Source: Candidatus Bathyarchaeia archaeon (GTDB taxonomy: Archaea; Thermoproteota; Bathyarchaeia; Bathyarchaeales; Bathycorpusculaceae). From it: a stretch of 64,000 bases of DNA. Positions within the stretch are counted from its first letter, which is position 1. Every line of letters begins with the position of its first letter. This document shows positions 1 to 64,000 of this stretch, piece after piece. The notes under the pieces were generated by a model that had not been told where the DNA came from, did no database searches, and saw only the letters and a program-made list of their open reading frames with translations. Made by a program: the position numbers and the translations under genes. The stretch lies in assembly GCA_049512935.1 (NCBI GenBank), contig JBEKWR010000007.1:32001-96000 (forward strand). Direction: 5' to 3'.

Positions 1-1
1 T

Positions 2-181
2 CTCACCGACTTCCCAATAACAATAGTTTGCACGGAAAAAGAAGCTGGAATATGTTTCCCTTCAACCGAAGGAAGAATGGACTACGCTGCTTTCCGCAGC
101 AAAGACCAAATGTTCGTGAACTGGGCAAGGGAACTCTTCCTTTACTACTGGGACAAAGGAAAACCCTGCCACCCAACGTAA
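2..181 (+). CDS. 3' end of a putative archaeal wHTH transcriptional regulator (DUF1724-like C-terminus), truncated by the window edge
   Basis: Frame +2 reads LTDFPITIVCTEKEAGICFPSTEGRMDYAAFRSKDQMFVNWARELFLYYWDKGKPCHPT* (TAA 179-181). The 'WARELFLYYW' ending resembles this family. Confidence 0.55.
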   Translation, partial: LTDFPITIVCTEKEAGICFPSTEGRMDYAAFRSKDQMFVNWARELFLYYWDKGKPCHPT

Positions 182-667
182 GGCTAACTTTCCGACGTGG
201 CGCGATTCGGAGATAGCTAATAGGGCAGATTTTTTCGTAACGTCGCGTTTACTCTATTGCTTTTTTTGATAACTGAACTAACATATCGCACGCTTGGAGC
301 ATTAGCAACTCTTGAGCGGAATTCGATTTGGGCAGGTTCGGAGCACGAAGGCTTATCTCTTTTAGAAAGTGCAAAGAGGCGCATTCGAGGATGACGTTTC
401 TACTTTTTGCTTGAGCCGCCGCTGGATTTGAACTATTTTTGTTTGGTGGACACATATTCTTAATGAGGTCAAAAACGATTTTACCGGTAAAGTGGGGTTC
501 CATCCCCTTCCCGACTCCATTTTTTTCAAATGTTTTAGCCTTTAACTGTAAATAAGCCTTCGATAAATTGACAAAATACTTGGTGGAACGATAAGTAATG
601 CAGAAGAATAGGATACAGATATTAGGCTGAGTCTACAACTTCAATTCCTCTTAACGTGTTGGTTATA

Positions 668-1084
668 ATGGATTGCAGGTTGCAAGTTTTTAAGCGAGAC
701 CAGATAGACAACAACTTAACGAAGACCTATCGCTTTGCAGTTGTCGATTTCAGCAGGTCCAAAAGTTATCCTTCCAACTTCGTTTGCATGCTACCGTTAA
801 AAGTAGATCAAGGAAAAGGAAAAATTGGAAACGTGTTCGGGGAGCTTTTTGGAGATGAAAGCTTAGAGTTAGCCATGAGACTGTTAAGAGAGGCACTTAA
901 GACTGAGAGCGATGTTGATGTTAAGGCGGAAATAGAGCGAAGGCTAAATCTGATTGATCCCAAGCGCATTAACCTTATCAAGTGCAGCGGATGCAAAAAA
1001 ACCTTCCAAGCCCGAAAATTCAGAAAGTACAAGCAAAATTTCTGCCCAGAATGCCTTCAAAAAAAATCAGGGATAAGCCAATAG
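668..1084 (+). CDS. Hypothetical protein with C-terminal Zn ribbon
   Basis: ATG at 668 (MDCRLQVFKR); C-terminal CSGC...CPEC motif. Confidence 0.75.
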   Translation: MDCRLQVFKRDQIDNNLTKTYRFAVVDFSRSKSYPSNFVCMLPLKVDQGKGKIGNVFGELFGDESLELAMRLLREALKTESDVDVKAEIERRLNLIDPKRINLIKCSGCKKTFQARKFRKYKQNFCPECLQKKSGISQ

Positions 1085-1217
1085 GTCTCTATACAGTACG
1101 GAATATGCAACTTGCGTTCAGTCCTGTCTAAGTGTGTCTGCTAAGTTTTTGCTCTGAATAGCTCTGCGTTAAAAATAAGCGGATGGGTTTACGATTCTTT
1201 CTTTTTTGTGGCGTCTA

Positions 1218-1319
1218 CTAGTTTTTCTTGCTGGTTTTCTTTCTGTAGGTGCAATTAAGCCGAACTGATGATTTACATCTACGGCAATTTTTAACTAGAC
1301 CTGCTCTTAACAGGTACAT
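1218..1319 (-). CDS. 33-aa Cys/Arg/Lys-rich microprotein, copy 1 (MYLLRAGLVKNCRRCKSSVRLNCTYRKKTSKKN)
   Basis: GAGGT Shine-Dalgarno upstream. Paralog of 5503..5637 with 24/25 identical residues over codons 4-28 and 12 synonymous differences. Confidence 0.75.
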   Translation of the reverse strand: MYLLRAGLVKNCRRCKSSVRLNCTYRKKTSKKN

Positions 1320-1350
1320 AGCCGTTTACCTCGCTGATTTTTTGGCATTC

Positions 1351-1407
1351 TTGAAAAGAACCAATTATTCGATTAGGCTGAATCCAACAGGATAAGAGAA
1401 ACTCTTC
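1351..1407 (-). promoter_or_regulatory. Conserved 57-nt 5' leader element, copy 1
   Basis: 44/57 ungapped identity to 5424..5480; begins about 24 nt downstream of a TATA-like CTTATTA. Confidence 0.6.
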
Positions 1408-1690
1408 AGGCTACAATACATTCCTCTTACTAATAAGGCTCAAATAATAGTTATTTTCAACGAAAGAGAAAATATTTTGTTTTTTTCAGCAGAAAAAGCT
1501 TAATGCTAAATTTTTTCGTGAGTTTAAGCCATAAAACGGCTTTTTCATGGAAATACCCTAATATAGACCCCAAGACCATTTAATAAGTTAATAGAATTCT
1601 TTAGAGGAAGAGTCGAACCAGACAAACTGCTTTTTCTCCAGACTATTCTGAGTATAGTTGGCTGGGCAGCCAAACTTGGGTATGAGAAAA

Positions 1691-1996
1691 ATGGGTAAAA
1701 GAAAAATTACAAACGAGGGCAACCTTGAAAGTATGGTTTTACCTTCCCCAAACGATGTCTTAGGCGTGGCAGTAAAAATGCTGGGTGCTGAGAGAATCAC
1801 GGTGAAATGCCAAGATGGGAAGGAACGGTTATGCAGGGTCAGAGGTAAACTAAAAAGACGTGTTTGGATAAGGGAAGGAGACATAGTTTTGGTTTCTCCT
1901 TGGGATTTCCAGCGTGAAACTAGAGGAGACATTTTCTGGCGATATAGGAAAAACCAGTCAGATTGGCTCAGAAATCACAATTACCTGACGATGTGA
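1691..1996 (+). CDS. eif1a: Translation initiation factor aIF-1A
   Basis: MGKRK...LGAERITVKCQDGKERLCRVRGKLKRRVWIREGDIVLVSPWDFQ...GDIFWRY is the classic aIF-1A signature. TATA-like TTTAATAA at 1579. Confidence 0.95.
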   Translation: MGKRKITNEGNLESMVLPSPNDVLGVAVKMLGAERITVKCQDGKERLCRVRGKLKRRVWIREGDIVLVSPWDFQRETRGDIFWRYRKNQSDWLRNHNYLTM

Positions 1997-2190
1997 AGGA
2001 GGCAAAGAGAATTATCCTAAAATGTAAAGAATGCGGAAACACATTCTTAAAAACCGGTCTGAGCGATGGCCAATTGGTCAGTTGCCCAGTGTGCGAGGCA
2101 GACTATAAAGTGACAATAAAGGACGGAAAATTGAGCCTAGAAGATTTCATGTATGAAGAAAAAGATCTCGGCGAACTGAGCTGCATTTAA
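1993..2190 (+). CDS. LysW-like Zn-ribbon protein with non-canonical C-terminus
   Basis: GTG overlaps the aIF-1A stop (ATGTGA). CKEC...GQLVSCPVCEADYKV...EEKDLGELSCI resembles LysW/ArgW (EDWGE terminus). Confidence 0.65.
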   Translation: MKEAKRIILKCKECGNTFLKTGLSDGQLVSCPVCEADYKVTIKDGKLSLEDFMYEEKDLGELSCI

Positions 2191-2228
2191 GCGCAATCAT
2201 CAGAAATTGAAGCGAAAGGTGAAATTTA

Positions 2229-2363
2229 ATGCTAGATTATAGAAATGTATTAATGGAAACTTATAAGTGCAGGATATGTCCAGCGCGTTTTCATACTCCT
2301 GAAGACTAAAGAATCCACAGGATGGTCAATCATAAAGGGCACATGCTTGTCATCAAACGTTAA
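2229..2363 (+). pseudogene. Single C2H2 zinc-finger microprotein interrupted by an in-frame TAA
   Basis: AAGGTGA SD. MLDYRNVLMETYKCRICPARFHTPED*RIHRMVNHKGHMLVIKR fits C-x2-C-x3-F-x5-(L)-x2-H-x4-H, with TAA (2307-2309) at the Leu position. Confidence 0.6.
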
Positions 2364-2548
2364 ATACGGTATAGAATTATCTCAGAGTGTACTATTTTTT
2401 GAAAACTTAACGGACAGCTTCTTTTACTTTTTTAATGCGAAGAGTTCATGATGCAATTTGATTGGTGCCATCTGATTCAAGGGTAAAAACACTTTTATGC
2501 TTCATTATTTATTAGAAGTTCTACGGGTTATTTGTTAAGGTTGAAATT

Positions 2549-3553
2549 TTGAAAAATAAATCAGACCAGTATCAAGAAACATTAAGGATTGGTCTCAGGC
2601 TATATCGTGGATTAGTTTTAAACTCGTTCGGAGGAAAAGCGCCATTATTTGCTGGACATAAGTTAACTTATAACTGTAACCTTAAGTGCAAAATGTGCCC
2701 CTTCTGGAAAAGACCCAGCGAAAATTTAAGCACCCGAAAAGAAAAGGAAATTCTAAGGCAAATTTACGATTCAGGTGTCTGCGCTGTCGGGTTTGAAGGT
2801 GGAGAGCCGCTTTTGAGAAAAGACCTGCCTGAAATTCTGGCTTACTCTCGTTCTCTGCCTCTGCATACAAGCCTTATCACCAATGGCACGCTTCTCAAAT
2901 CAAGGATAGATGAAATAGCACCCTACATCAACGGTATCCTTTTTGTTTCATTGGATGGTCTGGAGAAAACTCATGATCTGATAAGAGGTGTGGATGGCTG
3001 TTTCAAAAGAGCGCTTGAGGGTATAACTGCAGCGAAAAGTAAGGTTTCTGTAACAATCAATACGACCATGATGGCGGATAACATCCATGAAGTAGAAGAT
3101 ACGGTGGAATTGGCAAGGGATTTAGGTGTAAAAATAGTGTTGTCTGTAGCTCATGAATACTATAACATTGCTGAGTCTGCACCCAAAGCCGATGAAATCA
3201 AAAAGGTTGCTAAACAGCTTATTGAATTAAAGAGAAAAGGCTATCCTATTATGAATTCAACCGATTATTTCAGAGTGATAGCTAAAGAAAAGAACTGGAA
3301 ATGCAAACCCTGGTCGATCATCAATATTGGTACAGATGGCCGATTGGTTCTGCCTTGTTACGTTCATAATCAGTACGAAACGAGCGTTTCTGTTTTTGAG
3401 CGCACCATTAAAGCGTCAACTTCAAGTTTTGATTGGGAATCAATGTGTGACTGTGTAAAATGCAATCTTCATTGTTACGTGGAGCCTTCTCTTGTGCTTT
3501 CATGGGATTTACGCAGTTGGGCAGACTGGGTTTTCCCAGTAAGAGCGCGATAG
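2549..3553 (+). CDS. Radical SAM protein (PTO1314-like family)
   Basis: CNLKCKMC motif, GGEPLLR, ITNG; C-terminal CKPW...PCY...CVKCNLHCYVEPS cluster. Confidence 0.85.
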   Translation: MKNKSDQYQETLRIGLRLYRGLVLNSFGGKAPLFAGHKLTYNCNLKCKMCPFWKRPSENLSTRKEKEILRQIYDSGVCAVGFEGGEPLLRKDLPEILAYSRSLPLHTSLITNGTLLKSRIDEIAPYINGILFVSLDGLEKTHDLIRGVDGCFKRALEGITAAKSKVSVTINTTMMADNIHEVEDTVELARDLGVKIVLSVAHEYYNIAESAPKADEIKKVAKQLIELKRKGYPIMNSTDYFRVIAKEKNWKCKPWSIINIGTDGRLVLPCYVHNQYETSVSVFERTIKASTSSFDWESMCDCVKCNLHCYVEPSLVLSWDLRSWADWVFPVRAR

Positions 3554-3688
3554 ACTTTTTCAATCAGCTCAAACCAAAGCTTGCCGATAGACAGCGTTTG
3601 CTTCTTCATTTCTTACGAGCGACCTAAATCAAAAAGGCAAGGCAAACTCCTATATGCTTGATGTCAAGCTTTGAACTAGCAGATCAAT

Positions 3689-3871
3689 ATGAACCCTGAG
3701 AATTATAAATCCAAAAGAAAAGGACAGCCTAAACGAAATAACTCGTCTGGTCGAGCCCAAAGGCGTGCAAACACTAAAGAATGGACCACACACACCACTC
3801 CGAAACTGCGTGAAATTTACTCCACCAAAACTGAATGGGCAACCAAGAAACTCCCCAAATTAAAAGTCTAG
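3689..3871 (+). CDS. Small basic hypothetical protein (60 aa)
   Basis: ATG ORF, K/R-rich, TATA-like TATAT about 35 nt upstream. No family recognised. Confidence 0.4.
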   Translation: MNPENYKSKRKGQPKRNNSSGRAQRRANTKEWTTHTTPKLREIYSTKTEWATKKLPKLKV

Positions 3872-4053
3872 ACGCCTCAATAAAACTTCACAGTTTCTTC
3901 ACGTCTTTCACCCGTCAATTCAGGTATGTTGTTTTCCAGCATTCTGCTTTGCCACCCGGTCTGCCTCTTAGCCTGCAAGGGAATGAACCTTCAGAATAGA
4001 CAATTCAAAAGGGGCAGCGTAAGCGTAAAACTTTTTTTAACTGTGAGGGACGT

Positions 4054-4674
4054 TTATGCTGCGAGCGGGCTTTGCACCACGTTGACTATCGCGGTTTTCC
4101 CCAGACGCAACTGTCTTTCACCTTTAAATGTAGAAACTGAAGCGCCCTTAATCTGCACAGTATCACCCACTGTGAGGAGATCTGCTTGTTCATTCCAAAG
4201 GCAAAGCTTAATTTTTCCTGTCTTATCCGCTATCCAAGCGTTGGTCACTCTCGCGCTGTTTCCATACCGTGTTTGGACGACTGAGGGCTTTGCCGTTTCA
4301 AGAACTTTAGCTTCCAGGTTAACTTTTTTCATTCCATGTCGGAGGTCTTGAACCATCATGGATAATTTGGGTGCAACTTGTCTATTCATTTGTTTTCGTA
4401 TTTCGTCCGTGTACACCCAGTTTTCGAAGCTAATGTTTTTTCTCAGAAGTTCTTCTTCTACTCGAAACTGCACAATTACTTTGGTCTCTTTTGTAATTAG
4501 AAAAATGGCTTCGTCTTTTAGGCTACCCCGGTATTCAACTGTTAGATTTTGACAAGTCGTTTTTCCTTTTTCTCTTGCTACAAGCATGGCTTGATGGAGT
4601 TCTGCAGGATAAATCCCTTGCTTTATGGAAAGAAAGGCAAGTTGATCCATTATCGTTGATTTTTTTCGGTTCAA
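4054..4674 (-). CDS. OB-fold single-stranded nucleic-acid-binding protein (SSB/RPA-like) with N-terminal extension
   Basis: C-terminal half DLRHGMKKVNLEAKVLE...IADKTGKIKLCLWNEQA...GDTVQIKGASVSTFKGERQLRLG is a crenarchaeal SSB-type OB fold. Confidence 0.85.
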   Translation of the reverse strand: MNRKKSTIMDQLAFLSIKQGIYPAELHQAMLVAREKGKTTCQNLTVEYRGSLKDEAIFLITKETKVIVQFRVEEELLRKNISFENWVYTDEIRKQMNRQVAPKLSMMVQDLRHGMKKVNLEAKVLETAKPSVVQTRYGNSARVTNAWIADKTGKIKLCLWNEQADLLTVGDTVQIKGASVSTFKGERQLRLGKTAIVNVVQSPLAA

Positions 4675-5069
4675 TTTTTCCCCTCAATTTGCTAGAAAAT
4701 CTCTTGGAAAAGAGGTTTTTCCATGCCGCAAGTCTCCTCTTTCTTGAAAAATCCCCGCAACCATGGTTAATGCACAATCGAGTATATAGGCTAGTCACCG
4801 AGGAAATGGCGTTTCCCCGAAGTTTCTTTTTTCAGAACCCCATATGGAGAGTGTCGCCTTTTTTACTCCGCACCCGGGGGCGTGCTGGAAAAACATCGAA
4901 TTACAACATTGCGGAAAGAAAAATCGTGTTGTTTTCCCGTTTTTTTCTCCCATAAGGCTTTAAGTGCGCCCTTACTAATATAATGACAACCAAGTTTTGA
5001 ACCACTTGTCCAAATATTTTTGGCTGAAGGGTGAGCGATAAATTTGGATGGGTGTGGGCGCCTTTGAAA

Positions 5070-5315
5070 ATGTTTGAGGCTATGGTCTTTAAAAGAGAAA
5101 TTGGAACAACTTGTGGTTTAGACGTAAAGATGCTTGATACCATGAATGACGGGATTATTTTAAGCATTGACGAAAATTTAGTCAACAGCAACGATCTTTC
5201 GTTTATAAAAAATTTTGTCGATCAAAAAAAACTAAGTCTTTTACTAGACAGCGAGCGTTATTTCATTTCGACAAATGCCCTCAAGCCATCCAGCCTATCT
5301 ATGTGGGATAACTAG
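5070..5315 (+). CDS. Hypothetical protein
   Basis: Open frame 5031..5315, ATG at 5070, protein-like composition, TTTAAG box at about 4959. Confidence 0.6.
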   Translation: MFEAMVFKREIGTTCGLDVKMLDTMNDGIILSIDENLVNSNDLSFIKNFVDQKKLSLLLDSERYFISTNALKPSSLSMWDN

Positions 5316-5423
5316 TAACCATTGAACACGATTTTTCAAAAAGGCGATAAATAGAAGTTTATTCTTTAAAATCGTCTTTTCTTATCCATGCGTTTATAAG
5401 TGCGCAAGCTCACTCCGTAAGTC

Positions 5424-5480
5424 GAAGAGTTTCTTTTATCCTTCTGGGATAATCCTGTTTGAGTAACTGATTCTTTTCAA
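5424..5480 (+). promoter_or_regulatory. Conserved 57-nt 5' leader element, copy 2
   Basis: Starts about 24 nt after TTTATAAG (5393-5400). Internal TTATCC/GGATAA hairpin; 77% identical to copy 1. Confidence 0.6.
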
Positions 5481-5502
5481 AAAAAGAGAGAGGTAAATAG
5501 CT

Positions 5503-5637
5503 TTGTGTATGTTAAGAGCAGGTCTAGTTAAAAACTGTCGAAGATGCAAGTCTTCTGTACGGCTAAACTGTGTATATAGAAAGAAAGTTAAAGCAAAAAC
5601 ATTTTCAGATAACAAGAAAAAAGGCGAAAAAGCTTAG
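5503..5637 (+). CDS. 44-aa Cys/Lys-rich microprotein, copy 2 (MCMLRAGLVKNCRRCKSSVRLNCVYRKKVKAKTFSDNKKKGEKA)
   Basis: GAGAGGT SD, TTG start, four Cys. Paralog of 1218..1319 with synonymous divergence. Confidence 0.75.
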   Translation: MCMLRAGLVKNCRRCKSSVRLNCVYRKKVKAKTFSDNKKKGEKA

Positions 5638-5704
5638 CCTTAGTAAGCGGTGCCAAAGCTTATGCTTCTCATGTCCATAAAATTAGACGAATGAGGTGAA
5701 AAAT

Positions 5705-5893
5705 GTGCAAAGAACACTTCACGAAGCAAAATGTACAGTGTGCAATCAAACCGCAATGGTGCCGTTCGAGCCTACTCCAGGCAAGCCAGTTTACTGCAAA
5801 GCATGCTTTGCTAAACGCGCAACCACGCAGCCTGCAAGAACAAGTACAAGCTATAATTTTGAGCCAAAGCAGGCTTGGGCAAGGCGAAGATAG
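5705..5893 (+). CDS. CxxC-x17-CxxC domain Zn-ribbon protein
   Basis: CTVC-NQTAMVPFEPTPGKPVY-CKAC pattern; GAGGTGA SD before GTG 5705. Confidence 0.85.
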   Translation: MQRTLHEAKCTVCNQTAMVPFEPTPGKPVYCKACFAKRATTQPARTSTSYNFEPKQAWARRR

Positions 5894-5942
5894 TCGCAAA
5901 ACAGTCATTCCCCATTTTACGTTACAATGCGGAATTGAGAGA

Positions 5943-6185
5943 ATGAGGTTAATTAAAGGCTGGAGAAGGATGAGCAATCAAGGCGGTTGTGTTAACGAAA
6001 ATACAGGGCAAACTTTGATTGTTTTAAAGAAAGAATTCAGCGAAAACTATGAGGTACTCCTATTCGCTGGACAGCAAACAGATGCAAAAGAGGGCAAAAA
6101 AATTTCCCCTGCCTTCAGCACTAAGGCTAAGGCTGAAGCCTTCGCAATAGACTGGATGGAAAAGCATCCAAACAGTACTATTTAA
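5943..6185 (+). CDS. Hypothetical protein (80 aa)
   Basis: ATG 5943, MRLIKGWRR...AEAFAIDWMEKHP; follows the CxxC-x17-CxxC gene; T-rich tract after the stop. Confidence 0.6.
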   Translation: MRLIKGWRRMSNQGGCVNENTGQTLIVLKKEFSENYEVLLFAGQQTDAKEGKKISPAFSTKAKAEAFAIDWMEKHPNSTI

Positions 6186-6230
6186 GTAACCTTTTGTTTT
6201 TTCGCTTTTTAGGGATATCGCCTTTCAGGT

Positions 6231-7028
6231 TTACCGGCGTTGTTTCTCTCTCTTAAAAGAGCCTTGCCCGCCTGCTTTAGTAATGTTATCGATTACGGCT
6301 TGGCTTACTTCGTCAAGGAGGTCTTCAGCACTTTTCCAGTTGTCCGCTGAAACGTCCACGCTATACCTAGGCGCTGCGATTACAGCAAATTCAATTTTGG
6401 AGCTTCGGCTTTTTTGCGCTTTTTTGGCGTCTGCAAACGCTTGTTGGATACATTTTACGCCGTTCGGTTTCATGCAGCGAATTTCAAGAACTCCCTTGAC
6501 GTTGACCATTTTTATGTGAATGCGTTCTTCTGCAATTTTGGCGAAGGCTTTGGCCATGTCTTCAGGTATGCCCAATTTGGTTAGTGCTTCTGGACCTTCC
6601 TTTAAGGCTGTTTCAAAACTCTCGTACAAGCCATCCGCTTCTTCAATTATAGGACCTGCTTTCTCGTACACGGTCTCTATGGGTAAGCCTACTTGATCTG
6701 CCACTGCCCGCAGGAGAACTTCTCCTTTGCGGTCCTTTTTCCAAGCTTTGACTTTTTCGATTCTTTCGCGTTTTGTAACACGTCTTAAGGATAAATCGAT
6801 ATGTCCTTTTTCTATGTCTACTCGGAGAACCTTAAGGACTATTTTTTGTTTTTCCCTTATGAAATCATGAAGGTTTCTTACTCGGGCGCTTGAGATTTCG
6901 GAGATGTGAAGAAACCCTCGTTTGTTGTATTCGTCCAGGTTAGCGTAGGCCCCGTAATCCATGACGCTCTCTATGGTGGCCATTACTAGGTCGCCTGGTT
7001 CTGGCCATTCAGGTTTATGTTCAGACAT
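6231..7028 (-). CDS. eif2a: Translation initiation factor aIF-2 alpha subunit
   Basis: S1 domain PEPGDLV...YGAYANLDEY...GFLHISEIS...KGHIDLSLRRV; C-terminal AAPRY motif. Confidence 0.95.
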   Translation of the reverse strand: MSEHKPEWPEPGDLVMATIESVMDYGAYANLDEYNKRGFLHISEISSARVRNLHDFIREKQKIVLKVLRVDIEKGHIDLSLRRVTKRERIEKVKAWKKDRKGEVLLRAVADQVGLPIETVYEKAGPIIEEADGLYESFETALKEGPEALTKLGIPEDMAKAFAKIAEERIHIKMVNVKGVLEIRCMKPNGVKCIQQAFADAKKAQKSRSSKIEFAVIAAPRYSVDVSADNWKSAEDLLDEVSQAVIDNITKAGGQGSFKREKQRR

Positions 7029-7148
7029 TGTCTTTATCGTCCCCCATTAATCTTGGTTTATTAGGATTCAAAAGAAATTGAATTCCTAACGTATTACTTG
7101 CTGTTGTGCAGATAAGGATATCCTTCGAAAGGATTGAAGTTTGCTGTT

Positions 7149-7451
7149 CTATTCCTTCTTTTCTGACTTGACGATGTAAATTTCTTTGTTGCGGACTTTA
7201 AGGGCTATGTTAAATTTTCTGTCTGGTTTTTTGTTGTATGACCTTACTCTGAATGAGAAAGGAGCGTACAGGGTTTTTACCGTTTTTCCCTCGACTTCAA
7301 CCTTAAACATTTTCTCGGGACTTTCAATAATTTCCTTGAAAACTGCGTCGTACTCGGGAATCTTGGCGAGCTTCCGTCCTTGAGGTATTTCTCTTACCGG
7401 CGTGGCTTTTGCCACTATTTTTCTATTGCTAACTTTTTCTAGCTTAGGCAT
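7149..7451 (-). CDS. Hypothetical basic protein (100 aa)
   Basis: ATG ORF with GTGA SD-like element and upstream TATA; no family recognised. Confidence 0.6.
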   Translation of the reverse strand: MPKLEKVSNRKIVAKATPVREIPQGRKLAKIPEYDAVFKEIIESPEKMFKVEVEGKTVKTLYAPFSFRVRSYNKKPDRKFNIALKVRNKEIYIVKSEKKE

Positions 7452-7768
7452 CTATTTCACACTATATGTCATGTTAATTGCACTATATAACATTGATGTA
7501 ACTAGTCAAAATATCAATGGTCAACTTAACACTCTAATTGCTAGTCACTAACTTAATCAGAACAAACGAGCTTTCTTTCTCTTTCCTCACTGTGGTTGCT
7601 TCAACTTTCAATTTGTAAATCCAATGATCTTAAAAGGGGTTCAAGTCGAGGGTTTGCAAGCAAACAGAAGTGACATTATAAATATGTTAGAACAAATTTT
7701 TGGACCAATCAAAACTGATTTTGCAGGAATTTTTATACTTGAAAACTAATTGGTAACAGGGGAAACGA

Positions 7769-8878
7769 TTGAGCAGTCCTGAGGGCTACATGTCCGGAAT
7801 GCTTTTGGAAAAGGAAGAGAAGGCTAGAGAGGTAATCGAGGGGTGCAAGATGGAGAATGGCTTCTACGCCAGCACAAAACGCTATCGCTCCCTATGGCTA
7901 AGAGACCTAGTCTACTCGGAGGATGCACTGCTAAAGCTCGGATACCGAAAGAATGTCGAAAACCACCTATCGGAATTCATAAAGCTGCAGCTCAGGAACG
8001 GTCAAATGCCGACAGTGATCGACTTCAGCCTCAGCAAATTGATTCGTCAAAGGTATCAACCCTGCCCATCCGACACAGAAATCTTGTTTGTCATAGGAAT
8101 GCGCAAACACGCCGAATTCGCAGGCAACCAGTTTTTCAAAGAAAATGAGGAGGCCGTGAAAACATGCATCACATTCATCGAGAGCAAACTGGATGAGCAC
8201 AAGCTTGTCCCGGGCATGGACTGGAGGGATGTGATGCCCAACTACCGAGGGAAGTGCCTTCTTGCGAACCAGATGCTCCTTGTCGACATGTACGAATTGC
8301 TCGGGAACTTAACAGCCGCAAATTTAGTCAAGGAGAATGTAAACAAGTTCTTTTACTCAAAGAACTTGAGCTTCTATCCCGACACCGTTTACTGGGAAGA
8401 CGGCGAACTGAAGCAAGATCACAACTTTGACAGCCTCGGAAACGCGTTAGCCATCCTCAACGGCACCGCTTCGGAAGAAGCCGCCGAGGGCATTCTCAAG
8501 GGTTTTAATGCTGCAAAAACACCCTTCGGTTACAGGAACATCACGCCAGACTACGAATTCAACCGAGCAAAGCTACTGGCAACATGGTATCTTATGTGTC
8601 GCGTAGCGAACGGCGCTTTTCTGAGAAACAAATATGACAGGTATCAGAACTCTGCGATATGGCCGTTTGTCGAGATAAGAGTGATTGATGCGCTAAGAAA
8701 AATGCAAGCCACCAGCGAAGCCGAAGCGGCGATTAACCTGATGATTGAACGAAAGGGTTTCAACGAGTTCTACGATCCAACGACTGGAGCGCCAAGAGGA
8801 AGCGAGGGACAGCTTTGGACAGCCGCAGCTGTGCTTTCGGCAATTGACCGTGAAAGTCTTATACAACAAAAAGCATAG
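7769..8878 (+). CDS. Six-hairpin glycoside hydrolase (amylo-alpha-1,6-glucosidase / GH100-like)
   Basis: YRSLWLRD, MDWRD, FDSLGNALAIL, YQNSAIWPF, FNEFYDP...GSEGQLWTAA motifs. Confidence 0.8.
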   Translation: MSSPEGYMSGMLLEKEEKAREVIEGCKMENGFYASTKRYRSLWLRDLVYSEDALLKLGYRKNVENHLSEFIKLQLRNGQMPTVIDFSLSKLIRQRYQPCPSDTEILFVIGMRKHAEFAGNQFFKENEEAVKTCITFIESKLDEHKLVPGMDWRDVMPNYRGKCLLANQMLLVDMYELLGNLTAANLVKENVNKFFYSKNLSFYPDTVYWEDGELKQDHNFDSLGNALAILNGTASEEAAEGILKGFNAAKTPFGYRNITPDYEFNRAKLLATWYLMCRVANGAFLRNKYDRYQNSAIWPFVEIRVIDALRKMQATSEAEAAINLMIERKGFNEFYDPTTGAPRGSEGQLWTAAAVLSAIDRESLIQQKA

Positions 8879-9252
8879 AGCAGAAAAGCTTACGCAGATT
8901 TGAGGACCTAAAGCATGAACAATTATTCTCAGCTTTCGGGTTAAGTGTTTCATGCTTGGGCTCGCCTGCTTCCGTTATATGCTAAGTCCTTTTGTAAGCC
9001 GTGTTTAAATTGAACTAAATATTTTAAACATATAGCAAAAAATTCTTCCAGAGGTGCTGTGCATGTTGGTTTGCTAAGAACTTTTTTGTGAAATCCAAAC
9101 ATGAGCAACCGAATTTTGGTTAGTTGTTGCTGTTCCGTTCAGACTTGGCGTTTTCAAACCCGAAGGCTCTTTTTTTTATGCTTTTGCAGTGAATTTGGGT
9201 TAGTTTTAAATTCGAACCAAGCAATACTTTTCTCATAAGCGGGCTTAACAGA

Positions 9253-9459
9253 ATGGAAAAAATAGCGGAAGGCATCAGCGACTTCGGCGATTTCAAGGCT
9301 ATTTTGTATAAAACATCGGACGGTCGGCATTTTGTTCGGGTTGAGCCTTTGGACAGGTGCGGAAAACCTCATGTTGAGTGGCTATGCGGAGATGACCATT
9401 TAGAGTGGCTCAGATGCTTAGATCATGAGTCAACAGACAACCAAGAAACGCCCTTTTGA
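9253..9459 (+). CDS. Small hypothetical protein
   Basis: 68-aa ATG ORF in an otherwise empty interval; no family recognised. Confidence 0.4.
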   Translation: MEKIAEGISDFGDFKAILYKTSDGRHFVRVEPLDRCGKPHVEWLCGDDHLEWLRCLDHESTDNQETPF

Positions 9460-9551
9460 TTAAAAAAGCAAGTTTTGGCCCTTGCAAAAAAAGAGAAGAA
9501 ATGCATTGCTGGCGGCAGAAGCGCTGCCAAGCGGCGGTTGCCAGGTTGATT

Positions 9552-11405
9552 CTATTCGGTCATGTAGGTTATGTCGTCCCACGGGTGCCTGTAGAGTCCC
9601 TGCTTGAGACGTTTCTGGTCTAGGAAGTGCGCGGTCATGCCGATTGTTCTGCCCACCACGAAGAGACCGTTAAGGGCCCCCATCTGAACGTACTCGTCGG
9701 CTTCCTGCTTTGGCATCTCGTTCCGGAGCATGTCAACGAAGCAGATTCCGATGCAGCCGTCAACGTTCAGGATGAGGTTGTCTTTCTTCGCAGTCGTGAG
9801 TTTCTCAACCTCAAGGGCGTAGTCAAGAAGCGGCGTGGATTTGAAGTGCTTCTTAGCGTAATCTTTCATGATGGCCACCCGCATGTCAGGGTTGTTAATG
9901 TTCTTTATCAGGTGCCCGATGCCCTGGATGTTTTCGCCCTTCCTCTTCATCTCCTCAACGAACTGGGCGGGGCTTAATCCCCTGTCGTAGGCGTCGGAGA
10001 AACTTTGAGCTGCACCGTCGATGGCGCCTCCGAACCTTGGGCCGATGGTCAGCAAGCCGCTTGCGACTGAGGACATCAGGTCCTTGCCTGCCCTCGCCGC
10101 GACTATGGCGTTGTGAGTGCCCGAAACGGCGGGACCGTGGTCAGCCGTAACCATGATTGCCATCTCGATGAACTTGGTCGCGTACGCTGGAAGCTGGCGC
10201 TTGAACCAAAGGATGCTCAGCACTCCGCCGATTCCTATGTCCTGTTTGAAGACTTCGGATATGGGCATTTTGCCGTAAAGCAGCTCTTCACCGCGGTCGT
10301 CGGATATGGTACAGATGAAGTTGGAGGGTTTTCTGATCAAGCCTTCCTTCAACGCCTTAGCGTAGTCCATGGGAATTCGGGGCACCGGCGGCTCCGGCTT
10401 AGGTTTGATGACGCCTTTTCGAACCAGAGTCTCGTACGTTTCCCTTATTTTCTGGTCATAATCATCGTATGAGTTGGGAACTATCGCGCCAGCCTTCTTA
10501 AGCGCAGCATTCTTCGCGTCAGCGGTTTCCACGTCGCAACCCGCTTTGGCGCCCGCGTGACCGAACTGAACCTCGGTTTTGAAGACCTTCGTGCAGGTTC
10601 CCGTAACCCAAATCACCAGCGGCTTCGTTATCTTCCCGCTTTTAAGCGCCTCGGCGATCTCGTACTCGCTGCTGCCACCAACTTCTCCCAAGCAAACCAA
10701 CATCTTGATTTCGGGGATGCCTTCGAACCTGAGAAGGTGATCCAGCAGGGTTGAGCCTGGGTAAGTGTCTCCGCCGATGGCGATGCCCTCGTACAAGCCG
10801 TCCGTGTTTCGGGAGATGATGTTGTACGCCTCGTTGCTTAAGCCGCCCGATTTAGACACGAAACCCACGGAACCTGGTCTGTGAAGTTTGGACTCAACGA
10901 TGTTTTCAATCGTGCCTCCAGCGTTGCCGATTTTGAAGCAGCCGGCTTTTACTCCTCCTACGGTTGCGGGACCAATTATGACTTTTCCCAAAGCCTTAGC
11001 CTTGGCTGTAAGCAGCTTCATCCGCCGCTCAGGAACTCCTTCGGCGATTATCACGAATGTGCGTATCTGCGGTATGTTTAGTGCCTCTTCGGTTGACGGT
11101 GCAGCGGACCTTAATGACGCAAAGTTTATCATCACGTCAACGTTTGGGTGCATCTGCGCAGCCTTTTCGGTGGTTTTGTAAACGGGTATTAGGATCTCGC
11201 GTTTGCCGAAAAAGAACTTCCCGAAGCTGTCCGAGCCTGTAGGGTTGATTATTGCAGCGACCGACGGCGTCGTGCGTCCAGAAGCATAGTCAAAGTCAAG
11301 CATCCTCTGTGTTGCGGCGACCTGGTTGTTGTAAATGAATGATTGAGTGTTCTTGTCGAAGAGCTCGTTCTTGTTGGTTTTCTTGGCTTGTTCGGTCTTT
11401 GACAT
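9552..11405 (-). CDS. aclA: ATP-citrate lyase large subunit
   Basis: [26 protein letters not shown], phospho-His QFGHAGA, citryl-CoA lyase domain ADHGPAVSG...IGPRFGGA...[13 protein letters not shown]. Confidence 0.95.
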
Positions 11406-11406
11406 T

Positions 11407-12720
11407 TTACTGTGCTCCCTTCAGCGCCATCGAAACAATCTTGGTCATGTGCGTTTCGGGTCCGTACACTTCGATCGGGACGCCCAATTTCTCGCCAAGC
11501 GCCCTCATCTGACTCAGACCTTCCTGATAGTTGGGTCCGCCTCTGCGCACGTATATCTTAACCTTGTTCTCCTGAAGATTCTTCCGGTACTCTCTTAGCG
11601 CTCTGATTATGCCCTTGAACGTGGACGCGACGTCGGTGAAATTCGCTATTCCTCCGCCTATAAGCAGGAACTTGCCTTTGGGGTTCGCCTTTCTAGTCAT
11701 GAGGTCAAGTATTGTTTTGGCGTAGAGGTACGTGAACTCCTCGCTTGGGTCTCCAGAGTATTCGCCGTAGTTAGCCAACTCGCTCATGAAGCCAAGGTCA
11801 GTGATTGTGTCGGCGTAAATGATTGATGCGCCACCGCCCGCAACCATCGTCCAGACTCTTCCCTCAGGGTTAAGAACGGTCAACTTGAGAGAAGCCCCAG
11901 TCTTGGAGTCCAAGTCCTCGACAAAAGCTTCCTCCTTGCATAAAACCCTGCCGAAAGGAGCGGGAAACTCGATTTCGCCCCATTTTTCGCCGCTCTCAAA
12001 CTCGGCGGTGCTGTCTAACTTGGCTGCGAGATCCAAGGGGATAATCAAATTACCCTTTACTACAAGCGGGTTAATTTCCAAGTAAGTAAAATTGAGGTCA
12101 GCGTAAAACTTGAACAACGCCTCGATGAAGCCAGCGATCAACTTCTTGCGTTCGGCGGGAACTTTTTCGAGGAGTTTCTTCTGAATCTCGGCTGATTTCG
12201 GGAAGGTGCCTATGGGTACTTCCAAGCGAGAAGCTTTACTGTCTACGTCGCCAACGTTTACTCCGCCTTCATGGTGGAACATTATGGCGTCGCCGTCTTT
12301 GGTGGACATTATGGCGAGGTAGCATTCGTCCGCGTCGCTGTGGGGTACCATAGGCTCGATGATGAAGTGTGTTAGCTGCCCCACGGTTCCTTTGTCGCAG
12401 GGCTTTCCGTCGGCGTCGAATTGTCCATGGACGGTTATCGGTTTCTTAGATTTCTGTTCTATCCACGCGACGGCTTGGTTGTAGTCTGCGTCGACAAGGA
12501 TGAGCTTGTTTTTTCCTCTGCGCTTTATCAGTTGGTCAGGCTTAACGACTAACTTCTCAGTGGTCAACCACTTGTATCTGTTAGGCAGCCAAGCCATGTC
12601 GGTGTCTGGATCGACCGAGACGATCTTGTCCGAAACCTCGTACTTCCCTTCAGAGTACTCCTTAAGCAGGCGGGCAAGCATGCGCTTCCCGTCGGCCTCT
12701 CTGATAGCCTTATGAGCCAT
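11407..12720 (-). CDS. aclB: ATP-citrate lyase small subunit
   Basis: [55 protein letters not shown]. Confidence 0.95.
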
Positions 12721-12732
12721 CCATATCCTCCT

Positions 12733-13950
12733 TTAGTCAAGCTTCCTCCTGAGCCTTTCTACAACCTCGGCAATAAACTCCTCGGTGTAAACCTGCCTGT
12801 TCTTCGGGTCGGGCGTGGCAACCAGCATCAAATCGCCAGTCATGATGCCGCTTTCAACGGTTTCAAGGGCGGCTTGCTCCAGCTTCTTCGCGAATTCCAC
12901 GACTTCCGGCGTGTTGTCCAGTTCGCCTCTCTTTTTAAGGCAGCCTGTCCAAGCGAATATCAGCGCCATGGAGTTGCTTGAGGTTTTTTCGCCTTTGAGG
13001 TGTTTGTAGTAGTGCTTCTGCACGGTGCCATGGGAGGCTTCAAACTCGTAAAAGCCCTGCGGGCTGACAAGCACGGAAGTCATCATCGCCAAGCTACCGT
13101 ACGCTGAACCGAGCATGTCGCTCATGACGTCGCCGTCGTAGTTTTTGCAAGCCCAGAGCAACCCGCCCTCAGTCTTCATTACCCTGGCAACCGCGTCGTC
13201 GATCAGAGTAAAGAAGTATTCGAGCCCTGCCTGCTTGAATTTGGCAACCCAGTTTTTCTGAAACTCCTGCTCGAATATGATGCGGAACTGCCCGTCGTAA
13301 GTTTTGGAAATCGTGTCTTTTGCGCCGAACCACAAATGAAGCTTCTGATCGTATGCGTACGTGAAGCATGCCTTGGCGAAGCTCTCGATGGACTTGTCGG
13401 TGTTGTGAATGCCCTGAATGACGCCTGGCCCCTTGAAGTCCTGAATGGTACCGCGGAACAGCTCCTTACCCGCCGAGCTTGTGTAGACCAGTTCAGCTTT
13501 GCCTGATTCTGGAACCCGAAACTCGCAGTTCTTGTAAACGTCACCGTACGCGTGCCTTCCGATGTGGATAGGTTTCTTCCAAGACCTGACCGCTGGCGGA
13601 ATGTTCTTGACGAGAATCGGCGCGCGGAAAACGGTCCCGTCCAACGCGGCTCTTATGGTGCCGTTTGGGCTGCTCCATTCTTTCTTGAGGTTGTACTCTT
13701 TAACGCGTTCCTTGTTCGGGGTGATGGTGGCGCATTTCACTCCTACGCCGTGTTTCTTTATGGCTTCTGCCGCTTCGAGAGTTATTTTGTCCTCGGTCTC
13801 GTCTCGCTTCTTTAGCTGCAGGTCATAGTACTCAACGGGCATGTCCAGGTACGGGAGAAGAAGCTGTTCTTTAACCATGTGCCACATGATCCGGGTCATT
13901 TCGTCCCCGTCTATCTCAACGATCGGCGTTTTCACTTTTATCTTGTCCAT
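12733..13950 (-). CDS. icd: NADP-dependent isocitrate dehydrogenase (eukaryote-like type)
   Basis: [50 protein letters not shown]. Alternative GTG start at 13965. Confidence 0.95.
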
Positions 13951-13961
13951 TTCATTCGCCC

Positions 13962-15893
13962 TCACTTAACTGTGTACGAGAGCAAGCCGCCCTCGTAGAG
14001 AATGTCCTTTTGCCTCTGCGAAAGGCTGTATCCAAGCTCGATTTTCAGGTTCTTGGTCTTGTCCACCAAGATGACTGGCTCGTTGTTCTGCAGTTTCTTC
14101 TTGATGTCTGGAATTTCAATCTCGTCACCCTGATCTATCTTGTCGTAGTCAGCCGCGTTCTTGAACGACAGCGAAATGATGCCGAAGTTTACAAGGTTAG
14201 CCGCGTGGATCCGCTCAACCGACTTGGCGACGATTGCTTTGACGCCGAGATACATTGGGCAAAGTGCGGCGTGCTCTCTGGAGCTTCCTTGACCGTACGA
14301 TTCCCCCGCAACTATGACGGTGGCAAGTCCTTTCTGCTTGTCCGCCATAGCCCTCTTGGGGAACGCTGGGTCAATCGGCTCGAAGACGAATTCGCTGTAC
14401 TTGGGCACGTTGGATCTGTACTTGAGCCTAGCGCCCGCCGGCATTATGTGGTCCGTGGTGATTTTGTCGCCCACCTTTATTCCTACGTGTCCTTTGATGT
14501 TGTCAGGCATCTTGTCGTTGACTGGAGGAGTTCCGATGTTTGGTCCCCTGACCACCTCAACGTTCTTGTCAGCGTCCTTCGGGAAGATGAACATGGAGTC
14601 ATCGACCAGGAACTTCGTTGGCATGCTGACTTTCGGGTAAGCCATGCCTGTCGTTCGGGGGTCAGTGAACTTGCCTGCGATCGCCGACACAGCTGCAACC
14701 TCTGGGCTTACAAGGTAGACCTGAGCATCCGCAGTGCCGCTTCTTCCTTCAAAGTTTCTGTTGCTTGTCCTAAGTGAAACCGCCATTGTTTTTGGGCTTT
14801 GGCTGTTGCCGATGCAGAAACCGCATGCCGCCTCCTGCAATCTGGCACCTGCGCCCAGCAGGTCGCTCAGGTAGCCGTCTCTTGCCGCCATCTGAAGGAC
14901 TTGTCGTGAACCTGGCGCAACTCCGAACGAGACGTCAGGATGGACTTTCTTGCCCTTCATGATTTTGGCTACTGTGGCTATTTCTTTGTACGAAGAGTTA
15001 GTGCATGATCCTACCATCACCTGATCAACCTTTACGTCTTTGAGGTCGCGGACGCGCACAATGTTGCCCGGGCTGTGAGGTGCCGCGGCAAGAGGCTCCA
15101 GCGCGCTGAGATCTAAATCTACAACCCTGTCGTACTCAGCGTCATCATCGGCGCTCAGCTCAACCCAGTCTGCTTCCCTTCCCTGCGCCTTAAGGAACCT
15201 CTTTGTTTCCTCGTCTGACGGAAAAATCGAGGTTGTGACGCCCATTTCAGCGCCCATGTTTGCGATTGTGGCTCTTTCAGGAACCGTAAGGGTCTTCACG
15301 CCGGGTCCAGCGTACTCCATGACGACGTCAACGTTGCCCTTCGTCGAGAAAATCTCCAGCATCTTCAGAACCACGTCTTTAGCGGTTACCCAAGGCTGAA
15401 GGCTGCCCTTCAAGTTTATCTTGTACACTTTTGGGCAATTCAAGTAGAATTCGCCGCCGCCCATAGCTACCGCGACGTCGAGTCCGCCTGCGCCGATGGC
15501 TATCATCCCGATGCCTCCTCCCGTTGTCGTGTGACTGTCGGAGCCTAGAAGGGTCTTTCCAGGCTTGCCGAACCGCTCCAAGTGAACTTGGTGGCATATG
15601 CCGTTTCCAGCTTTTGAGTAAATGATGCCGTACTTGGCGGCTACTGTTTGCAGGTACTTGTGGTCGTCAGCGTTTTCGAAACCGACTTGGACGGTGTTGT
15701 GGTCTACGTAGCTTACGGAAAGCTCGGTTTTCACCTGTTTTAGACCCATAGCCTCGAACTGCAAATACGCCATCGTTCCCGTGGCGTCCTGAGTTAGGGT
15801 TTGGTCGATCCTTATGCCTATTTCTTTTCCAAGGACGTAATCGCCGACTACGAGATGCTTTTCAATTATTTTTCGAGTAAGGGATTTGCCCAT
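13962..15893 (-). CDS. acnA: Aconitate hydratase
   Basis: [61 protein letters not shown]. Start taken at MGKSLT. Confidence 0.92.
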
Positions 15894-16188
15894 AAGTGTC
15901 TCATCCTTTGGAAAGGTTTGTTTTTCTTTTGTGTATATAAAGGTTGTCAATTTATGGGCGATAAGCATTTTCTCGTTTACTTAAACCGACTTTAATCTAA
16001 ATATTGCGACTCAAAAAAGGATTTAAACCAAAAAATACGCGGGCTTTTCAATACCACGCCCAGATCCGTCTCGAAAGTTTCTTCGACGCCGTTTTAGTGC
16101 ATTACTAATCAGCGGTATCCCACATTGAGGCGTAGCAAAAACTAAATGCTAAGGATGCAATTACTTCAAACATGTTTGGGTGTATTCA

Positions 16189-17367
16189 ATGAAAGTGTTG
16201 CTGAACGACGGAATGGACGAGGAAGGAGTAAAACTATTCGAAAACGCGGGAATAGAAGTAGACAAGCGCAAGCGAGATCCCCAGGCTCTCGTTGAGCAGG
16301 CAGGAGAATTCGACGCCTTAGTCGTGCGGAGCGCCACCAAGATTACAAGAGAGATGATCGAGGCGGGAAGCAGAGGCAAGCTGAAAGTCATCGGCAGAGC
16401 AGGCGTCGGCACCGACAACATAGACGTCAAGTCCGCGACGGAATACGGGGTGATTGTTAAGTCGGCGCCGTTTGGAAACACGAACGCCACGGCAGAACTG
16501 GCACTCGCGTTGATGCTAGATGTTTCAAGGAGGGTTCCTCAGGGGCACTATTCCTTGAAGAGAGGCGTCTGGCGGAAGAAGTGCTTCGAGGGAACGGAAC
16601 TTTCAGGCAAGACCTTGGGAATTATAGGATGCGGACGGATCGGACAGAAACTAAGCGAACTTGTCGTCGGGTTCAGCATGGAAACATTGGGTTACGATCC
16701 GATTGTAAAGTCGAGTTCTAGGATAAAATTCGTGTCAAAAGAAGAAGTTCTGACAAAGGCTGATTACGTCAGCATTCATGTGAGCGGAAACGAAAACGTG
16801 ATCGGGGAAAAAGAGTTGATGATGATGAAGCCGTCGGCGTACTTAGTTAACACCTCTCGAGGGCGCAACGTCGACGCGAAGGCACTGTACAAGGCGCTCA
16901 AGGAAGGCAGGATAGCGGGGGCAGCGCTGGACGTTTTTGAAGACGAACCCGCGCAGGAAGACTCCGAGTTCAAAAGCATGCTGCGCCAGCTGGACAACAT
17001 CGTTTTTACCCCTCATCTGGGAGCGTCCACGGTTGAGGCTCAGAGGAAAACGTCGGTGGAAATGGCGCGGGTCATAATTGATTATCTGTTGCATGGTGAT
17101 TTTTCGAACGCGGTGAACGTGGGCGAAAGCATAGAGTTGGAGCAAAAACCCTTCTATCCCCTGTTTGTTTACCACGCTGACAAGCCGGGCATGTTTGCCA
17201 AGATAGACAAGGTTCTGGCTGATTTCGGCGTAAACATAAGGGAGAATCCGTCTAGGCAAATTGGGGTGGGCTGCGCCATCGCCGTGTACCTTGTGCATCA
17301 GAGAGTTGGGCAAGACGTGATAGACGAGTTGAACAAGCTTGAAGGAGTTATCAGAGCCATAGCATGA
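16189..17367 (+). CDS. serA: D-3-phosphoglycerate dehydrogenase with ACT domain
   Basis: VVRSATK, GRAGVGTDNID, GIIGCGRIG, NTSRG, LDVF, TPHLGAST-EAQ, C-terminal HADKPG ACT domain. Confidence 0.85.
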   Translation: MKVLLNDGMDEEGVKLFENAGIEVDKRKRDPQALVEQAGEFDALVVRSATKITREMIEAGSRGKLKVIGRAGVGTDNIDVKSATEYGVIVKSAPFGNTNATAELALALMLDVSRRVPQGHYSLKRGVWRKKCFEGTELSGKTLGIIGCGRIGQKLSELVVGFSMETLGYDPIVKSSSRIKFVSKEEVLTKADYVSIHVSGNENVIGEKELMMMKPSAYLVNTSRGRNVDAKALYKALKEGRIAGAALDVFEDEPAQEDSEFKSMLRQLDNIVFTPHLGASTVEAQRKTSVEMARVIIDYLLHGDFSNAVNVGESIELEQKPFYPLFVYHADKPGMFAKIDKVLADFGVNIRENPSRQIGVGCAIAVYLVHQRVGQDVIDELNKLEGVIRAIA

Positions 17368-17953
17368 GCGCAACCGACCTTTCTTAACTGGTAAGCAACA
17401 GGGGTAAATGCGGAGGGGGCGGTTATCGCTCCGCACGTTTGCCCTAAAGAACTGTTTAAAATTCTGACATTTTTTGTTGTCGGCTTCAAGATACCACAAA
17501 AGAATATTAACAATTCTGAGAGTAGATTTTGTTAGTTGTCCATAAAACCAGTAACCGTTCTTATGCTTAATTTTAGACTTTGAGTTTGCTGGCTTGGTGG
17601 CGTTAGCCTTGAGTCAGATCAAAATTTTTGTAAAACAAACCTTCGGCAACGTTGATTCAATCATATTCGATGCGGCGTTAACCCTTAACGCCATTGAAAC
17701 TGCGTACAAACTGAAGGAGTACGTAAGCTGAGGCAAGCGGCAAAAATAATGAGTTCACCGCTGGAACGCCGAGAAGTTCCAAACCTCTTCTCTTTTGTTG
17801 GTTATCTTCTTTCAAGTAATTGTTTTAAACTGTGCACGCGATAAATGGCGAATCGCTGAGTTGAAGCGCAAAGTACCTCATAAACTGCAAGATAGAAAAC
17901 TGTTCAAGACCTGATTGCGCCTCTGAGTTGCTAAACATTTTTAAGCAATGTTT

Positions 17954-17973
17954 GATATCGGTATTTCGATATC
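17954..17973. promoter_or_regulatory. Inverted repeat GATATCG-N6-CGATATC, putative PadR operator
   Basis: Perfect 7-bp inverted repeat between the TATA-like TTTTTAAG (about 17938) and the padR start codon. Confidence 0.55.
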
Positions 17974-17988
17974 GATTAGGCGATACGT

Positions 17989-18420
17989 ATGTGGGGTCAC
18001 GAGCACAAATGGAAATATTTCAGAAAAGGAGGACTCAGAATGTGGGTGCTCTCCGTGCTTCAACAGTCACCTAGAAACGGGGCTGAAATAATGGATCAGA
18101 TCGAACTCGCAACACAAGGTTGGTGGAGACCATCCCCAGGCTCAGTCTATCCTACTCTTGAAGAGCTGCAGAAAGAGGGAAACATCAAAAAACTGGAAGA
18201 CGGCAAGTACGAGATCACTGACAGAGGCAAGCAGGAATTCGATTGGCCTTGGGGCGTGCAGAAAAAGCAGCCACACACCATGGAAGAAGTTTTGACGGAG
18301 ATTAATGGTTACGTGTCGTATCTGGAAGACCTCGCTAAAGCCGACAACTCTAAAATTGCCCAGCACTCACAGAGCATAAAGGACTTGCAGTTGAGACTTT
18401 CAAAATTGGGAGAGCCGTGA
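17989..18420 (+). CDS. PadR-family transcriptional regulator
   Basis: GGLRMWVLSVL...NGAEIMDQIE...WRPSPGSVYPTLEEL...YEIT. Confidence 0.92.
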   Translation: MWGHEHKWKYFRKGGLRMWVLSVLQQSPRNGAEIMDQIELATQGWWRPSPGSVYPTLEELQKEGNIKKLEDGKYEITDRGKQEFDWPWGVQKKQPHTMEEVLTEINGYVSYLEDLAKADNSKIAQHSQSIKDLQLRLSKLGEP

Positions 18421-19454
18421 TTCATATGTCTGCAACCCAAGCGGGAACATCCGCGTCATCGCCGATCGTAAAGGTTGAAAAATTTTCAAAAACCTTCGGC
18501 ACCCTGAAAGCCGTTGACGGCATCAGCTTTGAAATTGAAGAGGGCGAAATCTTCGGCTTGCTGGGACCCAACGGAGCGGGGAAAACAACCACTATAAACA
18601 TGCTTACGACCCTGCTTAAGCCGACTTCTGGAAACGCGCAGGTTTGCGGCTACAACATATTCAAGCAGGCAAATGAGGTGCGAAGAAATGTCGGCGTTGT
18701 GCCGCAAGAGTACACAGCCGACGAAGACATGACAGGAATTAACAACATCCTTCTCTGCGCCGACCTCTACGGCATACCCAGAAGCGATTCAAAACCACAC
18801 GCACAAGAACTCCTGAAACTAGTAGAACTTCAAGACGCTGCAAACAAAAAGGTCAGCACATACTCGGGAGGAATGCGCAGGAGGCTTGAGCTCGCCTGTG
18901 GCTTGATCAATTACCCGAAACTACTGTTCTTGGACGAACCGACACTTGGCCTTGACGTTCAAACACGCACCGCAGTTTGGAAATACATAAAAACGCTGAA
19001 AGAGGAGTACCGCATGACGCTTTTGATGACAACTCACTATCTCGAAGAGGCTGACTCACTTTGCGATAGAGTAGCCATAATCGATCACGGGCACATCATA
19101 AAAATTGGCTCGCCTGAAGAGCTGAAGGAAAGCATCGGCGGCGACGTAATTGTTATAGAAGTCAAGGAACAGGAGCCAGACATTTCATCTGTTATCTCCC
19201 AATTAAAGCTGGTAAAGGACGTTAAGAAAAACAATAACGCGTACCGCATAAAAGTGGAGCTAGGGGAGGAAGCCGTGCCACAGATCATTGATGTAATTCG
19301 GTCCAAGGGGCTTCACGTAACGAAAGTCTCGTTGACAAAGCCGACATTGGACGAGGTGTACCTAGAATTAACGGGGCGAACCCTAAGGGAAGAAGAAGTT
19401 GACAAGCTTTCGATGTTCCGTCAACGGGTAACTATGAGGAGAGCAAGATCATAA
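18417..19454 (+). CDS. ABC exporter ATP-binding subunit (DrrA-like)
   Basis: GPNGAGKTT, YSGGMRRRL, LFLDEPTLGLD, TTHYLEEA, PTLDEVYLELTG. Confidence 0.95.
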   Translation: MIHMSATQAGTSASSPIVKVEKFSKTFGTLKAVDGISFEIEEGEIFGLLGPNGAGKTTTINMLTTLLKPTSGNAQVCGYNIFKQANEVRRNVGVVPQEYTADEDMTGINNILLCADLYGIPRSDSKPHAQELLKLVELQDAANKKVSTYSGGMRRRLELACGLINYPKLLFLDEPTLGLDVQTRTAVWKYIKTLKEEYRMTLLMTTHYLEEADSLCDRVAIIDHGHIIKIGSPEELKESIGGDVIVIEVKEQEPDISSVISQLKLVKDVKKNNNAYRIKVELGEEAVPQIIDVIRSKGLHVTKVSLTKPTLDEVYLELTGRTLREEEVDKLSMFRQRVTMRRARS

Positions 19455-19464
19455 AGGTGAGATT

Positions 19465-20406
19465 ATGGACAAAGACGCGAAAGACACCAAAATCAAAGCT
19501 TCAAAAGACCCCGAAGACCAAACCAAAACAACCGAACAAGTTCTCGCGGAGGAGGAACAAAGATTTAGGGAAGCTCCCAAGCTCAGCAGAAGTCCCTTTC
19601 ACGGTTTATGGGCGCTGACAAACAGAGACCTCCGAAAGTGGTACACTAACCCAATACAACTCTTTATTTCACTAATTCAACCAATTATCTGGCTTGGCCT
19701 TTTCGGCAAAGCCCTGAACTTTGGATCCTTCATCGCCGGGTCAGGAGCCTCCGTAGCGCAACAGGACATAATTTTGAAGAACTTTTTCGGAACAACAAGC
19801 TACTTCTCATTCTTGTCATGCGGAATGCTTGCTTTCATCGTCCTATTCACTTCAGCGTTCAGCGGAATGTCAGTAGTCTTCGACCGTAGATTCGGTTTCC
19901 TAAACAAAGCTCTGAGCACACCAGTTGCACGCGGATCAATTGTGATGGGCAAAATCCTAAATAGTGTTGGTAGATCTCTGATACAAGCAGCCATAGTTCT
20001 GGTGGTTGCAGTAGCTCTCGGGATGGATGCGTCACATTTCACCGTTCAAGGAATCGCTGCTGCATTCCTCCTGATCTTCCTTATGGCCGTCGGGTTATCT
20101 GCATTGTTCACGATGCTCGCACTAAGATCAGCCGATTGGCAAACACAAATGGCAATCATAAACCTACTAAACCTCCCACTACTATTCGCAAGTAACGCAT
20201 TGTTTCCAGTAAAAATAATGCCAGCTTGGCTTCAAGACGTCGTAAAAGTTAACCCTGTAAGCTACGCAGTCGACGGAATAAGACAGGTGTTGATTGGAGC
20301 GACAGGCATGAATAGTCTATGGCTTGACTTCGCGGTTGTGATAGGATTCGCGGTAATATTATCTGCAATCGGAATTGTTCTCTCTTGGAGATTCCTATCG
20401 AAATAA
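19465..20406 (+). CDS. ABC-2 type exporter permease
   Basis: Six hydrophobic segments, DRRFGFL, NPVSYAVDGIR. Confidence 0.93.
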   Translation: MDKDAKDTKIKASKDPEDQTKTTEQVLAEEEQRFREAPKLSRSPFHGLWALTNRDLRKWYTNPIQLFISLIQPIIWLGLFGKALNFGSFIAGSGASVAQQDIILKNFFGTTSYFSFLSCGMLAFIVLFTSAFSGMSVVFDRRFGFLNKALSTPVARGSIVMGKILNSVGRSLIQAAIVLVVAVALGMDASHFTVQGIAAAFLLIFLMAVGLSALFTMLALRSADWQTQMAIINLLNLPLLFASNALFPVKIMPAWLQDVVKVNPVSYAVDGIRQVLIGATGMNSLWLDFAVVIGFAVILSAIGIVLSWRFLSK

Positions 20407-20428
20407 AAGCCTAAAAGAAGTAGAAAAC

Positions 20429-20968
20429 ATGGGGTGGAATTCAGAAGAAAAAAACAATTCAATTTGGATAAGCCGAGAGTTTTCAAAATGCAGCGGCTGC
20501 CGCAAATGCGAAATCGCCTGCTCTTTGCAAAAAGAAAACAAAATTTGGCCTGAAGCGTCAAGGGTCCGCGTTTTCATGCTGGTGCCAGGCGCGGAGTTTC
20601 CTCATCTTTGCACTCAATGTGAGGATTATCCATGCGTTGGAGCCTGCCCGTTTAAGGCTCTTGGCGTGAACAAGGATACCAGCGCCGTCACGATTGATGT
20701 GGACAAATGCACAGGCTGCGGAAAATGCATTGATGCTTGCCCCGGAAAAGTTCCTCATATTCACCCTCAAACCAAGAAAATTTTGATTTGCGACCTCTGC
20801 GGCGGCGACCCGAAGTGCGCCAAGGTTTGCCAAGAAGGCGGCTGGAACTGCCTAAGAGTGGTCAAGAGGGGAGATAACGAGTTCAAGCTCTATTCCCGAA
20901 CCCCAGAGGAAACTTCCAGAAACCTTGCAATAAAAATGTATGGTGAGAAAGCGGAGGAACTTATGTAA
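20429..20968 (+). CDS. Multi-[4Fe-4S] small subunit of WOR5-type oxidoreductase
   Basis: CSGCRKCEIAC, IWPEASRVRV, CTQCEDYPCVGACP, CTGCGKCIDACP, CDLCGGDPKCAKVC; overlaps the next gene (TAATG). Confidence 0.9.
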   Translation: MGWNSEEKNNSIWISREFSKCSGCRKCEIACSLQKENKIWPEASRVRVFMLVPGAEFPHLCTQCEDYPCVGACPFKALGVNKDTSAVTIDVDKCTGCGKCIDACPGKVPHIHPQTKKILICDLCGGDPKCAKVCQEGGWNCLRVVKRGDNEFKLYSRTPEETSRNLAIKMYGEKAEELM

Positions 20969-22836
20969 TGCTGGGTTACGCTGGAAAATTCTTGGAAGTT
21001 GACCTTTCAATTTCAAGCTTCAAAAACACAACGCTTCCCGAAGAGTGGATAAGGGAATATATGGGTGGCAGAGCGCTCGCAGCAAAAATCCTCAGCGAAA
21101 GGCTGATCCACAAATGGGAAAAAGTGGATCCGCTGGGCCCTGAAAACCTGCTGTTTTTCATGACAGGCCCCTTCCAAGGTTACTTCCCAGGCGGCAGAAC
21201 CTGCGTAACAGGCAAATCTCCCCAAAGTAACGGCATGGTTGGCTCAACGGTTGGCGGCGAGTTCGCGGTGGAGCTTCGCTGCGCAGGCTACGACGGAATT
21301 ATCGTGTCAGGAAAAGCCGAGAAGCCAGTTTACCTGTTCATTAAAGACTCTGACGTCGAACTCAGGGACGCAAGCGGCATTTGGGGAAAAGATGGCAAAC
21401 AAACTGAAGCCTTGCTGAACCGCGAATGCAGAAAACTGCTCGCTGAACGTTATCCCCGCGTCGGCGTTTGGAAGGAACCAGCTAAACTCTACATCGGACC
21501 AGCCGGGGAACGGAAAGTTCGACCAGCCGCAGTCATCGCCAAGTGGACTCACGCGGCGGGTTACGGTGGCTACGGCGCCGTTATGGGTTCAAAGAACCTT
21601 AAGGCGGTCGCGGTTAAGGGCACGGGTCCGTTGCCTGAAGTTGCTGATTTGGAGAAAATCAAGCAGATGATCGATGAAGTCTGCAGAGGCAGTTACGCTA
21701 ATGTTATGTGGCGAAGATACGGGACTGGAGGCGGAGGCTACAGTTTCGGGGCTGACACAAGTTCTGAGCCTGTTCGCAACTGGCAGGAAGAGTGGCATGA
21801 CCAGAGAAGCTACGGTGTAGACCAGTTTGAGAACAGGGTTTGGGTGAAGCCTGCATGGAGCGATTTCGGTTGCCCGACGAACTGTTTGAAAATCAGCTGC
21901 ATCCGCGCAGGCAAATACAAGGGCGCCATAAGCGATAACCCCGACTATGAACTGCAGGCGTTTCTGGGTCCAAACTTAGGCTTGTTCACGCCTGAAGAAA
22001 ACGTGTACCTGTCTTCGCTTATTGAGGACTTGGGTTTCTGCGGAATCCAAGGCGGCAGCGTCTTAGGCTTCGCAGCGGAACTTTTCCAAAGAGGCATCCT
22101 GACCAAGACGGACCTGGACGGCATCGAACTGAAATGGGGCGACGTTGACGCTTTTGCTGCTATGGCAAAGAAAATTGCGCGTAGAGAAGGCATAGGCGAC
22201 GTCTTGGCTGAAGGAACCTACCGCGCGGCACTTAAGCTTGGAAAGATGAAGGACAAAAACCTCTTACCCTACGCCGTAACGGGAAAGGGCATCAGCATCG
22301 GCGCGCACGGAATCCGAAGCGGCAGAGACTTCTCCCGTGAAATAGGCTACGCATGCAGCGTGCAGGGCGGTGACCACTCATCTATGACGGATTTCCCCAT
22401 TGATGGGTGGGGCAGCGAAATTTGGACCATATTCAACGATTCAGCTGTGATGTGCATTTTCACCTCGTTTAGCCTTTCGCCGACGTTCCGATACGAATTC
22501 TACAGCGCCCTCACTGGCCAAACTTTGACCCGCAAGGGGTGGCTTAACGGCGGCGGGTTGAAGACGCTGGAGATACAGCGGGCTCTTCTGCTTCTCGGCG
22601 GACCAGACTTAACATGGAACTCAAAGGTTGACGATGACAACCCGGAACGGTTTTATGAGCCGCTGCCGACTGGACCATGCAAGGGGCAAGCGGCGGATAG
22701 GGCAAGCGTAAAGGAGAAAGTGAGGCGGTACTATGAACAAGCAGGATGGGACGAAAACGGCGTACCCACCAAAGAAACGTTAACTAGGCTGAAACTGGAA
22801 TATGTCGCGGAAAGCCTGAAGAGACTACGGAGTTAA
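20968..22836 (+). CDS. Tungsten aldehyde:ferredoxin oxidoreductase family, WOR5-like large subunit
   Basis: GYAGKFLEVDL, KSPQSNG, HAAGYGGYGAVMGSKNLKA, SSEPVRNWQEE, PDYELQA, VQGGDH, DDDNPERFYEPLP. Confidence 0.9.
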   Translation: MLGYAGKFLEVDLSISSFKNTTLPEEWIREYMGGRALAAKILSERLIHKWEKVDPLGPENLLFFMTGPFQGYFPGGRTCVTGKSPQSNGMVGSTVGGEFAVELRCAGYDGIIVSGKAEKPVYLFIKDSDVELRDASGIWGKDGKQTEALLNRECRKLLAERYPRVGVWKEPAKLYIGPAGERKVRPAAVIAKWTHAAGYGGYGAVMGSKNLKAVAVKGTGPLPEVADLEKIKQMIDEVCRGSYANVMWRRYGTGGGGYSFGADTSSEPVRNWQEEWHDQRSYGVDQFENRVWVKPAWSDFGCPTNCLKISCIRAGKYKGAISDNPDYELQAFLGPNLGLFTPEENVYLSSLIEDLGFCGIQGGSVLGFAAELFQRGILTKTDLDGIELKWGDVDAFAAMAKKIARREGIGDVLAEGTYRAALKLGKMKDKNLLPYAVTGKGISIGAHGIRSGRDFSREIGYACSVQGGDHSSMTDFPIDGWGSEIWTIFNDSAVMCIFTSFSLSPTFRYEFYSALTGQTLTRKGWLNGGGLKTLEIQRALLLLGGPDLTWNSKVDDDNPERFYEPLPTGPCKGQAADRASVKEKVRRYYEQAGWDENGVPTKETLTRLKLEYVAESLKRLRS

Positions 22837-22916
22837 CCCGCCCGTTTCACTAAATTAAACTTCACTGTTTGTTTACCCAAAAGATCGAACGGGAAGAAAA
22901 CAGCAAAGGGCAAGCA

Positions 22917-23213
22917 TTAGCCCATGATGGTGGGGTGCGCGTCTTCTTCATTTATGTGATGCATCACGTGGATTGCTAATCCCGTAGCGGCGCCTGCAGA
23001 AAGCCCAATTAACAAATCGTTAAGAGGCGCATAGTTGCCTACTAACCCGAAAACCACCAGCACGTCGAAAACCACTGCCACCGCCAAGTAGCCAACACAC
23101 CACATTTTAACGCTCATGCCTCTTGGCTTCTCAATGCCGATGCCTCCTAAAACGCCGAACATGATTAGGAAGCCTACTAAAGCGTAAATCCAATCGTAAC
23201 TCAACTTTTCCAC
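22917..23213 (-). CDS. Small membrane protein (3 TM)
   Basis: Three hydrophobic segments; His-rich tail HVMHH. Confidence 0.65.
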   Translation of the reverse strand: MEKLSYDWIYALVGFLIMFGVLGGIGIEKPRGMSVKMWCVGYLAVAVVFDVLVVFGLVGNYAPLNDLLIGLSAGAATGLAIHVMHHINEEDAHPTIMG

Positions 23214-23328
23214 CTGTTAGTCTGGCTATGTTTGTTTAGAGCCTTATTAGGTTATCGAATAAAGCCGCATCGAAGTTGCATCGTTACTAATCAGGGCAAA
23301 CACCGTTAACCTTTTTTAGCTTCAACCC

Positions 23329-25461
23329 ATGACTCTTAACTACCTCAAGGATGTGGATGCATTAACAAACTTCGACGCGAAACAATGCCACCGATGGGCA
23401 CAGCTGCTGCTTTTAAGGCGACAAAAGCTTAACCGTGCATTAGCCGCGATTGAAGAGAAAAACTTTGATTTAGCAAAGCACCTAATTTCAGAAATTTTTT
23501 CGGGTGTAAACGGCAAACAAGCTGACCCAGGAATGGCTGGCTCACTGCTTTATCACATGGCGATGGTTACAAAGATGGAGTCTGAAACCCGCGTGTTGCT
23601 GGACGAGTTTCAGTCGAGTTTACCCGACGTAACCCAAAAGCTTGGCGGCATCTACAGTGACTTTCAAGCCGACGCGAAAGACTTGACCAGAGAAATCACG
23701 TCTTTCACATTAAGCGCCCCAGAAATAGCTTCAAGTCCACACCTTGAAAGCGCCGACAAAATTAACCTTTTCAACAAGCTAAAGAAAGAACGAAAAGCAG
23801 TTGAAAACCTTCTAGACAGCAAAAATCCCAAGGACTCTGAAACGCTAAAAAAACTTTTCAATGCTTGGGCAGAGCAGATTGTGAGGATGCGGCTGATCCA
23901 AGAGTACGAGACAATTAAGGGTTTGCTCGTCACGGCTGAACTGGCAGAGAAATTCGGCGTGACAGCGCTGGAAGACGCAATGCAACGAGTGCAGGAAAGG
24001 TTCGGCAAAGAAACCGTTGACATAGCGCTTGACGTGACGCTTAAAGTGGGCATGCGAAGGGAAAAGCTGCAGTCAATCATGCTAAGCGACCACGCAATCA
24101 ACTACACGATGAGCACTGAAACGCTTGACGGGCACATGGAGTTTATGAATTGCCCAATCTTCGGAAGCCACAAATACGCAGAGGAAAAATATGGCGTGAG
24201 TCCCGAGGTGGCTTCACTTTTTTGCCGTCACTTCTGTTTTGCTCATGCCAGAGCAATGCTGGACACGGTTCTTCCATTCCCGTTTACGCTTTGGCAGCCC
24301 AAACGATTAGCCTTAGATGGCAACTGCGAGTATTACCTTAAACTGGCTTATTCTCCGCTTGCGAAGAAAGCTGAACGGTTTGTTCCGCTTGTTATGTCCT
24401 GGAATATTACCCGCGAATGCAACATGAAATGCTCACACTGCTACATCAACGCCACAGACAGAAAACTGGACGGCGAACTGAACACCGATGAAGCAAAAAA
24501 CCTGATGGACCAAATCTACCAGGTTAGCCGACCACTGCTTATACTTAGCGGCGGGGAGCCTCTTTTGCGCCCCGACATTTTTGAGCTAATCAAGTATGGT
24601 TCAAAGATTGGCTTGAAGATGGGTTTAGGAAGCAATGGAAGCCTGATTGATGAGGCGGCAGCAGCGAAGCTTAAGGACGCGGGGATAGCAACCGTTTCAA
24701 TCAGCCTGGACTCGAACATCCCAGGGCAGCATGATGAGTTTCGCGGAGTGTCTGGAGCTTGGCAAAAGGCGGTGGACGCCTGCAAGTTTCTGAGAAGAAA
24801 CAACGTGCTTGTTCAAGTGAACACGACCTTAACGCAGCAGAACTACAATCAAATAGACGACATAATGGCGCTCGCCGAAACCATCGGCGTAGAAAACTTC
24901 CACTTGTTCTTTCTCGTTCCAACAGGGCGAGGAACCAAAATCGCTGACATTTCACCCGAACAGTATGAGGAAATGATAACCAGGACGTTCGCGAAAACAG
25001 CCAATCACACGCTCAACGTGAGGCCTTCATGTGCGCCCCAGTTTATGCGTATCGCGAAAGACATGGGTTTGGACATGAGGCAGTGGATTCGCGGCTGCAT
25101 TGCAGGACTGTACTACTGCCGCATCTACCCTAACGGTGACGTGACGCCTTGCCCCTACTTGCCGATCAAGCTTGGAAACGTGCGGCAGAAAAGCTTCAAG
25201 GAAATTTGGTTTAACTCAGAAATCTTCAAAGCCTTAAGAGACCCCGACGCGCTGAAGGGCAAATGCGGCGTCTGTGAATACCGCTCGGTGTGCGGGGGCT
25301 GCCGAGCCCGCGCCTACGGCTTATCCAACGACTTCATCGATTACTGCGGAGACCTCCATGAACCTGCAGAACTAAGAAGGGATTACTTGACCGAAGACCC
25401 CTGGTGCGTGTACCAACCGAAGAATTGGCCACAAAAAGTTCAAACACCAAAGAGTAAGTGA
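23329..25461 (+). CDS. Radical SAM/SPASM protein (AhbD/NirJ-like) fused to a ~345-aa N-terminal domain
   Basis: SWNITRECNMKCSHCY, SGGEPL, FFLVPTGRG, RPSCAPQF, GCIAG...GDVTPCPY, CGVCEYRSVCGGCRARAY, EDPWCVY. Confidence 0.85.
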   Translation: MTLNYLKDVDALTNFDAKQCHRWAQLLLLRRQKLNRALAAIEEKNFDLAKHLISEIFSGVNGKQADPGMAGSLLYHMAMVTKMESETRVLLDEFQSSLPDVTQKLGGIYSDFQADAKDLTREITSFTLSAPEIASSPHLESADKINLFNKLKKERKAVENLLDSKNPKDSETLKKLFNAWAEQIVRMRLIQEYETIKGLLVTAELAEKFGVTALEDAMQRVQERFGKETVDIALDVTLKVGMRREKLQSIMLSDHAINYTMSTETLDGHMEFMNCPIFGSHKYAEEKYGVSPEVASLFCRHFCFAHARAMLDTVLPFPFTLWQPKRLALDGNCEYYLKLAYSPLAKKAERFVPLVMSWNITRECNMKCSHCYINATDRKLDGELNTDEAKNLMDQIYQVSRPLLILSGGEPLLRPDIFELIKYGSKIGLKMGLGSNGSLIDEAAAAKLKDAGIATVSISLDSNIPGQHDEFRGVSGAWQKAVDACKFLRRNNVLVQVNTTLTQQNYNQIDDIMALAETIGVENFHLFFLVPTGRGTKIADISPEQYEEMITRTFAKTANHTLNVRPSCAPQFMRIAKDMGLDMRQWIRGCIAGLYYCRIYPNGDVTPCPYLPIKLGNVRQKSFKEIWFNSEIFKALRDPDALKGKCGVCEYRSVCGGCRARAYGLSNDFIDYCGDLHEPAELRRDYLTEDPWCVYQPKNWPQKVQTPKSK

Positions 25462-25748
25462 TCGTGGCGCACCAGAAAATTTTTGGAGACGGAAACTATT
25501 TAAGACATCACTGTCTTTCAGGAACTTTAATTGGCAGTTAAATTTGGCTTTGGCAGCCCGCACGCTACTCTGTGACTGTGGACGCCAAATCAAAAGGAAG
25601 GCTGAAAAGATGCGAGAAGTCCACAAATCAAGTGATTCAAGGATTGCTGACGTGGCGACGGCTTCGTCGAATGCGACGGCGCGGAAGTCGATTGGTGACC
25701 GAGTCTTAACGTGCAAGTTTTTGACACTGAGGATAAAAAGACACTTTC

Positions 25749-26990
25749 TTGTTCAACGTTAAGGGGGCAATCAGGATCTCAAATGGCAGCCTTTATGGAA
25801 ATTTCTGGGGAATGTTTAAGCAAACTATCGTCGCTTACTTATTTGACATCGCGGGTTTAATCGCTGGTTTTCTGATTGCTTACCAACTTGACGTGTTCAA
25901 ACACTACCCATGGGCGTTGGCGCTTTATCCAGCGCTGATAAGCACGAGAATAATCAACGGGCTGCTCAGTGGGCACCTAAGCACCGCCTTGCATCTCGGA
26001 ACGATTAATCCTCAATTTTTGGGAAATACAAAAACATTTCATAAACTGATTCAAGCGATCATCGTCTTGACTTTGATAACAAGCTTAACTGTAAGCGTCA
26101 TATCACTTTTCTTCGGTTACTTGATTTTGGGTTTAAAGATAACTGATTTTCCCGCTATTCTTTCAGTGATGGTTTCAACGTTAGCGTTAGGTCTAGTTTT
26201 TTCTTTGGTCACCATTAAAGTTGCCTTCGTCTCTTTCAAAAGAGGATTGGACCCTGACATCGTCGTTTACCCAGTTATCGCGACGTTAGCCAGCGTTTTC
26301 ATCACGCTCTGTTACGTTGGAGTGCTAAGACTGATGTACGTTTTGCCAGGCGTGCTGATAATCGTGGCTATCGGCCTGGCACACGTTTTTCTTGTTTTGT
26401 ATTTAGTGTCAATTGACAGGAACGACCCGGAGTTTCTAAGAACAGTACGTGAATCATTGCTGATGATGATGCTTGTAGCGGTAATTGTTACGCTAACCGG
26501 AACCATTTTTGGAGGATTAACAAAGTTTACTCAAAAAGAAATCGTCACGATTGTCCCTGCACTGCTCACTGCTTACCCAGCCTTAATTAACAACATAAGC
26601 AATGTAGGTTCAGTTGTAGGTTCAACCGCTAACACCAAACTGGCTTTGGGCTTGCTTAGACCGACTTTCAGCTCGATAAAAAACCACGCCAAAAACATAA
26701 CTAGCGCGTGGTTAGCGTCATTTTTAATTTTCGTGATTTTAGCCCTCAGCTCTTTAGCAATTAACCGCGTATCCACTTTGCCAGGCATCATTAATGTGGT
26801 GGCGATAATTGGGGTGTCCAACGTGATAGCCGTCGTAGGCATAGTCATAGTGTCATACGGCATAGCAATACTGACGTTCAGAAGAGGCTTAAACCCCGAG
26901 AACTTTGTCATTCCACTTGAAACTTCATTTGCAACAATAATCACGTCAACAGCTTTGCTGGTAACTTTGCTCCTGCTGACGTTACATTGA
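25749..26990 (+). CDS. MgtE-like divalent cation transporter (duplicated membrane domain)
   Basis: LSTALHLG, RGLDPD..VYP and RGLNPENFVIP repeats; about 10 TM segments. Confidence 0.85.
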   Translation: MFNVKGAIRISNGSLYGNFWGMFKQTIVAYLFDIAGLIAGFLIAYQLDVFKHYPWALALYPALISTRIINGLLSGHLSTALHLGTINPQFLGNTKTFHKLIQAIIVLTLITSLTVSVISLFFGYLILGLKITDFPAILSVMVSTLALGLVFSLVTIKVAFVSFKRGLDPDIVVYPVIATLASVFITLCYVGVLRLMYVLPGVLIIVAIGLAHVFLVLYLVSIDRNDPEFLRTVRESLLMMMLVAVIVTLTGTIFGGLTKFTQKEIVTIVPALLTAYPALINNISNVGSVVGSTANTKLALGLLRPTFSSIKNHAKNITSAWLASFLIFVILALSSLAINRVSTLPGIINVVAIIGVSNVIAVVGIVIVSYGIAILTFRRGLNPENFVIPLETSFATIITSTALLVTLLLLTLH

Positions 26991-27044
26991 GGGCATAATT
27001 AAAATAATTCAAAACGGTATCTTATTTGGGAGAACCTCGGGAAC

Positions 27045-28244
27045 ATGCCAAAATTTGAAAAGATAGAGTATAAACCCATCGCCGTTAGGGAACTTCTGCT
27101 TGAAATGAAGAATCTATCTGAGCTTATGATTGATTTAGCCTACTCTGCGGCTTTGTACAATGATAAAGACCTCGCCGAGGACGTCCTTGCGCTTGAACGC
27201 CGAGTAGACACGTTAGCGTATCTTTTAGAAATGGAAATAATGGTTGCATCAAGAAACCCGAAAGAAGCAGAAGAAATGGTCGGCATTTCAAGGGTGGCTT
27301 CCGCCACGGACAAAATTTCTGACGCCGCAGCTGACATCGCGGCTATTGTGACTCGCAACATTGGGGTTCACCCGATTGTGGGGAAATTTTTCGAGAAAGT
27401 GGAAGAACGCCTGATGGAAGTAACCGTTAAGCCTAACTCAACGATCGTTGAAAAAACCATACGTGAGCTTAAATTAGCCCCAAGAATGGGCGTGGATATA
27501 ATTGCGATTCGCCGAAACAAGGATTGGATACTTGACCCGAAGAGCGAAGAAAGAATCTTTCAAGGCGATGTCCTGATCACGCGTGGGGCGCCAACAGGCA
27601 TAGAGGCGTTTAAAGATTTAGCCCAAGGCGAACTCGCAAAACTTAACGTTGAAGAACGCGCAAGATTCGAAGAGATAGGAACAAGATTCGTTGAGCTCAA
27701 GGACACATCAGAGTTAATGTTGGATTTAGCGTACTCTTCCCTCATGCTAAACAGCAAGGAGTTAGCTGAAGAAGTTGAACGTCTGGAGGAAATGGTGGAT
27801 CAACTGCACACAGAATTTGAGTTGCTTGCCCTAAAAAGCGACTTCAAAAAAGAAGAAGCTTCAGGTTTTCTTGGATTAATCAGGTTAGGTGTAGCGACAG
27901 AAAAAATAGCTGATGCAGCCGCTGACATCGCAGAAGTAGTGTTAAGAGGCATCGAACCGCACCCGATTTTGAAGCTGACAATCAAGGAGGCAAATGAAAC
28001 GGTCACCCAAGCCTGCGTCACCGCGGATTCTCCGCTTGTGAACAAGACTCTCAAAGAAGCACGGGTGCATGAAGAATCAGGCATGTGGGTTTTAGTTATC
28101 AAAAGAGGCGAGAAGTGTTTGCGTCCGCGTGCAGATTCAAGAATCCAAGTAGGCGACGTACTGGTTGCCTCAGGATACGCTGAGGGCGCCGACGATTTAA
28201 AGAAACTTGCCTCCCCAGCCCAAGCATGCAACATTGAGAGTTAG
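27045..28244 (+). CDS. PhoU/TrkA-C (RCK-C) tandem-domain protein
   Basis: Two repeats of EMKNLSELMIDLAYS/ELKDTSELMLDLAYS plus TrkA-C motifs (GVDIIAIRR, GMWVLVIKR). Confidence 0.88.
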   Translation: MPKFEKIEYKPIAVRELLLEMKNLSELMIDLAYSAALYNDKDLAEDVLALERRVDTLAYLLEMEIMVASRNPKEAEEMVGISRVASATDKISDAAADIAAIVTRNIGVHPIVGKFFEKVEERLMEVTVKPNSTIVEKTIRELKLAPRMGVDIIAIRRNKDWILDPKSEERIFQGDVLITRGAPTGIEAFKDLAQGELAKLNVEERARFEEIGTRFVELKDTSELMLDLAYSSLMLNSKELAEEVERLEEMVDQLHTEFELLALKSDFKKEEASGFLGLIRLGVATEKIADAAADIAEVVLRGIEPHPILKLTIKEANETVTQACVTADSPLVNKTLKEARVHEESGMWVLVIKRGEKCLRPRADSRIQVGDVLVASGYAEGADDLKKLASPAQACNIES

Positions 28245-28340
28245 CGTCTGTATTTCGGATTCATCAACGCTATAAACCAGTTGACACAATCTCTCAAAGG
28301 CGTTAGCTTATCGTTTGTATGAGACGAAGAGGGAAAAGAA

Positions 28341-28664
28341 ATGGTCACCTGCCCGAATCCTTCATGTGGAAGAGTTTTCTCTACACCACTCAAAACCTTG
28401 AATGTGCGCTATTCGGCGGAACCTTACCCAGCATGCCCATACTGCTTAACCAAAATTGTTGACTCAAAAGCTAAAACCGACCAATCGGCAGAGGGCGAAA
28501 AAAGTCTCTTCAAAGAAAAAGGGTCCAAAAACAAGGAGAACCCCGCAGGCTGCCATCATTACTTAGGCTTCTTAAGCGAAAGGGAAGATAAACAGCAAAT
28601 TTCAGACGAATGCATCGTTTGCAAAGCCCTACTCGAGTGCATGCTTCAAAAAATGAGAGCATAA
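28341..28664 (+). CDS. Hypothetical Cys-rich Zn-binding protein
   Basis: CPNPSC...CPYC and CHHYLGFL...CIVC...C motifs. Confidence 0.7.
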   Translation: MVTCPNPSCGRVFSTPLKTLNVRYSAEPYPACPYCLTKIVDSKAKTDQSAEGEKSLFKEKGSKNKENPAGCHHYLGFLSEREDKQQISDECIVCKALLECMLQKMRA

Positions 28665-28739
28665 TCAACGCCATTTGCCGCGCTAAGTAGAACACTAAGA
28701 ATTTAAAAAAATGAAGAATTGAATTTGAAAAAGGGATTT

Positions 28740-29066
28740 TTATTTCTTTTTGCCTGTTCCGGTGGATGTGTCTGCTGGAGCTGCTTCTTCTGCTTTGGGT
28801 TCTTCTTTCTTCTCTTCGATTTCTGTTGTTATTTCTTCAATTGGTTTTGGAGGGGGCGTTGTCGCCATTGTCCAGCCTATCCATGCACCGATTACTAGAA
28901 CAGCGACGAATGCTATGGTAACGAGAACCAATACTGCATCTAGCCTAACAGTGGTCGAATTCCACCCGAATATTTGAGGGACACTTACTAGAATTAGGTA
29001 GCCTACAATGATTATAACGCATACGGCAAGTATTGCTCCACCTATTCCTTGATCTTTGCTAACCAT
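28740..29066 (-). CDS. Small 2-TM membrane protein with acidic tail
   Basis: SKDQGIG...WIGWTMATTPPPKPIEEI, a conserved-looking archaeal pattern; GGTGA SD. Confidence 0.8.
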   Translation of the reverse strand: MVSKDQGIGGAILAVCVIIIVGYLILVSVPQIFGWNSTTVRLDAVLVLVTIAFVAVLVIGAWIGWTMATTPPPKPIEEITTEIEEKKEEPKAEEAAPADTSTGTGKKK

Positions 29067-29138
29067 TTAAGTCACCACTTTATAGCCATGTACTATGTCA
29101 AGCAATTTAAAGTTTGTCATGCTTAACAGAGCCCTCGC

Positions 29139-30395
29139 TTAAGTAGTTCCCATTTCCCATGTTGAAAGGTACTTCTTCTGTTCAGCCGTCAGCTGATCGA
29201 TGTCAACACCCATTGCCTTCAATTTAAGTTCAGCAACCATTTCATCGATTTCCTTAGGCACAGTGAAAACCTTTGCCTTCAGCTTTTCCGATTTAGCGAT
29301 ATATTCAGAGCATAAGGCTTGATTAGCAAAAGACATATCCATGACTTCGGAGGGGTGCCCCTCAGCAGCTGCAAGGTTCACCAGTCTGCCTTCTGCAAGC
29401 AAGTAGAGTTTTCTGCCATCCTTCAGCGTGTACTCTTCCATGTTAGGACGAATCGTCCGCTTGCCTGTCGAAAGAGATTCCAAATCGGGGATGGAGATTT
29501 CCACGTTGAAATGCCCGCTGTTACACATGATGGCGCCATCCTTCATCTTCTGCATATGCTCCTTGCGGATGACATGCAGATCGCCCGTTGCCGTAACAAA
29601 AATATCTCCCAAAGCCGCTGCTTCAGACATCGGCATAACCCTCAAGCCGTTCATGGCTGCTTCCAACGCGCGAGTAGGCTGCACCTCTGTGACTATCACG
29701 TTTGCGCCCATGCCTTGCGCCCGCATCGCTATGCCCCGGCTGCACCAGCCGTAGCCTCCCACCACAAAGTTCTTGCCCGCGATAAGAACTGAAGTTGCCC
29801 GAAGAATGCCGTCCATGGTGCTTTGCCCTGTCCCATAACGGTTATCAAAAAGATATTTCGTGTACGCGTCGTTCACGGCCACGATCGGGTACTTTAGGCT
29901 TCCATCCTTCTCCATTGCTCTTAAACGGATAACGCCTGTCGTGGTTTCTTCCGTTCCGCCTTTAACGTTCTTCAACTGCGCCTGACGCTTGCTGTGTAGG
30001 GTCCCGACCAAGTCTGCGCCGTCATCAAGAGTAATAGTCGGATTGTAATCTAGCGCGTTGTCAATGCACCTGTAATACTCCTCGGTGTTTTGTCCTCTCC
30101 AAGCAAAAACGTGAACGCCGCTTTCAGCCAACGCAGCGGCTACATCATCTTGGGTTGAAAGAGGGTTGGAACCGCACAACGCAACCTTGGCGCCGCCAGC
30201 AGTTAGCGCCTGCGCTAAGACGGCTGTTTCCTTAGTCACGTGAAGGCACGCACCCAACGTCAAGCCTTTTAATGGTTTTTCCTTTTCAAACCTGCTTTTT
30301 ATCAGGTTAAGCACGGGCATGTGACGCGATGCCCATTCAATCTGCAACCGCCCCTGCGGTGCTAAAGTTTTATCTTTAACTTGAAAGTCTTCCAA
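29139..30395 (-). CDS. ahcY: Adenosylhomocysteinase
   Basis: [63 protein letters not shown]. Confidence 0.97.
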
Positions 30396-30518
30396 GGCTA
30401 TTCCTTCTTTTCAGGAACAGTGTGTCTTCAACCTATTTTAGAATTTTCCTCGCCTTGAGCGGCAGAACTGGAAAAGTTTAATTAGAAACCCGTCCAGAGC
30501 TAACAGTAAGAAGGGCAA

Positions 30519-31127
30519 ATGATGAAGGAACCTTTTTCCAAATTTATACAGGCCCATTTAGGCAGGAAAACGTTGCTGATTACAACGGGATTGCCTGGAA
30601 CCTGGAAAACTGAAACCTCGGAGGAAATCTCGAAAATCAAAGGTTACCCAATTCTTCGAAGCGACATTATACGTCTGGAAGTGCTCAAGAACGAGGATGT
30701 TTTCGACGCAAAAGTAGCGGGAAACATGAGCAAGCGCCTTTCTGTCTACGATGAGGTTTTCAAAAGGGCTGACGAGCTAGCAGAGAAAGACGGCCTAGGA
30801 ATCATTTTGGACGCCACTTTCGTCACGCAGGATCTGAGGCGGCGAGCGGCTGAAATCGCGTCGAAGCACGACATGACCTTTGTTATTTTGCAGACAAGCT
30901 GCCCAGAAGAGGTCTCAATCGCCAGAATTCAGAGGCGCACCAAAGAGAATTACGAATCAAACGCACTAACAGTAGACGCCTACCTTGCCAACAAGAAAAA
31001 GTTTGAACCCGTAGACATTGAAGACCTAAAGAAAAGATATCCTACACTCAAACTGCTCCATTTAACAGTTGACACCTGCAGTGACGAGCCAGAGAACTGG
31101 TACATCATCGGAATGGAAAAAACCTAA
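30519..31127 (+). CDS. P-loop kinase (AAA_33 / COG0645-like)
   Basis: GLPGTWKT P-loop variant, LRSDIIR, ILDATF....RR. Confidence 0.85.
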   Translation: MMKEPFSKFIQAHLGRKTLLITTGLPGTWKTETSEEISKIKGYPILRSDIIRLEVLKNEDVFDAKVAGNMSKRLSVYDEVFKRADELAEKDGLGIILDATFVTQDLRRRAAEIASKHDMTFVILQTSCPEEVSIARIQRRTKENYESNALTVDAYLANKKKFEPVDIEDLKKRYPTLKLLHLTVDTCSDEPENWYIIGMEKT

Positions 31128-31144
31128 ACGGAACCCGCCAAAAA

Positions 31145-32011
31145 ATGATAATCGATCTGCACATCCACTCCACCGCTTCAGACGGAAAATTTACTGTTCA
31201 GGAAATTTTTAGGGAAGCAAAGAACCGAAACATCGATTTCATGGCAATCACCGACCACGACTCCATCGGCTGCCAAGCCCAAGCCATCGCCGTGGCGAAA
31301 AAAGAAGCCATCCGCTACGTCACTGGAGCCGAGCTGAACGTGACCTTCACTCACCCCAAATACCATGAAGGCAAACCCGTTTCACTGGATTTCTTAGCTT
31401 ACCAATTCGATGCCACAAACAAAGCGTTCGAAGCCAAGCTTGAAACAATGGCGAAGTATCGGGAGGAACGAGCAGCAAAAATCCTCGATAACCTAAACAG
31501 GGAATTCAAAAAAGAAAACATTCAAGCATTAACTAAGGATGACCTTAGGCGGATTGAAGAATCAGTTGACGGCGTGCTCGGCAGACCCCACATCGCAGAC
31601 TACCTGGTCAAGAAAAACATTGTCAAGACGAGGCAGGAAGCCTTCGACAAGTACCTTGTCAAGTGCGACGTGCCCAAGTACCCGCTTTACCTGGAAGAAG
31701 CGTCAAAGCTTGTGCGAGCAGCGGGCGGAAAATTGGTTTTGGCCCACCCCAACGACCCCCATGGAACCTCGCTTGCGGCCTTGACTAAAGTGTTAGACGA
31801 GCAAACGGGAATTATCCAAGAAAAAATGCTCCCATACATTGACGGCGTGGAATGCTGGCACTCAAGAAGCACGGCGGAAACAACAGTGCATTATGTAGAG
31901 TTCGCCAAGACGCATGGGTTAATGATGACGGGCGGAAGCGACTGCCACCAAAAACCAATCATCATGGGCACGGTTCAAGTTCCCGAATGGGTAGCCGACC
32001 AGTTTGCGTAG
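31145..32011 (+). CDS. PHP-domain metallophosphoesterase
   Basis: DLHIHSTASDG, AITDHD, GRPHIA, LAHP, TGGSDCH. Confidence 0.93.
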   Translation: MIIDLHIHSTASDGKFTVQEIFREAKNRNIDFMAITDHDSIGCQAQAIAVAKKEAIRYVTGAELNVTFTHPKYHEGKPVSLDFLAYQFDATNKAFEAKLETMAKYREERAAKILDNLNREFKKENIQALTKDDLRRIEESVDGVLGRPHIADYLVKKNIVKTRQEAFDKYLVKCDVPKYPLYLEEASKLVRAAGGKLVLAHPNDPHGTSLAALTKVLDEQTGIIQEKMLPYIDGVECWHSRSTAETTVHYVEFAKTHGLMMTGGSDCHQKPIIMGTVQVPEWVADQFA

Positions 32012-32017
32012 GCGGGT

Positions 32018-33034
32018 TTACATTTTTTCGGCGTACTTAGCAGCGAGTTTGAAGTAGGCTTGGGCTTGTTTGGTTGCGCCCGCTTTTTCGTTTTTGCTTA
32101 TGCTGGGGTCATCTAGCCTAAAGCTGATTACTTTCCCGCGCACGTAGGCTCTGTAGCACTTGTAAAACTCAAGCACCTCAGTTATGTCCCGGTCCTTTGA
32201 ATACGCAGCGTATCTTTCTATGAAGTAGGTGGCTAAGTAGGGCCTTCGTTGAAAGTCAAGGTCCATGGCTAAGAAGGCGACGTCAGAAGCCACATCTGAA
32301 TACCTGAAGCGGTCGTTGAATTCTATGGCGTCGAAAATGCAGATCTTGTCAGTTATGAAAATGTTCCCCGAATGTAAATCGCCGTGGCAGTCCCTGATTT
32401 TGCCGCTGCTTATTCTGCCCTCGAAAAGCGGCTTGTTCGAATCCATGAAGGAGTTGACTTTGTTTTCGAGAACCGGGTAATCCGTCGCTGAAATTGTTTG
32501 GTTTACGTATTTCTTTGTTTGAGCGAAATTTTCGTCCCAATTAGTCTTAATGATTTTAAGTGAGCCGAAGCCGTTTATTTCTCCGTTTGTTTGCGCGTTC
32601 AAATGGAACCGCGCGATTATTTTCGCCAGCTCATCAATCGTTTTGGCGTCAACCTTGTTCTCTTTGAGAAGAACAGTCATGATTTTTTCTTGAGGTAGCC
32701 GCTTCATTTTTAAGGCGTACTCAACTGCTTCGCCGTCGCCTTCTATCTTGATAACGTTTGACTTGTTAATGGGCACAACTTTTAGGTAAATGTCTGGGCA
32801 AAGCCGCCTGTTGATCTCTAACTCTTTCTCGCAGAAAAACCGTCTTTTTTCCAGCGTCGAAAAATCCAGAAAACCGAAATTCACCGCCTTCTTGACTTTG
32901 TAAACGAATTCTTCCGTGAGGAAAACGAATGAGATGTGGGTTTGGATAAGCTCGATTTTGCCTGTGTCTTCACCGTAGGCTTGCGGGGTTAAGAGCGCGT
33001 CGACTACTTGTTTCTGGGTTTGCACGTTTTGCAT
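32018..33034 (-). CDS. Aminoglycoside-phosphotransferase-like protein (COG2187-like)
   Basis: IQTHISFVFL, YKVKKAVNFGFLDFSTLEKR, RDCHGDLHSGNI, FDAIEFN, DVAFLAMDL, YRAYVRGKV. Alternative start at 33076. Confidence 0.88.
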   Translation of the reverse strand: MQNVQTQKQVVDALLTPQAYGEDTGKIELIQTHISFVFLTEEFVYKVKKAVNFGFLDFSTLEKRRFFCEKELEINRRLCPDIYLKVVPINKSNVIKIEGDGEAVEYALKMKRLPQEKIMTVLLKENKVDAKTIDELAKIIARFHLNAQTNGEINGFGSLKIIKTNWDENFAQTKKYVNQTISATDYPVLENKVNSFMDSNKPLFEGRISSGKIRDCHGDLHSGNIFITDKICIFDAIEFNDRFRYSDVASDVAFLAMDLDFQRRPYLATYFIERYAAYSKDRDITEVLEFYKCYRAYVRGKVISFRLDDPSISKNEKAGATKQAQAYFKLAAKYAEKM

Positions 33035-33140
33035 GGTCCCGTTTCTTCCTTGAATTGTATACTCTTGCTGCGGCATCCAATAAAGTTAGAGTAGATTTTT
33101 AAGGAATCGCTTGCTTAAGGCATTGATGATGTGAGGCGAA

Positions 33141-33239
33141 ATGGAGAAGGACACATTGGTTGAAGACCTCAAGAAGGCTCTCTTAAGGTGTGGCTACTCG
33201 GCTGCAACCGTAGAGAAAATACTCAAGTGGTATGTTTAG
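33141..33239 (+). CDS. 32-aa hypothetical microprotein (MEKDTLVEDLKKALLRCGYSAATVEKILKWYV)
   Basis: TTTTTAAG box at about 33096, GTGAGG SD, amphipathic helix-GYS-helix pattern. Confidence 0.5.
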   Translation: MEKDTLVEDLKKALLRCGYSAATVEKILKWYV

Positions 33240-33858
33240 CCGATTGAAACCCTTTCACATAATCCAGGACCGCTTCAGCTTGCTCCTTTGAAATATGCCC
33301 GTTTTTGCAAAGCGAGCTAACGAGGTCAGACACTTTGGCTAAAGCGTTCACCTTAAAACCCAACTTCTCCAAGTTTTCCTTGCCGCCCTGCTCACGGTTT
33401 ACGACGACAAGAAAATGCTTAACGGTACCGCCGAGCTCTTGGAGAGGCTTAATTCCTTCAATTTTAGATAACCCCTCGCTTATCACGTCATCGAAGAACA
33501 GAATTTGGTCGCCTTTTTCAACGTCTGCCCCAGCGATTCTTCCCGTGACGCCGTAGGCCTTTTCCTCTTTTCTGACGATGATGCATGGCAAGTTTAGTTT
33601 GCAGGCGATGCTTGGCACGATCAACGCGCCTTTTAGCTCGATGGAAGCCAGCTTGTCTATTCTGTCAGAAGCCATTATCTGCTTTACCTGCTTGGAGGCT
33701 ACTTCCGCTATTGTGCACAGCTGTGTTGGTGAGGCTAAGAGGCGGGCGAGGTCAATGTAGTACGGGCTGATTGCTCCAGATTTGATTTTGAAGCTTCCGA
33801 ACTTTAAGCATCCGGACAGGTAGAGAGCCTCAGCCACTTTATCGGTGACAATCGACAT
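33223..33858 (-). CDS. pyrE: Orotate phosphoribosyltransferase
   Basis: LKFGSFKIKSGAISPYYIDL, VRKEEKAYG, FDDVISEGLS PRPP loop. Confidence 0.9.
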   Translation of the reverse strand: MSIVTDKVAEALYLSGCLKFGSFKIKSGAISPYYIDLARLLASPTQLCTIAEVASKQVKQIMASDRIDKLASIELKGALIVPSIACKLNLPCIIVRKEEKAYGVTGRIAGADVEKGDQILFFDDVISEGLSKIEGIKPLQELGGTVKHFLVVVNREQGGKENLEKLGFKVNALAKVSDLVSSLCKNGHISKEQAEAVLDYVKGFQSAKHTT

Positions 33859-33925
33859 ATGATTTATCCCTGTTGTGAATGTAAAATAGGAAATTTAACC
33901 CTTTACCAGCAAGATAACGTGCAGC

Positions 33926-34897
33926 TTAAGCTACCAGGTCCGCGATGTCAACGGCGTGCTCGTAGATCTGTCTGAGAAAGGAGGCTGCCGCCAAAATTTG
34001 AGGCATCAAATCCACCGAAGACTCCTTCGCCACACGTTCTATGCAGGTGTAATTTGCATCGACGTTTCCGCGCATGTTGCGCACGCTCTCAGCCAAGTTT
34101 ATGTCCTTAGTCACGAAAGACTTCAACGCCTGCTCATGAGCCTCGTAACACATAGTTTGCAGATCGATCAGCAACTTCTGCAGTTCGCCTGAGAACTTTA
34201 CTCCGTTAAGCGCAATGGTTTTTGCCGCAACCTGGACACTCGCGTCGCCTATGCCTTCGATTAAGCTTGCAGCCAAACGGTAATCCAGACATTCAATCGG
34301 GGATATTCCAAGTTTCTCGTTTAGCCGTGGATTTTGAATTATGGTCCGCAGAATTCTGACCAGCAAGAAATACAGCCTGTTGCTTTCGTCATCCCTTGCG
34401 ATAACGTTCTTAGCCAACTCGACGTCTCCGTAGACGAAAGAGTTAGCCGCGTCGCGGATCATGCCAGCAACAATAGCGTAGTTGCGTTGCAAGATCTTTT
34501 CAGGCGAAGTGGAAGGCTGCTGCATCAAGCTGTGCAACGAGATTTTTGAGCTGGTTTCCTCAAAGATCTCTAAACCCGACAGGGAACTGGCGGTCGATTT
34601 TACTACGCTTCTGACGGTAGAGTCGATGCGGTCCTTTGATTCGATGTCTATAGTGTCATAGCCGAGAAGGTAGCGACCAACGATTTCCCGAGCAAGATGC
34701 GGTCCAACTGCCAAAGAGGTGGTTTTGGTTGGCGGCTCAGCGTTGTACTCGGCGTCAACGACAAGTTTGCCGTCGCTTGTTACATCCAAGCATACTAAAG
34801 TGCCCTTTTTCAACCCTGTCTTTCTAGCCCAGTCTCTGGGCAAACAAACAAAAAAGGTGCCTGTAGGTGTTTGTTGAATCTTGCGCAGATCAGCCAT
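33926..34897 (-). CDS. AbrB-PhoU phosphate-uptake regulator
   Basis: RKIQQTPTGTFFVCLPRDW (AbrB-like), YLLGYDTI, RDDESNRLYFL, IEGIGD, HAVDIADL. Confidence 0.9.
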   Translation of the reverse strand: MADLRKIQQTPTGTFFVCLPRDWARKTGLKKGTLVCLDVTSDGKLVVDAEYNAEPPTKTTSLAVGPHLAREIVGRYLLGYDTIDIESKDRIDSTVRSVVKSTASSLSGLEIFEETSSKISLHSLMQQPSTSPEKILQRNYAIVAGMIRDAANSFVYGDVELAKNVIARDDESNRLYFLLVRILRTIIQNPRLNEKLGISPIECLDYRLAASLIEGIGDASVQVAAKTIALNGVKFSGELQKLLIDLQTMCYEAHEQALKSFVTKDINLAESVRNMRGNVDANYTCIERVAKESSVDLMPQILAAASFLRQIYEHAVDIADLVA

Positions 34898-35018
34898 GGT
34901 GATGCCTCGAACGTGATATAACACATCTAAACCTGAGTTCAATTATATAAACCAAATTGGTTTTGACTAATTAACCGTCGCCGCAAAAATCGTTAAGGCG
35001 CATCGACGGCTCTTGGTT

Positions 35019-35108
35019 AAGCGTAAGAGCGTAAACCCGATAGAGGTAAATCGCCTTGAAAAATGAAAAGCGGTAAATAAGTCAAAAGCGTAAGAGCGTA
35101 AGCGTAAA
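35019..35108. repeat. 16-bp direct repeat AAGCGTAAGAGCGTAA (two copies, plus an extra GCGTAA)
   Basis: Copies at 35019-35034 and 35086-35101; fifth GCGTAA at 35102. Confidence 0.7.
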
Positions 35109-35137
35109 GTGCATTCACTTCTGATGAGCGAAGCGCA

Positions 35138-36706
35138 ATGAGCGAGCAAGAAAAGCTTCAAGAAGCGATTCAAGCAACCATCGCAGCGGGATACCAGTTA
35201 GACAGCGAAGCCTTCGAATTCCTAAGTCAAAACGCAGACACGACTGACCCGGTCAACTTAATGAATTTGGCTCTTCAAAGGCTAGCAGCCCTAGAAGAAA
35301 AACCCTTCTTCATCGACAAAGTCTTCCTAGAAGCCTTAATGCAACAGCTAACAGTGCCCGCCGCGGAACTCGAGCCTGAGCCGCAGCAAAACGTCGTTGA
35401 GCAGCCGGCGCCAGCAGTCGTAGACCAAACAAGCATCAGTGAAAGCGCCTTTTACCCCTACGCCAAGGACATAAAGGCGGAAATTAGCGTTCTGGAAGAC
35501 GCCACGGGCAAGCTTAGCTCCAACGGGTCCATCGAGGAATACCTTCAATACTTTCAGGACAGGTTCAGACGGATCGAACGTTTACTAAGGCAGAGAATCG
35601 ACGTTAGGGCTGCAACGCCGATCCTTGAAGCTCTCAAATCGCCTGCCAAAACCAAGCTTAAAATAATCTGCATGGTAAGCGAAAAAAGAGATTCAAAAAA
35701 CCAGATGATACTTTCGGTTGAAGACCTGCAGGGAACCGCAACCGTTCTGGTGCCTCAAAAAGCGCCCGAGGAAGTCCGCAAAAAAGCACTTATGCTTATG
35801 CCAGACCAAGTCGTGTGCCTGGCGGTGATAAAAACAAGAAGCAACCTTTTCCTTGCCGAAGACATCATTTTTCCCGAAATCGGCAGAAAAACGCAGCAGA
35901 GAGCCCAGGAACCAGTCTTCGCCGTTTTAACGTCAGACCTTCACATCGGCAGCACCAAATTCGAAAAAGAGGCGTTCAAACGGTTCATACTTTGGCTTAG
36001 AGGCAAATACGGAGACGAGCAGATGAGGATGATAGCGGGCAGAGTAAAGTACGTGCTTATCGCTGGCGACATAGTCGACGGGGTCGGGGTGTACCCGGGC
36101 CAAGCGAAAGAACTGTCCATAAGAGATGTGCATAAACAGTACGTCTTCGCGTTCAAATACCTCGAGAAAATTCCAAGCTACATTGAAATAATCATTTCTC
36201 CAGGAAACCATGACGCCACACGCAAAGCCCTTCCGCAACCAGCCATACCTGAAGGTTACCTCAAGGGGATGCTGGGAAAAAGCAACATCCGCTCAGTCGG
36301 AAGCCCGTGCCTCCTTAGCCTGCACGGCGTGGAAGTTTTGATGTACCACGGCCGCAGTTTAGACGACATAATTGGTGTTGTGCCTGGAATGGACCATGAT
36401 CACCCCGAGAAAGCGATGAAGCTGCTTATGCAAAGCCGCCATCTGGGTCCAGCTTACGGAGGGAAAACCATGCTTTCCCCTGAAAACCGTGACTACTTAG
36501 TCATCGATAGGGTGCCAGACATCTTTCACGCTGGGCACATCCACGTGCTGGGCTACTGCAACTATCGGGGAGTCCTCGTCGTTAACTCAGGCGGCTGGCA
36601 AAGCCAGACCGACTACATGGAAAAACTCGGGTTGGTTCCAACGCCAGGAAAAGTTCCAGTGGTAAACCTGCAAACGCTTGAAACCACCATACTCTCGTTT
36701 CTTTGA
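35138..36706 (+). CDS. polB: DNA polymerase D small subunit DP1
   Basis: SDLHIGS, AGDIVDGVGVYPGQ, PGNHDA, YHGRSLDD, RHLGPAYG, HAGHIH, NSGGWQSQT. Confidence 0.96.
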   Translation: MSEQEKLQEAIQATIAAGYQLDSEAFEFLSQNADTTDPVNLMNLALQRLAALEEKPFFIDKVFLEALMQQLTVPAAELEPEPQQNVVEQPAPAVVDQTSISESAFYPYAKDIKAEISVLEDATGKLSSNGSIEEYLQYFQDRFRRIERLLRQRIDVRAATPILEALKSPAKTKLKIICMVSEKRDSKNQMILSVEDLQGTATVLVPQKAPEEVRKKALMLMPDQVVCLAVIKTRSNLFLAEDIIFPEIGRKTQQRAQEPVFAVLTSDLHIGSTKFEKEAFKRFILWLRGKYGDEQMRMIAGRVKYVLIAGDIVDGVGVYPGQAKELSIRDVHKQYVFAFKYLEKIPSYIEIIISPGNHDATRKALPQPAIPEGYLKGMLGKSNIRSVGSPCLLSLHGVEVLMYHGRSLDDIIGVVPGMDHDHPEKAMKLLMQSRHLGPAYGGKTMLSPENRDYLVIDRVPDIFHAGHIHVLGYCNYRGVLVVNSGGWQSQTDYMEKLGLVPTPGKVPVVNLQTLETTILSFL

Positions 36707-36720
36707 AGCGCGTATCCTGA

Positions 36721-37947
36721 TTAAGGCTTGTGAAGCGCCTGCGGAGAGTAGTTGATCAATTGGCTGAACCTTGCATCATCATTAAACACGTCTCTGATGA
36801 GGCTTCTTGAAATTTCAAGCCTGATCTTCTTGGTTCTGCCGTAGCGGCCCATGCTTACAACTTTCGCGTTGACGAGACCCATCGAATCAAGCTCATTAAT
36901 CAACGTGCCTAACCGACGCTGCGTCAGAAGGCCAGCGCCAAACTCGCCGCAAAGCTCGTTGTAGATGTCGTATATTTCGCCTGTAGTTGCGTTTGGCTTG
37001 TTCAGGTGATAAACGCTGAGAAGCACCAGTTTCGAGTGGAGAGTTAAGTTCTTGAGAGATTCAATCACGCGGTTATGTTCAATATGCTTTTCAGCTAAGC
37101 GCACATGCTCTTCTGTGACAAGCTTGGCGCCTTGCCGCTCCGCAACTTCTCCTGCGACCCGCAACAAGTCCAGAGCTCGCCGCGCGTCCCCATGCTCCGC
37201 AGCAGCCAAAGCTGAACAAACATTCAACGCTGATTCAGACAATACGCCCTCTCGGAAAGACAACTTTGAACGTTCAGACAGAATGTTCCTCAGTTCCGCG
37301 GCGTCGTAGGGTCTAAAAACAAGTTCCTCTTCGCTGAGCGAACTGAAAACTCGGGGATCTAAGAACTCTTTCAGTCGGAGATCGTTTGAGATACCGATTA
37401 TAGACACTTTGCTCTTGCTTAGTGTTTCGTTTATCCGTGTCAACTCGTACATGAAGGCGTCCCCCTTATCTTTTATAAGTGCATCAATCTCGTCAAGAAC
37501 AATGATGAAAATAATTCGTGACGAGTCCAGGCCCGCTCTGAACCTGTCAAAAACTTCTCCAACGGATAAACCCGTAAACGGAATGTTCATGCCTACGCTT
37601 TGACTCAGGCTTGCAAAAACTCGGTATTCAGAACCTGTCATTCGGCAGTTTATGTAACAGAACTTTACCTTCGAGCCGTATTCTTTCGCTTTGAACTCCA
37701 GATGACTCAAAACATACTTTGCTACTGCCGTTTTGCCGGTCCCCGTTTTTCCATAAATGAAAATGTTCGAGCATCTTGCGTCCCTGAGAACTGGAGCAAC
37801 CGTTTCTCCGAGCAGTTTTATTTGTTCTTCCCTGTGCGGCAATCTTTCAGGAATGTAATCGTGCCTCAAAACTTCTCGGTCCTTGAACAATTTGACGCCG
37901 TTAACGAAACTCTCGAATACATCATCTAATACGTTTGAATTCCCCAT
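36721..37947 (-). CDS. cdc6: Orc1/Cdc6 replication initiator
   Basis: LPHREEQI, YGKTGTGKT, VLDEID, FRPYDA, GDARRALDLLR, C-terminal wH GRYGRT. Confidence 0.97.
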   Translation of the reverse strand: MGNSNVLDDVFESFVNGVKLFKDREVLRHDYIPERLPHREEQIKLLGETVAPVLRDARCSNIFIYGKTGTGKTAVAKYVLSHLEFKAKEYGSKVKFCYINCRMTGSEYRVFASLSQSVGMNIPFTGLSVGEVFDRFRAGLDSSRIIFIIVLDEIDALIKDKGDAFMYELTRINETLSKSKVSIIGISNDLRLKEFLDPRVFSSLSEEELVFRPYDAAELRNILSERSKLSFREGVLSESALNVCSALAAAEHGDARRALDLLRVAGEVAERQGAKLVTEEHVRLAEKHIEHNRVIESLKNLTLHSKLVLLSVYHLNKPNATTGEIYDIYNELCGEFGAGLLTQRRLGTLINELDSMGLVNAKVVSMGRYGRTKKIRLEISRSLIRDVFNDDARFSQLINYSPQALHKP

Positions 37948-38760
37948 TCCCTCACGCCCTTATTTTCAGAGGCACAACCGTTATTTCGAGTGGAACAGAT
38001 AAAGCATGTAGTACAAAAAACTGGTCTTATAACACAACTATCCTAAAAATCAATGAAAGCCTGCTATGACAATCAGGCAAATGCAGAGGTACACACACCC
38101 CAAAGTTTCTACTGGAAAAAGCTAACCAAGCAAAGGAAAAACAATTAATTAAAATATATTTTATATATACTCTGAGTTGTTAATGCGAAATTAATATATT
38201 AAGAACATTGATTCAAGATTTTAGATTAAATTTCTGCAAAAATTTTTTCAGAGATTTCTAAGCTTCTTTTCTGCCTGAAAGCTTCGAGAGGAAACGTAGG
38301 GGTGTCTGTTCACCTTTTTTTCCATGGTAAATTCTTACATCAGGGTCTTTGATTTCGGCTTTGTCTATGTAAGCATTGCCGAAACTCAGCGAAAAATCTC
38401 TCAAGCAGCATTATTGCTTCACAGGCCTCTTTTTCCGTTCACAAAACTGTGAATACATGTGAATTAGCATTGCATTTGTCGCTTAATCACCTCTATTTTC
38501 TTCGCAATTACCAGATTTATGTCCTTTTACAGTGAACGGGGCACCCCTACGCTTCTACTGGAAAAGCAGAACTAAGCCGTAACTGCAATTTTTCAGCTGT
38601 TCCAATTTTGTGTGAAGTCGGTTATGTTGAACGGAAGGAAAACCCACCGCCTTTTCTTAAAATAAGCTCGTTACTGTGTTTTTACTTTTGCTGCTTTCAC
38701 CGTAACAGCTATAAGTTGTGAAGTGTAAAGTTGTGAACCCCCTAAAGAGTGTGCACCTGA
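37948..38760. other. Replication origin (oriC) with ORB boxes and AT-rich unwinding tract
   Basis: ORB-like boxes: GTTCCACTCGAAATAACGG (-, about 37978-37996), TTTCCAGTAGAAACTTTGGGGT (-, 38097-38118), TTCGAGAGGAAACGTAGGGGT (+, 38283-38303), TTTCCAGTAGAAGCGTAGGGGT (-, 38543-38564). Very AT-rich 38140-38250; immediately upstream of cdc6. Confidence 0.9.
38309..38737. repeat. Dispersed (T)GTGAA/TTCAC(A) motif array within oriC
   Basis: About 10 copies: 38309, 38418, 38438, 38448, 38458, 38531, 38611, 38696, 38717, 38732. AAGTTGTGAA is repeated at 38713 and 38728. Confidence 0.6.
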
Positions 38761-39191
38761 TGCCAGCTCGTAAGATGCGTGTGGAGCTGTTCGACAGCGA
38801 AGGAAACCGTTACACAATTGCTTTTGAGGGACAAGTGACGCGGGACAAAGCCATAAAACTCTTGGACCTTGTGGAACTGCTGGGTGGTGTGCCAACTGAA
38901 GACTCAACTGCAAGATCGGCGTCTGCTTTGCCTAACAGTGTTCTTTCACGTTTCGAAAAGGTGCAAGGGGTTATCCAGAAAAGTTTTCCGTTGATTTGGT
39001 TTTCTTCAAAGGACATTCAGTCAGTTTATGAGCAGGAACTTAAAGAGCCAGTTAGCCTGAGCACGGTTTCCACTTACCTGTCCAGGATGGCGAGCAAAGG
39101 CATGCTTCTCAGAACGGGTGGGTCCGCCAACTTAAAGTACAAAACAGCTCCCAGCATTCCTCAGGCCAGCATAAAACAGCGCGTCAAGTAA
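38760..39191 (+). CDS. Origin-adjacent hypothetical protein with C-terminal winged helix
   Basis: MPARKMRVELFDSEGNRYTIAFEGQVTRDK N-domain; FSSKDIQSVYEQELKEPVSLSTVSTYLSRMASKGML wHTH pattern. Confidence 0.8.
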   Translation: MPARKMRVELFDSEGNRYTIAFEGQVTRDKAIKLLDLVELLGGVPTEDSTARSASALPNSVLSRFEKVQGVIQKSFPLIWFSSKDIQSVYEQELKEPVSLSTVSTYLSRMASKGMLLRTGGSANLKYKTAPSIPQASIKQRVK

Positions 39192-39209
39192 ACGTGAGCG
39201 CCGTGCACG

Positions 39210-39923
39210 TTAAGTTGGTTGAAGGCTTTCGGTTTTCTTCAAAAGTTTTTCCATTTCCGTTTTGATGCTGTACCTGAAGGGTATCTTTCCTGCTTCCCTT
39301 TCAACGTAGCCGCCTTCGTAGAGTTTCTTCATAAGCCTTGCAGTGTGTTCTCTGCTAAGGTGCACTTTCTCTTTGATTTCAGGAGCCGTCTTCGGGCCTT
39401 CCGAAGACAACATTTCCAGCACCTCGATTTCGGTGGTCGTCAACGCCGCCATCGCTTTGTCCCGCCTGATTGGCATCACGGGAATGATTGTTTCAGCCTT
39501 GACTTCTGGCGCCACGGTGAGCTTTTGGATTTGCTCGTCGAAACCTGCGATTCTTGCCTTCACCGCCTCCTGGGCCGCTTCGACGTCCTTGACTTTTGCA
39601 TCCAAAACAGTTAAGCCCGAAAGCACCCCCGCGCCGGTCTGCTTGACGCTCTGAGCAACTGCGCTGATCTGATCCTCCATCGGCGTTATCTTTTTTTCCA
39701 GTGCTTCTGACTTCTTGATGCTTTCATCAGTTTTTGCAAAATTACCCTCGACCTTAAATGCAACAAGATCCAGTTTTTCAGTTTCACGCTGAAGTTCTCT
39801 GTGGAAACTCCCAACAATGTCTTCAACAAGATTCTTGGCTTTTTCGTATTCTTTTTGGGCTTTGCGAACCTGCGTATAGTATTCCACAGATGTCGTTACC
39901 GTTACTGCAGCCAGAACTGCCAA
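39210..39923 (-). CDS. Putative membrane-anchored coiled-coil protein with C-terminal HTH
   Basis: Hydrophobic N-terminus, long heptad region, LTTTEIEVLEMLSSEGPKTAPEIKEKVHLSREHTARLMKKLYEGGYVER wHTH. Confidence 0.8.
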   Translation of the reverse strand: MAVLAAVTVTTSVEYYTQVRKAQKEYEKAKNLVEDIVGSFHRELQRETEKLDLVAFKVEGNFAKTDESIKKSEALEKKITPMEDQISAVAQSVKQTGAGVLSGLTVLDAKVKDVEAAQEAVKARIAGFDEQIQKLTVAPEVKAETIIPVMPIRRDKAMAALTTTEIEVLEMLSSEGPKTAPEIKEKVHLSREHTARLMKKLYEGGYVEREAGKIPFRYSIKTEMEKLLKKTESLQPT

Positions 39924-39944
39924 GATTACTAGTGCGAAATCAAT

Positions 39945-40234
39945 CGTGATTTGCTACCCCTGTGACGAGTGCGTGATTTAATCGGTTGCATCACACATCA
40001 CAGTTATGCATGGACTTTTTAAGGGTTACGGTGATGTGCGCAGATGCCAACTATGATGTCACACATCACGCAATTTTACAGCTCTTCTCCAAGATAATTT
40101 GGGTCTTTCTGATCTCCTTAATTTAGGCTTATTTTGTTATTCATGGATAGAATATTGCCCTTTTAATCGTGCTTTTCTGTGCTCACATTTTTCAGCAAAA
40201 TCTCTTTGAAAAAGCCGTGATTTGTGATGTCACA
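39945..40234. repeat. GTGAY/RTCAC repeat array 1
   Basis: 11 copies: 39945, 39961, 39972, 39990, 39997, 40030, 40058, 40065, 40216, 40223, 40229. Confidence 0.75.
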
Positions 40235-40727
40235 AAGCCTCTTCCGTGGGGTTGGATAGTCGTTTTAGGCTAGTTTCGAGCTCTTGCCGTATGATTTCTA
40301 TGACTTTTAGATGGTCTTTTAGTTCATCTTCCTTGTCCGGCATGTCTTGGTGTGCCTCTGTGTATTCGTGCAATTTGTTGGCTATTTCGAGGTACGGGTC
40401 AAGAGTTGTGCTCTCAAACACTCCTAAATAGCCTAAAAGCAGCACCGTGTATATCGATTTTATGACGTTTTCCTTGGACTGTTTTAATGTCCTGTTAAAC
40501 GATCCTCGGCTTATTTTAGCCTTAGTTAGCCTTAAATTGGCTTTTTCATCGTACTTTAGCTGTTTGCCTGCAAAATTCTCGGCTAATATGTCTATTAACA
40601 GCGTTTCGAGTTGGGTTTTAGTTAATTGGCTGTTTTTGGCGAGTATTTTGACAATAGGGTCATTTAAAGCCCCGTTTAGCCACGCTTGTACGCCGTCTTT
40701 TAGCTTCAACCTTCTTCTTCCCCTCAT
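40230..40727 (-). CDS. Hypothetical helical protein, possibly DNA-binding
   Basis: DPIVKILAKNSQLTKTQLETLLID...ISRGSFNRTLKQSKENVIKSIYTVLLLGYLG, with an HTH-like middle. Confidence 0.75.
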   Translation of the reverse strand: MRGRRRLKLKDGVQAWLNGALNDPIVKILAKNSQLTKTQLETLLIDILAENFAGKQLKYDEKANLRLTKAKISRGSFNRTLKQSKENVIKSIYTVLLLGYLGVFESTTLDPYLEIANKLHEYTEAHQDMPDKEDELKDHLKVIEIIRQELETSLKRLSNPTEEAL

Positions 40728-41087
40728 CGTCTCAATGAATACAGTTTTGTATACTGGCTCATGTTTTTAAAGCTTGTTGATGTAAAAACTTCCTTTTTGC
40801 TCGCTCTTAGCGGCTGTAAATGCAGTCTAAAACCGTAAAAGACCGCCCATTGCTGAGCATTTTAATTAATCGGCATCACAACGCTAGTATTGACAAATTG
40901 GCGGCAAGGTTAACGGTATTCAAAAGGAGCATTGTGCTTGATTTTAAACGGTAATTACATTTTAAAAAGTGGGTGGGGTCCTCGTATTCTTTCTGATTAT
41001 AGGTTACGTCGTCTGTTTCAGTTCTTACTCGCCGTAATGTGCGCTTTAATCAGGTTTTTTTGGGTTGCTGCATTCAGAAGGAGAAGG

Positions 41088-41180
41088 CGTGACGTCACCA
41101 ATCACGGTAAAATCACTGTGATTTGTGGCTTAAGCAGAGTAATATCACGCTGTGTGATTACTTTGTGATGCCCCTGTGAT
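41088..41180. repeat. GTGAY/RTCAC repeat array 2
   Basis: 9 copies in 93 bp: 41088, 41094, 41101, 41112, 41117, 41144, 41153, 41164, 41175. The last three TGTGAT are exactly 11 bp apart. Confidence 0.8.
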
Positions 41181-41204
41181 TTTGCTGCTTGTCTGTAAGA
41201 CTCT

Positions 41205-42038
41205 TTAGATACGCTCTGAGTACTCCTTTAGCTGGTCAAACAGCTCGGGCCTTAGGTCCCGCAGGGTTGGAATAAAAGTTTCTGCACTTCTCAGGTCGCC
41301 AAAGTCGACTTCGCACGTGACGAAATCCTCTACGTCGTACTTTGCCTTGGCTAAAACGTCGCCGTTAGGGCTTACAAGCCTGCTTCCTCCCCAGAACTGC
41401 AAGCCGTCTTGGACGCCTGCCAGGTTCACGTAGGCTAAGAAGGCAGTGTTTTCTATTGCTCTTGCGCATGTCAATGTTTCAAAATAGCTTCTCCTAACCG
41501 CTGGAGACGCCGATATGCAAACGATTAGTTGCGCACCCTTCAATCGGGTAAGCCTGAGAACTTCTGGGAAGAAGATGTCGTAGCAAATACATAAGCCAAT
41601 GTTGCCCACCTCGGTTTGAAACGCTTGCGCCTCGTAGCCTGGACGGAAATACCTTTTCTCCTCAAAGATGCTGTGGGTCGGCAGGTACATTTTGCGGTAT
41701 TTACCGATGAAACCTTTCGGTCCGACAAAGACGGCGGAGTTAAACATTGTTGCCTTGGTTTTCTCGCTTAACTCAGGCATGCCGAAAATGATATGCATAC
41801 CCGTCTCCTTCGCCAGCGCCTCCACCTTTTCAACTGTCGGTCCAGGTATTGTTTCAGCCGACTCGTAGAATTGATCTCTTACCACGTAGCCGCTCAGGCA
41901 AAGCTCGGGAAAAATAACTATGTCCGCCCCTTGCTCTTTGGCCTTGCAGGTTAATTTTTTTATTTTCTGCAGGTTAGCCTCTTTGTCTTCACGTTTGCTG
42001 CTCATCTGGGCGAGAGCCAGTTTGATTTTGTCTTTCAT
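41205..42038 (-). CDS. Carbon-nitrogen hydrolase (nitrilase family)
   Basis: E-K-C triad: IIFPEL, YRKMYLP, LCICYD; RAIEN. Confidence 0.92.
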   Translation of the reverse strand: MKDKIKLALAQMSSKREDKEANLQKIKKLTCKAKEQGADIVIFPELCLSGYVVRDQFYESAETIPGPTVEKVEALAKETGMHIIFGMPELSEKTKATMFNSAVFVGPKGFIGKYRKMYLPTHSIFEEKRYFRPGYEAQAFQTEVGNIGLCICYDIFFPEVLRLTRLKGAQLIVCISASPAVRRSYFETLTCARAIENTAFLAYVNLAGVQDGLQFWGGSRLVSPNGDVLAKAKYDVEDFVTCEVDFGDLRSAETFIPTLRDLRPELFDQLKEYSERI

Positions 42039-42053
42039 AGCTTTTCCCACTTT

Positions 42054-42896
42054 TCAATAAGTATGCCTCGGAAGCCTAAAATCGTTTCCTACCGTTCTGT
42101 AACCGAGTTTAGGCGCAAGGGGCGTTTTTCTTTTATGCTCGTTTGCCAGCCACCGGGCTTTGACCTTCGCAACTACATTCTTGCTGATGCCGACTTGATT
42201 GGCGATTTCCTCAGAAGTCATGAACCTTTCGAGTCCGTAAAGGATAAGGTCTAAGGTTTCGTACTTGATGCCGAGCTCTGTCTCCGCCATCTGAGCTGGC
42301 CAAAGTGCTGGAGTGGACGGTTTTAACGCCAGCTCCTCTGGGATTCCCAAGTGCATCGCAAGCTTGCGAACCTGCGTCTTGTACAGGTCCATTATCGGCG
42401 TTATGTCCGCGGCTGCGTCTCCCCACTTGGTAAAGTAACCCATCATCGTCTCCGACTTATCCGAGCTGCCGCAAACAATCTTGTTAAGCTTGTTCGCGTA
42501 GTAGTACAAGTAAATCATTCTCGTTCTTGCTTTAATGTTGCCTTTGCAAAGCCTGTCGTGTGCGTCAAACACTGGGATCGCCTTGTAAAAGGATTCCGTA
42601 ACAGCTGTCATGTCACAGACGGCACTTTGAATCTTGAATTGATCCGCAACAACCTTCGCGTCATCAATGTCTTTCTGGTTAAAGTTTTCCTCTTCCGGAA
42701 GCATAAGCGCCGATACGTTTTCTCCGCCCACTGCGAGGCTTGAAAGCGCGGCTATTGTGCCACTGTCGACTCCTCCAGACAACCCAAGAACCACTCCTTT
42801 GGCTCCAGCGTTTTCAACGTACTCTTTTATGAAACGGCAAATCCTTGCTTGTGCTTCCGAGAAATTCATGTCTAATACAGACGGCGCTAATTTCAC
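42054..42896 (-). CDS. nadE: NAD+ synthetase
   Basis: LGLSGGVDS, GNIKARTRM, GYFTKWGD, DLYKTQV, HKR. Confidence 0.95.
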   Translation of the reverse strand: MKLAPSVLDMNFSEAQARICRFIKEYVENAGAKGVVLGLSGGVDSGTIAALSSLAVGGENVSALMLPEEENFNQKDIDDAKVVADQFKIQSAVCDMTAVTESFYKAIPVFDAHDRLCKGNIKARTRMIYLYYYANKLNKIVCGSSDKSETMMGYFTKWGDAAADITPIMDLYKTQVRKLAMHLGIPEELALKPSTPALWPAQMAETELGIKYETLDLILYGLERFMTSEEIANQVGISKNVVAKVKARWLANEHKRKTPLAPKLGYRTVGNDFRLPRHTY

Positions 42897-42996
42897 TTGG
42901 GTTCACGCAGCCCCATAATCTTGGTTTGTAGGCAAGTATTTAAGGACAAGCATAAATAATACTCAACAATACCCCTGATTTGAAGGATGTTTAGGC

Positions 42997-43266
42997 TTGG
43001 GTCGAAGAAGAAAGAAAGTAGTTCATATTCCAAAGAAACGTTTACCCAAATTCTTCTCTTGCCCAAGATGCGGGAAAGAAACCGTTAAAGTTGAAATTTC
43101 CAGAGAGGAAGGCGGCCACGCCGTCGCGCAATGCAGCAGTTGCGGTCTTAAGGAGGAGTTCCCTGTTAAGCCAGCTCAGGGTGAAGTTGACGTTTACTGC
43201 ATGTTAACCGATCGAGTTTACGGTTCCGGCAGAAGGGCGCCGTTACCAAGCGTAAAGAAAGAATAA
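42997..43266 (+). CDS. elf1: Transcription elongation factor Elf1
   Basis: MGRRRKK...LPKFFSCPRCG...CSSCG...VDVYC. Confidence 0.88.
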   Translation: MGRRRKKVVHIPKKRLPKFFSCPRCGKETVKVEISREEGGHAVAQCSSCGLKEEFPVKPAQGEVDVYCMLTDRVYGSGRRAPLPSVKKE

Positions 43267-43283
43267 GTCGAAGGATTATTGCT

Positions 43284-44036
43284 ATGCAAGGGCCTATCGA
43301 AAAATACTTGCTCGAAAAAATAAAAGCTGAAGGATCCATCCACTTAACCCTCATAGACCCTGAGAAAGTGTCGGCGCAGGATGCTTCACGCATCGCTGAA
43401 AACTCCAAGAACAGCGGAACCGCCGCCATCATGATTGGAGGATCAACTTTTATTTCTCAGACGCATCTGGACGACGTCGTTAAAGCCATCAAGTCCGCTG
43501 TGAATATTCCCACGATACTTTTCCCGAACAACGTTACTGGGATTAGCGGCCATGCGGACGCGATCTGGTTCATGTCGCTCTTAAACTCGGTTGACCCTTA
43601 CTTTCTCATAGGCGCCCAAATTCTGGGAGCTCCCCTTGTAAAGAAATTCGGTTTAGAGCCTCTTTCCATGGGGTACATAATCGTCGGCGAAGGCGGCACA
43701 GCTGGCATCGTGGGCAAAGCAATCTCCGTTCCCTACAGCAAACCCGAACTTGCCGCTGCTCATGCGCTTGCCGGGCAGTACCTTGGTATGCGTTTCATTT
43801 ATCTGGAAGGCGGCTCGGGAGCGAAAAACCCTGTGCCTCCTGAGATGATTAAAGCCGTTAAGCACCTCATTGAAATCCCACTCATCGTCGGCGGGGGAAT
43901 AAGAACCAAGGCGCAGGCAATAGCCGCTGCCTCCGCAGGAGCCGACATCATAGTCACGGGAAACGTTACTGAAACAAGCGATTCTAAGAAAAAAGTCGCT
44001 GAAATCATCACGGCAATAAAAAGCGTCAGGGCTTGA
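43284..44036 (+). CDS. Geranylgeranylglyceryl phosphate synthase
   Basis: HLTLIDPEK, IMIGGST, FMSLLNS, YLEGGSGA, IVGGGIR, IVTGN. Confidence 0.93.
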   Translation: MQGPIEKYLLEKIKAEGSIHLTLIDPEKVSAQDASRIAENSKNSGTAAIMIGGSTFISQTHLDDVVKAIKSAVNIPTILFPNNVTGISGHADAIWFMSLLNSVDPYFLIGAQILGAPLVKKFGLEPLSMGYIIVGEGGTAGIVGKAISVPYSKPELAAAHALAGQYLGMRFIYLEGGSGAKNPVPPEMIKAVKHLIEIPLIVGGGIRTKAQAIAAASAGADIIVTGNVTETSDSKKKVAEIITAIKSVRA

Positions 44037-44108
44037 CCCAACCGATTCCTCCTTAACTTTCGCGTCATTTCTAGAAAGGCAAAATAACCCATCAATGTAT
44101 ATCATGCC

Positions 44109-47100
44109 GTGGGAAACTGCGCTTTGAACATCAGTAAAGGCTACCAAAACTACGTTGACAAACTGGAAACTGAGCTGAAGCACCTGTACGCGATAAGCGA
44201 CGGCGCCAGATCCGAAGGCTTAGACCCTGCCCTGAAAACCGAGTGCATTATCGCTCAAGACATCGCTGACTTAGTGGAAGGGCTAGTGGGACCCAAAGGA
44301 GTCGCCGTCAGCATCAGAGAATTAAGCACCAAGATGCAGAGGGAAGAGATAGCCTTCAAAGTCGCGGAAGAAATCGTTCTGGGCAAATTCGGAAGCATGG
44401 AGCCTGAACAGGCAGCTGAACAGGCGATCAGGACCGCCCTTGCAATTTTTACTGAAGGCTTAACTGCGGCGCCGATTCAGGGCATCGCTCAGGTTAAGGT
44501 GAAAACCAACGCGGACAGGACGCGCTACTTAGCCATATACTTCGCAGGGCCAATAAGGTCAGCGGGCGGAACAGACCAGGCGTTGACTCTGGTCGTGGGC
44601 GACTTCGTGAGGCAACAGTTAGCGTTGGATCGTTACAAGCCTACGGAGGAAGAGGTCTCGCGTTTCATCGAGGAGCTCAGGCTGTACGAAAGAGCGGTAG
44701 GTCGGTTCCAGTACCACATTCCCGACGACGAGTTGAAAAAGGCGCTTAACCTGATCCCAGTCGAATGCACAGGCACCGAATCCGACCCGGTTGAAGTTTC
44801 CTCGTACCGAAATCTTCCAAGGGTTGAAACCAACCGGGTCCGAGGCGGCGCGCTCAGGGTCGTTAACGACGGCATCGTTGGGCGAGCCCAAAAAGTCTTC
44901 GTGATCATCGACAAGATAGGCTTCCAAGGCTGGGACTGGCTTAAAGAGTTCAAGAAAAAGTCCGAAAAAAAGTCAGGCGGCTTCATGGACGACGTGATCG
45001 CAGGACGCCCCATCTTTGCTTTCCCTTCAAGACGCGGCGGCTTCAGGCTGAGGTACGGAAGGTCGCGAAACACGGGGCTGTCAGCCGTGGGCATTCATCC
45101 TGCAACAATGCTTGTGCTTGAAAACTTTCTAGCCGCGGGCACACAGATGCGGCTGGAGCTTCCCGGCAAAGGCTGCGTTACCCTTCCAGTAGACACGATT
45201 GAGCCTCCCGTTGTTCTGCTTAAAGACAACTCGGTTGTCAGGGTGACGCTGCAGAACTTTGCCGAGGTTAAAGGCAAAATCCAGAAGATACTGTTCTTGG
45301 GCGACATCCTCATCAGTTTTGGGGATTTCCTCTACTCAAACAAGACTCTTCCGCCGTCAGGGTACGTAGAGGAATGGTGGGCCAAAGACCTTCAGAACCT
45401 GATCAAGAACAAATTCGCCTCTGACTACCAGAGTGCAGCGGAGACATCGCAGGTCTCATTTGGAAGGCTCAAAGGCTTCCTTGAAGACCCGTTCAGCAAC
45501 AAACCCTCTGTTAAAGAGGCAATTCTTCTCAGTCAGCACCTATGCGTTCCCCTTCACCCCGATGCAACCTTATTTTGGTCAAGCCTATCTACGGCTCAAG
45601 AGGTTGAGCAGCTTAGAAGCTGGTTGGCCTCCGCTCAAACAACCATGGACGACGGCGTCGCCTCCCGAATTGAGGGCGAATCCAACCAAGACGTCGTGGC
45701 GCTGTTAAGAAAGATTTTTGCTCAGCACAAATTGGTGAACGACAAAATCTTGATGGAAGGAAGCGACGCGGCTGCCTTTGCGTTCTCCCTTGGCTACGGC
45801 GCCGCCAAAACTGGTGGTGACGCTCAAGGTGCAACCGCGGTTGAAGCTGTCAGCAGGCTTTCTGGCGTAGAAGTCAAAGACAAGGCTCCAACGTATGTGG
45901 GCGGACGTATGGGTCGCCCTGAGAAGGCTAAACGGCGCGAGATGAAACCTCTGGTCCACGTTCTTTTCCCAGTAAGCTTGGCAGGCGGTACCCACAGGGA
46001 CCTTTTGGAAGCCGCAAAGCAGGAACACGTTTTTGTTGAGATGGTTAAACGCAAATGCCCCAACTGCAAAACCTACACGCTAAGGGTGAAATGCCCCAAC
46101 TGCGGAGTCGAAACCGTCACGGAGAAGAGTTGCCCAAGATGCGGCAAACCGTTGAAAGACAATTCCTGCCCCACCTGCAGAACTAACGCGGTTCAGTACC
46201 AGCGGCAGTCAGTTAACTTCAAAGACCTAGTTGACGACGCCTGCCGATCACTTGGCTACCCAGCTCCGAAACTCCTGCGCGGCGTTAAAGGACTGATAAA
46301 TCTCGATAAGACGCCTGAAATCATTGAAAAAGGCGTTCTGCGAGCAAGGCACGATTTGTCAGTTTACAAGGATGGAACCATCCGCTTCGACGCTACAAAC
46401 GCTCCCCTGACACACTTCACCCCTGCAGAAGTCGGCGTGCCCGTTGAAAAGATAAGGCAGCTTGGGTACGCCTACGACACGCACGGCGCGTCGCTTACTG
46501 ATCCCAACCAAGTTTGCGAGCTTAGGGTGCAGGACGTCGTGATTCCGTGGAGGGCGGGCGACTACTTCATTCAAATCGCGGCTTTCATCGACGACCTGCT
46601 CATCAGAGTCTACAAGCTTCCACCTTACTACAACGCTAAGAAGCCTGAAGACCTTGTCGGGCACCTGATCTTCGGGTTAGCCCCACACACCTGCGCCTGC
46701 ATTCTGGGGCGTGTCGTAGGCTTCACGGACCGCAACGTGATTTATGCACATCCCATTTGGCACTCAGCCAAACGTCGTGACTGCGACGGTGACGAAGACG
46801 CCATCATGCTTGCATTGGACACGCTTCTGAACTTTTCACGCGTGTACTTGCCTGCTCAGATAGGCGGAATCATGGATGCTCCGATACTTTTGATTCCGTT
46901 CGTTAACACTAAGGAGGTGCAGAGGCAAGCTCATGACTTCGACGTTGACCAGACTTACCCAGTTGAGTTCTACCAGAAAACCTGGGACAAAGGCGAAGCC
47001 AGAACAGTGAGCTGCATCATGGACGTCATCAGCCACAGGATAGGAACCGAAGCCCAGTTTGAAGGCTTCCAGTACACCACTCCCGTGACGAACATAAACC

Positions 47101-47534
47101 TCGGCAACGCCAACAGCTCCTACAAAGAATTCAAAACCATGATTGAAAAGCTCGACATGCAGTTGGGGTTAGGCGAAAAAATCGACGCTGTAGACGTGGA
47201 ACGGGTCGCCCTGAAAGTGTTAACCACCCATTTCCTAAGAGACATCGCGGGTAACCTGCGCGCCTTCTCGACTCAGGGTTTCAGGTGTAAATCATGCAAC
47301 AAAAAGTTTCGTCGGCTGCCCCTCAAAGGAAAATGTCCGTTCTGCGGCGGAAAGCTGACTCTAACCGTCTACCGCGGCGGCATAGAGAAGTATCTGGAGG
47401 CTGCGCAGCAACTCATAGACAAGTACGATTTGCCGAACTACTACACGCAGCGGCTTGACCTGATAAAAGAGGAGATAGCTTCCATGTTCGATAACAATAA
47501 GCCGAAACAAGCCAAACTTTTCGATTTTGGGTAG
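44109..47534 (+). CDS. polC: DNA polymerase D large subunit DP2
   Basis: YFAGPIRSAGGT, GFRLRYGRSRNTG, GGRMGRPEKA, KDGTIRFD, catalytic RRDCDGDED, C-terminal Zn finger; no intein. Confidence 0.97.
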   Translation: MGNCALNISKGYQNYVDKLETELKHLYAISDGARSEGLDPALKTECIIAQDIADLVEGLVGPKGVAVSIRELSTKMQREEIAFKVAEEIVLGKFGSMEPEQAAEQAIRTALAIFTEGLTAAPIQGIAQVKVKTNADRTRYLAIYFAGPIRSAGGTDQALTLVVGDFVRQQLALDRYKPTEEEVSRFIEELRLYERAVGRFQYHIPDDELKKALNLIPVECTGTESDPVEVSSYRNLPRVETNRVRGGALRVVNDGIVGRAQKVFVIIDKIGFQGWDWLKEFKKKSEKKSGGFMDDVIAGRPIFAFPSRRGGFRLRYGRSRNTGLSAVGIHPATMLVLENFLAAGTQMRLELPGKGCVTLPVDTIEPPVVLLKDNSVVRVTLQNFAEVKGKIQKILFLGDILISFGDFLYSNKTLPPSGYVEEWWAKDLQNLIKNKFASDYQSAAETSQVSFGRLKGFLEDPFSNKPSVKEAILLSQHLCVPLHPDATLFWSSLSTAQEVEQLRSWLASAQTTMDDGVASRIEGESNQDVVALLRKIFAQHKLVNDKILMEGSDAAAFAFSLGYGAAKTGGDAQGATAVEAVSRLSGVEVKDKAPTYVGGRMGRPEKAKRREMKPLVHVLFPVSLAGGTHRDLLEAAKQEHVFVEMVKRKCPNCKTYTLRVKCPNCGVETVTEKSCPRCGKPLKDNSCPTCRTNAVQYQRQSVNFKDLVDDACRSLGYPAPKLLRGVKGLINLDKTPEIIEKGVLRARHDLSVYKDGTIRFDATNAPLTHFTPAEVGVPVEKIRQLGYAYDTHGASLTDPNQVCELRVQDVVIPWRAGDYFIQIAAFIDDLLIRVYKLPPYYNAKKPEDLVGHLIFGLAPHTCACILGRVVGFTDRNVIYAHPIWHSAKRRDCDGDEDAIMLALDTLLNFSRVYLPAQIGGIMDAPILLIPFVNTKEVQRQAHDFDVDQTYPVEFYQKTWDKGEARTVSCIMDVISHRIGTEAQFEGFQYTTPVTNINLGNANSSYKEFKTMIEKLDMQLGLGEKIDAVDVERVALKVLTTHFLRDIAGNLRAFSTQGFRCKSCNKKFRRLPLKGKCPFCGGKLTLTVYRGGIEKYLEAAQQLIDKYDLPNYYTQRLDLIKEEIASMFDNNKPKQAKLFDFG

Positions 47535-47579
47535 CTAAAGCTTTTCAATACAAACCGCGATTACTGTATCAGTGACTGT

Positions 47580-47831
47580 ATGCATCCTAACGCTTACCTC
47601 GAAAACGTGAGAAACGTCAAGTGTGGTCTGAGTGCGAGAAGCAAAATCCTTGAAGCCCTTGAGATCGCGCCATCTGACGCGGCAGGAATCGCCAAGACGG
47701 GCGCTCTTTCTTATAGCGTTGTCATGCATCATCTACGGCTCCTCAAGAACGAGGGCATCGTCGCACGGAACGGGCGCAGACCCTACTATTGGGCTTCAAC
47801 GGGTTTCGGGCAGAAGCGGCTGCAAGGTTAA
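47580..47831 (+). CDS. Small ArsR-like wHTH protein
   Basis: RSKILEAL...AAGIAK...SYSVVMHHLRLLKNEGIV. Confidence 0.75.
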   Translation: MHPNAYLENVRNVKCGLSARSKILEALEIAPSDAAGIAKTGALSYSVVMHHLRLLKNEGIVARNGRRPYYWASTGFGQKRLQG

Positions 47832-48124
47832 AACGTGCATTGGCACGGGGCCTGCTGGCATTTTGGGCATTTGAAGTTGTACTTGTTGACGGCTGCCCTT
47901 TCAAGGTCGATTCCCATTATGTTTGCAAGAGAAGCAAGCCACGCGATAACGTCTGCAAACTCTTTCTCGGTGGCTTCCCTGTCGGTTCCCTTTTTGAGTT
48001 CTTCCCCCAGCTCCTCGACCTCATCAACAAGCCAGTTGTACGTTCCTTCCACTCCCCGCTCCATGTCTCTCTTGAAATACAGGTGACGCATCATCTGCTG
48101 AAATTCACTTATCTGCATAGACAT
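47828..48124 (-). CDS. MazG-like nucleotide pyrophosphohydrolase
   Basis: WLVDEVEEL, EFADVIAWLASLAN, KY...CPKC...PCQC. Confidence 0.9.
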   Translation of the reverse strand: MSMQISEFQQMMRHLYFKRDMERGVEGTYNWLVDEVEELGEELKKGTDREATEKEFADVIAWLASLANIMGIDLERAAVNKYNFKCPKCQQAPCQCTF

Positions 48125-48254
48125 ACCCGCGAATTAGTGTTTACGCAAGGGCGGATTTTAAAGATTCTCAACCTGAGAAGACAGCCGTTTCGAATCCTCG
48201 CTCTGCACAACATTAATTAATGGTTTCAGTTACATTGAGGAGCAGGGATATTTA

Positions 48255-48431
48255 GTGAGTACTGGTAGACGGAAAAAGAAAGAGTCAGGTCCAATGCCTG
48301 CAGCAAGCGCAGGTTTGCTCAGGTTCTTCGAGGAAGAAACTGAAGGCGTAAAAATGAGACCTGAACTGCTCGTCGTCTTTTCAGTCGCGTTGATAGTTCT
48401 TTCAGTCTTAGCTAAAGTTTTCTTTCCTTAA
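48255..48431 (+). CDS. secG: Preprotein translocase subunit Sec61-beta
   Basis: MSTGRRKKKESGPMPAASAGLLRFFEEETEGVKMRPE plus one TM segment; below the ORF-track length cutoff. Confidence 0.9.
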   Translation: MSTGRRKKKESGPMPAASAGLLRFFEEETEGVKMRPELLVVFSVALIVLSVLAKVFFP

Positions 48432-48439
48432 AAGCCTAG

Positions 48440-48730
48440 TCAACGTCTCGGCGGAGTAGGGTGCAGCACTTCTAACCTTTGAACCGAATTCAAATGGAGA
48501 AATAGCTCGCTTCTTTCCTCGCGACTTGTAACCTGCGGTATAGGCTGGGCGATGGTTGACCTTAAAACGATGGCTTCTGCCTCGGAAAGCCAGATGCCTG
48601 ATGGCTCATGCGTTACAGCCGCTAAGACGCCTTCAAAACCGTAAGCTGGGTCGATGATTACTCTGATCTTCTTGCCCACGTTTCTTTCCAGCATGTGAAA
48701 TATTGAAGGGGGCAGGTCTCGTTCCGACAT
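48440..48730 (-). CDS. Divergent Sm/Lsm-fold protein
   Basis: LERNVGKKIRVII...FEGVLAAV...IWLSEAE...ELFLHLNSVQRLEV resembles Sm1/Sm2 motifs. Confidence 0.6.
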   Translation of the reverse strand: MSERDLPPSIFHMLERNVGKKIRVIIDPAYGFEGVLAAVTHEPSGIWLSEAEAIVLRSTIAQPIPQVTSREERSELFLHLNSVQRLEVLHPTPPRR

Positions 48731-48975
48731 AGCCTTCGCAAAGTAATACAATTGTCAACTTAAAGATAAAACAGTTACCCTCATGGAAACATGTTGACTT
48801 CTGGGTTGCGGTGCGTTTTTTCCTTTGAACTTTAACTTTTACGTGCTAAAAAGCTCAGCGTCTTAGCGTTGTATTGTTGAAGAAAGTGCTTTTGCAGCTC
48901 AGAAGTCAAGGCGCGTTTAGCTAAATTTAATAAGCCTTCCCGCTTCCATAACTGACTCAACCTTGAGCTGATTAC

Positions 48976-50787
48976 ATGGGTGACGTCGACTCGCTTAACC
49001 ACTCGATAGACAACGCGAAGAAACATTACGGGTCAATGTTCTCCCTCATAAGTTCCAGGAAATCCCTTTTGATTCTTGCCGTGGTGTGCCTTGTAATAGG
49101 GCTCCTGTCTTATGCTGCTGTTCCTGCTCAGGGCTTAGCCCTTTCCCTTATTCTTGCTCTTTCGTTCTTTGCCCTAACCGTCTCAGCCGATCTGATAGTA
49201 AGCAAGGTGCTTCTGAAAGCCGACCCGATTTTCGTTCTGCGCCGAAACCTGTTCCTCTCCTGGTTCAGTCTGGGTGTTTGGTTAATCTTCATGATTATTG
49301 GTGTTGCGTTAGGTTTTGGCTTTGGCGAATTATGGTGGGTTAGGCTCTCACTGCTAGGTTTCGCCGCGATTGTTACCCTTAGAATCATCGTTTTTGTTGC
49401 AACGTCAGATGCAGAAGTCTGGCGAAGGGGACTGGCGGTTCTGCTTCAACCGACCCTTTGCTTGATACCGCTTCTCTTCTTTTGGGCTGGCCTTTCAGGC
49501 GCCGCCCCAGTGCAAGTCTTACCTTTCATCGTGCTCTCTCCCGTCATTGCGCTTATCGTTGGGCTGCTGTTCTTTTATCCCATAGTTCAGTTAGGCAAAA
49601 GCATCTCGATATCTTCCATACCGCTGTTCAAAGCGTTCATAGCCGACTGGGTAAGCGGTGCCAACGCGCCGCTTGAAAAATTCTTCGAAGACCTCGGGGA
49701 AAACGCGGACATTAAAGTTGACGTGCTCAAGTTTGAGTCTACAAAACCTAAAGCTGCCATCATTCTGTCACACGTGCACCCTGGACCCTTCAGCAACATC
49801 GGTAGCAGCCTGTTGCCTTCGCTCATGAAGCATGAATTTCAAAAGGTATACGCCTGCGAAGCCTGCACGCCTCTTGGCATTCTGGGGCATGAACGAGACT
49901 TAGCGTCACAAGCGCAGAATCACAAGATAATATCTCAAGTGGTGGCGTCAGCAAATTTCAAGTCGTCAGCTGACTCAGCGTCACCCCGTGTCAAAGCCAC
50001 TGAAGGTTTCGCCACTGCTTCATGCCAAATCTTCGGAGACACCGCTTTCATTTCTTTTACGCTTGCTCCGAAAACAACCGAGGATCTGCCTCAAGAGTTA
50101 GGACGCTTCGTAAGTGAAGAGGCAGAAAAATACGGGTTGAAAAACGCTATAGTCGTGAACACGCACAACAGCCTGACAGAAGTCGTTGACACCGAAGTGC
50201 ACTTAGACGCCCTGCGAACCGCCGCTTCCAGATGCCTCCAAAAGGCAGTCGCGCAGCCCAGAAGCCGCTTCAAGGTTGGCGCCGCCAGCGTTTACCCGCA
50301 GGAATTCTCGTTGAAGGATGGGATGGGGTCGGGCGGAATTACCGCGATAGCTGTCGAGGTGCAGGGGCAGAAAACCGTTTACGTGGTGATTGATGGTAAC
50401 AACATGATTTCTGGGTTGAGGGAGAAGGTCCTTGCTGCTTTGGCATCGGCTGGTTTTGGCGAAGGCGAAGTTTTCACTACTGACACTCACGCCGTCAGCG
50501 CCATTATCACGGGTCGCCGTGGCTACCATCCCGTGGGCGAAGTCATGGATAACGAGGTTCTCATTCGCTACATCTGTGACGCGGCAAAGAAGGCTGATGC
50601 AACCTCGGAGGCTTCAAGCGTCGGCAGCTTAAGCCTGGTGGTTCCCAACGTCAGGGTGATCGGGGAAGCCAGGTTGAAATCTCTGACGTCGCTTGTGGAC
50701 AGGGCAATCCAGAAAGTCAAGCAAACGTTGGTTCCCATCTTCGGGTTGGAAGGGCTAATCTTAATCCTGATTCTGCTACTTCTGTGA
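48976..50787 (+). CDS. DUF2070-family membrane protein
   Basis: N-terminal TM bundle; HPGPFSNIGSS, HERD, NTHNS, DGNNM, TTDTH. Confidence 0.85.
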   Translation: MGDVDSLNHSIDNAKKHYGSMFSLISSRKSLLILAVVCLVIGLLSYAAVPAQGLALSLILALSFFALTVSADLIVSKVLLKADPIFVLRRNLFLSWFSLGVWLIFMIIGVALGFGFGELWWVRLSLLGFAAIVTLRIIVFVATSDAEVWRRGLAVLLQPTLCLIPLLFFWAGLSGAAPVQVLPFIVLSPVIALIVGLLFFYPIVQLGKSISISSIPLFKAFIADWVSGANAPLEKFFEDLGENADIKVDVLKFESTKPKAAIILSHVHPGPFSNIGSSLLPSLMKHEFQKVYACEACTPLGILGHERDLASQAQNHKIISQVVASANFKSSADSASPRVKATEGFATASCQIFGDTAFISFTLAPKTTEDLPQELGRFVSEEAEKYGLKNAIVVNTHNSLTEVVDTEVHLDALRTAASRCLQKAVAQPRSRFKVGAASVYPQEFSLKDGMGSGGITAIAVEVQGQKTVYVVIDGNNMISGLREKVLAALASAGFGEGEVFTTDTHAVSAIITGRRGYHPVGEVMDNEVLIRYICDAAKKADATSEASSVGSLSLVVPNVRVIGEARLKSLTSLVDRAIQKVKQTLVPIFGLEGLILILILLLL

Positions 50788-50904
50788 GTTAAAGCCGTTT
50801 TTCACGGCGGGTAAAGGTGAACATTGCCTGTTTACTAGTCCCTTTTTGCGGGAGTTTTCTGGGAAATGTCTTATCCGAGAATTGTTGTCAAAAGAAACCT
50901 GAAT

Positions 50905-51459
50905 CTACTTTGCCTTAACGTTTTTGAGGGTTCTGCGCGGTTTTCTCTTAAGCTCTGTGCCGCAGACAAGACACTCTTTGGATGAGCAGTTTGCGGGGTA
51001 CTCGCGGTGGCATGCTGGACAGTATCTTACCCACTCTAAAAGGCGCTTTATACCGAAGGTGCCGAGTGCTAAAAACTCGATGCCCATCTGTGTCGCAACG
51101 TTCTGGATTGAATAGTCGTCAGTTACTATTTGAGGCGTGTAGCCCTCGGCTTTCAACTCAATGCACAGCGCCAAAAGCTGCATATCCGCCCTCGAAAGCA
51201 GGTACGAGTCGCCGAGTTTGCTTGCAGAAACCTTCGCGGCGTTCAAGAATTCTTCTCGGGGCGCTTTAACCTTGACCTTCCCGCTTTCAATAGCCGCCTT
51301 AAACCTTGTGCTTATGATCGAGTTCCTTCTTATTTCCTCTTCAACCGCGGGAACAGTCGCCAGTTCTTCACTCAAACTGAAAGGGTCAAAGCCAGCCAAG
51401 AACGCGCTGGTATCTAGGACAACGACTTTTCGGCATTGATTGTTTTCTTCGCCTGTCAT
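50905..51459 (-). CDS. nob1: NOB1-family PIN endonuclease
   Basis: VLDTSAFL, LSRAD, TDDYSIQNVA, CPAC...CLVCG. Confidence 0.92.
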   Translation of the reverse strand: MTGEENNQCRKVVVLDTSAFLAGFDPFSLSEELATVPAVEEEIRRNSIISTRFKAAIESGKVKVKAPREEFLNAAKVSASKLGDSYLLSRADMQLLALCIELKAEGYTPQIVTDDYSIQNVATQMGIEFLALGTFGIKRLLEWVRYCPACHREYPANCSSKECLVCGTELKRKPRRTLKNVKAK

Positions 51460-52307
51460 TCTGTTCCCTTAAAAAGAAGTCGACCTCTTAATCGGTCGTA
51501 GAAGTCGCAGTCAAACCTGATGAAGGACGTCACGTTCTTTGACACAGTGACTTTCAACGTTGGATCTGTGCCGCTTACAAGTCTGCGGTATTTTCCGTCA
51601 ATCGACACAAGCACCTGCTTCGGGTTAACCACATTGAACGTGATCGATGAGTCCGAGGGAAAAACAAGTGAAGGAAAAGCGGTTAACGAGCAGATGGACG
51701 TGACAACAAACGAGTCAACACACGGGTCTAACACGGGGCCTCCTGCTGAAAGAGAATAACCCGTCGAGCCTGTTGGCGTAGCGGCGATTAAGCCGTCCGC
51801 TTGGCATTTAAGAATGGGCTTTCCATCCTTGAATATCTGGGCGGAAAGGATGCTTGCCGGCTCGCCAGCCGAAATGACCACGTCGTTCAACGCGTCTGGA
51901 AACGATTCCTCGCCCGAAGCGACGGATAACTTGGCGCACTTTTCAATCCTGTAATCGCCCCGCAAGATCTTATCCACTGCATCACGTGCGTTTTTCGGTT
52001 CCACCTCAGTTAGGAATCCTCTTTCACCCATGTTAACGGTTAAAATCGGCGGCTCAGGCTTAGGCACGGTTATGCAGGTGCGCAAAATGGTTCCGTCCCC
52101 GCCTATCGTGATTATGAAGTCGGTCCGCATTTTTGAGAGGGAAATCATCTCCGCCTGCGGCGCATTGACTTTTCCCGCAAGCGTATCTTCTAAGTAAACC
52201 TTCAACCCTTTCTTTGCAAGATGCTCCGCCAACTCCTCGATAAGCTTCAAAGCTGCCTTCTTGTCGTAGCGGGCGACCAAACCGACGGTTTTGAACACAA
52301 ATTCCAC
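51456..52307 (-). CDS. nadK: NAD kinase
   Basis: GGDGTIL, GFL, ALND, DGLIAATPTGSTGYSLSAGGP. Confidence 0.95.
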   Translation of the reverse strand: MEFVFKTVGLVARYDKKAALKLIEELAEHLAKKGLKVYLEDTLAGKVNAPQAEMISLSKMRTDFIITIGGDGTILRTCITVPKPEPPILTVNMGERGFLTEVEPKNARDAVDKILRGDYRIEKCAKLSVASGEESFPDALNDVVISAGEPASILSAQIFKDGKPILKCQADGLIAATPTGSTGYSLSAGGPVLDPCVDSFVVTSICSLTAFPSLVFPSDSSITFNVVNPKQVLVSIDGKYRRLVSGTDPTLKVTVSKNVTSFIRFDCDFYDRLRGRLLFKGTE

Positions 52308-52393
52308 TGCTCAGTAAAATAGCGTCACCTTAATCTATATATGGGTGTTGTTCAAAATGCATTGATTAGAAAAGTGTACTAATTGGTGAGTGT

Positions 52394-52789
52394 ATGAGTA
52401 AACCGGTTGACGTTGGAGAGCTGCGCGTTGGCGGCTACATGATGATTGAAGGCGAACCCTGCCGCATAATGGACATTGCAAAGTCTAAACCTGGAAAACA
52501 CGGGTCCGCAAAAGCCAGAATCGTCGCGATAGGCGTTTTTGACAAGCAGAAGCGGCAGTTCGTGAAGCCAGTTGACCTTGGCGCGGAAGTTCCCATAATC
52601 GATAAGAGGGCGGGTCAAGTTTTCGCTGTGAACCCAACGGGAGTGCAAATTATGGATCTGGAAACTTACGAGTACATTGATGCGCCTTTTCCTGACGAGG
52701 AAGAAGTCCCCAAAGCCAAGCTTACAGCCGGCACCGAAATTGAGTACTGGAAAATACTGGGCAGAGTAAAAATCGTCCGCGCAAAATAA
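52394..52789 (+). CDS. eif5a: Translation factor aIF-5A
   Basis: Hypusine motif KSKPGKHGSAKAR. Confidence 0.97.
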   Translation: MSKPVDVGELRVGGYMMIEGEPCRIMDIAKSKPGKHGSAKARIVAIGVFDKQKRQFVKPVDLGAEVPIIDKRAGQVFAVNPTGVQIMDLETYEYIDAPFPDEEEVPKAKLTAGTEIEYWKILGRVKIVRAK

Positions 52790-52965
52790 ACTGCGCCCAC
52801 GGGGTTTTCTTTTCTATCAAAATCTTAATTTTACACATATTTCCCGTCAACTCGCATGTTAAAAACGCTTTGTTTCACGTTAAAAAACGCGCTCGCGCTT
52901 CCATGTTGAACCATGTTGAATCATAGTTGGAGCCTAACAGAAGCATCTAGTAGACCGAGACGGCG

Positions 52966-53171
52966 CGACCCTATACGGGTAGCTACTATTTACATCAAAA
53001 TTTCATTGTAAATATGGGTTCTTGCGTGCCAGTTGATTGGTCGCCAAGAACGAACGACCCTGTAGGGTAGGCTACTATTTGTGACAAAAAACCACCACAA
53101 AAAGCGCCAAGCCCTCAATCGCACACGAGGGGAGGGGGTCTAGTATTTGTGACCAAAAGCAACCACAAAAA
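52966..53171. repeat. Three degenerate ~40-45 bp direct repeats
   Basis: CGACCC..GGGT.(G)CTACTATTT at 52966 and 53055; GGGTCTAGTATTTGTGAC...CCACAAAAA at about 53136. Confidence 0.55.
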
Positions 53172-53177
53172 TGGTTT

Positions 53178-53378
53178 TTAGCTCCACCATTTCCACCCAA
53201 GCTTATTGAAGATCACGTACATTGCCAAAAGGATTATTCCCCAGCTCAACGCGACACCTGCGATCAAAAGCGCAATGTTGCTGTGCAGGTAAACGTAGAC
53301 TGCCCATGCTCCAAAAACAGCTAAACCGACAAGCAGCAAAAAGAAGATTGCTGCGTGAATGAAACGTTCAGCACCCAA
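53178..53378 (-). CDS. Small 2-TM membrane protein
   Basis: Two hydrophobic helices; AGGTG SD. Confidence 0.65.
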   Translation of the reverse strand: MGAERFIHAAIFFLLLVGLAVFGAWAVYVYLHSNIALLIAGVALSWGIILLAMYVIFNKLGWKWWS

Positions 53379-53640
53379 CCGCTAACACCTAATTGATGAT
53401 ATGTGCCCGTCAAGTGTTAAAAGATTTTCCATCAACGTTTATTTTCCAGTCGCACCCTTTTTAGGTGAAGCCAATGATGCATGAAGAGCCGTCTGAATCG
53501 TGAAGAACAATTAACATGGGGAACTGAGGCTTCAAAGAAACCGCGGCGCTTTGCAGCGGTCAATTTAGGTGTTTTCCGCAGTTTTAAGCTGTAATATTTA
53601 TCTGAAGGAACCGCAGCATGATAAGGATTGAGAGACTCCG

Positions 53641-54987
53641 ATGGCACTAGACAAGTTAAGCTCCTCTTTGACCGACGCCATAAAAAAGCTGTTCAGGGCT
53701 GGCGTAGTGGACGAAGCCACAGTGAAGGAACTTGTCCGCGACATACAGCGGGCGCTGCTTCAAGCAGACGTCAACGTGCAGCTTGTTCTCGACATTTCAA
53801 AACGCATAGAAGAGCGCGCATTGAAAGAGAAGGTTCCACCGGGCATCTCAAGACGGGAACACGTCATAAAAGTCGTCTACGAAGAGCTAACCCGTTTCAT
53901 AGGAGAAAAGCCTGTTCCAATCAAAATCGAGCTTGGCCAAAGAAAAATCATCATGCTCGTGGGAATCCAAGGGTCAGGCAAAACTACTCAGGCATCTAAA
54001 CTGGCACGGTACTTCCAGAAGAGGGGGCTAAAGCCTGCGCTGATCTGCGCCGACACTTACCGCCCAGGCGCGTACGCTCAGCTTCAGCAACTGGCAAACA
54101 GGATAAACATCCCCATCTACGGCGACCCCAAGTCTAAGGACCCGGTGAAGGTTGTCAAGGAAGGCTTGAAACAGTTCACGGGCAAGGACCTGATAATCGT
54201 TGACACGGCGGGCAGGCACAAGGAAGAAAAAGACCTCATCAAAGAAATGAAGGACCTGGAGAAGCACATTAAGCCTGACGAGGTCATAATGGTCATCGAC
54301 GGCACCATCGGCCAGCAAGCGCTCATCCAGGCAAAAGCCTTCCACGAAGCAACACCCATAGGCGCAATCATCGTCACAAAACTAGACGGCTCCTCACGCG
54401 GCGGAGGCGCATTGTCAGCGGTCGCGGCAACAGGCGCCCCGATAAAGTTCATCGGCACAGGAGAAAAAATCGAAGACATCGAACCGTTTATTCCCCAGCG
54501 TTTCGTAGGACGCCTACTAGGCATGGGCGACTTGGAGACGCTTCTGGAGAAGGTGCACGACGCCGAAATCAAAGTACCAGATAAAAAAGCCAAAGAAATC
54601 CTCAGCGGCAAATTCACCTTAACCGATATGTACGAGCAGTTCCAAGCTGTCAAGAAAATGGGGCCTTTCAGCAAGGTTCTCAAGATGCTGCCAGGCATGT
54701 CCCAAGACATCCCCCAGGACATGCTTAACACGGCTGAAGGACGCCTTGAAAAGTGGGGCGTGATAATTCAGTCCATGACGCCTCAAGAGCGGGATAACCC
54801 CAAACTGCTTAACTCTTCAAGGGCAAGGCGTGTGGCGCACGGTTCAGGAACAACCGAGAAAGACGTCAAGGAACTGCTTAAGCAGTACGATATGATGCGT
54901 AAGATGCTGAAGATGATGAAGCACAAAAAGAAGTTGCCCTTCGGCTTAGGCGGAAAAGGCATGCCCGCTAACTTTCCAGTAGGCTAA
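53641..54987 (+). CDS. srp54: Signal recognition particle protein SRP54
   Basis: LLQADVNV, GIQGSGKTT, DTAGRH, TKLDG, M-domain. Confidence 0.97.
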   Translation: MALDKLSSSLTDAIKKLFRAGVVDEATVKELVRDIQRALLQADVNVQLVLDISKRIEERALKEKVPPGISRREHVIKVVYEELTRFIGEKPVPIKIELGQRKIIMLVGIQGSGKTTQASKLARYFQKRGLKPALICADTYRPGAYAQLQQLANRINIPIYGDPKSKDPVKVVKEGLKQFTGKDLIIVDTAGRHKEEKDLIKEMKDLEKHIKPDEVIMVIDGTIGQQALIQAKAFHEATPIGAIIVTKLDGSSRGGGALSAVAATGAPIKFIGTGEKIEDIEPFIPQRFVGRLLGMGDLETLLEKVHDAEIKVPDKKAKEILSGKFTLTDMYEQFQAVKKMGPFSKVLKMLPGMSQDIPQDMLNTAEGRLEKWGVIIQSMTPQERDNPKLLNSSRARRVAHGSGTTEKDVKELLKQYDMMRKMLKMMKHKKKLPFGLGGKGMPANFPVG

Positions 54988-54992
54988 ACGAC

Positions 54993-56324
54993 ATGGATAT
55001 ACTGGAAAAAGCGCTTGAGCTTCTCAGCAAGTACCCCCTCTGCGACCACTGCATTGGCAGGCAATTCGCGTTGCTCGGGTACAACATGGAAAACAACGTT
55101 CGAGGATCAGCCCTAAAAGTCAGTTTAACCCTGCAAGCAAACAACCTGGCAAAAGAAGACAACCCCAACGGCGTTAAACACCTAAAAGTTTTGGCAACCA
55201 ACGGCTTTTCAAGAGAAGCCCAAGAAACCCTAAAACACCTGAAAAAACGCGTTCCCAAACACGCTGAAGCCAAGTGTTTTCTCTGCGAAGGCAAATTCGA
55301 GCTTATCGACGCTCTAACCGAGAAGTCTTTAGCCGCCGTTCAGGGGTACGAGTACACCACTTTCCTCGTAGGAATCGAACTGCCCGTCAAGGTTGAGGAA
55401 CGTGAAGACGAGTTTAAAGCCGCCTTCAACCTCGGCTACAGCGAAAGCATCAAGCATGAGTTTGGAAGATTATTCGGCAAAGCCCTCGGGTTGCGCACGG
55501 GCAAAGAGGCAGACTATCTGAAGCCTGACATGGTCGTGGTAATCAACCCTTTCCGCGAGAGCGTTCGCCTTCAGGTTAACCCTCTTTTCGTCGCTGGCAG
55601 ATACCGCAAGCTCGTAAGGGATATTCCGCAGTCGAAATGGTTCTGCTCAAACTGCCGTGGAAGAGGCTGCGAAAAATGCGGCGGAACAGGCAAACTGTAC
55701 CCTGAATCGGTAGAGGAACTCTCGTCAAAACCCCTTCTGGAAACAGCAGAAGGCGAAACAACATCTTTCCACGCTTCCGGCCGCGAAGACATCGACGCTA
55801 GAATGCTAGGCACAGGACGCCCCTTTGTCATCGAGGTTTCCAAGCCAAAGAAACGGTTTTTTGACCTCAAAGAAATCGAACGTAAAATTAACGCGGGCGC
55901 CATAGGAAAGGTTGAGGTTTCACGGTTACGCTTCGCAGACAAGGACGTGGTGAGGCGCCTGAAAAAAGGCGAGGGCTCCCAGAAAAAATACCGTTTGCTA
56001 GCCGAATTTGAAAGTGATGTTTCCGACGAGGGCTTACGCATGCTGGAGGAAAGGCTCAGCGGCGCTTTGATTAAGCAGCAGACGCCTCTCCGCGTTGTGC
56101 ATAGGAGGGCGGATCTTACGCGGGAAAGGTACATATATAAGCTTAAAGTTAAGAAGGTGTCGCTTAAGAGGGCCATGTTGGAAATTTACTGTCAAGGTGG
56201 CCTCTACGTCAAAGAATTGGTGTCTGGAGATGAAGGAAGAACAAACCCGAACGTTTCAGATCTGCTCGCAAACAGAGCGAAGACGCTTAAGCTTGACGTT
56301 TTAAAAGTTATGATGAATGATTAA
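54993..56324 (+). CDS. pus10: tRNA pseudouridine(54/55) synthase Pus10
   Basis: LCDHCIGRQF, GRYRKLVRDIPQ, FHASGREDIDARMLGTGRPF, GGLYVKEL. Confidence 0.95.
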   Translation: MDILEKALELLSKYPLCDHCIGRQFALLGYNMENNVRGSALKVSLTLQANNLAKEDNPNGVKHLKVLATNGFSREAQETLKHLKKRVPKHAEAKCFLCEGKFELIDALTEKSLAAVQGYEYTTFLVGIELPVKVEEREDEFKAAFNLGYSESIKHEFGRLFGKALGLRTGKEADYLKPDMVVVINPFRESVRLQVNPLFVAGRYRKLVRDIPQSKWFCSNCRGRGCEKCGGTGKLYPESVEELSSKPLLETAEGETTSFHASGREDIDARMLGTGRPFVIEVSKPKKRFFDLKEIERKINAGAIGKVEVSRLRFADKDVVRRLKKGEGSQKKYRLLAEFESDVSDEGLRMLEERLSGALIKQQTPLRVVHRRADLTRERYIYKLKVKKVSLKRAMLEIYCQGGLYVKELVSGDEGRTNPNVSDLLANRAKTLKLDVLKVMMND

Positions 56325-56339
56325 CAAGGTGAAATTTGG

Positions 56340-56645
56340 ATGAGAGGTTCAAAAGGATATTACGCTGGTACTCGCAGCCTACTGAAAAAGGCAACCAGAG
56401 AAAAAGGGAAACCGAAAATCAAAAAAATACTTCAAGACTACCCGCCTGGATCCCAAGTGATAATAAAGATGGATTCCAGCACGCAGAAGAGCATGCCGCA
56501 TAAACGTTTCCACGGCAAAATAGGTACAATCAAAGACAAACGCGGACGAGGGTACGTCGTGGTTGTGCCGCAGGGTAACAGCATTAAAGAAATCATTGTC
56601 CGCTCTGAACATTTAGAGCCGTACATGGGCAGTGGGACACAATGA
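56340..56645 (+). CDS. rpl21e: 50S ribosomal protein L21e
   Basis: SKGYYAGTRSLL, MPHKRFHGKIG, IVRSEHL. Confidence 0.95.
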   Translation: MRGSKGYYAGTRSLLKKATREKGKPKIKKILQDYPPGSQVIIKMDSSTQKSMPHKRFHGKIGTIKDKRGRGYVVVVPQGNSIKEIIVRSEHLEPYMGSGTQ

Positions 56646-56980
56646 GCAAAAGAGAAGTTAGCGAAAACCGTTTAACGTTGCCTCAGGTTAAGAAACTTTT
56701 AGAAACCATCGGCGAGGAAAACCTGGATCAATTCCAGCGTCGAACGCTCGATTACGTTAACAAGTTCTCGAAAGCTGACCCTGAAAAGGCGGAAGAGCTC
56801 CTGCAGGTCCTTACCAAGGAGTATGAAATTGACGAGGCTGAAGCGATCCAAATCATAAATTGCATGCCTGAAACAGTTGATGAGTTGCGTGTTTTCCTAG
56901 CTGGCGGGCGGAAGATCATTGAGACCTCAAAATTGAAGGCAATCGTTGAGCTTCTGAATGAGAACCGGACTTTGAAGTAG
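56642..56980 (+). CDS. rpoF: RNA polymerase subunit Rpo4 (F)
   Basis: FQRRTLDYVNKFSK, IINCMPETVDELR; canonical position after rpl21e. Confidence 0.92.
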   Translation: MSKREVSENRLTLPQVKKLLETIGEENLDQFQRRTLDYVNKFSKADPEKAEELLQVLTKEYEIDEAEAIQIINCMPETVDELRVFLAGGRKIIETSKLKAIVELLNENRTLK

Positions 56981-57043
56981 CCCTAAGCGACTAAGTATTT
57001 TTAAGCAGTAAGCACAATAGAATACAGGGCTTAGTGACTACTA

Positions 57044-57610
57044 ATGGAAAAGCGGTATGAAGAGTACGCCTACGTACTAGATTTCCTGTCGCATGGTAAA
57101 CCAGGGTTCCGTCCAACCGGGCGGGCAGGCTACAGGGCAGGTGCTCTGATTCAGAGTGTCGGCGAAGAGTTTTTCACGCTCTTAGAGGCTTTGGTAAAGG
57201 AGGGGTTAGTCTTGAAGCCTGGCGACCGCGTGTACGTTGGCAAAGATTCCCGTTCGGAGGTTACTTACATTATAGGGCGCGTCGGCTATGATGAGTTAAC
57301 CGCGTCGGCCAAGGCTGAGCTTCCAAGCGTGATTAATCGTGTTGTGCTGAATAGGGAGCAGTGGTTTGTGAACTTTTTCAACACGGCTCGTGCGATTACT
57401 CCTCGAATGCATGCCTTAGAACTTGTGCCTGGCATCGGCAAAAAGTACATGTGGCAAGTGATCAATGAGCGTACCCGAAAGCCGTTTGAAAGTTTTGAGG
57501 ACTTGCAGAAGCGAACCGAGCTGCCTAACCCCGTGAAGCTGATTACCAAACGGGTTATGGAGGAGCTTGAGGGCGACAGCAAGTATCGATTGTTCACGCG
57601 GGCGCAGTAA
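57044..57610 (+). CDS. DUF655-family RNA-binding protein
   Basis: EEYAYVLDFL, FTLLE, RMHALELVPGIGKK, KYRLF. Confidence 0.92.
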   Translation: MEKRYEEYAYVLDFLSHGKPGFRPTGRAGYRAGALIQSVGEEFFTLLEALVKEGLVLKPGDRVYVGKDSRSEVTYIIGRVGYDELTASAKAELPSVINRVVLNREQWFVNFFNTARAITPRMHALELVPGIGKKYMWQVINERTRKPFESFEDLQKRTELPNPVKLITKRVMEELEGDSKYRLFTRAQ

Positions 57611-57620
57611 GGCATAGCAG

Positions 57621-58439
57621 ATGAGCCTTGAAGAAACGAAGCAACTGCTTCGAACCTATCGAATCACCCCGAATAGGCTTCTGGGGCAGAATTTCATGGT
57701 TGAGCCGTCTCTCTACGGCAAAATGTGCTTTTACGCGTCGCTCGATCCTTCGGATGTGGTGTTGGATGTTGGTGCAGGCTTCGGTTTTCTAAGCCGTTTC
57801 TTGGCTGGCAAGTGCAAAGCTGTAATTGCAGTTGAGAAAGACCCCAACGTCGCGGAGGCGCTTCGTAAACAGGTCGAACGGGTCGGCAACGTGACCGTGA
57901 TAGAAGGAGACGTGTTGATGGCTGGGCTGCCGACGTTTAACAAGGTTATAGCGATTCCTCCCTACTCTCTTTCTTCTCATCTTGCAATGTGGCTTCTTGA
58001 ACAAAACATTGATTGTGCGGTGCTTATTGTTCAAAAAGAATTTGCCAGGCGGCTTGATGCGAAGGTAGGCAGCGAGGATTACGGCTGGTTAACCGTTCTA
58101 ACCTTCCCGCGAGTGAAGGCTGAACTTTTGGATGCTGTTCCTAAAGGCATGTTTTTTCCTGAGCCGAAGGTTGATTCAGTTGTTGTTCGGCTTACTCCTT
58201 GGGATAAACGCAAGTTTGAAGTTGGGGACGAGGTGTTCTTTAAGCAGCTCACAAAGTGGCTCTTTACTCAACGCAACAAAAAGTTAGGTAAAGCGATCGC
58301 GCCTTTCCTTAAGTCTAATCTGCGGTTGAGCAAGCAAGACGCGCAGAAGATTGCGGCTGCGTTGCCATTTCATGATGAACGCGTGAGAGAGTTGATCCCT
58401 GAACAGTTTGGAGAATTAGCAAATGCAGTTCCCCGTTAG
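57621..58439 (+). CDS. rsmA: 16S rRNA dimethyladenosine transferase
   Basis: LGQNFM, DVGAGFG, IPPYSLS, QKEFARRL, FFPEPKVDS. Confidence 0.93.
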   Translation: MSLEETKQLLRTYRITPNRLLGQNFMVEPSLYGKMCFYASLDPSDVVLDVGAGFGFLSRFLAGKCKAVIAVEKDPNVAEALRKQVERVGNVTVIEGDVLMAGLPTFNKVIAIPPYSLSSHLAMWLLEQNIDCAVLIVQKEFARRLDAKVGSEDYGWLTVLTFPRVKAELLDAVPKGMFFPEPKVDSVVVRLTPWDKRKFEVGDEVFFKQLTKWLFTQRNKKLGKAIAPFLKSNLRLSKQDAQKIAAALPFHDERVRELIPEQFGELANAVPR

Positions 58440-59037
58440 TCGAGTGAACTTCGGCAAGTTCGTTTTTGATGTTTGGGAGAACGTTTACGCGCCTGCAGAG
58501 GACTCTTTTCTTTTTGCTGAAAACCTTGAGGTTGAAGAGGGTTCAAGTGTGCTAGATTTGGGCGCTGGCTGTGGCATCTTGGGCGTGATTGCAGCGGAAA
58601 AAGCCGCTGGGGTTCTCTCGGTTGACCTAAATCCCTTCGCGGTGCGTTGTGCAAGAGCGAATTCGGTGCTTAACAAACTAGAGGGCAAAATGGCTTTCGT
58701 GCAGGCTGATCTATTGACGGCTTTTGACGAGAACGCAAAGTTTGATTTAATCCTCTTTAACGCGCCTTACTTGCCAGCGGTTGAAGGCGAGGATGAAACT
58801 TGGATTGGCCGCGCGTGGGCAGGAGGCGTTAACGGGCGGCAGGTTATCGACCGTTTCATTTCCCAGGTTGGGCGGCACTTGAAAGCTGGCGGTCGGGTTC
58901 TCTTGATGCAGTCAACGCTTGCCAACGTTGAAGAAACAGCTTTCAGGTTTGGGGCTCATGGGCTTAAAGCGAGCGTTAAGGCGGAACGTGCGCTTCCTTT
59001 CTTTGAGACTTTGACGCTTGTGGAAGCCAAGTTTTAG
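58423..59037 (+). CDS. HemK2/MTQ2-like methyltransferase
   Basis: VYAPAEDSFL, LDLGAGCG, FNAPY, WAGGVNGR. Confidence 0.9.
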   Translation: MQFPVSRVNFGKFVFDVWENVYAPAEDSFLFAENLEVEEGSSVLDLGAGCGILGVIAAEKAAGVLSVDLNPFAVRCARANSVLNKLEGKMAFVQADLLTAFDENAKFDLILFNAPYLPAVEGEDETWIGRAWAGGVNGRQVIDRFISQVGRHLKAGGRVLLMQSTLANVEETAFRFGAHGLKASVKAERALPFFETLTLVEAKF

Positions 59038-59110
59038 TCCACAGTCTTTTGCCCAGCAATGTGAAAAGCAAATAAGGGGATTGTGTATTGGTTATTGTGG
59101 TGAATGCGAG

Positions 59111-59440
59111 ATGGTAAGTTGGTTTTACGTTAAGACAAGCGACGATCCCAAAGTTGTCGGAGAGGTTGTGTGTAGCTTTAACTTTGAGCAGGGCGAGCAT
59201 CCTCAGGACCAGTACTCTTGGATTTTGGTTCCTGGCAGGGATTCGCCTGACTACTGGGAGATAAGGGGCAAGTACGCCGTGTTAAAGGACCTCGCTGAAA
59301 TCGGTATTGTTTACAGGATAGGTGACACGGTGGTTTTTGCTGAGATAGAGGATTCTTTGGCGCCTGACCTTGTTGATCCCCTGATAACTAAGTATGGTTT
59401 TGACAACGTGAAGTGGATAGTGGTTCCGGGAAGCCGCTGA
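59111..59440 (+). CDS. Hypothetical protein
   Basis: ATG 59111 with GGTGA SD; globular composition. Confidence 0.7.
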   Translation: MVSWFYVKTSDDPKVVGEVVCSFNFEQGEHPQDQYSWILVPGRDSPDYWEIRGKYAVLKDLAEIGIVYRIGDTVVFAEIEDSLAPDLVDPLITKYGFDNVKWIVVPGSR

Positions 59441-59469
59441 TCGTCGTTAACCTTCGACTTTCTCTTTCG

Positions 59470-60060
59470 TTAGGTTGATCTTTGTTTCGGTTTCATCTGT
59501 TTTGCCACTAAGATAAAGACGGCTCTAGCTACGAGTGAAACTCCGAACAGAATGATTATGGCTGCCCAGAACTGGAACCACATCTGCCGCTGCTGGTTAA
59601 TGGCTAAGGTGATTTTCATGTCGGCAAGATTGTTCAGCAGGTAGACCGCTCCGAACCAGAAAACCGCGCTTCCGACCGTTTGAGCCTTTCTTCTAATTCG
59701 AGAACCTACTGTGAACCGCATTGCCAAGATTAGGATTTCCAAGATTCCGATGCCCAGTGCGAACTGGAAAGTGGCTGAGTAAACTGCGGTGTGGGCTGCT
59801 GGCGTTGCTGGCACGGGAAGGCTTATCTGAGTGTTTGTCACGTTTGCCGTGGTGAAGTCGTTGAAGAAGTCCCGTACGTTTGACCAGAGATTTTGGTTGA
59901 TTACAACGATGACTCCTACAAGCACCAGGAAAAGTCCGAATGAAACCGCCGATATTGCTCCTTCTCCACGCACTCTACGATCTGCATAACCTTTTTCTCT
60001 CATTCTTTTCTGCCTCGTTCTTATTTCTTTTATTTCTGAATATAACTTTTGTTTTTTCAT
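59470..60060 (-). CDS. Hypothetical 4-TM membrane protein
   Basis: Four hydrophobic segments; the true start may be 60003. Confidence 0.7.
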   Translation of the reverse strand: MKKQKLYSEIKEIRTRQKRMREKGYADRRVRGEGAISAVSFGLFLVLVGVIVVINQNLWSNVRDFFNDFTTANVTNTQISLPVPATPAAHTAVYSATFQFALGIGILEILILAMRFTVGSRIRRKAQTVGSAVFWFGAVYLLNNLADMKITLAINQQRQMWFQFWAAIIILFGVSLVARAVFILVAKQMKPKQRST

Positions 60061-60124
60061 TTAAGCGAGAGTGAATGTTTTATATAGTTAGCCCTTGTAA
60101 ATGAGACATAGAGGTTTGAATTCT

Positions 60125-60529
60125 ATGTCCTATTGCCCAAAGTGCGGGAACAAAGTGGATGAAACCATGACTTTCTGCCCTAAATGCGGCGCATCATTGA
60201 AGATGGGAACATCTTGGCAAGCAGGTCCGACCACAACGCCTACTCCCTATAGAAATGAGAAACATGAAAAACATGAGAAAAACGAGAAGACGGAAAAACA
60301 TCAAGAAAAATATGAGAAAGGCGGAGGCGGTTACGGGTTTTTGATTGCAGGCATTGTGATAGCGGTGCTTGGTTTGCTCGCTTTCATAAATGCGACCACG
60401 TCAACCTTCCACTTCATTAGTGGGCCGGCTGGAGGAGCGGTTGCATTGGTTATAATTGGTTTACTGATAGCGCTTGTCGGAATTTACTACTCTACAAGAA
60501 GCAGAAGAAGAAATCCCGTTCCTACTTAA
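60125..60529 (+). CDS. Zinc-ribbon membrane protein
   Basis: YCPKCG...FCPKCGASL, EKHEKHEKNEK repeat, two TM segments. Confidence 0.8.
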   Translation: MSYCPKCGNKVDETMTFCPKCGASLKMGTSWQAGPTTTPTPYRNEKHEKHEKNEKTEKHQEKYEKGGGGYGFLIAGIVIAVLGLLAFINATTSTFHFISGPAGGAVALVIIGLLIALVGIYYSTRSRRRNPVPT

Positions 60530-61661
60530 GTTGCCAGCCGAAGAGCAGTCGGTAGAATCGGTGTTCCATTAGCGTGGAGAATTTTCTTCTTCCGAACACT
60601 CGGAAGTAGTTTTTTCCAGCGGCTTCAATCATGTCCCCGATGTCGTATCTGGGAAGCATGGTTGAGGAAACGATAAGTCTGCCCCATTCGCCTCTCTTTA
60701 GGTCATGAAGCATTTTTGTTCCTTTTGCAGTCTCCACCTCGAAAAGGTACGCGTCATAGTTGGGTTTTATATACGGCAAATCATCGAATTGCTGTCCAAA
60801 CACGCCTTCGGTCGCTGTGTACATTTCCACTATGGGCGCAGGTCCGAAGTGCTTCTTAAGCAAGGGGGCGTACTTGAATTGGATTTTTGGGACGCTTGTG
60901 CAAAACAACGCTTTGAACTTCCACAGGTCGCCGGGTTTTTTCCCGTGTTTTCTCTCGACGTATTTGGCGAAGGCCATTATCACTGGTGTGACGCCCATGG
61001 TCGCTGTGACGTTGTGGCTTAAGGCTTTCTGGTAGGCTAACTCGAACCTTTTTTCCCAGTCGACTTTGCCTATTCCTGAGCCGAGCTGGTCGATCTCTTC
61101 TTGGCGTGGAAGAAGGCTCACGCGGTCAAACATCGGGTTGACTCTGGCGTAGGTTCCTGAACTGTACCCGTAGGTCTCTTCTTTGCCGTCTCTCGTAATG
61201 CTGTGAACGCTGGATGGAAAATTCAAGTTCAGGATGTCTCCCGTGAAGACGTCGAAGTTCTCCGTCCTCACCGCATTATGCACCAGCGCTCTTGCTCCGC
61301 AGGAAAAAATTTGTTTCAAATGGGTTTTTGTCGCGGGCAAGACTTTGGAGGTTCCTGTTGAGCCTCTGGTCATAACCCAGCATTCAGGTGGTTCTGAGAG
61401 AAACGCTTGGTACTTTCCTTCCTTAACTTTGGCCAAGTACGGCAGCAGTTGCTGGTAATTCACTGTGGGAAAGCTTGATTGGTACTGTGGGATTCCTTTG
61501 ATTTCGGACGCGTGAAAACTGCTTCCATACTCGGTCTTCTCGTATTCTTTTAGGAGCGTGTTTAGGACGTTTTCTTGTGCTTTTTGCGGATTTTCGAGCG
61601 ATTCGTACCACGGACCGATTATGGTCTGAAGGAGGCTGAGCCCGTTTTCGTCGATGGACAT
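60522..61661 (-). CDS. GH3-family (acyl-adenylate-forming) protein
   Basis: PQKAQENVL, TEYG, TRGSTG-SK, EMYTATEG, LPRYDIGDMI, FGRR. Confidence 0.8.
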   Translation of the reverse strand: MSIDENGLSLLQTIIGPWYESLENPQKAQENVLNTLLKEYEKTEYGSSFHASEIKGIPQYQSSFPTVNYQQLLPYLAKVKEGKYQAFLSEPPECWVMTRGSTGTSKVLPATKTHLKQIFSCGARALVHNAVRTENFDVFTGDILNLNFPSSVHSITRDGKEETYGYSSGTYARVNPMFDRVSLLPRQEEIDQLGSGIGKVDWEKRFELAYQKALSHNVTATMGVTPVIMAFAKYVERKHGKKPGDLWKFKALFCTSVPKIQFKYAPLLKKHFGPAPIVEMYTATEGVFGQQFDDLPYIKPNYDAYLFEVETAKGTKMLHDLKRGEWGRLIVSSTMLPRYDIGDMIEAAGKNYFRVFGRRKFSTLMEHRFYRLLFGWQLK

Positions 61662-61746
61662 GTCTTGCTGCCTAACCCAGATTGTTTCGACGTTGCTTAA
61701 TAAGTTTCATCGCGGAAAAGCCGAGAGTTATCGCTTGCGGACTTGG

Positions 61747-62247
61747 TTACTGCTCGCTGTACTTTTCCACTTCGTTGTCAACGATGGTTAAGTCTACACA
61801 CGCCTGCCTGAATAGTTCTATCGTGTCAGAATCGGCGTGGTAACGTTTTGCGCAAACCACCCGCTTTATGCCCGCGTTAATTATCATCATGGCGCAGGTT
61901 CGGCACGGCGTCATTTTGCAGAAAAGTGTCGCTCCTTCAAGCGGTATCCCAAACCGTGCTGCTTGGATGATGGCGTTTTGTTCCGCGTGAAGCGTTCGGA
62001 CGCAGTGTTGCGTTACGTTGCCGTTGCTGTCGAAGACTTTGCGCAGGTCATGTCCAACTTCGTCACAGTGAGGCAAGCCGCTTGGAGCGCCAACGTACCC
62101 CGTGGTCATGATTCTCTTGTCCTTGACAATTACACAGCCGCTTCTACCGCGGTCGCATGTTGCTCGCCTAGCCACGGCTTCGCACAGGTCTAAGAAGTAT
62201 CTGTCCCAGTCAGGTCTTGGATTGGTCTCCAACTTTTTCAGCCTCAA
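61747..62247 (-). CDS. dCMP/cytidine deaminase (ComEB-like)
   Basis: RPDWDRYF, RATCDR, HAEQNAI, PCRTC. Confidence 0.92.
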   Translation of the reverse strand: MRLKKLETNPRPDWDRYFLDLCEAVARRATCDRGRSGCVIVKDKRIMTTGYVGAPSGLPHCDEVGHDLRKVFDSNGNVTQHCVRTLHAEQNAIIQAARFGIPLEGATLFCKMTPCRTCAMMIINAGIKRVVCAKRYHADSDTIELFRQACVDLTIVDNEVEKYSEQ

Positions 62248-62305
62248 ACAGTTTTAGAGAACTATCTCTTCAGAACGGACTAATAAATTATCTGACGGTT
62301 AAACC

Positions 62306-63604
62306 TTATTTTTGGTAGATGTGAATTTCCCTGCTGACCTTGTGCCGCTCGTCAACCTCAACCAGAGAAGCAAGACCCGCCAACGCGTCAACTGCTTCCG
62401 ACTTTTCTGAAAACATTTCTTTCGGGAAAGGTTGCACTCTTTTGAACCCGAGGCTTTCAAGTTTCTCTCCTATGGGCATCGTTACCGCTTTTCCTGAACG
62501 GGTTATGAAGTAAGGCGTTACGAGAACCAATCGTCCATCCGCCTTCAGCACGCGGTAAGCTTCATCAACGAAACCAAAAAACAGCGGCTCAAGCTTCTGA
62601 ATGATCTTTAGTGCGTAGGGTCCCGTAGGTACCTGCCGCAACGCTGGACCCAAATCGGGCTCCGTTACAATGCAGTCAACCGTTTCCTGCCCAATTTTCT
62701 GAGCCAACTTGCCTACATCTCCTTGGACGACCCTAAAGTCTGCTCCTTCAAGACCGTACTCTCTTGCGAGCCACTCAAGATTCTCGTTAGCCGCCTTAAC
62801 ACACCAAGAATTAGCATCAGCACCAACAACCTTTGCCCTTGCAAGGAGTGCTTCCTGAAGAATCGTGCCTACGCCGCAGAACGGGTCAAGCAAAACTTTT
62901 CCAGGTATGCAGGCGGACAAGTTAACCATTATTCGGGCTAATCTTGGAGGCATGGCGAAGATTGTTCTTTGGTTAGGCTTGTAAACGTCTCTTTTTTGAA
63001 ACTCGAATGGGTTATGAACGGCGACCGTGGTTGCTGCCCAAGTTTTCTCTTTGCCGATGCACAGCAAGATTTCTGCCTGGTTTTCAACCAGCTTCTTTTT
63101 TAAAACTTCAACGTGACTTAGCTGCGGGAGCCTTCGGTCTTTTGAGAAACCCATGAACCTTGATTTCTTGCCGCATCCAGCCAGTTCATCCTTAACGGTG
63201 CTTCCGACGAACCGCTGGATAACTCCAGATTGGGAACGCAAGGTGTTGTCAGCGCTGTAAACGCTTACTCCGAAAAACACCCTCTCAGAAGATTTAGCCA
63301 TCGCATCAACTAAACTGCTTGAAGCCAGCGTAGATGCCAGCTGTGACTGGGTTTGCTTGTTTTTTTCAAGAAATGCTTGCCTAACGCTGCTTGTTGGGAA
63401 CTCTGCTTTTGCTTCTCCGATCTTTATTGTTCCCCCTAAGTCCGCTATGGTGAAAGCGTTGAGGACTTGCTCTGTGTCCAGTGCAAAAAATTCTTTAGAA
63501 AAAAAGTCCACGGTAAACCTTGTGCCTTTAGCATTGAAGTAAGCGGTAATCTCCGCTAGTGAAAGTTTCCAGTTTTTTCCCGAAATGAATAGTTTTGTTA
63601 GCAT
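62306..63604 (-). CDS. Trm11/TrmG10-like RNA methyltransferase
   Basis: MPPRLARIMVNL, LLDPFCGVGTILQEA, IVTEPDLG. Confidence 0.85.
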   Translation of the reverse strand: MLTKLFISGKNWKLSLAEITAYFNAKGTRFTVDFFSKEFFALDTEQVLNAFTIADLGGTIKIGEAKAEFPTSSVRQAFLEKNKQTQSQLASTLASSSLVDAMAKSSERVFFGVSVYSADNTLRSQSGVIQRFVGSTVKDELAGCGKKSRFMGFSKDRRLPQLSHVEVLKKKLVENQAEILLCIGKEKTWAATTVAVHNPFEFQKRDVYKPNQRTIFAMPPRLARIMVNLSACIPGKVLLDPFCGVGTILQEALLARAKVVGADANSWCVKAANENLEWLAREYGLEGADFRVVQGDVGKLAQKIGQETVDCIVTEPDLGPALRQVPTGPYALKIIQKLEPLFFGFVDEAYRVLKADGRLVLVTPYFITRSGKAVTMPIGEKLESLGFKRVQPFPKEMFSEKSEAVDALAGLASLVEVDERHKVSREIHIYQK

Positions 63605-63769
63605 CTGTTAATGAAAAAGTTAACTAAGTATATAAGAAATCGCGCGCTTTTCGTCCAGAATGCCTCTCTAATGTAAATGATTATACGTCAAAAATTAACG
63701 GAATTGTTAAGCTTGGACTTGCAAATTGTTTAAATACCGCTGGGCGCGTTACCTAAAAAGGGAATTTGT

Positions 63770-64000
63770 ATGCACGCGAAAAACTACCGGAAAGTGAAGA
63801 ATCGGGCGTACACGCGAAAAGAGTACGCTAGAGGTTTTCCGCCGCCAAAAATAGTAAAGTTCACTATGGGCGATACTAAGGGAACGTTTGAAATCCAAGG
63901 TCAACTTATTGCTGGTGAACGAGCTCAAATACGCCATAGTGCTTTAGAGGCAGCGCGCGTGGCTACAAACCGTGTCTTAATGGACAAACTCATAAATGAT
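63770..64000 (+). CDS. rpl10e: 50S ribosomal protein L10e (uL16), 5' part truncated by the window edge
   Basis: MHAKNYR...AYTRKEYARGFPPPKIVKFTMG...QIRHSALEAARVATNR. Confidence 0.93.
   Translation, partial: MHAKNYRKVKNRAYTRKEYARGFPPPKIVKFTMGDTKGTFEIQGQLIAGERAQIRHSALEAARVATNRVLMDKLIND

Follow-up and report, generated by a model that had tools for sequence, protein, structure and literature searches.

A window of 64,000 nt from the genome of a Candidatus Bathyarchaeia archaeon contains two very short open reading frames of similar sequence (copies 1 and 2, Table 1), and the question they raise is whether they are real genes and, if so, what their product does. Bathyarchaeia are abundant, uncultured archaea of sediment and peat; to our knowledge their small proteome is essentially unknown, and archaea have so far yielded very few regulatory RNA motifs. 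An earlier note on this DNA had described the pair as an unannotated cysteine-rich microprotein in two diverged copies under purifying selection. Both ORFs were found where that note had placed them, and all its details of them were correct. Over codons 4-28 the copies share 24 of 25 residues and differ by 12 synonymous third-position changes, the single non-synonymous difference being at codon 24 (V/T, 3 bases). Thirteen of the 15 differing bases thus fall at codon position 3 (binomial P = 3e-5). All 11 differences within core codons 4-23 are synonymous, and comparison of copy 1 with copy 2 gives pS 0.74 and dN 0.067. Copy 1 has Tyr at the position of Cys2 in copy 2, and the Shine-Dalgarno motif GAGGTAAA lies 8 nt upstream of each start codon. 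The note had missed a frameshift that truncates copy 1, an extension of the DNA similarity for about 85 nt upstream of both ORFs, and a third copy of this upstream block elsewhere in the genome. Copies 1 and 2 are old paralogues, of subtypes B and A, respectively.

Table 1. Features of the two microprotein loci and the DNA around them. Coordinates are positions in the window.
Feature	Coordinates	Strand	Remarks
T5 run	1171..1175	-	directly past ancestral copy 1 stop codon; possible archaeal oligo-T terminator, inferred from sequence
Relic of copy 1 C-terminal tail	1189..1221	-	-1 frame translation LVDATKKKES*
Microprotein gene, copy 1	1218..1319	-	subtype B, 33 aa (MYLLRAG...), ATG start, Cys2 to Tyr, premature TAG, truncated
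Shine-Dalgarno GAGGT, copy 1	1328..1332	-	8 nt upstream of ATG
Conserved 5'-leader hairpin, copy 1	1349..1410	-	covariance model R1, 68.7 bits
TATA-like box TTATTAG, copy 1 unit	1430..1436	-	29 nt upstream of GAAGAG; read from sequence
aIF-1A gene	1658..1996	+	divergent neighbour of copy 1; NCBIfam E 1e-36
Radical SAM gene, PTO1314 family (TIGR03961)	2549..3553		between the two copies
Ssb-like OB-fold gene (PF21473)	4054..4674	-	between the two copies
TATA box TTTATAA, copy 2 unit	5393..5399	+	31 nt upstream of leader GAAGAG; read from sequence
Conserved 5'-leader hairpin, copy 2	5421..5482	+	covariance model R1, 72.3 bits; own minimum-free-energy fold gives the same hairpin
Shine-Dalgarno GAGGT, copy 2	5490..5494	+	8 nt upstream of start codon
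Microprotein gene, copy 2	5503..5637	+	subtype A, 44 aa, TTG start, Cys2/12/15/23, 15 K/R vs 2 D/E, intact
Zinc-finger gene, 65 aa	5696..5893	+	PF23477 zf_Tbcl_2/TIGR04272 CxxC-x17-CxxC; E 1e-14, 53-54 bits, above curated cut-off

As judged by comparison of aligned sequences, both ORFs belong to a genuine, lineage-restricted protein-coding gene of Bathyarchaeia under purifying selection. Variation among 26 ORFs from other genomes is almost limited to codon position 3, and the median pairwise dN/dS, which had been proposed as a check, is 0.075 (202 pairs), indicating strong purifying selection. Homologues that conserve the frame, on whose existence the earlier proposal had been made to depend, are present elsewhere: every match with E < 1e-10 in the other genomes of the genus has an open frame of 40-49 aa, except for one that an upstream extension brings to 60 aa, and in other orders there are forms of 29-45 aa with the same cysteine pattern. 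Across 45 sequences nine alignment columns, including those of Cys12, Cys15 and Cys23, do not vary. Of the 26 ORFs, 25 have Cys2, which is absent from several database entries that are called from a later start; the start codon is ATG in 15 cases and TTG in 11, and the next residue is always Cys except in copy 1. The family core can be written MC.LR.G/N.VKNC[RK][RK]C[KQ]SS.R..C..RKK, in a strongly basic peptide of 30-45 residues.

Among 36 genomes of the genus, 24 have a full-length open orthologue, four gave only weak matches and in eight none was found; in a second sample of the genus the gene was present in 25 of 39. Class-wide, the family occurs in 73 of 401 sampled genomes (25 of 131 genera), at one to three copies per genome. 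Some of the genomes of the genus that lack the gene are 96-100% complete, which argues against an essential role. The word 'unannotated' stands only in part: public protein collections already contain 22 clusters of homologues, some of them labelled 'hypothetical protein' and none with a Pfam domain.

Purifying selection is seen in the family as a whole, on both subtypes; copy 1 itself has lost the otherwise invariant Cys2 and the C-terminal tail. Compared with all five aligned subtype-B orthologues, copy 1 has a 1-nt gap at the Tyr34 codon. The relic of the tail ends at the same stop as orthologue L025, the only one of the five fetched that far; to this orthologue copy 1 is 88% identical in DNA, and to copy 2 only 71%. 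Copy 1 would thus seem to be a recently crippled subtype-B gene, with Cys2 changed to Tyr, one nucleotide deleted and a stop at codon 34, although the deletion, read from the assembled sequence, could instead be an assembly error. Copy 2 is the working gene.

The prediction of a small, basic, cysteine-rich protein of an undescribed family was borne out, with no Pfam, NCBIfam or PDB relative. Its cysteines are laid out as C-x9-C-x2-C-x7-C, ie one CxxC (CRRC) with single cysteines at positions 2 and 23. The Pfam scan of the peptide returned only SduA_N, at E 0.016, which is below the cut-off and was dismissed; the sole match in the PDB profile search was uS12m at the chance level of E 0.35, and the ESM Atlas gave no usable match. 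AlphaFold2, run on the 45-sequence alignment, produced an unusable model (pLDDT 53, pTM 0.19), and modelling of the peptide together with Zn and the zinc-finger protein encoded downstream gave no answer (score 0.00), which weighs neither way. Literature searches on TIGR04272/CxxC-x17-CxxC proteins, on small zinc-finger proteins of Bathyarchaeia and on those of Haloferax, supplements aside, turned up neither the peptide nor its leader.

Codons 4-10 are identical in DNA between the copies, as reported, and this had been taken to hint at an extra constraint on the RNA. Such a constraint was rejected because the orthologues vary synonymously over these codons, using TTA/CTA/TTG, GCA/GCG, GGT/GGA, GTT/GTA and AAA/AAG. 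From the alignments, constraint at the RNA level appears to lie upstream, in the 5' leader. At each copy the order is TATA box, hairpin of about 55-60 nt, Shine-Dalgarno site and ORF, with fixed spacing. A TATA-like box lies 28-34 nt upstream of GAAGAG in 23 of 25 orthologous loci, and GAGGT is separated from the start codon by 8 nt in 21 of 25. Identity falls from 0.76 in the leader to 0.56 at third codon positions, and is lowest, at 0.32, in the spacer that precedes the leader. Covariance model R1 has only three matches in this genome and scores far lower on the antisense strand; of 151 genomes sampled from the order, 44 have a match, and these belong to four families. Contigs from RNA libraries (four peat metatranscriptome runs of one study) cover 5433-5636, although they come from relatives approximately 85-95% identical and carry-over of DNA is possible. 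Some lie wholly within that interval and two extend into the zinc-finger gene; there is no such cover at 5300-5419 or 5900-5971, where the relatives' sequences would not align anyway.

The secondary structure of the leader was assessed in two alignments, the first consisting of 84 unique sequences, 73 of them chosen by a pattern that fixes the outer helices, the second fitted to the model. The proposed structure has 94.6% of cells paired, a share that drops to 41-67% when the partners are slid. Two-sided changes occur at five pairs, and the covariation score of 0.165 compares with 0.138 in shuffles, none of 500 reaching it. In the inner hairpin three of four pairs show two-sided changes, one of them appearing as AU, UA, GU, UG and GC, in the model-fitted alignment. 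The 12 outer pairs hardly vary (94-100% paired), and therefore say little for or against the structure. Folds of single leader sequences did not exceed shuffles in stability (z -0.2 to -1.3). The Rfam scan of the whole window gave no match at the gathering score, the leader itself gave only chance-level matches at E <= 10, and a scan of the window for tRNAs found none. A switch in which CUUUUC pairs with the purine-rich Shine-Dalgarno region appeared in the minimum-free-energy fold of the 120-nt 5' end of copy 2; it was not adopted because it is absent from longer folds of copy 1 and of the third leader copy. A C/D-box or k-turn reading was dropped by eye on account of a misfit in box spacing.

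The genes that follow the leader bear on the other proposal of the earlier note, that the ORF is a regulatory leader peptide, here an upstream ORF controlling the zinc-finger gene. Copy 2 ends 58 nt before that co-oriented gene and is probably co-transcribed with it; two RNA-library contigs span both genes. A co-directional zinc-finger gene likewise follows 28 of 99 peptide ORFs, and in one family of the order no peptide ORF separates the leader from the zinc-finger gene, which follows it immediately. However, the other 71 ORFs have no such gene behind them, subtype-B loci end at a convergent gene, and a core invariant over about 25 residues across orders with different, unrelated neighbours is unlike an attenuation peptide. 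A leader peptide is thus very unlikely, and the ORF is better read as a gene in its own right that carries the leader. An exact pattern for the leader has the peptide ORF next in 73 of 77 matches; at 40 loci found with the model the next gene is the peptide in 19, the CxxC-x17-CxxC gene in 14, the 96-aa CPEC type in four, and unclear in three.

Among the other neighbours, genes for translation or RNA are common, for instance aIF-1A, S17e, L35Ae, Nep1, LSm, RsmB and DEAD-box helicases. In 20 of 25 loci, nearly all from one genus, the aIF-1A gene is no more than 1.5 kb from the peptide gene; in other orders it adjoins the peptide gene in one of 16 loci, and the association may therefore be inherited rather than functional. 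The Ssb-like gene between the copies raises a rather unlikely alternative, in which the peptide would be a zinc finger associated with DNA or ssDNA, perhaps as a small partner of that OB-fold protein, and not an RNA or ribosome factor. A basic Cys4 composition fits binding to DNA as well as to RNA, and six of the 25 genus loci have an Ssb-like gene at up to about 1.5 kb from the peptide gene, as do four of the 16 others; the remaining 19 and 12 lack it, however, and the other neighbours are often translation or RNA genes. The radical SAM gene that also lies between the copies might suggest a RiPP precursor modified by the neighbouring enzyme, just as the structured, conserved RNA ahead of the ORF might suggest that what is conserved is a noncoding RNA. 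Both are highly improbable alternatives to a free zinc-finger protein: the radical SAM gene has no counterpart in the loci of 25 relatives (about 1.5 kb on each side) or in 16 loci of other orders (flanks of 1.5-3 kb), and three-base periodicity of substitution together with amino-acid invariance goes beyond what constraint on RNA alone would give.

The best explanation, to which as a whole we would give a probability of about 55%, is that these are paralogous, genuine genes for a basic, probably Zn-binding and nucleic-acid-binding miniprotein, which share a 5'-UTR RNA element with other genes of a small regulon. With one Zn2+ bound by its four cysteines, the peptide would fold as a knuckle with a Lys/Arg-rich surface which, from its composition, may bind nucleic acid. 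Its most likely target would be RNA or the translation apparatus, and the absence of the gene from many close relatives suggests an accessory rather than a core factor. Both mRNAs seem to start with the hairpin (about 55 nt), which would also head the mRNAs of two other small zinc-finger proteins in the order. It could act in shared post-transcriptional control, either as an operator for a common factor or as a 5'-end element for stability or translation, and the three genes that have it in common would therefore form the small regulon.

A more specific version can be entertained only tentatively, with rather long odds against it: the hairpin would be a new riboregulator (a ligand or metal switch, or the operator of a dedicated RNA-binding protein) co-ordinating three unrelated zinc miniproteins in one order of Bathyarchaeia, and the peptide an accessory factor bound to the ribosome or to mRNA, which would act in the manner of small zinc-ribbon ribosomal proteins, like bL36 in size and charge but of independent origin. 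Less probable again is that the three leader-bearing genes encode metal- or stress-responsive zinc miniproteins, for buffering or redox sensing, with the hairpin as sensor and a peptide that does not bind nucleic acid. Small proteins of all three hairpin-led families do have four metal-ligand residues, and members of the CxxC-x17-CxxC family from Methanosarcina mazei bind zinc by ICP-MS (PMC12704099). One metal site per protein would, however, make a poor zinc buffer, so extreme a positive charge would be more usual in a nucleic-acid binder, and neither a ligand-like pocket nor a known riboswitch architecture could be recognised in the leader, which also lacks an Rfam match.

This work defines a class-wide microprotein family with an unusually rigid core, in which some 20 residues have barely changed although the synonymous sites are saturated, and a candidate cis-regulatory RNA by which the family is linked to two further families of zinc miniproteins. 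In methanogens the CxxC-x17-CxxC family is abundant and zinc-binding, and its function is unknown; a shared operator for zinc-finger miniproteins, if real, would be an experimental handle on the role of these widespread small proteins.

Among known systems, ribosomal protein bL36 (PF00444) has fewer than 40 residues, is very basic, and has a CxxC in its first half with a further metal ligand about 10 residues later. The peptide resembles it in size, charge and layout, but is without a histidine ligand, and its gene is missing from many genomes, unlike that of a core ribosomal protein. The near-universal, single-copy presence in a lineage that marks ribosomal proteins was not found. The PF00444 model had no match at either peptide locus at E <= 10, its four best matches in the genome (E 0.15-3) lying elsewhere, and the PDB profile search with the peptide returned no bL36 chain at E <= 10. 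The leader is comparable to cis-regulatory 5'-UTR RNAs, such as ribosomal-protein leaders, riboswitches and cold-shock leaders, in its fixed position between promoter and Shine-Dalgarno site, in conservation beyond that of synonymous sites, in some covariation of its hairpin in an alignment fitted to the model, and in being common to several functionally similar genes. It differs from the known ones in belonging to no Rfam family, in being thermodynamically weak and in being restricted to a single order of Bathyarchaeia.

The C(P)XCG zinc-finger micro-proteins of Haloferax volcanii, eg HVO_2753 and HVO_0758 (PMC11241148, PMC10716476), are likewise archaeal, stand-alone proteins of fewer than 70 aa whose four cysteines are predicted to bind a single zinc ion, and which annotation has mostly missed or left unnamed. 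They have no sequence relationship to the peptide and carry two C(P)XCG motifs, compared with its single CRRC, which contains no P or G; the peptide is far more basic and is confined to Bathyarchaeia. Neither copy matches TIGR04272/PF23477, the small CxxC-x17-CxxC proteins for which zinc binding in M. mazei is shown in PMC12704099, and the peptide has other cysteine spacing and half the size. Like the peptide, however, members of that family are small, basic and of zinc type, and in another family of the order they are preceded by the same 5' leader hairpin.

Both microprotein ORFs are present in the window as the earlier note had described them, with 33 amino acids in copy 1 and 44 in copy 2, which starts with TTG. 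Each carries GAGGTAAA 8 nt 5' of its start codon. Over codons 4-28 the copies have 24 of 25 residues in common and differ at 12 synonymous third positions, the remaining differences being the three bases of codon 24; codons 4-10 are completely identical in DNA. Position 2 is Cys in copy 2 and Tyr in copy 1. Codon position 3 takes 13 of the 15 differing bases (binomial P = 3e-5), and codons 4-23 contain 11 synonymous and no non-synonymous differences. Codons 2-28 give a pS of 0.74, ie saturated, and a dN of 0.067, a ratio of about 0.02.

The microprotein ORF is a real protein-coding gene under selection, with translation signals. When 60 relatives were searched in six frames with copy 2 as the query, open, full-length matches (E <= 1.7e-7) were obtained in 24 of the 36 other genomes of the genus; four genomes gave weak matches only, eight gave none, and one strong match lay outside the family of the window's own genome. 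The purifying selection proposed earlier is evident in a median pairwise dN/dS of 0.075 (202 pairs). The 26 ORFs taken from related loci vary almost only at third codon positions. All 26 have Cys12, Cys15 and Cys23, and 25 have Cys2, the sole exception being copy 1 of the window.

Among 5.8 billion proteins, a word-indexed search gave 22 homologue clusters, each of 42-59 aa, some labelled 'hypothetical protein' and none with a Pfam domain. Searched with a profile, 1.84 billion representatives yielded only 20 proteins at E <= 0.001, all short or lengthened by obviously different starts or frameshifts; cysteines were lost in several, and none was a fusion to a known domain. Of 401 genomes sampled from the class, 73 had a match to the profile (25 of 131 genera), and in other orders the gene has 29-45 codons and keeps both the core and the four cysteines. 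Bathyarchaeota or Bathyarchaeia names, including Candidatus Bathycorpusculum, were attached to 72 of 77 related contigs. Two short contigs with a Bathyarchaeia-type leader and peptide gene, L085 and L097, were binned as 'Methanocella sp.' and 'Cytophagales bacterium' and are probably mis-binned. No match to the family was found in Pfam, NCBIfam, PDB (profile search) or the ESM Atlas, and a literature search gave no description of the peptide or of the leader.

Two tail subtypes can be distinguished, A (...F(S/T)DNKKKGEKA) and B (...YVDTIKKKES). Copy 2 belongs to subtype A and shows 86-87% DNA identity with orthologues of other species. Copy 1 shares 88% DNA identity with the subtype-B orthologue L025 and only 71% with copy 2, so the duplication is older than the species of the genus, and this explains the saturated synonymous sites; judged from these identities, the copies are old paralogues. 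Alignment with five subtype-B orthologues shows that one base is missing from the Tyr34 codon of copy 1, which creates its TAG stop. In the -1 frame the next 11 codons read LVDATKKKES*, a subtype-B tail, and the stop of this relic matches that of L025, the one orthologue fetched that far. The frameshift, a deletion as it stands in the assembly, and the absence of Cys2, invariant otherwise, together suggest that copy 1 was disabled recently. Truncation alone need not abolish its function, since peptides of 29-33 aa occur naturally in other orders. A frameshifted copy is also found in another genome, G007 (L032), and further Cys-less or frameshifted copies occur at loci L048, L097, L136 and L146 and in proteins P0030, P0035, P0039 and P0041; that such copies are common suggests repeated duplication and then decay.

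The similarity between the two copies extends about 85 nt 5' of the ORFs. In 23 of 25 loci a TATA-like box lies 28-34 nt 5' of a GAAGAG block (for the remaining two, the pattern chose an earlier T-rich site), and GAGGT lies 8 nt 5' of the start codon in 21 of 25. Between them is a conserved element of about 55 nt, from GAAGAG to CTTTTC, which we call the leader. Archaeal promoters have a usual TATA-to-start distance and, if it holds here, the transcript would begin at or just 5' of the leader hairpin. A T5 run directly follows the ancestral stop of copy 1; copy 2 lacks a T run of this kind, and the zinc-finger gene lies 58 nt beyond it. Contigs from relatives (~85-95% identity) covered 5433-5636 in four peat metatranscriptome runs of one study. 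One, of 192 nt, lay wholly inside leader and ORF, and two (428 and 350 nt) extended into the zinc-finger gene. Coming from relatives and from libraries that may hold DNA, these contigs give no more than a hint of expression of the copy-2 unit.

The proposed fold of the leader runs from an outer helix, GAAGAG/CUUUUC, through UC/GA and UUAU/AUAA to a variable inner hairpin. Folded singly, all three copies in the window's own genome have it as their minimum-free-energy structure. Over 64 sense-strand matches, 94.6% of the paired cells were complementary, compared with 41-67% when the partners were slid. Two-sided changes were seen in five pairs (shuffles 2.8 +/- 0.8; five reached in 8 of 500) and the covariation score was 0.165 against 0.138 in shuffles (0.165 reached in 0 of 500), in an alignment fitted to the model and from a first seed that was largely pattern-selected. 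One inner pair appears as AU, UA, GU, UG and GC, and the outer 12 pairs hardly vary. A G.U pair kept in 52 of 64 sequences, and antisense scores of 23-32 bits against 69-83 bits for the sense strand of the same loci, favour a sense-strand RNA over a DNA palindrome. The fold energies do not stand out (z -0.2 to -1.3). For 25 loci found by protein alone, the leader had an identity of 0.76, the third codon positions of the ORF one of 0.56, and the 20-nt interval between TATA box and leader one of 0.32. We put the probability that the leader is a functional RNA element at about 0.6. It matched no Rfam family.

An exact degenerate pattern gave 77 leader matches in a one-genome-per-species collection. 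The peptide ORF follows in 73; a different ORF was called in three, two of which (L048 and L097) look decayed and one (L068) unrelated, and one was cut by the locus end. The covariance model of the leader, R1, matched members of four families of the order, in 44 of the 151 genomes sampled. Forty of these loci were fetched, and the gene behind the leader was that of the peptide in 19, a CxxC-x17-CxxC gene in 14, a 96-aa type in four and unclear in three. All 14 CxxC-x17-CxxC loci are from one family and have the gene directly behind the leader, with no microprotein ORF between (L127, L129-L131, L133-L135, L137, L138, L140-L143, L145); two histories would account for this arrangement: insertion of the peptide gene after the leader in the window's own family, or its loss from this one. 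In other orders the leader is absent before the peptide gene. In the window's own genome, leaders precede copy 2, copy 1 and, on another contig, a 96-aa CPEC ORF. At this third locus (L003 1498-1871, ie G000 contig C31, about 10838-11211) the leader scores 57 bits. The ORF (CPEC...C..SH) has no Pfam family, and the pairing recurs in four other genomes (L148, L151, L152, L155); a TRAM-domain ORF (PF01938, E 1e-5; L003 1287..1424) lies directly upstream. One relative has a second, weak leader match (L016 623-683(+), 30.8 bits), followed after 89 nt by a 38-aa Cys-rich ORF (C-x2-C-x7-C-x3-C) at 772..888(+).

Features of the window near the two microprotein genes
Feature	Position	Strand	Remarks
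142-aa Cys-rich protein	656..1084	+	C-terminal CxxC...CxxC; convergent on copy 1; homologues in 9/25 loci
Microprotein copy 1	1218..1319	-	33 aa
TATA-like box, copy 1	1436-1430	-	
aIF-1A	1658..1996		divergent neighbour of copy 1
LysW-like zinc ribbon	1963..2190	+	75 aa; small Cys-rich ORF after aIF-1A; in 21/25 related loci
Radical SAM protein	2549..3553	+	PTO1314 family (TIGR03961, 331 bits, above cut-off); DUF3463 C-terminal domain
Ssb-like OB-fold protein	4054..4674	-	PF21473; 206 aa
TATA-like box, copy 2	5393-5399	+	
Microprotein copy 2	5503..5637	+	44 aa; start codon TTG
Zinc-finger gene	5696..5893	+	CxxC-x17-CxxC (TIGR04272 / PF23477)
aIF-2 alpha	6231..7028	-	

Zinc-ribbon miniproteins are unusually frequent around the microprotein locus. 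The gene for aIF-1A is near that of the peptide in 20 of 25 related loci; these are nearly all from one genus, so its arrangement with the zinc ribbon may be simply inherited. In 16 loci of other orders, aIF-1A adjoins the peptide gene once, as its co-directional downstream neighbour, and the zinc-finger gene does so twice. In a genome of another order (L185 3028-3485) the microprotein ORF is directly upstream of aIF-1A, co-directional and 20 nt apart, with L35Ae and an Ssb-like gene alongside. The Ssb-like gene was found near the peptide gene at six of 25 loci of the genus and four of the 16, and its product is a possible functional partner. The radical SAM gene showed no conserved linkage over the 25 related and 16 other-order loci. 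By Pfam, seven of the 16 have one or more translation, ribosome-biogenesis or RNA genes within ~2 kb (S17e, L35Ae, Nep1, LSm, RsmB, deoxyhypusine synthase, HflX-type GTPase, D-aminoacyl-tRNA deacylase and DEAD-box helicases), a raw count that leans weakly towards a role in RNA or translation.

Copy 2 contains 15 K/R and 2 D/E. The simplest arrangement for the four invariant cysteines of a basic peptide of 30-45 aa would be a single Zn(Cys)4 site, stabilising a knuckle that would bind nucleic acid through its basic surface. On its sequence the peptide quite likely binds zinc, and the odds that it binds nucleic acid are about even; RNA or translation is a somewhat more likely target than DNA. 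That the gene is patchily present, has one to three copies per genome and often decays points to an accessory role. A hairpin at the presumed 5' end of the mRNA, common to three zinc miniprotein families, would most likely act at the post-transcriptional level. It may serve as a site recognised by a regulator that the families share, possibly one of their own products, or as an element of stability or translation.

In size, charge and CxxC placement the peptide resembles bacterial bL36, a likeness to which the profile searches gave no support. The closest known kind are the archaeal zinc-finger micro-proteins, which are defined by two C(P)XCG motifs, a feature the peptide does not share, and it has no sequence relative among them. 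The CxxC-x17-CxxC family, to which the gene downstream of copy 2 belongs, is described in PMC12704099 as binding zinc, by ICP-MS, in M. mazei and as having no known function. The peptide and its leader appear, from sequence comparison, to represent a new micro-protein family and a new candidate cis-regulatory RNA.
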